From IMG/VR virus record IMGVR_UViG_2916515220_000006: 28,804 bases of DNA; one strand, given 5' to 3'. The stretch comes from an uncultured virus (IMG/VR IMGVR_UViG_2916515220_000006) (taxonomy: Duplodnaviria > Heunggongvirae > Uroviricota > Caudoviricetes). The notes below the pieces were generated by a model. That model saw nothing but the letters and a program-made list of their open reading frames with translations, ran no database searches and was not told the DNA's origin. This document shows positions 1 through 28,804 of this stretch, piece by piece; position 1 is the first letter of the stretch, and every line of letters starts with the position of its first letter. A program made the translations under genes and the position numbers.

Positions 1-182
1 CCTACTTTGATGACTGGCGATACAGGACGGGAACCTTTGAAATCCCCGTCCTAGTGTTCGTTCTGATGATTGCCTTGCTTGCTAAAAACAAACGCGCAAT
101 CAGAATGGTGCTCATATGGTTCTCGATGTGCGTTGGGCTCCCCGCCGCGCTCATCCTTGCCTCAAAGCTTGTGTTTGCTTAA
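1..182 (+). CDS. 3' part of a small membrane protein (5'-truncated by the window), convergent with the virion operon
   Basis: Open frame from nt 3: YFDDWRYRTGTFEIPVLVFVLMIALLAKNKRAIRMVLIWFSMCVGLPAALILASKLVFA*, with two hydrophobic segments. Its TAA (180-182) overlaps the TAA of the opposing gene (179-181). Not in the ORF track. Confidence 0.55.
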   Translation, partial: YFDDWRYRTGTFEIPVLVFVLMIALLAKNKRAIRMVLIWFSMCVGLPAALILASKLVFA

Positions 183-2449
183 CGCCCGAGCAGGAACCGC
201 GCATACTCATCGCTGATTTCTTCCTGCGAAGGCTTCCTTCCGGTCGATGATTGCAAATCCGACTTAATCCGCTCGCGCAGATCGACCGGAATATCACCGT
301 AAGGAATTCGAACCTCGAAGGCCGTTCCATCCTCGCGCGTTGCCGCTTCGAACAGAAATTTGCCGCCCTCTTCGCTTGTTCCCCAGATCAATCCCGGCTT
401 CTGAAAAACGACCGGCAACAGAAGTTCGTTGATCAGGTTCTGCGTTTCGGAAAAGGACGGCGCTTTACCGGCATTGTCTTTCCGGAAGTCGTCTATCCTC
501 AGTTTAAGCTCACTCTGGAAGCGCCCGATACGCCGTTCCATTTCAGCCCTGTCTTCGGTCTTCTCGCTCTTGATGCCCGTTGTCGTGATGCCTGCGGAGT
601 TCAAGGCTTGCTCAGCCTGTTTGAAGGCGCCGGAGTAGAGGGAGCCGTCTTGCTGGGCTTTTCGCTGGTCCGTCAGCGCCGTCTGCCGCCAGCCGGTAAC
701 GGCTTGCCAGTCGGAGTTATCCAGCTTGTCGCGGTACTGGAAGAGATCCGTCTGCGCAAATGCTGTCGGGTTCTCCGCATACTGCGTTTGAAGCTCGTAG
801 AGCACCCGATAGTCGGTTGTCGGCTGCCCCTGAGTGCGGACCTTTTCTTGATAGTTCATCAGCGTCGTCATGCCGCTGGCCCCGAGTGTCTGCTGGACAT
901 CGATCGGGATTTGCGTGAGATCCATGGTCGGGTTCGAAATAACCTGCGTTTCCGCCCAGGATTGGACCTGTTCTTTCTGCGCGTCCATCAGCTTCTTGCG
1001 CTGCGTCAGCTGAGCATCCACCGCCTTGCGCGTCGCTTCCCGCTCTTCGGGGTCGGTGATTTTGTTCAACTGATCATAAATGTGGGCGATGCCCTGCGGC
1101 GAATAGTTCGGCAGGCTGGCCGTATTTTCGTTCACGCCGCCGGCAGTGCGGAAACCGAGCAGGTCGTTTGCTGAATAGGTCGATTCCTTCACGCTGTTGG
1201 ACTGGTTGCCGCCGACGACCTTGATGTTCCCGTTGCCATCAAAGCCCTGAAAGAAACCCACATGGCCTTGTTCGCCGGTTCCACGCTTGAGAACCACGAT
1301 GTCACCCGGTCGCGGGTTATCCGTCGGCATCCCGAAACTCAGGAAGGAGCGGGCATTGAGTTTTCCCGTGCCTTCAATGCCCTGCGTTGCCAAAACAGCG
1401 TTGACGAAAGCCGCACACCACGGCGTCACGCGCGGGTCGATTGATATCCCCGCAGAGTTCTTGATGAAGGAGGATATCGCCTTCGCATCGGTGCGCTCAT
1501 TGAGGCCAGACAGGGAGCCGAGAACAGTTCCGAGCTTTCCCCCGATAGCCGGAAGGGCACGACGCTCGACAGCATCCGGCCTCTCCGGCCCATCCAACCG
1601 TTCCGGCCCGTCGTACCTTTGAACCGGAGCACCAGAAAGCAGCGCCTGGGTGTTCTGGTTTGCTTTCGCGGCCAGCACCGGAGCCTTCATCGCCTCGTCA
1701 AGGGTGAGCTTGTCACCTGCCGAAAGACGATCGGCATACTTGTCCATATAGCCTTTCGCCTGAAGGACGCCACTTTCACCCTTTGCCGCGAGCGTCAGGA
1801 CCATCTTTTTCGTCGTGTCAGAAAGAAACTCTCGTTCCTTCATGTCAATTGCTTCAGGCGGCAAGCCTTGTTTCCGATAGACCTCCCTCAATTCCAGCAG
1901 GGCGGCAGCCGTGTATTTGTCTGCCATTGCCTGATCGGTGGGATTCCGCAGAGCTTCGTTCTGGAGGTTGCTCGCCCCGGCAACACCTTCCTGCACCACA
2001 TACTGTTTCAGTTCGTTGCCGGAATGGATTGCCATCGACCGTTCGGTGTCGAGTTCAAGGCCGTCAACGGACTGGTTGTAGAGCTTCGCTGCGCCAAGGC
2101 TCAAGCCTTCTGCATGGCTAGCCCGCAGTGCTTTGAGCTTGTCAACCACACCCTGCCTGGCATCGAGCGCGTTGCGACCGGACATGTTCATGTACCCGTT
2201 TTCCGGGTCATACATGAGCTGGTCTTTTTCGCGCATGTAGGCGTTTCGCGCCTCGCGTGCGCCCGTCTCGTCTTTGAGCGCGTTCACCTTCTCGACAGCG
2301 TCGCCAAGCACACCAATGCTCTGGCCAACGCTCTGCATGCCTCGCCCAATCTGCGCGCCGAAATCATCCCCAGAAGCCTGCGTGGTAATGTTCTGGCGGA
2401 GGATTGGTGCAGACGTCTCGGTTCGCTTGTAGACAGGAACTGTGGGCAT
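179..2449 (-). CDS. Internal virion (DNA ejection) protein with a TIGR02594/NlpC-P60(CHAP)-like peptidoglycan hydrolase domain
   Basis: 756 aa, helical. Central motifs PWCAAFVNAVL...NARSF...GDIVVLKRG...GHVGFF...GGNQ (Cys/His dyad). Lies downstream of the tail tubular and small ejection genes. Confidence 0.85.
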   Translation of the reverse strand: MPTVPVYKRTETSAPILRQNITTQASGDDFGAQIGRGMQSVGQSIGVLGDAVEKVNALKDETGAREARNAYMREKDQLMYDPENGYMNMSGRNALDARQGVVDKLKALRASHAEGLSLGAAKLYNQSVDGLELDTERSMAIHSGNELKQYVVQEGVAGASNLQNEALRNPTDQAMADKYTAAALLELREVYRKQGLPPEAIDMKEREFLSDTTKKMVLTLAAKGESGVLQAKGYMDKYADRLSAGDKLTLDEAMKAPVLAAKANQNTQALLSGAPVQRYDGPERLDGPERPDAVERRALPAIGGKLGTVLGSLSGLNERTDAKAISSFIKNSAGISIDPRVTPWCAAFVNAVLATQGIEGTGKLNARSFLSFGMPTDNPRPGDIVVLKRGTGEQGHVGFFQGFDGNGNIKVVGGNQSNSVKESTYSANDLLGFRTAGGVNENTASLPNYSPQGIAHIYDQLNKITDPEEREATRKAVDAQLTQRKKLMDAQKEQVQSWAETQVISNPTMDLTQIPIDVQQTLGASGMTTLMNYQEKVRTQGQPTTDYRVLYELQTQYAENPTAFAQTDLFQYRDKLDNSDWQAVTGWRQTALTDQRKAQQDGSLYSGAFKQAEQALNSAGITTTGIKSEKTEDRAEMERRIGRFQSELKLRIDDFRKDNAGKAPSFSETQNLINELLLPVVFQKPGLIWGTSEEGGKFLFEAATREDGTAFEVRIPYGDIPVDLRERIKSDLQSSTGRKPSQEEISDEYARFLLGR

Positions 2450-2454
2450 TTATG

Positions 2455-2964
2455 TCACTTTCCATATCTTAGGCTGTAATCACCGAAGCCCTTCGCAGCC
2501 CCCGTGAGCACCGTGCTGGCAACAGCAAGATTGCCTGCCTTCTTCGTGTTCGTTGCGTTGGCGCGGCTCAGTGCCGCATCAGACCGCTTGTTCACGGCGT
2601 CCACCTTGTAATCGTAAGCTTCGTTGGCGGCGTTCTTCCGAATTGTGAGCGCATCGATTTCCCCGAGCGTCGCTGTGCTGACGAGAGTGTCGAGCGGCGA
2701 GCCGAACGTGAGGTCAACGCCATTTGCGGCCATGGCTGCTTTTTGCTTGCCTTGCAGCTGCGAGACTTCCTGCCGCTTCAGCTGCTCAGCTTCACGGCCC
2801 CGCTCCAGAGCGTTGCGGGCGCGGCGCTCCGCAAGCGTTGCGTTCATATCGGCAACTTTTGCGTTGTATTCCTGCGCGGCGGCATTCGCGTCTGCCGACT
2901 GTTTCGCGCCGGCCGCGCCCACGAGCGTTGACGCAGCGGTCAAGACCAATCCGAAATCACACAT
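2455..2964 (-). CDS. Small internal virion/ejection protein (T7 gp14-like)
   Basis: 169 aa, Ala/Gly/Gln-rich. MC-start hydrophobic N-terminus, AMAANGVDLTFGSPLD motif, typical podovirus position. Confidence 0.75.
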   Translation of the reverse strand: MCDFGLVLTAASTLVGAAGAKQSADANAAAQEYNAKVADMNATLAERRARNALERGREAEQLKRQEVSQLQGKQKAAMAANGVDLTFGSPLDTLVSTATLGEIDALTIRKNAANEAYDYKVDAVNKRSDAALSRANATNTKKAGNLAVASTVLTGAAKGFGDYSLRYGK

Positions 2965-3424
2965 TGGTTTCTTTCATCTCAAATATGCGGAAAGGCCGCT
3001 GTTCATATCCCATCGGAATAGGCTCGCTCAGCGTGAAGCCGAGCCACTGTAGCCAGCGCTTGGAAACCTCGTTCCTGTCGTCGACGATGTTGCGGAGCCC
3101 GCTGTATTCCCGCCGCATCTTCGACACCCAGAACCGGGAGCCTTTTAGGAAGTGCCGGTAGTATCGCTCAAGAGCGTCGGAGCCGAGCAACCACGGTGCG
3201 CCGATCCGGCAGACCAGATTGACTGTTCCGCAGCCGAATACGGTTTCCGGCTGGCCATCGAACTCGATGGTGTAAGAAAAATCCGATCTGGCGACCGAGT
3301 AACGGAGCGCTGACAACGGCGAGCGCCCCGTGGCGGCAAACACCTCAGCGGCGTCTGCTTCGCGCATACGGGGCGCAATAGCCAGCAAATGGGCGTCCGT
3401 GGTCTCTATTATGCGAAAGCTCAT
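2957..3424 (-). CDS. T7 gp13-like / GNAT-fold phage protein
   Basis: 155 aa with MREADAAEV, GAPWLLGS and NIVDDRNEVSKRWLQWLGF motifs. Directly after the nozzle gene, with an ATGA overlap at 3421-3424. Confidence 0.75.
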   Translation of the reverse strand: MSFRIIETTDAHLLAIAPRMREADAAEVFAATGRSPLSALRYSVARSDFSYTIEFDGQPETVFGCGTVNLVCRIGAPWLLGSDALERYYRHFLKGSRFWVSKMRREYSGLRNIVDDRNEVSKRWLQWLGFTLSEPIPMGYEQRPFRIFEMKETNV

Positions 3425-5738
3425 GCACCCACCTTCAAGTCAGGCATAATCGCAAGGATCGTCATCGGCAGCGGATCGAACTGTTTGACGACCATTGTGC
3501 CGCCTTTCGTCCACTCTGACGTCGGTGTTATCTCGACATCGTCGGTAGCCAACCGGATTGCTTCGTTCCAGTTTTCAAACTGTCGCTGCTTCAGTTCATG
3601 AAGCTTGTTTTCACTCGGCCCGACCCAGATACCGCGGGTTCGTTCGACGCGCAGGGTGATGTTTGCGATCGACTTCTGCCGGCCTTGAATAGACCCATAC
3701 CCTGAACGCTACCCAGATCGATATCGAGAGTTTTCATGATGGCCTCGAAAGGCAGGCCGACATGGATCTTCGCGGCGGCGATCGGCAGGGTGACAGTGCC
3801 GTTTGAGACGACCAAGTCCTTCACGACGTTGCCGTCAGCCAACGCGACGACCGCCTTGCCTTCAAGATGATACAGACCACGCAGGGACTTGATGGCTGGA
3901 CCCTCATAGGTCAGGCCACTGTCGACGAAGAACGCATCGCTCGAAGCCGTGAACATCCTCGTGTGCAGTCGCTCGATGTAGCGGTGATCGACACCTTGCA
4001 CAGTCCGCCGAACGACGAAGTAAACGGCGTCTTCGTCGCCTTCAGGAACAACGTTCACGCATTCGAATACGCCGTTCGTCTCGTGCTGCGTCCAAGCCCA
4101 GACATCATGTTCGCGCATGTAGGTAAGGCTTACGCATTGGCCATTATCGAGGATCACCCAGACGATCGAATATGGCGCCTGCGCATAAGCCCAGGAGATC
4201 ACCCTGCGACCCTCGAAAAGGTGCCGGGACATAATGGTCAGGTCTTTGCCCGTGAAGTTGTCATTCGAGAACTCGTAGCTGTAGTCACGAATGACGCCAC
4301 CGCGCGCGACGTTGAACAGCATCACGTCACCGACGGCGATTGGCTGAACGAAGCTTGATCCACGGTTGCTTTGCTTTTTCACGACGGTCTGCGACGGACT
4401 TAGGAAGTCCTCAGACCCACCGGACACATTGAACTCGTTTGCAGAGGTGAAGACCGCCAAGCCGCGAGATTCACCGAGCGCCCTGATGGAGTTCTTTTCC
4501 TTTGACTTTACACGGAAGGTGATGGCATCGCTCGCCTTGGCTGGGGTAGCCGCGCCAAAGTTCTCGTAGTTGGCGGATTGACCAAGCCAGACGCCGGACG
4601 GAATATTCTCGGTACCGGCTAGAGCAAGACGTTGCTCGAAGAAATTCACCGTAGCGGGATAGTTCCCGGCGCTTGCGAAGGGGTTGTAGCCCGCCTGCGG
4701 AGTGTTGCTCAAGTCCGCCGTAATGTTCTCGTCGTCAAAGTAAGTGCCAACGGTTCCGCCGATATAGCCGAAAACACCATTGTCTTCCTTGTAGACGATG
4801 TAACGAGCGGCACCGCCGACGGCGCCCCATGCGATCCGGTTCTTGCCGTTCTGGCCATCCTTGGCAATATCGAGGTCGTTCACGGTCGAACCGGCACCGG
4901 ACGGCAAGCTTTCCTCACCGTTCAATTCCGAAACGCTGGCAACCTTGTAGCTGTATGTCGTCGCCTGATATCCGGGTGCTCCAGCCGTGTTGACAATTTG
5001 CGAAACACTCGGCGCACCGGGCGGCCCGATTGACGGTGAGAAGGACGGGATTGAGAAGGCCCAGTTGTCGTCAGCAAGACGTGAAAGTTTGCGTGGTGCG
5101 TGCTTTTGATGGGTCAGATACACGACGTCATTCTCTTGCGCGAAACATACGCGGCTGACTTGGTCGGACGTATACGGGGAATCGATCTCGTAAAGCGCAC
5201 GCGTTGTTCCGCCGCTGACATATGCCGGCATGCCGACGGTGCTGACGGCGTTGCCGAGCAAATCTTCAAGCGTGAAGGTGTTGGTCGTCGCGTTGCGAAT
5301 GATGAAGTTCCGCCCGTTCAAGGCCGTGGTGCCACCAACGCCTGCAAGAAACACCTCTTGCCCGTTCGCGTAACCATGGGCAGCAGAAGTGACTACAGCC
5401 GGGTTTGCCGTCGTGATTGCGGTGATGTTCTTTGCAGAACGGAGGATAGGTGCACCAGCGCGATAAACCCTCATTTTCAGGTGCGAGAATTCGAGATTAT
5501 AGGTCTGGTCGGTTTCGGCGTCGTAGACGAAGGGGATCAGCACGGAGAAACCTGACCCTCTTACCCTGCCGATGAACTCCAGTCCCGTTCGGTTCGATGC
5601 GCCGCCGTGCGGATGCACGAAGACGTTCTTCGCAATCTTCAATCCGGATTGATACTTGGAAAGGTCCACACGCGCCCACAGTGCCGGGCTAAGTTCGCCG
5701 GCAGTGAAAGCAGGCTGCATCGTGCGCAAGATTGCCAT
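3421..5738 (-). CDS. Tail tubular protein B / nozzle (T7 gp12-like), frameshifted near 3694
   Basis: Starts with QPAFTAGELSP..ARVDL. The frame drifts after ..GSVQGMG; adding 1 nt gives GSIQGRQKSIANITLRVERTRGIWVGP...FDPLPMTILAIMPDLKVGA*, ending at 3421 in an ATGA overlap with the next gene. Confidence 0.85.
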
Positions 5739-5741
5739 GGC

Positions 5742-6323
5742 TCAGCCCCTCGCGCGGATAAAGGTGGACGGATAATCGTAGCTGTCCTGCTGTTCGTTCG
5801 CGTCTGACACCTGTGCCGCGTTCAGCGTCTGTGCGGCGATCTGGAATGCATCTTTGCGTAGCGATTGATCCTTGGTCAGCGGAAGGCAAATCTTCGTCGC
5901 CAGCGCCCAGCAGAGAGCGTCAAGGAAGAGCGGAGGAAACCGGGCCGGATCGTCGATAAGGCGAGTGTATTCGAGCTTGGCAGCCGACTGGCTGGTGAAA
6001 ATCAAGCCTTCCCCGGCCTCATAAGGGATTTCATCGGTGCTCATGCGGGGATCGACTTCAGGAATGATGCGGATCGGCTTCAGGCAGTCCGTAGGGCGCG
6101 TGTAGGCGCGTTCCCATCTTTCCGGCCATGGGTTGGCAACTTCGGCCAGCACGAGCTTCCTGTTGGCGAATTGCCAGTTGAAGCCTTGCAGCATCGTGTC
6201 ACGGGTCAGCCCATAGTGCAGCTTGCACTGGTTGGCTTCTTCCGACTGCTCGTTGATATCGGAGATTGTCGCCTTACCGATATGCGAAAGCGCTGTGTTG
6301 CAAATGCTGACGACTGAAGCCAC
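5742..6323 (-). CDS. Tail tubular protein A / adaptor (T7 gp11-like)
   Basis: 193 aa. SVVSICNTALSHIG N-terminus, NWQFA, YTRPTDCL, FPPLFLDAL motifs. GTG start with GGAG RBS. Confidence 0.85.
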   Translation of the reverse strand: MASVVSICNTALSHIGKATISDINEQSEEANQCKLHYGLTRDTMLQGFNWQFANRKLVLAEVANPWPERWERAYTRPTDCLKPIRIIPEVDPRMSTDEIPYEAGEGLIFTSQSAAKLEYTRLIDDPARFPPLFLDALCWALATKICLPLTKDQSLRKDAFQIAAQTLNAAQVSDANEQQDSYDYPSTFIRARG

Positions 6324-6341
6324 GACCTATCTCCAAGAATG

Positions 6342-6371
6342 AAAAAAGCCCGACGAGAAGCCGGGCTTTCT
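6342..6371 (-). terminator. Intrinsic terminator after the capsid/cement genes
   Basis: Minus strand AAAGCCCGG-CTTCTCG-TCGGGC-TTTTTT: GC stem followed by a T6 tract, in the typical post-capsid position. Confidence 0.8.
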
Positions 6372-6396
6372 GGTTGTTGTGATGGTTCGGCAGCGG

Positions 6397-6876
6397 TCAG
6401 GGCTGCGTTGCCTTGTCCTCAAGCGCGGCGATGATTTCAGCCTTCGTCGCAGGGAGCGCATCCCCGAGGATCTTGCGAGCGGCGGCCTTGAACGTCATGA
6501 ATTCGACGTTGCCGTCGCTGCCCATGGCAAGGACTTCGGCTGGCGTCTTCTCGGGTTCGTCGCTGGACGATGCGGTCTTCGGCTCCGCGGGAGCCTTCTT
6601 GCCGCGTTTCAGACGATCGATTTCCGCATCCCTTGCAGCCAGGTCGGCTTTGAGGGCTTCAATCACAGCGTTGTCGGCAATGGTAGAAGTGGCAACGCCG
6701 CGCTCAGCTTCCGGCACCGCCTGTTCCGCCTTGCGCTGTTTTGCCGCTTCGTTTTTCGAGACCTCCTCCATCCAGGCTTTGGAGAAATGGCGATCCTCCG
6801 CTACTTCGAAGATATCGCCTTCTTCACGGAGATGGCCGTAAACACCTGCCCGCAGGGCGCGCACGAGCTTAGTCAT
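6397..6876 (-). CDS. Hypothetical virion-associated protein
   Basis: 159 aa ORF overlapping the cement gene stop. Short N-terminal beta domain (YGHLREEGDIFEV...SKAWME), coiled coil and small C-terminal helical domain. Confidence 0.7.
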   Translation of the reverse strand: MTKLVRALRAGVYGHLREEGDIFEVAEDRHFSKAWMEEVSKNEAAKQRKAEQAVPEAERGVATSTIADNAVIEALKADLAARDAEIDRLKRGKKAPAEPKTASSSDEPEKTPAEVLAMGSDGNVEFMTFKAAARKILGDALPATKAEIIAALEDKATQP

Positions 6877-7312
6877 AGTTGTTGTCCTCCCCGGCAGCGA
6901 CGACGCCGGCCGTAATCTTGCCAGCGGTCAGCGGGCCGGTTGCGACGGTGTAGTTCAGGCGGGCATAGCGCTCGTCTGTGCCACGGGGCAGATAGTCGAT
7001 CGGGAAGACGTAGCCGGCGACCAAGGACGCCTTCCCAATCGCTCCCGAGGTCCAGACGGTCTTCGGAGACGAGAAGGCTTCGTTGTCATCGGTCTGCAAT
7101 TCCACGGTGAGCGTTGCGGCACCGGCAGCCAGTGCAGCTTCGACCATCTGGACACGAAGCGAGACTTTGCCGCCGCGGCCGAGATCCTTGCGGATGTTTG
7201 CAGCAGCGCCAACGGGTTTACCGCTGGCGCCGAAGTCGATGACGTTCGTGGACGGTGCAGAGGCCGTGATGACCTGCGCATCCGAAAAGAGGTTCTGTGC
7301 GTCGAAAATCAT
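6869..7312 (-). CDS. Capsid cement/decoration protein, BPP-1 Bbp16-like
   Basis: Start re-called at 7312: MIFDAQNLFSDAQVITASAPSTNVIDFG...ERYARLNYTVATGPLTAGKITAGVV. Immediately follows the major capsid gene. Confidence 0.8.
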   Translation of the reverse strand: MIFDAQNLFSDAQVITASAPSTNVIDFGASGKPVGAAANIRKDLGRGGKVSLRVQMVEAALAAGAATLTVELQTDDNEAFSSPKTVWTSGAIGKASLVAGYVFPIDYLPRGTDERYARLNYTVATGPLTAGKITAGVVAAGEDNNYD

Positions 7313-7337
7313 TGTTTCAACCCTTCTTCGACCGCCG

Positions 7338-8333
7338 TTAGACGATCTGGCTTTCGGTTTCGAGGATGTTGTCATCCCGGCGGATCGGAAGGCCGAGGAA
7401 CGAAACAACCGGCTTGCCCTGGCTCTGGTCGAGCGTGAGGTTCACGTTGGTCTTGTTCATGGCCTGCTTGTGCAGGAAGGTCTGCACCGTCTTCGGCGCG
7501 TAGATGACCGTCTTGCCGTTCGGCTGGTTGGGGTTCTGCAAGGCGTAGTAGCCATCGATCATCAGATTGATGAGGTCGGCGCCACCGGCCGTGGCATTCG
7601 CCCGAAGGTCGGACACGTCGATGTTCGCGATGCGGGCAACGCCGCGCCAGTCGCGGACGGACAGGCCGATGTCCTGCGAAAACTTCTCGCGGTAGACATC
7701 ATAAAGCGAACCGTCAGGCAGTTCCTTCGTGGTCTTGCCCTTGTCCTCGCGCTGAAGACCAGCCTTGGTGCCTTCCGGATAGAGAAGGTGAACCGAGTCC
7801 TCGCCCCAGGTGACGAACCAGATGGAGGTGTTATCCGATCCGGTACCGCCTGCGTCGATGATCTGCCGGCCGTTGGCTGCAGTCTTCGAGTTGAAGCGGG
7901 GATGAAGGCCCGTAAAGCGTTCCGGCATGACGTCGGTATCGCCGTAGTAGACGGTGGAGCCGAGCATGTTTGCCATACCGGCAATATGAGCCTTGGCTTC
8001 ATTCAGGCGGAACTTCGCCGGGTTCTTGGCGATGTCGACGAGCTTTGCGTCAACTTCGGACCAGTCTTCCAGCATACCGGTCGCATCCTTGACCTGCGCC
8101 GTGGTGCCCTTCGTAGGCATTACGCCCTTGTAGAGCTTGCGCCAGGTCGGAACCGGCAGGCCGGTGCGAACGGTGGTCAGGTGCGACGTGCCCATGTTGC
8201 ATTCGAGAATGGGAGCGTCTTCGTACATGCTGTTGAACTGGACGAGCATGTCGATGATGGTTGCAATGTCATCGCCCCATTCCTGCTTTTTCAGGTCGGA
8301 GAGCGTGGGATACATGTTGCCGACAGTGGCCAT
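7338..8333 (-). CDS. Major capsid protein (BPP-1/epsilon15-like, HK97 fold)
   Basis: 331 aa with TTVRTGLP.PTWRKLY.GV, SEVDAKL, DAGGTGSDNTSIW.V.WG, GLSVRDWR..ARIANID and FLGLPIRR.D.I motifs. Confidence 0.92.
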   Translation of the reverse strand: MATVGNMYPTLSDLKKQEWGDDIATIIDMLVQFNSMYEDAPILECNMGTSHLTTVRTGLPVPTWRKLYKGVMPTKGTTAQVKDATGMLEDWSEVDAKLVDIAKNPAKFRLNEAKAHIAGMANMLGSTVYYGDTDVMPERFTGLHPRFNSKTAANGRQIIDAGGTGSDNTSIWFVTWGEDSVHLLYPEGTKAGLQREDKGKTTKELPDGSLYDVYREKFSQDIGLSVRDWRGVARIANIDVSDLRANATAGGADLINLMIDGYYALQNPNQPNGKTVIYAPKTVQTFLHKQAMNKTNVNLTLDQSQGKPVVSFLGLPIRRDDNILETESQIV

Positions 8334-8336
8334 GTC

Positions 8337-9139
8337 TTAACCTCGTTGGGTTGGAGTGGTTGCGCCGTACATCGCCTCTTCAGGAGACTTTGCAGAGGCG
8401 GCTGGAGTTTCCGACGTGAGGGGCTTGTCATCACTGAGAGCGTTGCCGACACGGGCCAGTAGCCGGAATAGACCGGGATGGTTGCCAATCCCGAGTTCAA
8501 CCAGATCGCGGCGGAACGCATCGTCACCGAACGTTGCAATCACACGATCTGCTTTGAGGACGTTTTCCTTCAGGTGGTCGCCGCCGAAGTCCTTGTCGGT
8601 GCGAATTTCCTTCTGCCAGTCCTCTGTAATTTTCTGGTGTCGCTCGTTGAGAGCGTCGAATTCAGTCTTGCGCTGTTCAGCCAGAACGCCGGCAAGCTTC
8701 GTCGCCTGTGCGTTGGTGAGGCCGATTTCCTTCATGACGGGAGAGGCCTTCTCCAGAAGGGCTTCGTCGAGCTCGATGCCGTCGCCCAGAGCAATGGTGT
8801 ACTTACCGTCTTCGGGAACAGTGTCAGCAGGATCGGCAGCCGCCTTGTTCTTGTCGTCGGCTTCCTGTGGCTTCGTCTTGTCGTGTTCCGCCTTCAGCTT
8901 GGCATTGTCTTCGGCGGACTTGGCGCTATCAGGAACGTACTCCTTCCAGTCGGAAGCGGCGGCCTTGGCCTTATCGCTGTCAGCAGAGCCGTTGTCGCCT
9001 TCGACAGCGGCGGGAACGCCAGAGAGGATCGTGTCAGCGCCCTTGGCAGCCTCTGCCGCGCTATCGCCACCAGCGCCGGCACCGGAAGCCCCTCATCTGC
9101 GGGAGCAAAGGCGACGCTATTCCTCAGAAGATGTTTCAT
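8337..9139 (-). CDS. Capsid scaffolding protein, frameshifted at ~9089-9092
   Basis: MKHLLRNSVAFAPADEG joins, with one extra G, to ASGAGAGGDSAAEAAKG...DTVPEDGKYTIALGDGIELD...KEIGLTNAQA...GIGNHPGLFRLLARVG..LSDD. Directly upstream of the capsid gene. Confidence 0.8.
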
Positions 9140-9410
9140 GCTCTTCCCTCGATCGTTTCTCCGAGCGGTTATGTGCCTCGATCATCATTTGAGCGTAGGC
9201 AGTGGGCTCGACGGTGTTGAGTTGATTGATGATGGTCACGCCGATCACGCGGCGGCCGATGGAAATACCGGTTTCGCCATTGACCACAGGCGCAGCGCTG
9301 TAGACGCCGCACTGTGCAATGATCCACCAGATGAATTCGCGAGCGCGCGGGTGCTCCAGCACGAACTGCGTTGACAGTTCGAGTTCTGTTTCGTCCCTTG
9401 TTTTCGTCAT
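9117..9410 (-). CDS. Bbp19-like phage protein
   Basis: 97 aa between portal and scaffold, with AREFIWWIIAQCGVY...IGRRVIG...PTAYAQMMIEA pattern. Confidence 0.7.
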   Translation of the reverse strand: MTKTRDETELELSTQFVLEHPRAREFIWWIIAQCGVYSAAPVVNGETGISIGRRVIGVTIINQLNTVEPTAYAQMMIEAHNRSEKRSREEHETSSEE

Positions 9411-11113
9411 CCTGCGACCCCTAGACGGCTCAGCAACGCGGCTGGCCCGCCCGTCTCGTCAGTTTCAGCGAGCAACTGCGCGGCCTCGGCACCCTGTTTG
9501 ACGACAGGTGCCATCTTGGAGGCCATTTCAGCGGAAGCCGCTGCGCGTTGCTGTTCGGCGCGATCAGCCCGAATCTTCCGGACTTCGTCATCTGCGCGAA
9601 CGATGGTCGGCACTACACCGACAGCATCGCCGTATTCGTCGATAGCCTGGTCGAAATCGACCTTGTCCATCGCTTGCGCATTGCCCCCACTGATGTTCCC
9701 GACGAAGGCAAGGAACCGTTCGATAGAGCCTGTGGAAACAGCAAGCTGCGCCTGGGCCAGCGTCGAGATGTTTTCGATCTTGAGTTCAACGCCTTCCAGT
9801 TCTTGCGGAGGCTCCGGCAGTTCGTTGAGGTCATCGAGCGTGCCGAACACCCAATCGGCCAGCGGCATGATAAGCTCATGGTGCTGGCGTTCTACGGTCG
9901 GGCCAAGCTGCTGAAGCTGCTCTTCCTTGCGCTGGGTAAGCTCATAGACATTCTTTGGCTGAATGCCCTGCATGTTCGAAATCGCCATGAACAGGTCAGC
10001 GAAGAAAGCCCGGTTGATGCGGTTATCGACGTCCTTGATATCGGCCGCCAAGTCTCCCACGGAGATGTTGACGTCGAAGGCGCGGCGATAGGCGGCGTTC
10101 TGGTTCGTTTCATCCACATAAGTGACAGAACCCGGAAGGGATGAGTTCCGCTTGTTGCGGAGCGCCGTCGGGGCAACCACAGCCGGTTTAACCTGGTGCT
10201 CGATACCTTGCCCCTTCCAGATTTGCTCCTTCTGGAGCATCTTCACGTCAGGCAACGCATCCATGCCGGGGCAGTAGGCGGCATAGACGTCTTCGCCCAC
10301 GATGTCCCAGCGAGGCGCTATGATTGGATTGCGGTCGAACCCGCTGATTTCCAGCATCACCTTGCTCGGCCCCCCTGCCTCCCAATAGTTCGACATGAAC
10401 GGCTTGTGGGCCTTCGTCGGGATATTGGGGTTTCGGTCATGGCGCGGCTCAATCGCGTTGAAGACCTCGACCCAATCGTCGTAGCTGCCCTTATCCCAGC
10501 AGTTCTTGATCGTCGTGGACGTCTTCGACCAGTCCATATCGCCATTCGCCTGAACAACGAAGCGGCCAACGACCTGTTCAACAGTCATCCATACCCGGCG
10601 ATAGCAGGTATCGACACGCTGCTGACCGCTCGCTGCAAGCCAGTACTGACCAGCAACCGGCATGATGCCATGCAGAGCGCCCTTGTTGGTCGTGAGGATC
10701 ATGCAGAACTGCCCGAACAGCAGTTCGTCGCCGTACCCGCTGTGAAGGCAATTGTAGATGTTCGAGACGGCCAGCTTGTCCCGAGCCTTACGGGTGGACT
10801 GGTACAGGTAATTCTTGACCGGCCCGAATTCCTTCATGTCGTCGTCGAAGGTGCTGTATCGCATCCACGGGCGGGTTGGAGACGTGAGACCCGCTTGCAT
10901 GCCGGATCTCGCGACACGGTGGGCCAGCAAGGGCGAGTTATCGACGATCCGGCTATTCTGCGGCCGGCCCTTCGTTTCCTTGGCGTCGCCTTTGCGGTAT
11001 CTGCCGGGAGCGATGAAGTCGTTCAGTTCCTGCCACAGCGCCTCATAGTCGTTTCGTTCTTTCTTGAGGGCGGCTAAGCGCCGTTCGTGCCGCGACCGGA
11101 TTGCATCGTCCAT
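9407..11113 (-). CDS. Portal (head-tail connector) protein
   Basis: About 568 aa from MDDAIR. SGMQAGLTSPTRPW, PRWDIVGEDVY, PGMDALPDVKMLQ, RINRAFFADLF and RKEE.LQQLGP motifs of T7/BPP-1-type portals. Confidence 0.92.
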   Translation of the reverse strand: MDDAIRSRHERRLAALKKERNDYEALWQELNDFIAPGRYRKGDAKETKGRPQNSRIVDNSPLLAHRVARSGMQAGLTSPTRPWMRYSTFDDDMKEFGPVKNYLYQSTRKARDKLAVSNIYNCLHSGYGDELLFGQFCMILTTNKGALHGIMPVAGQYWLAASGQQRVDTCYRRVWMTVEQVVGRFVVQANGDMDWSKTSTTIKNCWDKGSYDDWVEVFNAIEPRHDRNPNIPTKAHKPFMSNYWEAGGPSKVMLEISGFDRNPIIAPRWDIVGEDVYAAYCPGMDALPDVKMLQKEQIWKGQGIEHQVKPAVVAPTALRNKRNSSLPGSVTYVDETNQNAAYRRAFDVNISVGDLAADIKDVDNRINRAFFADLFMAISNMQGIQPKNVYELTQRKEEQLQQLGPTVERQHHELIMPLADWVFGTLDDLNELPEPPQELEGVELKIENISTLAQAQLAVSTGSIERFLAFVGNISGGNAQAMDKVDFDQAIDEYGDAVGVVPTIVRADDEVRKIRADRAEQQRAAASAEMASKMAPVVKQGAEAAQLLAETDETGGPAALLSRLGVAG

Positions 11114-11114
11114 A

Positions 11115-11330
11115 TTAGGCACCCAGCAGCATCTTCTTGCCTGTAGCATCCACGGCGCCGACGCCTTCGTTGCCGGTCAGCATCGTCGGCGCGGCTGACT
11201 TCAGCTTGTCCTTCGCATTGTTCGCAGCAGCAGCTGAAGCATCCTTCGTCGGTGCTCGCTGGGCAGCGTATTCGACAGGAAGAGCGGGAGTAGCGGCCGG
11301 CGCTGCTGCCTTGCTTGAGAAAACGCACAT
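11115..11330 (-). CDS. Small Ala-rich virion protein (T7 gp7.3-like position)
   Basis: MCVFSSKAAAPAATP...TMLTGNEGV...GKKMLLGA, 71 aa, immediately upstream of the portal. AAGGA RBS. Confidence 0.7.
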   Translation of the reverse strand: MCVFSSKAAAPAATPALPVEYAAQRAPTKDASAAAANNAKDKLKSAAPTMLTGNEGVGAVDATGKKMLLGA

Positions 11331-11340
11331 GTTGGCTTCC

Positions 11341-11637
11341 TTACAGGTAGAGAAAAACGAGGAGGGAGAAGACGGCGAACGCCAGCGCAACAATCGACAG
11401 AGGACGCTCCCAGCGCGGGCCAATGACATCGGCAAGGTAAGCGGCGCCGATGGACGCCAAAGGCAGCACAGCAAGCCACAGGACCGGATGCGAGCCGGTT
11501 GCAGCAACAGCCAAGATCAGCAGGAACACCATGCCGGCGAACAGTCGTCCGTTCGTGGCGGCGTTCTTGGCGCGTTCAAGCGAGCAGAGGCGCTCATGCT
11601 GCCGTTGAAGCAGCAGGTCAAAATCATCAGGTTCCAT
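11341..11637 (-). CDS. Small membrane protein (about 3 predicted TM helices)
   Basis: 98 aa with three hydrophobic stretches. GAGGT RBS; fills the gap between TerL and the next gene. Confidence 0.65.
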   Translation of the reverse strand: MEPDDFDLLLQRQHERLCSLERAKNAATNGRLFAGMVFLLILAVAATGSHPVLWLAVLPLASIGAAYLADVIGPRWERPLSIVALAFAVFSLLVFLYL

Positions 11638-11646
11638 GTTCGGACC

Positions 11647-13143
11647 TCAAGAATAGGGGTTGTAATCGTCGCTCTGGGATGAGCCGCCGTAGCTGGTGTC
11701 ACGGCTGTGATTGTAGCGTTCATCGCCGCGTTCCCTTGCCACCACAGGGCGCGCGAAGGTCAGGCCGAGCGCGTCAGCACGGTTTGGAGACGGCAGGCCT
11801 CTCGCCTTCATGTCTTCCTTGCTCTCCAGCTGGAGCTTGCCGTCAACGCGCGCAATCAGTTCCGGGCCGATCAGGTCTTGATAGAGAACGTCGTCCTTCG
11901 GATCGATCGCGCCACCTGTTTTGATCCAGTCGCGCATTCCCTTCCACATCTCGGCACGCTTGTTCAGGCAGCCGCGGTCCACGCTCTTTTCTGCGAAGCT
12001 CACAAGTTGCCATGTGCGGCCGAGCGTGATGCCCGCCGAATAGATGCCTGTTCCATGGCCAAGGTCGATGAAGACCGCATCCGCTTCAAGTTCGTCCTCG
12101 AAGCGCGCCACATGGTTGGCGACCAGGATGTCGTTATCGTTCTTCGGCATGGTCAGCAGCAGCTTCGAGTAAAGCCCCTGTCTGAAGTAGATGACCAGTT
12201 CGTCGTCACCTGTCCAAGCGGGATCAACGCCGATGATTTTCGGAGCGAAGTCATACTGCTCTTTGCGCAGGTGGACTTTCTGGGCAGCGTCCACATCATC
12301 GACCGATATGAACTGCTTTGCTGAAGCCGATGGAAACATGCCGCGCACTCGCACCTTTACGAAATCATGGTCTTCGCCATAGTCCTCGACCCACTGGTCA
12401 AGCTTCTTCTTGTTGGTGCCTGGCACCGACCGGCTATCGATCTGTCGCCTTATCCAGCGCCGACGATGGCGACGGAAACACTCGCGGAATCGCCCGGTGT
12501 TCTGCGTCGGGTTGCCGAAGACAATCCAGATGATGATCGTGTTTTCGTCAGTCAGCGCGCCTTCCGCCACTTCCCAGACGCTATCCGCAATCTTTGAGGC
12601 CTCGTCGAACATCAGGACGATTATCTTGTCCTTGTTGTGCAGACCGGCAAAGGCTTCCGTGTTGTGGGCAGACCACGCGACGAAATCGAGTCGCCACAGG
12701 TCTGAATGCTCCGCGTCTCGCGCCTTGACCGACATGGCCTGCACATCAAACCAGTGCGACGTGATCGATGAGCGGAACCACTTGCCGATTTCCGGCGACG
12801 TCTTCGTTCGCAGCTGGCTTTCAGTGTTTGCGGTGGCGACAATCTTGCAATCAGCAAAGCAGGACATGGCCCAATTTGCGAGCATGCCCATTTCTGCCGA
12901 CTTGCCGATACCGTGACCGCTTGCAACGGCGATCTGCAAAGGCTGGTATCGGTTCTCGCTGTTAAGGTGCTGGCGTATCTCTTCGTTGATATCCGCCTGC
13001 CACTCGCGCGGCCCTTCCATGTCCTTCAGATTGCCCTGACCCCAATCCCACGCGAACAGGGACCATCCTTGCGGGTCGAACTGATATTCAGCGGCGGCGT
13101 CCAGAATGTCTTCATCCGGGTCGCGCTTCTGTGCTGGTATCAT
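11647..13143 (-). CDS. terL: Terminase large subunit
   Basis: Walker A ASGHGIGKS, Walker B LMFDEAS, FGNPT, nuclease IGVDPA and SPNRADAL motifs. Confidence 0.95.
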   Translation of the reverse strand: MIPAQKRDPDEDILDAAAEYQFDPQGWSLFAWDWGQGNLKDMEGPREWQADINEEIRQHLNSENRYQPLQIAVASGHGIGKSAEMGMLANWAMSCFADCKIVATANTESQLRTKTSPEIGKWFRSSITSHWFDVQAMSVKARDAEHSDLWRLDFVAWSAHNTEAFAGLHNKDKIIVLMFDEASKIADSVWEVAEGALTDENTIIIWIVFGNPTQNTGRFRECFRRHRRRWIRRQIDSRSVPGTNKKKLDQWVEDYGEDHDFVKVRVRGMFPSASAKQFISVDDVDAAQKVHLRKEQYDFAPKIIGVDPAWTGDDELVIYFRQGLYSKLLLTMPKNDNDILVANHVARFEDELEADAVFIDLGHGTGIYSAGITLGRTWQLVSFAEKSVDRGCLNKRAEMWKGMRDWIKTGGAIDPKDDVLYQDLIGPELIARVDGKLQLESKEDMKARGLPSPNRADALGLTFARPVVARERGDERYNHSRDTSYGGSSQSDDYNPYS

Positions 13144-13580
13144 TTCTGTTCAGGCTTCCTTGCCTTGGCTCGATTGAGACGCTCAGCGAGCGAGCCGTTG
13201 ACGTTAAGCTCGACTTCCTGCTTGTCGCGCCAATCCTTTGGCTTCCGGTTCTTCAGCCAGAAGATGGCTGCGACCGTATCAGGCGGGTAGTGCTTGGTGA
13301 CTTCGGTCTTCACCACCTGGCCATCAATGACCTTGATATCGACATCAGGATGAGAATAACCGATAGCCCTTTGAAACAGACTGCGCTCGACGGCCTCGTC
13401 CGAAATGTCCTTGCCAACCTTTAAGGACTGACAGAATTCCGGGTACTCTATCTTCCAGCGCTGGATAGTGCGATCAGACACCCCGAAGAATTCGGCAAGC
13501 TGCTTATCCGTAAGCCCCTGCTCGCAGAGCTTTTCAGCCTGTTCCGCATACTCGGGCTTGTACGAGGTCTGACGCGCCAT
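13140..13580 (-). CDS. terS: Terminase small subunit (HTH)
   Basis: Start re-called at MARQTSYKPEY. HTH GLTDKQLAEFFGVSDRTIQRWK and HYPPDTVAAIFWLKNRKP.DWRDKQE. ATGA overlap with terL. Confidence 0.88.
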   Translation of the reverse strand: MARQTSYKPEYAEQAEKLCEQGLTDKQLAEFFGVSDRTIQRWKIEYPEFCQSLKVGKDISDEAVERSLFQRAIGYSHPDVDIKVIDGQVVKTEVTKHYPPDTVAAIFWLKNRKPKDWRDKQEVELNVNGSLAERLNRAKARKPEQK

Positions 13581-13582
13581 GT

Positions 13583-13825
13583 TCAGTAAATCCCGACAAG
13601 GCCGCCTGCGGTTGTTCCTGTAGACCACACGCGACGAATTCGAATGGGGAAGACGCCGGCAGGCATGGTGAAAGTGCCTACCGCGCCTTTGTCGTCAGTG
13701 ATTTTGATATCGCCCTCTGTGCCGATGATCAGCGCACGAGTATCGTTTTCGAGATCGACGGTATCGCTCTTGGCGATGCTGAAGAGACGTCCCGGCTCTG
13801 TGCCGTATTGATTGCGTTCGACCAT
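13583..13825 (-). CDS. Head-spike base protein-like (RcGTA Rcc01079 family)
   Basis: 80 aa beta-rich protein: SDTVDL...RALIIG.EGDI...PAGVFPIRIRRVWSTGTTAGGLVG. Confidence 0.7.
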   Translation of the reverse strand: MVERNQYGTEPGRLFSIAKSDTVDLENDTRALIIGTEGDIKITDDKGAVGTFTMPAGVFPIRIRRVWSTGTTAGGLVGIY

Positions 13826-13852
13826 CGCGCAGCTTCCTTGAAATGTGTGCTG

Positions 13853-14092
13853 TTAATCTTGCGTCAGGCGCTTCGTCAGGAATGCCAGAGAGCCGATGAC
13901 ACACCGGTTCCAGATGAAGCCGGCAACAGTCTCGCCCGTTGACCTGTCCGAATACTGGATGGCAACCGCGACGCCGCAGATCTCGCCACCCTTGGCTTTT
14001 TCCAGCAGCCCTTCGAGACATTCGATGCAGTCTTGGTTCTGGCCGCGCTCTGAAAGGATGCGGTCGCCGTCTTTGTAAACGACCTCACCCAT
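13853..14092 (-). CDS. Hypothetical phage protein
   Basis: 79 aa, LEGLLEKAKGGEICGVAVA; tightly packed in the operon. Confidence 0.65.
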   Translation of the reverse strand: MGEVVYKDGDRILSERGQNQDCIECLEGLLEKAKGGEICGVAVAIQYSDRSTGETVAGFIWNRCVIGSLAFLTKRLTQD

Positions 14093-14094
14093 TG

Positions 14095-14427
14095 TCAGGC
14101 CTTCTTGTAGAACTTTTCAGCGACATCTTTGTCGGCGCCCTGGCCGATCGCCATCTTCTGAACCTGAAGCGATATCGAATGGCGCTTTTCGCCGTTGATG
14201 ACTTCCACACGATCCTCCGAGATCATCGCTTCCGCATGAATCGTCACGGGCAGGCCGGCGTCGAAGTCGTGATCCGTCATGCCGAGCTTCTTCAGCGTCT
14301 CATAATCGAGAAACAGGTTCAGGCCATACGGGTAATCGGGCCGGTCCTCCGCGGAGGCTTTCTCCCAACGGTCGGTTTCAGCCTTCTTTTCGGCCTTTGT
14401 GCGGGCCAGGTCGACGAGTTCAGCCAT
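14095..14427 (-). CDS. Capsid staple protein (epsilon15 gp10-like)
   Basis: 110 aa. YPYGLNLFLDYETLKKLG...ISLQVQKMAI resembles the YPWGL.I.LD.E.L..LG...VELQIT pattern I recall for epsilon15 gp10. Confidence 0.65.
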   Translation of the reverse strand: MAELVDLARTKAEKKAETDRWEKASAEDRPDYPYGLNLFLDYETLKKLGMTDHDFDAGLPVTIHAEAMISEDRVEVINGEKRHSISLQVQKMAIGQGADKDVAEKFYKKA

Positions 14428-14506
14428 TTGGTTCTACCCCTTAAGGTTTGAAATGAGCTAGTCTCTGTGCTTCTTGAACACGAACCAAAGTCACAAGGAC
14501 ACGCTC

Positions 14507-14674
14507 ATGATTAAGTGCTCTGCCTGTGGAGCAACGAACGAAATTGACGTTCAATATTCAAACTTCGGCCCGGCCAACCAAGACACCATCGAAGCGAAAT
14601 GCGCAAAGTGCGGGGCCTTTCTGAAAAAGTTCAAAAAGGTATTTGATGTCACCGTGAAGCTTGTCGACGAATAA
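14507..14674 (+). CDS. Small zinc-ribbon protein, antisense to the late operon (moron-like)
   Basis: MIKCSACG...KCAKCG, 55 aa. AAGGA RBS at 14495-14499; more AT-rich than the flanks. Confidence 0.65.
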   Translation: MIKCSACGATNEIDVQYSNFGPANQDTIEAKCAKCGAFLKKFKKVFDVTVKLVDE

Positions 14675-14709
14675 CCCTCTCCCGCTCTTTCTCGGTGGTG
14701 GTCATGTGG

Positions 14710-14943
14710 TCAGTCCCATGGGAGGAAAAGAGCGGCCTTGCGCCCGTATGCGTCGCGGTAGCCGGTCACTCTCAACCAAGCCCACCGAAAGAAGCTGTGA
14801 TAATACGGAGCAGGCACAGCGGGCACCCAACCTCTGCCACGGCATTCGTCGCAGTTGCCCGGCCGAAACGTTCCGCGGTGGACCCGATCAGCAAAACCTG
14901 TCCCTGCGCACGTCTCACAGTGCTGCAATACCTCGGCGGTCAT
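14710..14943 (-). CDS. Small protein with DnaJ-type CxxCxGxG zinc-finger repeats
   Basis: CETCAGTG and CDECRGRG. GGAG RBS before the ATG at 14943. Confidence 0.6.
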   Translation of the reverse strand: MTAEVLQHCETCAGTGFADRVHRGTFRPGNCDECRGRGWVPAVPAPYYHSFFRWAWLRVTGYRDAYGRKAALFLPWD

Positions 14944-14982
14944 CGCTCTCTCCATGTGGGCGGGTGAATGGGGTTCAGACGA

Positions 14983-15144
14983 TCAGCGCAGTGGACTACC
15001 CATGAGGCCTTTGCGCGATAAGTAGTCCAGCGCCTTAGCCCGCAATTCTGCGTCTTTCGGCAGCTTGCGGACTAGTTTTCGAACCAGCATCACTAAATCG
15101 TCCACCGTCTGCTCTGCTTCTGTCTTTGGCGTCAGAGCCTTCAT
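14983..15144 (-). CDS. Small hypothetical phage protein (53 aa)
   Basis: MKALTPKTEAEQTVDDLVMLVRKLVRKLPKDAELRAKALDYLSRKGLMGSPLR*, with a strong GGAGGA RBS. Below the ORF-track cutoff. Confidence 0.7.
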   Translation of the reverse strand: MKALTPKTEAEQTVDDLVMLVRKLVRKLPKDAELRAKALDYLSRKGLMGSPLR

Positions 15145-15913
15145 GAAATCCTCCGCCGCTTTGGGCCGGGTCGGCGAAACCCGCTAGGTCACCCGCAGGG
15201 CCGCCCTTTGTCCTAGGCCACTCTCGGAATCGATCAGCCCCACCTTGTTACGGGCGGGGCTGGTGAAATGTACGGGCGCACCATAATCGGCCCCGAAGGG
15301 TGGCAGCCTACCTGGGCTTTCGTCTGCCGTTTAACCGACTAGCGGGACTGTCTTTACCTCAAGATTACATCCCGCTCGGATGAGGACCGCCGCCCGGTCT
15401 CGTCGCTTCGCCTTCCCGGCTCTCACTGACGATCTGATTTGCCCCAGAGGCAGGCTCCCGACGGGCCTCGATCCCGCGACCTCCACCAACTCTGTTTCGA
15501 CGGCGCTCTATCCGACTGAGCTACGGGAGCCTGTCTATCCTCTGGGTTATCCGCAGAAACTACGTCGCTTCACCCTATGGGCTACATGCCGCACGCTCTG
15601 CCGATATACATGCAAGACGGCGAGTTTTTGCGTCGTGATCTCACCGGAAATGTCTTCTGCAGTGACCCTTACCCAAGTCTCCCGCGCTTGGACCGCCTCG
15701 CATTCCGTTGCCCTGTTGGGCGAATAGCTGCCGGGTGTTCGATGGCCATTCCCTACTAACCTGGCTTGGTGGCCACGACTGGCTTCGATCCGCCCGCTGA
15801 GCCTCACCGTCTTTATGCCGCCTCGCGCTTTCGAGCTTCACGCTGGCGGCGAATTTACGCCGCGCCCGGTGTCCCGGTGTTCGAATTCTCCGCGGAGAAG
15901 GGTCGATTGCGGC
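15145..15913 (-). ncRNA. Candidate large multi-domain structured ncRNA (or array of structured RNAs)
   Basis: About 770 nt without a credible ORF in an otherwise gap-free operon. Many nested helices, a C(UUCG)G tetraloop, possible pseudoknots and an embedded tRNA-like domain. Confidence 0.6.
15451..15533 (-). tRNA. Non-canonical tRNA-like element (pseudo-tRNA, Arg-like body)
   Basis: GCTCCCG-TA-GCTC(AGTCGGATA)GAGC-G-CCGTCGA(AACAGAG)TTGGTGG-AGGTC-GCGGG(ATCGAGG)CCCGT-CGGGAGC. No U33, A in place of T54, no encoded CCA. Confidence 0.75.
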
Positions 15914-16528
15914 CTACCGTTCGGCACGCTCCAGAAGCTGCCGGCGGCGTTCGTTGCGCCATTGGGCGTAAGCGAGGTTATCAGCCCTCACTTTTCCCTT
16001 CTGGCCGGCGACTTCTTCGTCTCGCCAGTCCGTGGCGCATTTCTTTGAAGCTACCGTTGTTGATGCGTGTTCTATGTCGATTTGCGCCACGCCGTCCAGC
16101 GAGGTCGTCAACCGGATTTGATGCTTTTGGTTGAGGTTGTCCGCAATCTGTTGACAATACGCCTGAATTCGGCGGTCGAAAGTTCGTCTCGACATGTCGA
16201 TTTTCCGAAGGTAGGCCTCAAGGTACATGCCTTTTCGGATTTTGATGAACGAATATTCGTAAATCATCTTCCGCCCTTCCTCATCGAGGTAGGCGTTTAT
16301 CCAGTCCCAGACCTGATGCATCCGGCTTATCGCTCCTGCCGACGGCGGCGCACGGCGCACGTTATGTTCGCTCTCACCGAACGCACCGACCATCTCGTGC
16401 AGCACCGATGCCATGGCGCCGGTCTTCAGTCCCGGCCCAGCGTCGGCAGGAGAGGCGCGTAGCGTGTGAGCCGCCTCGATGATCTGCGCCCGCACCTGCT
16501 CATATGTCCATTCCGCGAATACCGTCAT
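15914..16528 (-). CDS. Putative late transcription regulator (DUF6362-like, lambda Q position)
   Basis: Start re-called at 16528 (ATGA overlap). WTYEQVRAQIIEAAHTL..PSAGAISRM..WDWI..MSRRTFDRR (HTH-like). Last gene before the late region. Confidence 0.65.
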   Translation of the reverse strand: MTVFAEWTYEQVRAQIIEAAHTLRASPADAGPGLKTGAMASVLHEMVGAFGESEHNVRRAPPSAGAISRMHQVWDWINAYLDEEGRKMIYEYSFIKIRKGMYLEAYLRKIDMSRRTFDRRIQAYCQQIADNLNQKHQIRLTTSLDGVAQIDIEHASTTVASKKCATDWRDEEVAGQKGKVRADNLAYAQWRNERRRQLLERAER

Positions 16529-16953
16529 GCTGCCGCTCCTCGATATGGCCAAAGGCCGAAATGCATTCTCAGGGCTCCAAGGATCTCGTCGCTTGCAGCC
16601 ACTCCGTATTTCCTCGCCGTTGATCGAGCACCACGCCGAACGGCGCTCAAGTCTATTTGATTGAAGTCTGGCACCAGCGACGGCCGGCGCATCAGGTCTG
16701 GATTTGCGGCTAGCAGCCGGGACACCGCTTTGATGACATCGGCATAGAGCTCGCCAGAGTTTCGCGGGTTGCCGGTGATCAGCATCAGGACAAGGCGCAG
16801 ATGATCCTCGCCATGCAGCTGGCCGATCTCGCGCACAGTCGGCTTGCAGAAGCATTCTCGCCCCTTGCGGCTGGTCGGGCTGTGGTGCCGCCAGTCGCGC
16901 AGGATGACGCCGCATTCTCGGGCCACCTTGAAGATGTTGACGGTATGCTTCAC
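16525..16953 (-). CDS. Hypothetical phage protein
   Basis: 142 aa, coupled by 4-nt overlaps on both sides. Confidence 0.7.
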   Translation of the reverse strand: MKHTVNIFKVARECGVILRDWRHHSPTSRKGRECFCKPTVREIGQLHGEDHLRLVLMLITGNPRNSGELYADVIKAVSRLLAANPDLMRRPSLVPDFNQIDLSAVRRGARSTARKYGVAASDEILGALRMHFGLWPYRGAAA

Positions 16954-17882
16954 ACCGCCCCCATGATCTGCTTGAAGCGGGCATCGAGGTCATTGACCTG
17001 ATCCAGCAGCGAAAGCTCGTCTTCGCTCCTGCCGCGTTCTTCGGCTTCAAGTCGCCCCTGTTCGGCCAGCTGGTCGGCGCGCTCGTTACCGGCAACGCCG
17101 TGATGACCTTTCACCCAGCGGACATGAATCTTTCCAAATTTTGGAAACTCTTGCATCTTTTCATCAATGGCTTTCCAGAGGTCGACGTTCATAACGACGC
17201 GGTTCTGTGGCTCGGCGTTTGCTCCGCCCCGCTGCCAGCCTTTTGCCTTCCAGCCAGGCATCCACTCGTTGACGCCTTTGACACAATACTGGCTATCGCA
17301 CCAAATCGTCACTTCTGGCCACTCGGTGATGTGCTTCCATGCCTGCTCTAGGGCATTGAGGAGGCCGGTAAGCTCCATCTGATTGTTTGTGGTATCTGGA
17401 TCACCGCCAAAAGCCGACGCGATTTCTGCCCCATCCTCATAGACGACAACGCCCCATCCACCGACGCCGGGATTAGGAACAGAAGCGCCGTCGCAGAAAA
17501 TGTGAAGGCCCTCGCTAAACTTCTCGGCCGGAAACCTTTCTTTGATGCGCTCTTTGCGATTCCGCTTGTTCCAGTCCTCTTTCGAGAGGTGGCGAACTTC
17601 GCGCTTCGATAAGCCACTTGCGGATTTCATCTTCTTCGCTTTCCCATCGATCGCGGCAGGGATATTCCGCACCAGAATATCCTTTTCGGTGACGGCCTTC
17701 TGGATCATGAAAAGCGTCGAAGTCATGTCGGCGCCCTTATCGGGAAACTTGACGCGGGTGCCGAGCAACTGCTGTGCCATAAATGCCGCCTGTCGAGCGG
17801 ATGCAAAAGCGCGGGTGTCAGCGCCTTGACCCTTGAGATAGTCGCGCAGCGGGTGCAGCGATGGAGGGAAGGTGTATGTCAT
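16950..17882 (-). CDS. rnhA: Ribonuclease HI with a ~120-aa N-terminal extension
   Basis: IFCDGASVPNPGVGGWG, TTNNQMELTG, WCDSQYCVKG..EW..GWK, NVDLWK and WVKGH.G..GNERADQLA: the catalytic D-E-D-D residues are all present. Confidence 0.92.
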   Translation of the reverse strand: MTYTFPPSLHPLRDYLKGQGADTRAFASARQAAFMAQQLLGTRVKFPDKGADMTSTLFMIQKAVTEKDILVRNIPAAIDGKAKKMKSASGLSKREVRHLSKEDWNKRNRKERIKERFPAEKFSEGLHIFCDGASVPNPGVGGWGVVVYEDGAEIASAFGGDPDTTNNQMELTGLLNALEQAWKHITEWPEVTIWCDSQYCVKGVNEWMPGWKAKGWQRGGANAEPQNRVVMNVDLWKAIDEKMQEFPKFGKIHVRWVKGHHGVAGNERADQLAEQGRLEAEERGRSEDELSLLDQVNDLDARFKQIMGAV

Positions 17883-18088
17883 GCCACGCCCCCGTCATTA
17901 TGCTGCACGCCGAGCGCGCATCCAACGTGGCAGCCGCAAAGACCGAGCTTGATGCAGTCGCCGGCGCTCTGGTCCCGTGGCTGGCCGTTCGCAGGACGCG
18001 GGCATTGCGTGTCTTTCAACGTCGCCTCAAGCAACTTGATGCGCCGCGCCAACGCGATACGGGTCTTGATGATTTCGAGCAGGATCAT
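17879..18088 (-). CDS. Small Cys-rich hypothetical protein
   Basis: 69 aa, CPRPAN...CIKLGLCGC; ATGA-coupled at both ends. Confidence 0.6.
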   Translation of the reverse strand: MILLEIIKTRIALARRIKLLEATLKDTQCPRPANGQPRDQSAGDCIKLGLCGCHVGCALGVQHNDGGVA

Positions 18089-18183
18089 TTCCTCCTCCCG
18101 TGTTCCATCCAGAGTTTGAACGCCCAGAAGAGCAGCGTTGCCACGACGATGACGGCGAGAGCCGCGTTACCATTCAAGTTCAT
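18085..18183 (-). CDS. Small single-TM protein (32 aa)
   Basis: MNLNGNAALAVIVVATLLFWAFKLWMEHGRRK*; fills the gap exactly, with ATGA overlaps on both sides. Confidence 0.6.
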   Translation of the reverse strand: MNLNGNAALAVIVVATLLFWAFKLWMEHGRRK

Positions 18184-18437
18184 GGCGCCAACCCCGCTTT
18201 CATCACGGCGTCAGCAATGACGGCCTGCGTCTCCGCTGCCTTCACAGCGTCGTCAGCCGTCTTGAACGGGCCGAGCGGGAGAAGCTTGACGATCGATGCG
18301 CAGCGCGAGCGCTCTGCCAGCAGGGCGACGGCGACCGCCTCAGTGATTTTTCGCCAGCCGAACGACGCCGGCATAACTGAGGTCACGGCTACCGCCTTAT
18401 CCCAGATGTCTTGGGGAATGTCATCGGGCTTGTTCAT
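18180..18437 (-). CDS. Hypothetical phage protein
   Basis: MNKPDDIPQDIWDKA...ALLAERSRCASIV, 85 aa, ATGA-coupled. Confidence 0.7.
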   Translation of the reverse strand: MNKPDDIPQDIWDKAVAVTSVMPASFGWRKITEAVAVALLAERSRCASIVKLLPLGPFKTADDAVKAAETQAVIADAVMKAGLAP

Positions 18438-19462
18438 GCCACCTTCCTCGTCTTCTTGGTCTTTCTGAACCATGTGATGGCAAGTGCCTTCCAGAACGGC
18501 CATTTGTGGGTTAGCGCCAGCTGCTTGGCGGCGTCGTGATCTGCGAACCAATCGGCGGCAATCGCGGCTGTCAGGTTCTCGGCGTTGATGTCGTGGCAAT
18601 ATTCCTCATCGGTCAGCAGCAACTCGACGGCCTTGATTTGCGGCGTGACGATCGGCGCCATTTCGGCCTTCGTCAGAACCTCAAGGATGATGCGGGCTTT
18701 CATCGCGCCGCGCTTGTCCACCAGTTGGGAAATCGCATTGATTGCCACCGTGTCGCCCGGCTCGAAATTTTTGGTAGAGAACCGCAATATGCGGACGCCA
18801 GCACGTTCACATACCTGGGCGACGGTCTGGGCATCCATGTCGCCGGCGATCAGCGACGAATGATGAAGCTGCAAAGCCGTGACGGTGAGCCGGTTTGTAT
18901 TCTGCCCGACAAAGGCGGCGGCTTGCGCTGCAGTCTCCTTGGCCTCGTGGATCATCACCGGGATCTCAGTAATTCCAGGGTGGCTGGCGGCAGCGATGGC
19001 CGTATGCTGGCCATCGAAGACCTTGAGAACGGTTTGGCCGCAATGCATCGCATAAGCGCAGGCGGGCGGCTTGAACTTGTTCCAGTCCCAGCCTTCAATG
19101 ATGCGCCGGATTTGCTTCAAGCCGCGTTCGCCTATCGAGCGCTGATACATGGGATCGACAAACAGAGTTGCAGGATCGACGCTCATGCAGATCGGTTCGA
19201 TGTTCTCGGGTTCACCGACATCGAGGCCGCTTGTGCCTACGGGCTTAATGGCGCGCAGCGTTTCCACCGCTCGCAATTCGCCGGACATGATGCGAGTGTT
19301 GACCGCGCTGATGGCCAACCTCACATGCTCGGCCGCGGCTGTTGGGAACTCGCTCGCAATGATGATAGCCACGCGCTCCGCGGTCGCGTCATCGGTTTCC
19401 GGCAGGCCGCGCTTTTGCAGTTCCTCGACTACGCGGTCGGCAATGGTATGGAAATCTGTCAT
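18434..19462 (-). CDS. ParB/Srx-like domain protein (DUF6551-like)
   Basis: LFVDPMYQR, WDWNKFKPP, VFDGQHTAIAA, IPVMI and AAAFVGQN motifs. Start re-called at 19462. Confidence 0.75.
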   Translation of the reverse strand: MTDFHTIADRVVEELQKRGLPETDDATAERVAIIIASEFPTAAAEHVRLAISAVNTRIMSGELRAVETLRAIKPVGTSGLDVGEPENIEPICMSVDPATLFVDPMYQRSIGERGLKQIRRIIEGWDWNKFKPPACAYAMHCGQTVLKVFDGQHTAIAAASHPGITEIPVMIHEAKETAAQAAAFVGQNTNRLTVTALQLHHSSLIAGDMDAQTVAQVCERAGVRILRFSTKNFEPGDTVAINAISQLVDKRGAMKARIILEVLTKAEMAPIVTPQIKAVELLLTDEEYCHDINAENLTAAIAADWFADHDAAKQLALTHKWPFWKALAITWFRKTKKTRKVA

Positions 19463-19899
19463 TCGCCACTCCCGAAAAACTGAGGGAGGCACCGATGAAC
19501 ACGCTTCAGGCCCTTGGCTCGCTCGCGTTCGGAAAACTTCTCGATGCGGCGATACATTTCCTTTTCGATACGGTCGCCCACATCTTCGCCAATGCCGAAC
19601 AGCTTATCGCGCAGGGCGATTCCAGCCTCCTTGGCTTCGAATGCGGCGACGACGTTGCAGCGATATAGGCGTTCGCCCTCGCTGATATACCGGCCATTGC
19701 CTGACACAGTGAATGTGTTCGGCATTACCTTCCGCACCTGCATGACGAAGAACATTTCGTCGGCGCTGGTGCCGTCCATCCAGTGGCGGAAAGCCATTTC
19801 CTCAAGGCGGGATTCCATCGTCTTATCGTCATAGAGGCCGTAAGGCTGATGGAACGACAGAACCCAATGGCCGGGTTCAATATGAACAAGTGTCCCCAT
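19459..19899 (-). CDS. Hypothetical phage protein
   Basis: 146 aa, translationally coupled to both neighbours. Confidence 0.7.
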   Translation of the reverse strand: MGTLVHIEPGHWVLSFHQPYGLYDDKTMESRLEEMAFRHWMDGTSADEMFFVMQVRKVMPNTFTVSGNGRYISEGERLYRCNVVAAFEAKEAGIALRDKLFGIGEDVGDRIEKEMYRRIEKFSERERAKGLKRVHRCLPQFFGSGE

Positions 19900-20237
19900 C
19901 AGTTTATCTCCCCGTAGCAGATAGCCGTCATCCGGCGCGTAGGGCCGACAGTGGTCTTCTGCTCAACCATGAACCACTCTGTGTGCTCATCGGGCCGCTC
20001 GAAGGTGTTAGACGACAACAGACCGTTGCTAATCAGCAGCAAAACGGAGTTCATGACGTACAGGGAGACGAGCTCTTCCTTAGCCTCAAAGGTCTCCATG
20101 ACGTGCTCAAGGATGCGGCCATATGGTACCGGTTCCGTCTTGGTCGCCATGAAGCAGAATATTTCCGAAACGACAGCGGCGCGGCTTTCGGGAGTGAGAT
20201 CACCATGAGATTCCGTTGAAAGTTTATGGATCATCAC
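19899..20237 (-). CDS. Hypothetical protein (possible winged helix)
   Basis: 112 aa, coupled overlaps. Confidence 0.6.
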   Translation of the reverse strand: MMIHKLSTESHGDLTPESRAAVVSEIFCFMATKTEPVPYGRILEHVMETFEAKEELVSLYVMNSVLLLISNGLLSSNTFERPDEHTEWFMVEQKTTVGPTRRMTAICYGEIN

Positions 20238-20431
20238 ATTTCCCTCCGGATTTTCGTAAGGATAGAAAGAAGCTGGTCGAGGTTGTGGGGGCCGCGAATG
20301 CTGATCGATACGAGACCGCCATGGGCGTTTTCGTCTTCCTGCTCGATCATCACGTGGAAAGGGTCGAGAACCTTTACCGTGGTTGCTTCCTGGGCGTGAA
20401 TTTCGAATTCCTCAGCGCAATGCTCGCTCAT
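20234..20431 (-). CDS. Small hypothetical protein, paralog of 20428-20631
   Basis: 65 aa, VSISIRGPHNLDQLLSILTKIR. Confidence 0.65.
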   Translation of the reverse strand: MSEHCAEEFEIHAQEATTVKVLDPFHVMIEQEDENAHGGLVSISIRGPHNLDQLLSILTKIRREM

Positions 20432-20631
20432 TCCATCATCCCCCGAGCTTTCTGCAGGCCCGAAATCAACAGGTCGAGGTTGCTCTTGCCGGCTATGCTG
20501 ATGCTGACATCACCCTCCATCAAACCCTTCTCGGTAATGGAGATGAAGCCATCCCATAGTTCGACAGTGACAGGGTTTTGATGAGGGATAACTTCCAACT
20601 CAGTGGGCTTATTTTTTTTATCGATCTTCAT
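20428..20631 (-). CDS. Small hypothetical protein, paralog of 20234-20431
   Basis: 67 aa from MKIDKK (ATGA overlap), VSISIAGKSNLDLLISGLQKAR. Confidence 0.65.
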   Translation of the reverse strand: MKIDKKNKPTELEVIPHQNPVTVELWDGFISITEKGLMEGDVSISIAGKSNLDLLISGLQKARGMME

Positions 20632-20924
20632 GCGATGTGCTCTCCATAGACGCGGCACTTGAAGCCGGTGCGGTTTTCATCTGGGGCGAATTTGAAGAAG
20701 GACACGATGGCCCAGTCGTTAGCGGGCCAAGGGCAGATAAGAACGGCATTCTCGCCCATCAGATCGCCAAGCGTCTGGTCATAGGCGGCTCGTTTATGGC
20801 GCCAGCGCTTGGGGCGGGGATCAAGAGCCAAGCCGTAAGCAAGGCCGTTTGATTCACCGAAGCCGGTAAACACGAAACGACGGCCATCGGAATCCAAATA
20901 ATCACAGATCGGGCGTAGGATCAT
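20628..20924 (-). CDS. Hypothetical phage protein
   Basis: 98 aa, ATGA-coupled. Confidence 0.65.
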   Translation of the reverse strand: MILRPICDYLDSDGRRFVFTGFGESNGLAYGLALDPRPKRWRHKRAAYDQTLGDLMGENAVLICPWPANDWAIVSFFKFAPDENRTGFKCRVYGEHIA

Positions 20925-21220
20925 GAGAATCCCCCCTTCAGTTGATCGACGTGGGGCATGTCAAAGCGCACGCGGATTTGATCCACGTCGATGGCAAACC
21001 AGATTTTGAGAAAGCCATGCTCAATGAGAGACATGGTGCTGTTGAAAAGCGTTTCGTCATCGAACGCTTCGATGCAGGATTCACCAGCTACGGCCTTGAA
21101 GACCTGCATGAGCAAGTCGCGTCCGTCATTGTCACCGAGCTCTTGATACGTGCCTTGTGGCTTAACCACTCCCCACTCTAGGCCATTCTTTGCAGCGATC
21201 CTTCTTGCTCTGCGATTCAT
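20921..21220 (-). CDS. Hypothetical phage protein
   Basis: 99 aa, MNRRARR start, ATGA-coupled. Confidence 0.65.
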   Translation of the reverse strand: MNRRARRIAAKNGLEWGVVKPQGTYQELGDNDGRDLLMQVFKAVAGESCIEAFDDETLFNSTMSLIEHGFLKIWFAIDVDQIRVRFDMPHVDQLKGGFS

Positions 21221-21408
21221 CTGTAAACCTCACAGGCAAAGATTTCGCTTTCGAAAAATGACGGTCTTTTTCTTTTGTCTTCGGTCTTTTCTCGTTTTTT
21301 TTCTTTTTCTCGGTTTTCAGTCTCGGTCTTTGTCTGGGTCTCTTTCTCTTTCTCTTTATTTCCACACGGTATGGATACGGTATCGAAAGGGTATTTTGAC
21401 TGTCTCAT
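21217..21408 (-). CDS. Short Lys/Glu-rich ORF spanning the putative replication origin
   Basis: YPFDTVSIPCGNKEKEKETQTKTETE.., coupled on both sides. Resembles the origin-encoded linker of phage replication initiators. Confidence 0.5.
   Translation of the reverse strand: MRQSKYPFDTVSIPCGNKEKEKETQTKTETENREKEKKREKTEDKRKRPSFFESEIFACEVYR
21265..21396. promoter_or_regulatory. Putative phage replication origin
   Basis: Three 11-bp-period repeats ACACGGTATGG/ATACGGTATCG/AAAGGGTATTT (21364-21396) beside a ~100-nt AT-rich tract that is strongly pyrimidine-skewed on the + strand. Confidence 0.55.
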
Positions 21409-21901
21409 CAGTACAGCCCCCTTTCGCTCGGTCGGGGGAGAGGCCCACGCATTTTTGCCGCCTCACGTTCCGCATCGCGTGCGGACTTTTCAGCAGCCCG
21501 CTTCAGACGGAGTTCGTTGGACTCCTCAAACTCTTCCTCGACGCGAGCCCTTACGGTGTCGCTCTCAATGTTTGAGATGAGCCGCTGCGTACCCTCAGAG
21601 TGGTTTTCATTCATCGGGGGCTATGCTTGAACCAGCGATGGACAAAGATTTCAAAGCTATCGCTGTCGTAGCTGATCATATCGCCTTCGATTAGCGCCGA
21701 CCGCGCCGCCTGAAACCGCGGGGCTTCCCATCCCAGATCAGAGCAAGCGTACAGATCGGGCAGACGGAAGCAGCCAGCGCTGTTTTGGTGATCGCACGTC
21801 AGCAGATACAGGTAGAGAAGCTGGGCATCGCTGACGAGCTTACGGAAGCGCGAGGATTGCCAGACGTTCGGGGATACCTTTGTGAAGTCGCGCTTGCTCA
21901 T
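21408..21901 (-). CDS. Replication initiator-like protein, frameshifted at 21616-21620
   Basis: MSKRDFTKVSPNVWQSSRF..LLYLYLLTC.HQNSAGCFRLP..Y...DLGW..WFKHSP. One extra C gives SPPMNENH, joining ORF 21408-21614. Confidence 0.75.
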
Positions 21902-22059
21902 GCAAAAGCCCTCCGCACCATCTTCATGTTGCGGGCTTCCTCGACGGCTTCGCGTGCCTGAGACATGGAAAGGCAAAACCGTGTCGCCAACACTTGGGCG
22001 GGTTCCGGTGGCCACGTTGAAAGGTTGGAGAGCCAGATGGCGGCGGTGGTGGCGCTCAT
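21898..22059 (-). CDS. Small hypothetical protein downstream of cro
   Basis: 53 aa, MSATTAAIWL..LATRFCLSMSQAREA; ATGA-coupled at both ends. Confidence 0.65.
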   Translation of the reverse strand: MSATTAAIWLSNLSTWPPEPAQVLATRFCLSMSQAREAVEEARNMKMVRRAFA

Positions 22060-22298
22060 GACCGAATCCGCCGGTTCTCTTGGGCGTCCTGCGGGATCGC
22101 TCCGAAAAGCCATTCATTGTCCCAGCTCAAAGCTCGGCGCTTAACCTCGCCCCGGATGAGACTGATCTGTTCGAGAGTTGGCGATACCTCGCCAGTCTCC
22201 AGTCGCGAAACTGCCGCCTGCGCGGAGTTGATGATCTTTCCGAAATCGGCCTGGTTGACCTTCAGAATGTGGGTGCGGATGAATTTGATTGGGTTCAT
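22056..22298 (-). CDS. cro: Cro-like XRE HTH regulator
   Basis: MNPIKFIRTHILKVNQADFGKIINSAQAAVSRLETG; divergent from cI. Confidence 0.85.
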   Translation of the reverse strand: MNPIKFIRTHILKVNQADFGKIINSAQAAVSRLETGEVSPTLEQISLIRGEVKRRALSWDNEWLFGAIPQDAQENRRIRS

Positions 22299-22307
22299 AA
22301 CGGGCAA

Positions 22308-22336
22308 ACTATCCGTCAAACGGATTAAACTGTCAA
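22308..22336 (-). promoter_or_regulatory. PR-like promoter driving cro
   Basis: TTGACA-N17-GATAGT on the minus strand, overlapped by operator 22311-22325. The cro ATG lies ~10 nt downstream (near-leaderless). Confidence 0.7.
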
Positions 22337-22383
22337 TTAACCTTATCCGTTCGACGCTATTTATTTTCATCCGCAAAGCGGAT
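22311..22383. promoter_or_regulatory. OR operator triplet
   Basis: ATCCGTcaaACGGAT (22311-22325), degenerate ATCCGTtcgACGCTA (22345-22359), ATCCGCaaaGCGGAT (22369-22383). Confidence 0.8.
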
Positions 22384-22395
22384 AAGTCTGAGATT

Positions 22396-22995
22396 ATGAA
22401 AACAATTGAAAAGGTTAAGGCGATCCTACGCCTCAAGCACTGGAACCAGTCCAAGCTCGCTGAGCACCTGGGCGTGTCACAATCATCTGTCGCCCGGTGG
22501 GTTTCGGGCGTGGAACCAGAGAGCAAGCGTGCAGAGGAAATCAATGCCCTCTACCGTGACGAAATAGGCGGCGACAACGTTGTGCCGCTCGTGGGTTATA
22601 TCGGCGCTGGCGCTGAGATTATGCCCGATTTCGAGCAAATACCGCCGGAAGGGCTTGATCAGATCGTGATCCCCTTCGACCTACCGGCTGACATGATTGC
22701 CTTTGAAGTTCGGGGCGCGAGTATGCTTCCCGTGTACAAAGACGGCTATGTCATCGTTTGCTACCGTGAGCAACGAAAGCCGTTGGAATATTTCTACGGC
22801 GAAGACGCAGCGGTTCGAACGTCGGACGGCCGGCGCTTCCTGAAGACTGTGGTTAAGGGCTCTCCGATAACGCTTATGTCATTCAATGCGGCTCCGATCG
22901 AGGACGTGCGGCTTGAGTGGATCGGGGAAATTTTCGCAGTCCTACCCCGAGGAACGATCAAGCATACGCCGGCGCTGAGGAAAATACCGAATTAG
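22396..22995 (+). CDS. cI: CI-like repressor (XRE HTH plus S24 autopeptidase)
   Basis: NQSKLAEHLGVSQSSVARW HTH, VGYIGAG cleavage site, VRGASM.P catalytic Ser and FLK catalytic Lys. Start re-called at 22396. Confidence 0.92.
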   Translation: MKTIEKVKAILRLKHWNQSKLAEHLGVSQSSVARWVSGVEPESKRAEEINALYRDEIGGDNVVPLVGYIGAGAEIMPDFEQIPPEGLDQIVIPFDLPADMIAFEVRGASMLPVYKDGYVIVCYREQRKPLEYFYGEDAAVRTSDGRRFLKTVVKGSPITLMSFNAAPIEDVRLEWIGEIFAVLPRGTIKHTPALRKIPN

Positions 22996-23069
22996 AGCCA
23001 TAATCAGCACGCGCGCGCAGCCCATGCGCGGATATTTCAGGACGTCGCGTTGGTCAACATTTATATTCT

Positions 23070-23120
23070 ATCCGTCAAACAGATATTTTTCTTGCATACG
23101 CTTTCCGTTTGACGGATATT
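23070..23120 (+). promoter_or_regulatory. OL operators and PL-like promoter
   Basis: ATCCGTcaaACAGAT (23070-23084) and TTCCGTttgACGGAT (23103-23117); TTGCAT-N17-GATATT (23092-23120). Confidence 0.75.
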
Positions 23121-23147
23121 TTGCTCCACCAAACCAATGGAGCAAAG

Positions 23148-23405
23148 ATGCAGACCGATCCTCTTGGAGACGATTTCCGAGCCGCCCTCGAAAAATGGGG
23201 GCGCGATCAGGCAAATGTTATTGCCGTCGGGATCACACTTGAGCTGGCCGAAGCCGACGCTCAGATGCGCAACCACTTCATGCAACATGGAGCGGATGCA
23301 GACGAGATCGACAGCCTCGTCGTTCCGACGATGCGCGCCGCGCTTCTGAAGGAGTTGATGGTCATCGTTGAGGCGATGCAGATCAACCGCCCTATGGTTC
23401 AATAG
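23148..23405 (+). CDS. Hypothetical early protein
   Basis: 85 aa from MQTDPLG, GGAG RBS; first gene after PL. Confidence 0.65.
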   Translation: MQTDPLGDDFRAALEKWGRDQANVIAVGITLELAEADAQMRNHFMQHGADADEIDSLVVPTMRAALLKELMVIVEAMQINRPMVQ

Positions 23406-23419
23406 GGGAGCGCGAACTG

Positions 23420-24184
23420 ATGAACGCTCAAACGCCGTCGCCTCTCTCCTACAACGGACACAAAATCGCTGACAAAGGCGACGACCTTTGCCTGACAGAC
23501 ATGTGGAAGGCTTGCGGATCTCCCGCGAATAAGGAGCCGTTCAACTGGGTGCGCTTTGACGGCCGGAACTTCATCGCTGCCGTCGGCCTCGCCCATAACC
23601 TGAGCCACACACAGGTTATAAAAACCAAGAAAGGCAAGGGTGGAGCGACATTCGCCCACTGGCAGGCGGGCATGGCCTACGCCCAATACCTCGACCACGA
23701 CTTTCACATGTGGTGCAACACTGCAGCTAGGGAAAAGATGGAAGGTAAAGTCGCCTCGGGCATTCCAGCCGACGTTCTGGAACTGATCCGGCGAACTGAT
23801 GGCATCGCCAAGATGCTTGCCCACAAAGTCACCGAGATCGAAAAGGCAATGCCGCTTATTGCTGGGCAGATGGCCGAAACGTTGATCACCGCCAAACTGG
23901 CAGAGCGGAACCTGCTCCTACGCCACGGCGTCACCGCAAAGCGCATATGGGATGACTTTAACCTCACGCCGCGCCTTCGTGGATCCACTGTTTGGTTCGG
24001 GAATCGTCTTGCTGAAATGGGATGCTGCATCGACGGCGGCTTGAAGGCTGATCGTGGAAATTCCGCAGTGCGTCTTTTCGACCCTGACAAAGCGCGCATC
24101 TGCATGAAGAACGGGCTCTTGAATACCGCTTTGAGTTACGCGGCCGAGCGTCAGGGCCAGGGTAAACTAAATCTAAAGGGATGA
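23420..24184 (+). CDS. KilA-N domain protein (antirepressor-like)
   Basis: LCLTDMWKACG...EPFNW...KKGKGGATFAHWQAGMAYAQYL...FHMWCN is the KilA-N signature. Confidence 0.85.
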   Translation: MNAQTPSPLSYNGHKIADKGDDLCLTDMWKACGSPANKEPFNWVRFDGRNFIAAVGLAHNLSHTQVIKTKKGKGGATFAHWQAGMAYAQYLDHDFHMWCNTAAREKMEGKVASGIPADVLELIRRTDGIAKMLAHKVTEIEKAMPLIAGQMAETLITAKLAERNLLLRHGVTAKRIWDDFNLTPRLRGSTVWFGNRLAEMGCCIDGGLKADRGNSAVRLFDPDKARICMKNGLLNTALSYAAERQGQGKLNLKG

Positions 24185-24188
24185 GCAA

Positions 24189-24734
24189 ATGACCGAACCT
24201 ATGACACGCGCCGACCGCGACACGCTGGTCAAGATTGCCCGCCAGCGCGAGCGGGTTGCCAAGAGCGATGCCAAAGCGCGCGCGGCGCAGCTGATGGCTG
24301 ACTTTGAGAAGCAGCTTGATACCCGCTATCACTACGATCAAAACGAAATCTGGGCCGAGTCCGTCAAGGCGGCAAAGATTGCGATAGATGAGGCGCGAGC
24401 AAAAGTTGCCGCCGAATGTGAGCGACTTGGGATTCCGAAGGAATTCGCGCCGGATATCAATCTTGGCTGGCGCGAAAGTGGCCGGCAGGCCACAAAGGAA
24501 GAACGGGCCGAGATGCGCCGCGTTGCCACGAAGGCTGTCGAGGCCATGCTGAAAGCCGCAAGCACGGCGATCGAGCGACGATCCCTTGAAACTCAAGAGA
24601 AAATCATGGTCGGAGGCCTATCGACCGATGACGCCCGCCAGTTCCTCGAAAGCATGCCAACCGCGGAATCGCTCATGCCCGTCTTGCAAATCGACAACGT
24701 CAAAACGTTGCTGATCGAGGAGAAACGTTCGTGA
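24189..24734 (+). CDS. Hypothetical helical phage protein
   Basis: 181 aa, CERLGIPKEFAP motif. Confidence 0.75.
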   Translation: MTEPMTRADRDTLVKIARQRERVAKSDAKARAAQLMADFEKQLDTRYHYDQNEIWAESVKAAKIAIDEARAKVAAECERLGIPKEFAPDINLGWRESGRQATKEERAEMRRVATKAVEAMLKAASTAIERRSLETQEKIMVGGLSTDDARQFLESMPTAESLMPVLQIDNVKTLLIEEKRS

Positions 24735-25012
24735 CTAACAGCGTCTTCGCCAATTACGTGACGGGATCGGCGTTTCGCATCGATCTATCCAGCCGGATGG
24801 TAAATGCCCTCATGTCTGCGGCTGGAGGGCGATCCCTCGACACTTCGAACTATGGAGTGGATAGCCTCTTTCGCCGGGGGCTTATGGAGATCACTGAAGG
24901 GCAGCAGGGAAGGATGTACAAAGCCGTTCAGCTTACTGAAGCCGGCAGCAAGGTGGCCGAACTCTGCACACTGGGCGGGCTTGGGACTAAGGAAGCACGG
25001 GACGCCGCGTGA
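24731..25012 (+). CDS. Hypothetical protein (winged-helix-like C-terminus)
   Basis: 93 aa, SLFRRGLME...LTEAGSKVAEL; GTGA overlap with the upstream gene. Confidence 0.65.
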   Translation: MTNSVFANYVTGSAFRIDLSSRMVNALMSAAGGRSLDTSNYGVDSLFRRGLMEITEGQQGRMYKAVQLTEAGSKVAELCTLGGLGTKEARDAA

Positions 25013-25016
25013 TGGC

Positions 25017-25496
25017 CTATCGCTTCTTACCCTTGTTCGCCTTTACCTTCAGTTCCGCGATCATCTTCGTCAGCCGCTCTGTTGCTTTTTCGGCGTCGGC
25101 AATGGCGACATCGGCGGATTTCGCATTGCGGATGGCAATGATCGGCTCGCTCAAGTGCATGATTGCTTCCTTCAACGCCATTTGGTCATCCATGGCGGAT
25201 TTACCAATCTCGGCAGCTAATATCCGCACCTCATGCGCGTCGAGGGTGTCAGGGTCTTCCTGGAGAAGTTCCACCAGAACTTTCAATTCATCCACGCGGT
25301 TAGTAACGGACTTCTCCGATTCCTTCAGCACCGCCCGAACGTTCTCATCAGCTGTCATGCCGATTTGGCAAAGGCGCCGTATCGCTTCAGCGCGCGACCG
25401 TATCCGAAGCTTGAATGACCAGTCATCGATAGCCTCTGCCTCGCTCTCTGAAAGCATCATCTGGAATTTTATGGTTTTGAGTTCTTTATCGGTCAT
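25017..25496 (-). CDS. Ribbon-helix-helix regulator with C-terminal helical domain
   Basis: KTIKFQMMLSESEAEAIDDWSFKLRIRSRAEAIRRLCQIG; alternative TTG start at 25508. Confidence 0.75.
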   Translation of the reverse strand: MTDKELKTIKFQMMLSESEAEAIDDWSFKLRIRSRAEAIRRLCQIGMTADENVRAVLKESEKSVTNRVDELKVLVELLQEDPDTLDAHEVRILAAEIGKSAMDDQMALKEAIMHLSEPIIAIRNAKSADVAIADAEKATERLTKMIAELKVKANKGKKR

Positions 25497-25523
25497 GAGC
25501 GTTTTCAATGCCTTAAGTGGTTT

Positions 25524-25620
25524 CGTTACGTAACGTTTTGGCAGAAATCCACGAGTTCCACAATAGATGGAACTTCCATCACTTTCCAGATTGACGGAAA
25601 TCGGAATTGATGGTTAATAT
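25524..25620. promoter_or_regulatory. Divergent promoter/operator region of the RHH pair
   Basis: Palindromes CGTTACGTAACG (25524-25535) and GATGGAA-C-TTCCATC (25566-25580); TTGACG-N18-TAATAT (25591-25620). Confidence 0.6.
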
Positions 25621-25646
25621 AAAACCAATGGAACTGATGGAGGTTA

Positions 25647-25829
25647 ATGATGTCGAAAGACGAACCTAAGACAGAACGGTTCCAGATGGCGGTTTCCGCC
25701 GACTGGATCGATAAGGTTGACAGCTGGCGCTTTGCCAATCGGATAAACAGCCGTGCAACGGCAATCCGGCAACTGGTCGAGAAGGCTCTGAAATTGGAAG
25801 AGGAAGTTCCGGCTACGACCGGAGAGTAA
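25647..25829 (+). CDS. Small ribbon-helix-helix (Arc/CopG-like) regulator
   Basis: KTERFQMAVSADWIDKVDSWRFANRINSRATAIRQLVEKAL; GGAGGT RBS. Confidence 0.8.
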   Translation: MMSKDEPKTERFQMAVSADWIDKVDSWRFANRINSRATAIRQLVEKALKLEEEVPATTGE

Positions 25830-25917
25830 CGACAGCGGGTCAAGGGACGAAAGTTTGGCGACCCAATCCCGGCCACCCGCTGTCATCAATATTCACGACA
25901 CATAAGGATTTGCCCCA

Positions 25918-26388
25918 ATGAGCAATCAAGGGAATAGCACAACTGCGCCTGTAGTTTCAACTGCCACCAATCCCGAAGTCACCTTGGAAGCGATGATTGC
26001 GCGTCACAACGCAGCAATTGAAGCGGCTAACAATCGCAAAGGCCCCCTCGAAGACAGCCCCGAGGAAGTCGAAATGCACGCCGCCATGAATGCGTTTTTC
26101 GAGAGCTCGGCAAAGCTAACGTCCTTTGATGGCCTAGTGGCCGCGCTTCGACTTGCTGACAAGGAAAACGAGGATTTCGAATGCTCCGTGGTCAGCGCCG
26201 CACTTGTGAAGGGCGCGCTTGCCTACTTGGAAGCCCAGACCGCGAAGGCACGCCTTTCCGATCTCCTGCGTCAGGCAGGGCAGATCATTCGCGACAACCC
26301 CGATCTGGCCGTCGAGCGCATCACCATCAATCACGATGGCGTCCATACCCTCATCAAAATCCCGGTCACTGAGGAGCATTCGGCATGA
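25918..26388 (+). CDS. Hypothetical phage protein
   Basis: 156 aa, AAGGA RBS, coupled to the next gene. Confidence 0.7.
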   Translation: MSNQGNSTTAPVVSTATNPEVTLEAMIARHNAAIEAANNRKGPLEDSPEEVEMHAAMNAFFESSAKLTSFDGLVAALRLADKENEDFECSVVSAALVKGALAYLEAQTAKARLSDLLRQAGQIIRDNPDLAVERITINHDGVHTLIKIPVTEEHSA

Positions 26389-27053
26389 AAACGACCCGTC
26401 GCATTTTCCTCGGCGGCGTAGCTGCTGCCGCCCTCCCTGTCGCCGCCGTGGCCTGCGAGGGCATAACAACCGCCCAGACCGAACCGTCGACGCTGGTGGC
26501 GCTGATCGCCGCCTACAACGAAGTCACCGCAGAAGCCGACCGCGTTGACGGCCTGTCCGAGGCTCTTTGGGAAAGCCCTGAGCGCCCGCCGGTCGCGATG
26601 TTGGAAAGCGCAGAACTGACGCACTCCTACCGCTGGCATATGCTTCGTCAAAAGATGGTGATGACGCGGGAAGGCGTGAACGAACTGTTCGACCGTGAAA
26701 ATCGGTTGTTGGAAGCTAACGCTGAACTGGTTCAAAATCCGGCGACGTTTGCTCCGAGATTTGCCCGGGTCGAAGCCGATCGTGAGCGTTATCTTGCGAT
26801 ATTCGATGCCCGTGAAGCTCGCTATCAGGAATGGGCCACATCAAGCGGCTTCCATGATCTCGGCAAAGAGCAGGATCGCCTTTCCGGTCTGGAAAACGAT
26901 CTGAACGAAGCCATCATCGCTCACCCGATCAAGACGCTTGCCGATGCCCGCATGAAGGCCGCGCACATCAAGAAGGTCTACGGATCGTCCATGAACGGCC
27001 AGGATCAGTCCGTCTTCCTCGCAACCCTCATCAATGCGGGAGAAGAAGCATGA
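26385..27053 (+). CDS. Hypothetical protein with twin-arginine-like N-terminus
   Basis: MKTTRRIFLGGVAAAALPVAAVA; ATGA-coupled. Confidence 0.7.
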   Translation: MKTTRRIFLGGVAAAALPVAAVACEGITTAQTEPSTLVALIAAYNEVTAEADRVDGLSEALWESPERPPVAMLESAELTHSYRWHMLRQKMVMTREGVNELFDRENRLLEANAELVQNPATFAPRFARVEADRERYLAIFDAREARYQEWATSSGFHDLGKEQDRLSGLENDLNEAIIAHPIKTLADARMKAAHIKKVYGSSMNGQDQSVFLATLINAGEEA

Positions 27054-27457
27054 TTACGGCGATCAACGGTATCCCTGATCAATTCCTTCGCCCCGAGCAG
27101 GACTGGCTCAACGAACTGGATATGACGGCTTTCGAGGGCCGTCAGTTCAATGCCGTGTACGAAGCGCTGTCGCTCGCGATAACTGGGCTTTCCGGCGTCA
27201 TGAACCAGCCCAGGAGCAAGACTGACAGGGGCCTAAAACCCGCAGGTGAGTACCTCAGCACGATGTTAGAGTTCATGCACTCCGAACGAACCCGGCTGAT
27301 CGAGACGCTGAACCACCGGAAGCCCAAAGACGACGACGAGGCGCACAACCGTATGTGCCTTCTCGTCCAGTACGAGGCGGAATGCGAAGACATGAAGGTC
27401 GAAGAACTGGCGGCTTTTGTTCTGAGCCTTCAAGGCAATGGGGAGGCGATCGATTGA
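27050..27457 (+). CDS. Hypothetical phage protein
   Basis: 135 aa, coupled overlaps. Confidence 0.7.
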   Translation: MITAINGIPDQFLRPEQDWLNELDMTAFEGRQFNAVYEALSLAITGLSGVMNQPRSKTDRGLKPAGEYLSTMLEFMHSERTRLIETLNHRKPKDDDEAHNRMCLLVQYEAECEDMKVEELAAFVLSLQGNGEAID

Positions 27458-27672
27458 GCCACGGCGCTTTCAGACAGGCTGACATGGAAAGGATCATCAG
27501 GGCCGCCCGCAGCGAGGGCGCGGCAGTCCAAGTTGATCTAAGGACGCTGGTTGTTACCGTTATTCCCACTATCCACAGGCAAGACGGGCTTGACGAGCGC
27601 GTCGGCAACACCCGCATCCTGCCTCTGGGCGCTCTTGCCCCAGACGGAAAGGACAATTTTGATGAGGACTGA
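27454..27672 (+). CDS. Putative excisionase / recombination directionality factor
   Basis: TTG start with GGAGG RBS, FRQADMERIIRAARSEG..; overlaps the integrase start. Function inferred from position. Confidence 0.55.
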   Translation: MSHGAFRQADMERIIRAARSEGAAVQVDLRTLVVTVIPTIHRQDGLDERVGNTRILPLGALAPDGKDNFDED

Positions 27673-28804
27673 CCGGCCCGGTTATAAATACCGGGACAAC
27701 AAAGATGGATCGAGGGTCCATTATTGGGATCCGAAACGCGCCGTGAAGGGTTCGCCCGCGGCGCTTTCGGCCGTTCGTCTTGATGACGATTTAACGGAAG
27801 ACCAGATCGCCGCCGAGTGCCGGCGTCTGACCGACCAGCTGCGCAGCGAACTTTCAACGCTTGGCGCCCCACCGACGTTTGACGGGACGATAAAAGCGCT
27901 CATCGATGCTTACAAGTTCGACACCACCAGTTCCTTGCACAGCGTCAAACACTCGACGCGCATAAGGGACTATGAGCCGAGCTTGCGCGTTCTGGAAAAG
28001 AATATCGGCTCGCGTCGGATCGACGTGCTGAAAGCTTCAGACTTCAAGAAGTGGTTTGGGGAATGGCGCAAGAAGGGACACAGGCGAGCCGCTGGAGCGA
28101 TAAAGCTCTTGCGGGTTATCTTGTCCTATGGCGCGGGAGAACGCTTGCACGGCTGCGCTCAAGCACGGTCTATCCTGTCGGACATGCAGTTCGAACAGCC
28201 AGGTGGTCGAACCGTCGCAATGACCTATGCGCAATGCGAGGCCATCGTGAAGAAAAGCGCCGAAATGAAATGCCCGTCTATCGGGTTTGTCGAGGCGCTG
28301 AAATTCGAAACGGCCTTGCGCCGCATCGATGTTATCGGGGAGTGGTCGCCGCCGCCTGAAGGTGGTCCGTTCCGCTGGCGCGGCCTGACGGCTGGGGATA
28401 TCTCGAAAGACATGATTCTGTCCATCAAGACCAGCAAGACGGGCGCCCTCGCCTCTCGCGACCTAAACGTTATGCCGCTAGTGACGGAGGCACTGAAGGC
28501 GTACACGATACCCGAAATCGGGCCAGTTGTGATTGATGAGGACACCGGCAAGCCATACCGGGATAATCACTACACGACCAAGTTCAGTAAAGTGCGGAAA
28601 GCGGCCGGCGTGCCTGATTATGTTTGGTCGATGGATTCGCGCGCTGGTGCTGTTTCGGAGACCGTAGAGGCAACAGGGTCGCTTGAAGCCGCCCAGGAAC
28701 TGGCGACACACAGCACGCCGAAAATGACGAAAAGGTATAGCCGCGGCGACGGTTTGCAGTCGAGCAGACGAATCGCGGAAATGCGCTCTGAAAAGCGAAA
28801 GTGA
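27662..28804 (+). CDS. int: Tyrosine recombinase / phage integrase
   Basis: About 380 aa: TALRRIDV (R), TSKTG (K), MDSRAG (variant HxxR), LATH (H), TKRY (Y). Confidence 0.9.
   Translation: MRTDRPGYKYRDNKDGSRVHYWDPKRAVKGSPAALSAVRLDDDLTEDQIAAECRRLTDQLRSELSTLGAPPTFDGTIKALIDAYKFDTTSSLHSVKHSTRIRDYEPSLRVLEKNIGSRRIDVLKASDFKKWFGEWRKKGHRRAAGAIKLLRVILSYGAGERLHGCAQARSILSDMQFEQPGGRTVAMTYAQCEAIVKKSAEMKCPSIGFVEALKFETALRRIDVIGEWSPPPEGGPFRWRGLTAGDISKDMILSIKTSKTGALASRDLNVMPLVTEALKAYTIPEIGPVVIDEDTGKPYRDNHYTTKFSKVRKAAGVPDYVWSMDSRAGAVSETVEATGSLEAAQELATHSTPKMTKRYSRGDGLQSSRRIAEMRSEKRK

What the first reader, a model, noticed from the sequence alone, without database searches (positions are those of the whole stretch)
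15145..15913. Candidate large, ornate phage non-coding RNA at the head of the late operon
Seen: nearly all genes of the minus-strand operon touch or overlap, yet ~770 nt here has no credible ORF and can be folded by eye into consecutive closed domains on the minus strand. D1 is closed by GACCCTT/AAGGGTC (15904-15898 with 15670-15664) and contains GCCGCC/GGCGGC, GCCC-AACA-GGGC, TCCAAG/CTTGGG and an AGUA/GAA loop-E-like motif. D2 is closed by GCAGAAGAC/GTTTCTGC (15660-15652 with 15560-15553), with CGGTGAG/CTCGCCG and TTGCATGT/GCATGTAG. D3 is the tRNA-like domain. D4 has TCGTC/GACGA, GACCG/CGGTC, AGCGGGA/TCCCGCT and a three-way junction with a C(UUCG)G loop. A 10-bp hairpin (15262-15235) and one more junction follow. 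The many G-U pairs work only on the minus strand, which points to RNA-level structure. Known: GOLLD and ROOL are large phage/prophage ncRNAs associated with tRNAs, described mostly from other taxa. Inference: a GOLLD/ROOL-like or new class of late-expressed structured RNA in an alphaproteobacterial podo-prophage. I could not match it to a known family by eye.
Basis: partly seen in the sequence, partly recalled or inferred. Interest (0 to 1): 0.88.

Follow-up and report, generated by a model that had tools for sequence, protein, structure and literature searches.

The report
Pseudoknotted leader RNA before phage terminase
Only about 155 bases of the 770-base gap form a conserved, intricately folded RNA, of a type in no RNA catalogue, that sits once per genome ahead of the DNA-packaging genes of Rhizobium-group phages and probably controls read-through into them.

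Summary
The ORF-free gap is real, but it is a mosaic, not one 770-nt GOLLD/ROOL-like RNA. Window 15268-15400 (minus strand), plus a 5' hairpin at 15410-15420, matches 28 loci (26 distinct sequences) from Rhizobiales phages and prophages.

The fold has a closing helix P1, hairpins P2 and P3 whose loops kiss, and an arm P4 that ends in a three-way junction (P5, P6 with a UUCG loop). The P5 loop also pairs with the P4/P1 junction. Covariation supports it: 94.3% of cells paired against 80.9% in shuffles, and 23 of 36 pairs change on both sides. Cognate loops form 5 or more pairs in 18 of 21 cases, against 6.8% for non-cognate loops.

Rfam 15 has no match. The element occurs once per phage genome, upstream of at least four terminase small-subunit families. 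In 9 of 26 loci by script (11 counting two by eye) a terminator lies within 160 nt downstream, and in six loci read by eye a ribosome-binding site follows the U-run directly.

The best reading, which is inferred, is a cis-acting leader or antitermination RNA. D2 and D3 lie in a ~305-nt insertion; D3 is a degenerate tRNA-Asp-like element. D1 has no support. No transcript data cover the motif.

The parts
15268..15400 (-). Conserved pseudoknotted RNA motif (covariance-model match, 131 model positions): P1-P2-P3-P4(P5,P6)
   Evidence: CM R1 scores 135.7 bits, E 6e-33. It is a single copy in the own genome. Covariation is shown.
15410..15420 (-). P0-like 5' hairpin GCC-GGGAA-GGC. In other loci this is a covarying hairpin flanked by AUUCG...CAACG, just 5' of P1.
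   Evidence: Read by eye from the upstream flanks (e.g. GAGGC/GCCUC, GCCC/GGGC, CCUC/GAGG, CCGC/GCGG). Coordinates. No statistics were run on it.
15391..15397 (-). P1 5' strand (CCGGGCG); pairs with 15272-15278
   Evidence: All 8 P1 pairs change on both sides somewhere in A4. Example: L088 has UUCGACGUG/CACGUCGAA.
15272..15278 (-). P1 3' strand (CGCCCGU)
15377..15389 (-). P2 hairpin; its loop CCUCA (15381-15385) kisses the P3 loop
   Evidence: 3 of 3 P2 pairs covary. Kissing-loop test.
15341..15376 (-). P3 hairpin (AGCGGGA...UCCCGCU); its loop holds UGAGG (15357-15361), complementary to the P2 loop
   Evidence: 7 of 7 P3 pairs covary. Cognate L2/L3 loops form >=5 Watson-Crick pairs in 18 of 21 distinct loop pairs, against 6.8% of 412 non-cognate pairs and 8.7% of shuffles.
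15285..15340 (-). P4 arm: AGUCGG / UUAAAC / P5 (GGCAG..CUGCC) / A / P6 (CCC-UUCG-GGG) / CCGAUU. This is the nearly invariant core.
   Evidence: P5 covaries at 2 of 5 pairs. The lone pair is C-G in 12 and G-C in 12 sequences. P4 varies only between G-U and G-C.
15313..15315 (-). Pseudoknot PK1, 5' half (CCA in the P5 loop); pairs with UGG at 15281-15283
   Evidence: The third pair is A-U in 21 and G-C in 5 of 26 sequences, and none is unpaired.
15279..15284 (-). Junction J4/1 (AUGGUG), which holds the PK1 3' half
15235..15262 (-). 10-bp hairpin homologous to the intrinsic terminators that follow the motif in other loci. In this window the U-run is replaced by GAUCGAUUCC.
   Evidence: L038 has the same stem followed by UUUCGUUU. 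The terminator scan finds no minus-strand terminator here.
15145..15268 (-). 124-nt leader of the 53-aa ORF. It is 98-99% identical at two full-length sites (123 and 122 nt) of the own genome, and a third site shares only its first 42 nt; all three carry tRNA-Met(CAT) instead of the motif.
   Evidence: In L038/L064 the sequence UUCGCCCAACAGGGCAACGGAA runs straight into CCGGGCGGCGGUCC. There is no other copy in the own genome.
15453..15531 (-). Degenerate tRNA-Asp-like element (D3): 11-nt anticodon loop, T-loop AUCGAGG, no CCA; embedded in an extra helix CCCAGAGG/CCUCUGGG
   Evidence: ARAGORN finds no tRNA. Rfam gives no tRNA hit at E<=10. It is 75% identical to the own tRNA-Asp(GUC). Cloverleaf by MFE.
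15703..15913 (-). It holds the palindrome UUCUCCGCGGAGAA (15886-15899) after the upstream stop, and a displaced copy of the P0 hairpin AUUCGCCCAACAGGGCAACG (~15705-15728).
   Evidence: q1-57 travels with the upstream gene allele (L010, L049, L050). q189-224 matches L011, L038 and L064.
15914..16543 (-). Upstream gene: ~209-aa DUF6362-family protein (the 393-aa ORF 15914-17095 is probably over-extended)
   Evidence: Pfam DUF6362 31.4 bits. Alignment with 8 homologues from other loci: five stand upstream of the motif, L049 duplicates the L041 locus, and L011 and L002 have no motif. Atlas DUF6362 clusters score 0.94-0.97.

Best explanation
SHOWN. Inside the gap, window 15268-15400 (minus strand), plus a small 5' hairpin, is one member of an uncatalogued family of compactly folded phage RNAs. 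The fold is a four-way junction: P1 closes it, and P2 and P3 are hairpins whose loops form a 5-7 bp kissing interaction. The fourth arm, P4, ends in a three-way junction (P5, P6). The P5 loop pairs with the P4/P1 junction. The core is nearly invariant: AGUCGGUUAAACGGC..GUAG..GCCACCC..GGGCCGAYUAYGGU. The peripheral helices covary freely. The element occurs once per phage genome, on the strand of the late genes, upstream of terminase genes of several unrelated families, and only in Rhizobiales phages or prophages among what I searched.

INFERRED. It is transcribed as part of the leader of the packaging/late operon. It acts in cis on transcription elongation, so that RNA polymerase reads through the intrinsic terminator that often follows it (and through internal ones) into the late genes. 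This would work like HK022 put, Bacillus EAR or Tn916 canT, or serve as the RNA site for a phage factor. The phage proteins nearby differ from locus to locus while the RNA core does not. The likeliest partner is therefore a conserved host component such as RNA polymerase.

The rest of the gap is recombinational mosaic: an insertion that carries a decayed tRNA-Asp-like element, a displaced 5' hairpin copy, and a leader shared with sibling prophages.
For: Structure.
- Structure-blind MAFFT alignment A3 (16 sequences): 88.8% of cells paired against 78.0% in shuffles; 17 of 33 pairs change on both sides; 0 of 500 shuffles reach this; slid controls give 29-43%.
- CM alignment A4 (26 distinct sequences): 94.3% against 80.9%; 23 of 36 pairs change on both sides; 0 of 500 shuffles; slid controls 28-40%.
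- Pseudoknot pair: A-U in 21, G-C in 5, none unpaired.
- Kissing loops: >=5 Watson-Crick pairs in 18 of 21 cognate pairs, against 28 of 412 non-cognate pairs (6.8%) and 8.7% of shuffles.
- Strand: one P4 pair is G-U in 19 of 26 sequences, and other G-U pairs occur too. These would be A-C mismatches on the other strand.

Context.
- One copy in each of 5 near-complete viral records and one in the own genome.
- Same-strand terminase or virion genes lie within the fetched downstream flank in 11 of 24 loci, plus an HNH endonuclease in a twelfth. The terS families are phrog_309, 1482, 51 and 641.
- The terL proteins of the window, L048 and RHph_N3_2 are not alignable by BLASTP.
- A terminator-like hairpin with U-run lies within 160 nt downstream in 9 of 26 loci by a perfect-stem script; 7 of them start 5-17 nt after P1. 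Control windows give 6 of 49. Two more loci (L050, L066) qualify by eye.
- In six loci read by eye (L009, L037, L038, L043, L066, L115) the U-run is followed directly by GGAG and a start codon, which leaves no room for a separate promoter.
- Transcription-type genes stand upstream. DUF6362 homologues occur in 4 of 15 viral records (one of them weak, L041, E 3.6e-5), in the window, and by eye upstream of the motif in the GTDB loci L008 and L009. Their model best matches sigma region 4, Q21 and AlpA, but only at Z 4-6. NusG-like proteins occur in 3 of 15 records by genome search, and also in L047 by hmmscan.
- A strong internal terminator sits in the window's late operon at 6371-6343(-).
- RNA-only and RNA-plus-protein processive antitermination are established mechanisms (PMC11658703, passages read).
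Against: - No transcript evidence. The RNA runs that I laid cover only 14937-15268, the leader shared with sibling prophages (their loose ends read into the tRNA-Met flank), plus a short piece over the tRNA-like element (15460-15527, with a joint) in one run; none covers the motif.
- In this window the hairpin after the motif has no U-run, and the scan finds no promoter or minus-strand terminator in 14800-16700.
- 15-17 of 26 loci show no terminator within 160 nt.
- In three loci (L045, L047, L087) a terminator-like hairpin with a U-run lies just upstream of the motif. This was read by eye.
- In L040 and L066 another structured module separates the motif from the terminator.
- No single protein family accompanies the motif.
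- The sigma-like fold of DUF6362 is weak: pLDDT 67, Foldseek best E 0.55, Z<8.
- The total terminator count in the late operon equals chance: 18 against 17.6.
- The A/U-rich linker followed by a terminator is also the classic 3' end of a free-standing sRNA.
Confidence: 0.42

Rival explanations
1. A free-standing, stable, trans-acting phage ncRNA. It would be a protein-binding or host-takeover RNA made from its own or an upstream promoter and ended by the terminator. Late genes would be expressed by leaky read-through.
For: The layout is a compact pseudoknotted body, then an A/U-rich linker ((G)GUAnCAUUUCA), then a terminator hairpin with U-tail in 7-9 loci. That resembles an sRNA gene. The motif sits in the slot where sibling prophages carry tRNA genes, and it is neighboured by other structured or tRNA-like modules. 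The core is invariant although the phage proteins differ, which points to a host target. In L045, L047 and L087 a terminator-like hairpin precedes the motif (by eye).
Against: In L009, L040, L074 and L050 the motif begins 1-28 nt after the upstream stop codon, so any promoter would have to lie inside the gene. No conserved promoter is visible in the upstream flanks. There is no expression data.
Confidence: 0.25
2. A riboswitch. The pseudoknotted core would be an aptamer for a small molecule or ion that gates the following terminator.
For: The fold is complex, with invariant junction nucleotides and variable peripheral helices. A terminator starts 5-17 nt after P1 in 7 loci. By eye, the P1 5' strand (CGGGCGG) can also pair with the C-rich 5' strand of the terminator (CCGCCCG in the window). 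I did not test this.
Against: I found the motif only in phage or prophage contexts, and never upstream of cellular metabolic or transport genes. Most loci lack an adjacent terminator, and in L040 and L066 a ~100-nt module intervenes. The terminator does not overlap P1. It matches no Rfam riboswitch; the raiA partial hit scores 16.3 bits against a 101.3-bit cut-off.
Confidence: 0.1
3. One reading: the whole 15145-15913 interval is a single large, ornate, GOLLD/ROOL-like ncRNA of consecutive closed domains.
For: The whole-gap MFE has z -3.79 on the minus strand (20 shuffles). A tRNA-like element lies inside it. The gap could well be transcribed as one leader.
Against: No GOLLD or ROOL hit, or any other, at Rfam gathering or at E<=10. 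Only ~130-155 nt are conserved. D2 and D3 are an indel relative to L038/L064. The 3' 124 nt occur without the rest at other loci. Sub-domain z-scores run from -1.1 to +0.5. The MFE does not use the D1 and D2 closing helices.
Confidence: 0.05
4. A processing or tRNA-mimic element. The cloverleaf-like four-way junction, together with neighbouring tRNA-like modules, would be recognised by RNase P, RNase Z, RNase E or another tRNA-binding host factor. That could separate early from late mRNA or decoy a host enzyme.
For: The four-way junction has an acceptor-like P1 and a D-arm-like P2. tRNA-like sequences lie adjacent in the window and in L047, and true tRNA-Met occupies this slot in sibling loci. 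RHph_N3_2 has a weak YrlA (Y RNA-like) hit in the same gap: 34.9 bits against a cut-off of 69.
Against: The junction linkers and a 6-nt J4/1 differ from tRNA. There is no CCA. The kiss is between P2 and P3, not D-loop to T-loop. There is no tRNA-model hit in 20 loci at E<=0.1.
Confidence: 0.08
5. A DNA-level site (cos/pac, or a binding site for a protein) upstream of the terminase genes, rather than an RNA.
For: Its position just upstream of terS/terL is where cos and pac sites often lie. This rests on general knowledge and was not tested.
Against: Compensatory changes keep the helices, a pseudoknot and a kissing loop intact. Frequent G-U pairs work on one strand only. The element accompanies at least four terS families and non-alignable terL proteins, whereas a packaging site should co-vary with its terminase.
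Confidence: 0.03

Closest known systems
HK022 put RNAs, Bacillus EAR and Tn916 canT (cis-acting RNA elements for processive antitermination)
   Same: All are structured RNAs encoded in a mobile-element or operon transcript upstream of terminators, and put and EAR are described as acting without a protein factor (PMC11658703, passages). Here too the element is phage-borne, on the sense strand, upstream of terminators and of a long operon, with a core that stays constant while the phage proteins vary.
   Different: There is no sequence or model similarity; Rfam gives nothing. The fold is different and larger, with a four-way junction, a kissing loop and a pseudoknot. It sits at the late/packaging operon of alphaproteobacterial phages. 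Its function is untested.
Lambda late leader (Q gene - pR'/qut - 6S RNA - tR' - late genes)
   Same: The order matches: regulator-type gene, then a short leader, then an intrinsic terminator, then late genes whose ribosome-binding site follows at once. The lambda layout is recalled, with Q/qut as described in PMC11658703.
   Different: Lambda's antiterminator acts through a DNA site, and its 6S RNA has no conserved complex fold. Here the RNA itself is the conserved, covarying object. The upstream gene family is not constant.
LoaP leader RNA and pLS20 ConAn1/conAn2 (protein plus RNA antitermination pairs)
   Same: NusG-like paralogues are encoded upstream of the motif in L037, L044, L046 and L047. 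A dedicated protein plus a leader RNA is a known design (conAn: PMC11658703; LoaP: recalled).
   Different: Most carriers, this window included, have no NusG-like gene among those I scanned. No binding was tested.
GOLLD and ROOL RNAs
   Same: Phage or prophage-borne, near tRNA or tRNA-like sequence, of unknown biochemical function. The association with tRNAs is recalled; the abstract of 10.1101/2024.12.08.627333 was seen in the listing.
   Different: About 155 nt rather than ~600-800 nt. No Rfam match. Only one module of the gap is conserved.
raiA motif RNA (RF03072)
   Same: It is the only Rfam model that touches the core: model positions 37-88 align to 15278-15327, including the CC/GG pairing that I call PK1.
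   Different: 16.3 bits against a cut-off of 101.3. The hit recurs only in L040, whose core is identical, and not in 6 other members at E<=10. I treat it as chance or a shared small motif.

Membership tests
GOLLD (Rfam) / ROOL (Rfam) | Match to the family covariance model at or near the gathering score | tested here: not met
   cmscan of the whole window at gathering gives 0 hits. E<=10 on 14900-16200 gives only raiA, the PA5194 thermometer and radC, all weak.
GOLLD / ROOL | A single large (~600-800 nt) multi-domain RNA conserved as a unit | tested here: not met
   Only 15268-15400, plus a short 5' hairpin, is conserved across 28 loci. D2 and D3 are absent from L038/L064. The 3' 124 nt occurs separately.
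GOLLD / ROOL | Prophage location next to tRNA genes (recalled feature) | tested here: inconclusive
   A tRNA-like element, not a callable tRNA, is adjacent. True tRNA-Met is found only in sibling loci that lack the motif. ARAGORN finds no tRNA in 21 motif loci: 18, and L006, L008 and L009.
tRNA gene (for D3, 15453-15531) | Called by tRNA finders; 7-nt anticodon loop; canonical T-loop; CCA or discriminator context | tested here: not met
   ARAGORN finds 0. Rfam gives no tRNA hit at E<=10. By eye, the anticodon loop is 11 nt (GAAACAGAGUU), the T-loop is AUCGAGG, and the 3' end reads UGCC.
raiA motif RNA (RF03072) | Full-length match at or above the 101.3-bit gathering score | tested here: not met
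   16.3 bits over model positions 37-88 of 209. Found in 1 of 7 further members at E<=10.
Processive antiterminator RNAs (put / EAR / canT type) | Encoded in the transcript upstream of the terminators that it suppresses | tested here: inconclusive
   A terminator lies within 160 nt downstream in 9 of 26 loci by script (11 by eye). There is an internal terminator at 6371-6343 in the window's late operon. In the window itself the adjacent hairpin lacks a U-run.
Processive antiterminator RNAs (put / EAR / canT type) | Makes RNA polymerase terminator-resistant in cis | not testable with these tools
   This needs reporter or in-vitro transcription assays.
Processive antiterminator RNAs (put / EAR / canT type) | Homology to a described element | tested here: not met
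   No Rfam family matches. I did not check whether put and canT are in Rfam at all.
Riboswitch | Conserved ligand-binding core with variable periphery | tested here: met
   The P4-P6 core, the junctions and PK1 are nearly invariant, while P1-P3 covary.
Riboswitch | Expression platform that overlaps the aptamer; recurrence upstream of genes tied to a metabolite | tested here: not met
   The terminator starts 5-17 nt after P1 and is missing within 160 nt in 15-17 of 26 loci. Downstream genes are phage packaging genes or small ORFs.
Intrinsic terminator (hairpin 15235-15262) | G+C-rich hairpin followed by a U-run | tested here: not met
   The hairpin is present, but its tail is GAUCGAUUCC and the scan reports no minus-strand terminator. 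The homologous hairpin in L038 does have UUUCGUUU.
DUF6362 (upstream protein) | Pfam PF19889 at or above the 31-bit cut-off | tested here: met
   31.4 bits, E 2.5e-7, for the window ORF. L038 scores 32.2 bits, and L008 27.8 bits, which is below the cut-off. The Atlas's nearest clusters are DUF6362.

The most novel reading that the evidence does not exclude
This is a phage-only RNA class, specific to one host lineage. Its compact fold (four-way junction, 5-7 bp kissing loop and a loop-junction pseudoknot) would bind host RNA polymerase, or another invariant host machine, directly. It would thereby switch on the packaging/late operon without a dedicated protein. That would make it an alphaproteobacterial counterpart of put/EAR, built on an unrelated and more elaborate architecture.

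It would also be one interchangeable cassette among several structured RNA modules that recombine in the pre-terminase slot of Rhizobiales phages. The others are the tRNA-like elements, the 'GGGAAGG...CCUUCCC' module and the A' variant in L011.
Probability: 0.3. Interest if true: 0.75.

Novelty: new variant of a known kind. Interest (0 to 1): 0.62.

Why it matters
Complex RNA folds with invariant cores and several covarying tertiary contacts are rare. They have usually turned out to be riboswitches, ribozymes or RNAs that bind the polymerase or the ribosome.

This one is small enough (~155 nt) for probing and cryo-EM or crystallography. It has built-in genetic handles: two tertiary pairings that can be broken and then restored. 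It also sits at a decision point of the phage cycle, the entry into packaging and late genes.

If it is an RNA-only antiterminator, it would extend that mechanism to Alphaproteobacteria with a new architecture. If it is not, it is a candidate for a new ligand- or protein-binding RNA class. For annotation, the finding also shows that long 'ornate' gaps ahead of terminase genes in rhizobial prophages are mosaics of small RNA cassettes, not single giant RNAs.

Tried and rejected
- Rfam: gathering scan of the window gave 0 hits. E-value scans of the gap, of 20 loci and of 7 loci gave only weak or unrelated hits.
- ARAGORN found no tRNA or tmRNA in the window or in 21 motif loci.
- blastn against 50,697 phage records found only RHph_N3_2, over 80 nt.
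- Family-wide blastn (401 genomes, 400 scored, G291 not scored): 287 of 400 matched. Nearly all of the 150 listed rows were the tRNA-like part hitting real tRNA genes; a further 282 rows were not listed. Only G324 and G082 carried the motif, and G227 and G382 carried fragments.
- Metagenome pattern scan: 118 stretches, 80 fetched. Only 4 were true members, plus one weak 19.6-bit hit (L154) that I dropped.
- Viral looser patterns: of 15 new loci, 8 were accepted and one 16.4-bit hit (L076) was dropped.
- Public RNA runs: the best held 26% of the words or less. The four that I laid (all contigs) cover 14937-15268, and one run also covers a short piece over the tRNA-like element (15460-15527); nothing covers the motif. 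This says nothing about whether the motif is expressed.
- MFE z-scores of the sub-domains were uninformative.
- DUF6362 function: no paper holds the term. Foldseek PDB found nothing at E<=1e-3. VIA-align gave Z<=6.3, mostly sigma region 4. This is a lead only.
- Pfam found nothing for the 'KRGRPRK' upstream proteins.
- Literature searches for a described Rhizobiales phage RNA motif or late antitermination RNA found none. These cover open-access text only.
- Earlier scan notes: nothing at this place or by sequence.
- I considered a phi29-pRNA-like packaging RNA and a cos/pac site. I rejected both because the motif accompanies unrelated terminases.
- I considered hammerhead and purine-riboswitch resemblances by eye. 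I rejected both because the core nucleotides or topology do not fit and Rfam gives no hit.
Full report
**The gap and the first tests.**

The interval 15145-15913 lies on the minus strand. It runs from the stop of ORF 15914-17095 to the ATG of a 53-aa ORF at 14983-15144. The genes downstream are small ORFs, then terS (13140-13628, phrog_309), terL (11647-13143), a T7-type portal and a GP7 capsid protein. The gap therefore does stand at the head of the packaging/late operon.

- Four ORFs inside the gap have no PHROG match.
- Rfam 15 gives no hit at gathering thresholds anywhere in the window. At E<=10 it gives only three weak hits; the best is a partial raiA match of 16.3 bits against a 101.3-bit cut-off.
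- ARAGORN finds no tRNA.
- The whole gap folds better than shuffles on the minus strand (z -3.79, but only 20 shuffles). The plus strand also folds better than shuffles (z -2.76).
The MFE fold does not use the D1 and D2 closures.

**The gap is a mosaic.**

- In the own genome the last 124 nt (15145-15268) recur at 98-99% identity at two sites, and a third site holds their first 42 nt. Each of the three sites has a true tRNA-Met(CAT) just upstream. L002, the one read in full, also has a DUF6362-like gene upstream and the identical 53-aa ORF downstream. None of the three has the motif.
- blastn against 50,697 phage records finds only 80 nt, in Rhizobium phage RHph_N3_2, inside a ~690-nt gene-free gap upstream of its terL.
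- Across 401 genomes of the family (400 scored), 287 match. Nearly all of the listed rows are real tRNA genes that match the tRNA-like D3 at 75%. Only G324 and G082 share the same ~70-80 nt; two further genomes share short fragments.
- D3 (15453-15531) is closest to the genome's own tRNA-Asp(GUC). It has an 11-nt anticodon loop, an altered T-loop and no CCA.
- In the closest relatives (L038, L064) the sequence UUCGCCCAACAGGGCAACGGAA runs straight into CCGGGCGGCGGUCC. In the window about 305 nt separate the two, and this block holds D2, D3 and a substitute hairpin. It is flanked by ~20-nt imperfect direct repeats.
- The first ~57 nt after the upstream stop travel with that gene's allele (L010, L049, L050).

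**The conserved element.**

Exact-pattern scans gave 11 IMG/VR loci and 7 GTDB species genomes. The genomes belong to Mesorhizobium, Rhizobium (two), Fulvimarina, Neorhizobium, Sinorhizobium and Pararhizobium. Folding and aligning these loci showed that the conserved unit is larger than the 75-nt three-way junction. I built a covariance model of 131 positions. It scores the window at 135.7 bits for 15268-15400(-) and finds a single copy in the own genome.

Looser patterns added members:
- 8 from IMG/VR, out of 15 new loci, with one 16-bit hit dropped;
- 4 from metagenomes, out of 80 fetched loci, with one 19.6-bit hit dropped.

In all there are 28 matches and 26 distinct sequences.

**The structure and its support.**

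P1 closes a four-way junction that holds hairpins P2 and P3 and the arm P4. P4 ends in a three-way junction: AGUCGG / UUAAAC / P5 / A / P6 (CCC-UUCG-GGG) / CCGAUU.

- On the structure-blind MAFFT alignment (16 sequences), 88.8% of cells pair against 78.0% in shuffles. 17 of 33 pairs change on both sides. No shuffle out of 500 reaches any measure, and slid registers pair only 29-43%.
- On the model-fitted alignment, which leans towards the structure, the figures are 94.3% against 80.9%, with 23 of 36 pairs changing on both sides.
- All pairs of P1, P2 and P3 covary. The most divergent member, L088, has an entirely different P1: UUCGACGUG/CACGUCGAA.

Two tertiary contacts emerged.
- CCR in the P5 loop pairs with YGG in the P4/P1 junction. 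The variable pair is A-U in 21 and G-C in 5 of 26 sequences, with no exception.
- The P2 and P3 loops are complementary within each sequence. They form >=5 Watson-Crick pairs in 18 of 21 distinct loop pairs, using about a dozen different sequences. The figure is 6.8% for 412 non-cognate combinations and 8.7% for shuffles. In the window these are CCUCA (15381-15385) and UGAGG (15357-15361).

Frequent G-U pairs make the fold specific to the strand of the late genes; one P4 pair is G-U in 19 of 26 sequences. By eye, a further small covarying hairpin (P0, flanked by AUUCG...CAACG) precedes P1 in many loci. In the window one copy abuts the motif (15410-15420). A second, displaced copy sits upstream of the insertion.

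**Context.**

- The motif occurs once in each of five near-complete viral records.
- Same-strand terminase or virion genes lie in the fetched downstream flank in 11 of 24 loci, plus an HNH endonuclease in a twelfth. They belong to four terS PHROG families. The terL proteins of the window, L048 and RHph_N3_2 cannot be aligned by BLASTP. The RNA is therefore not tied to one packaging machine, which argues against a cos/pac site or a pRNA-like role.
- The upstream genes vary. DUF6362 homologues occur in the window, in 4 of 15 viral records (one weak) and, by eye, in the GTDB loci L008 and L009. NusG-like proteins occur in 3 of 15 records by genome search (L037, L044, L046), and in L047 by hmmscan. 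An unannotated basic protein stands upstream in L006, L048, L068 and L074.
- The DUF6362 model (pLDDT 67) resembles sigma region 4, Q21 and AlpA only at Z 4-6.3. That is a lead, not a finding.
- Downstream, a perfect-stem script finds a hairpin with U-run within 160 nt in 9 of 26 loci. Seven of them start 5-17 nt after P1. Control windows give 6 of 49. L050 and L066 add two by eye.
- In six loci read by eye (L009, L037, L038, L043, L066, L115) the U-run is followed at once by GGAG and a start codon. The next gene there can then only be transcribed by read-through.
- In the window the homologous hairpin (15235-15262) has lost the U-run, and no promoter or terminator is predicted nearby.

**Mechanism.**

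What is shown is a compact, pseudoknotted, strand-specific RNA fold with an invariant core, present once per phage ahead of the late genes.

What is inferred is that it acts in cis on transcription read-through into those genes. Established precedents are put, EAR and canT (RNA alone), and nut/N and conAn (RNA plus protein) (PMC11658703, passages read). The core is constant while the neighbouring phage proteins and terminases are not. I therefore favour a conserved host partner such as RNA polymerase.

Points against this reading:
- There is no transcript evidence; the RNA runs that I laid cover only the shared leader (14937-15268) and, in one run, a short piece over the tRNA-like element, not the motif.
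- More than half of the loci lack an adjacent terminator.
- Three loci have a terminator-like hairpin just upstream instead (by eye).
- In some loci other structured modules sit between the motif and the terminator.

These points keep a free-standing ncRNA (0.25) and, less so, a riboswitch (0.10) in play.

**Comparison and novelty.**

The element is not a member of GOLLD, ROOL, raiA or tRNA; in each case a defining feature was tested and not met. It works most like a phage leader or antitermination RNA, but on an unrelated fold. I found no description of it in Rfam 15 or in three full-text searches. Those searches cover open-access papers only.

Three earlier notes of this scan reached similar conclusions for other prophages: a modular late leader with terminator in a Rhizobium-type prophage, a put-like leader in enterobacterial phages, and a raiA-like pseudoknotted phage RNA. 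They are unchecked leads, not support, and they share no sequence with this window.

**Verdict.**

The real object is a ~155-nt RNA motif of a new class inside a recombinational mosaic.

Noticed in passing
L002 1423-1785; L003 and L004 likewise (own genome C1:360594, 3194110, 296485): Three other prophage-like loci of the same genome carry a true tRNA-Met(CAT) in the same slot. L002 and L003 also hold the 124-nt leader at 98-99% identity; L004 holds only its first 42 nt. L002, the one read in full, has a DUF6362-like gene upstream and the identical 53-aa ORF. None of the three has the conserved motif.
   Followed up: partly
window 15398-15702 (-): A ~305-nt insertion relative to L038/L064, flanked by ~20-nt imperfect direct repeats. 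It carries a tRNA-Asp-like element that sits inside an extra 8-bp helix (CCCAGAGG/CCUCUGGG). It is single-copy in the genome, and its origin (recombination or a mobile insertion) is unknown.
   Followed up: partly
L040, L066, L068/L078/L099, L079 just 3' of the motif; L006 ~3140-3190: A second recurrent structured module follows the motif. It is closed by AUCGGGAAGG...CCUUCCCG (~90-110 nt), and some copies have T-arm-like GGUUCG sequences. In L040 and L066 the terminator comes only after this module.
   Followed up: no
L011 (G382, same genus) ~1495-1665: In the same slot there is a different ~170-nt candidate RNA. It has the P0 hairpin (AUUCGCCCAUCAGGGCAACG) and a GCGAGG...CCUCGC closing helix, but not the AGUCGGUUAAAC core. 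The covariance model does not detect it. It may be a sister class ('A-prime').
   Followed up: no
L006 (Rhizobium phage RHph_N3_2) 2585-2762: The phage's gene-free gap also holds a tRNA-like sequence that ends in CCUUCCCACCA; ARAGORN does not call it. Next to it is a weak Y RNA-like (YrlA) hit of 34.9 bits against a cut-off of 69.
   Followed up: no
L048 1643-1680 (-): A match to the abiF RNA motif (38 bits, cut-off 37) lies 20 nt upstream of the conserved motif on the same strand. It takes the place of the P0 hairpin.
   Followed up: no
window 15914-17095 (-) and 16525-16953 (-): The 393-aa ORF is probably over-extended. Homologues are ~205-225 aa, which puts the start near 16543. The overlapping 142-aa ORF 16525-16953 has conserved counterparts in L038 and L049. 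The DUF6362 model resembles sigma region 4 weakly (Z 4-6).
   Followed up: partly
L037 39-548; L047 46-672; viral records G406 8940-9203 and G408 17630-17890: NusG-like (Pfam NusG) proteins are encoded 0.7-2 kb upstream of the motif in a minority of carrier phages.
   Followed up: partly
window 15886-15899 (-): A perfect 14-nt palindrome, UUCUCCGCGGAGAA, sits right after the upstream stop codon. It is conserved together with that gene's allele in L010, L049 and L050.
   Followed up: no
window 6343-6371 (-): A strong intrinsic terminator (12-bp stem plus a U-run) lies inside the late operon, between the head-gene and tail-gene blocks.
   Followed up: no
L045, L047, L087: 10-60 nt upstream of the motif: Terminator-like hairpins with U-runs lie immediately 5' of the motif. 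This is the opposite of the usual order and is unexplained.
   Followed up: no
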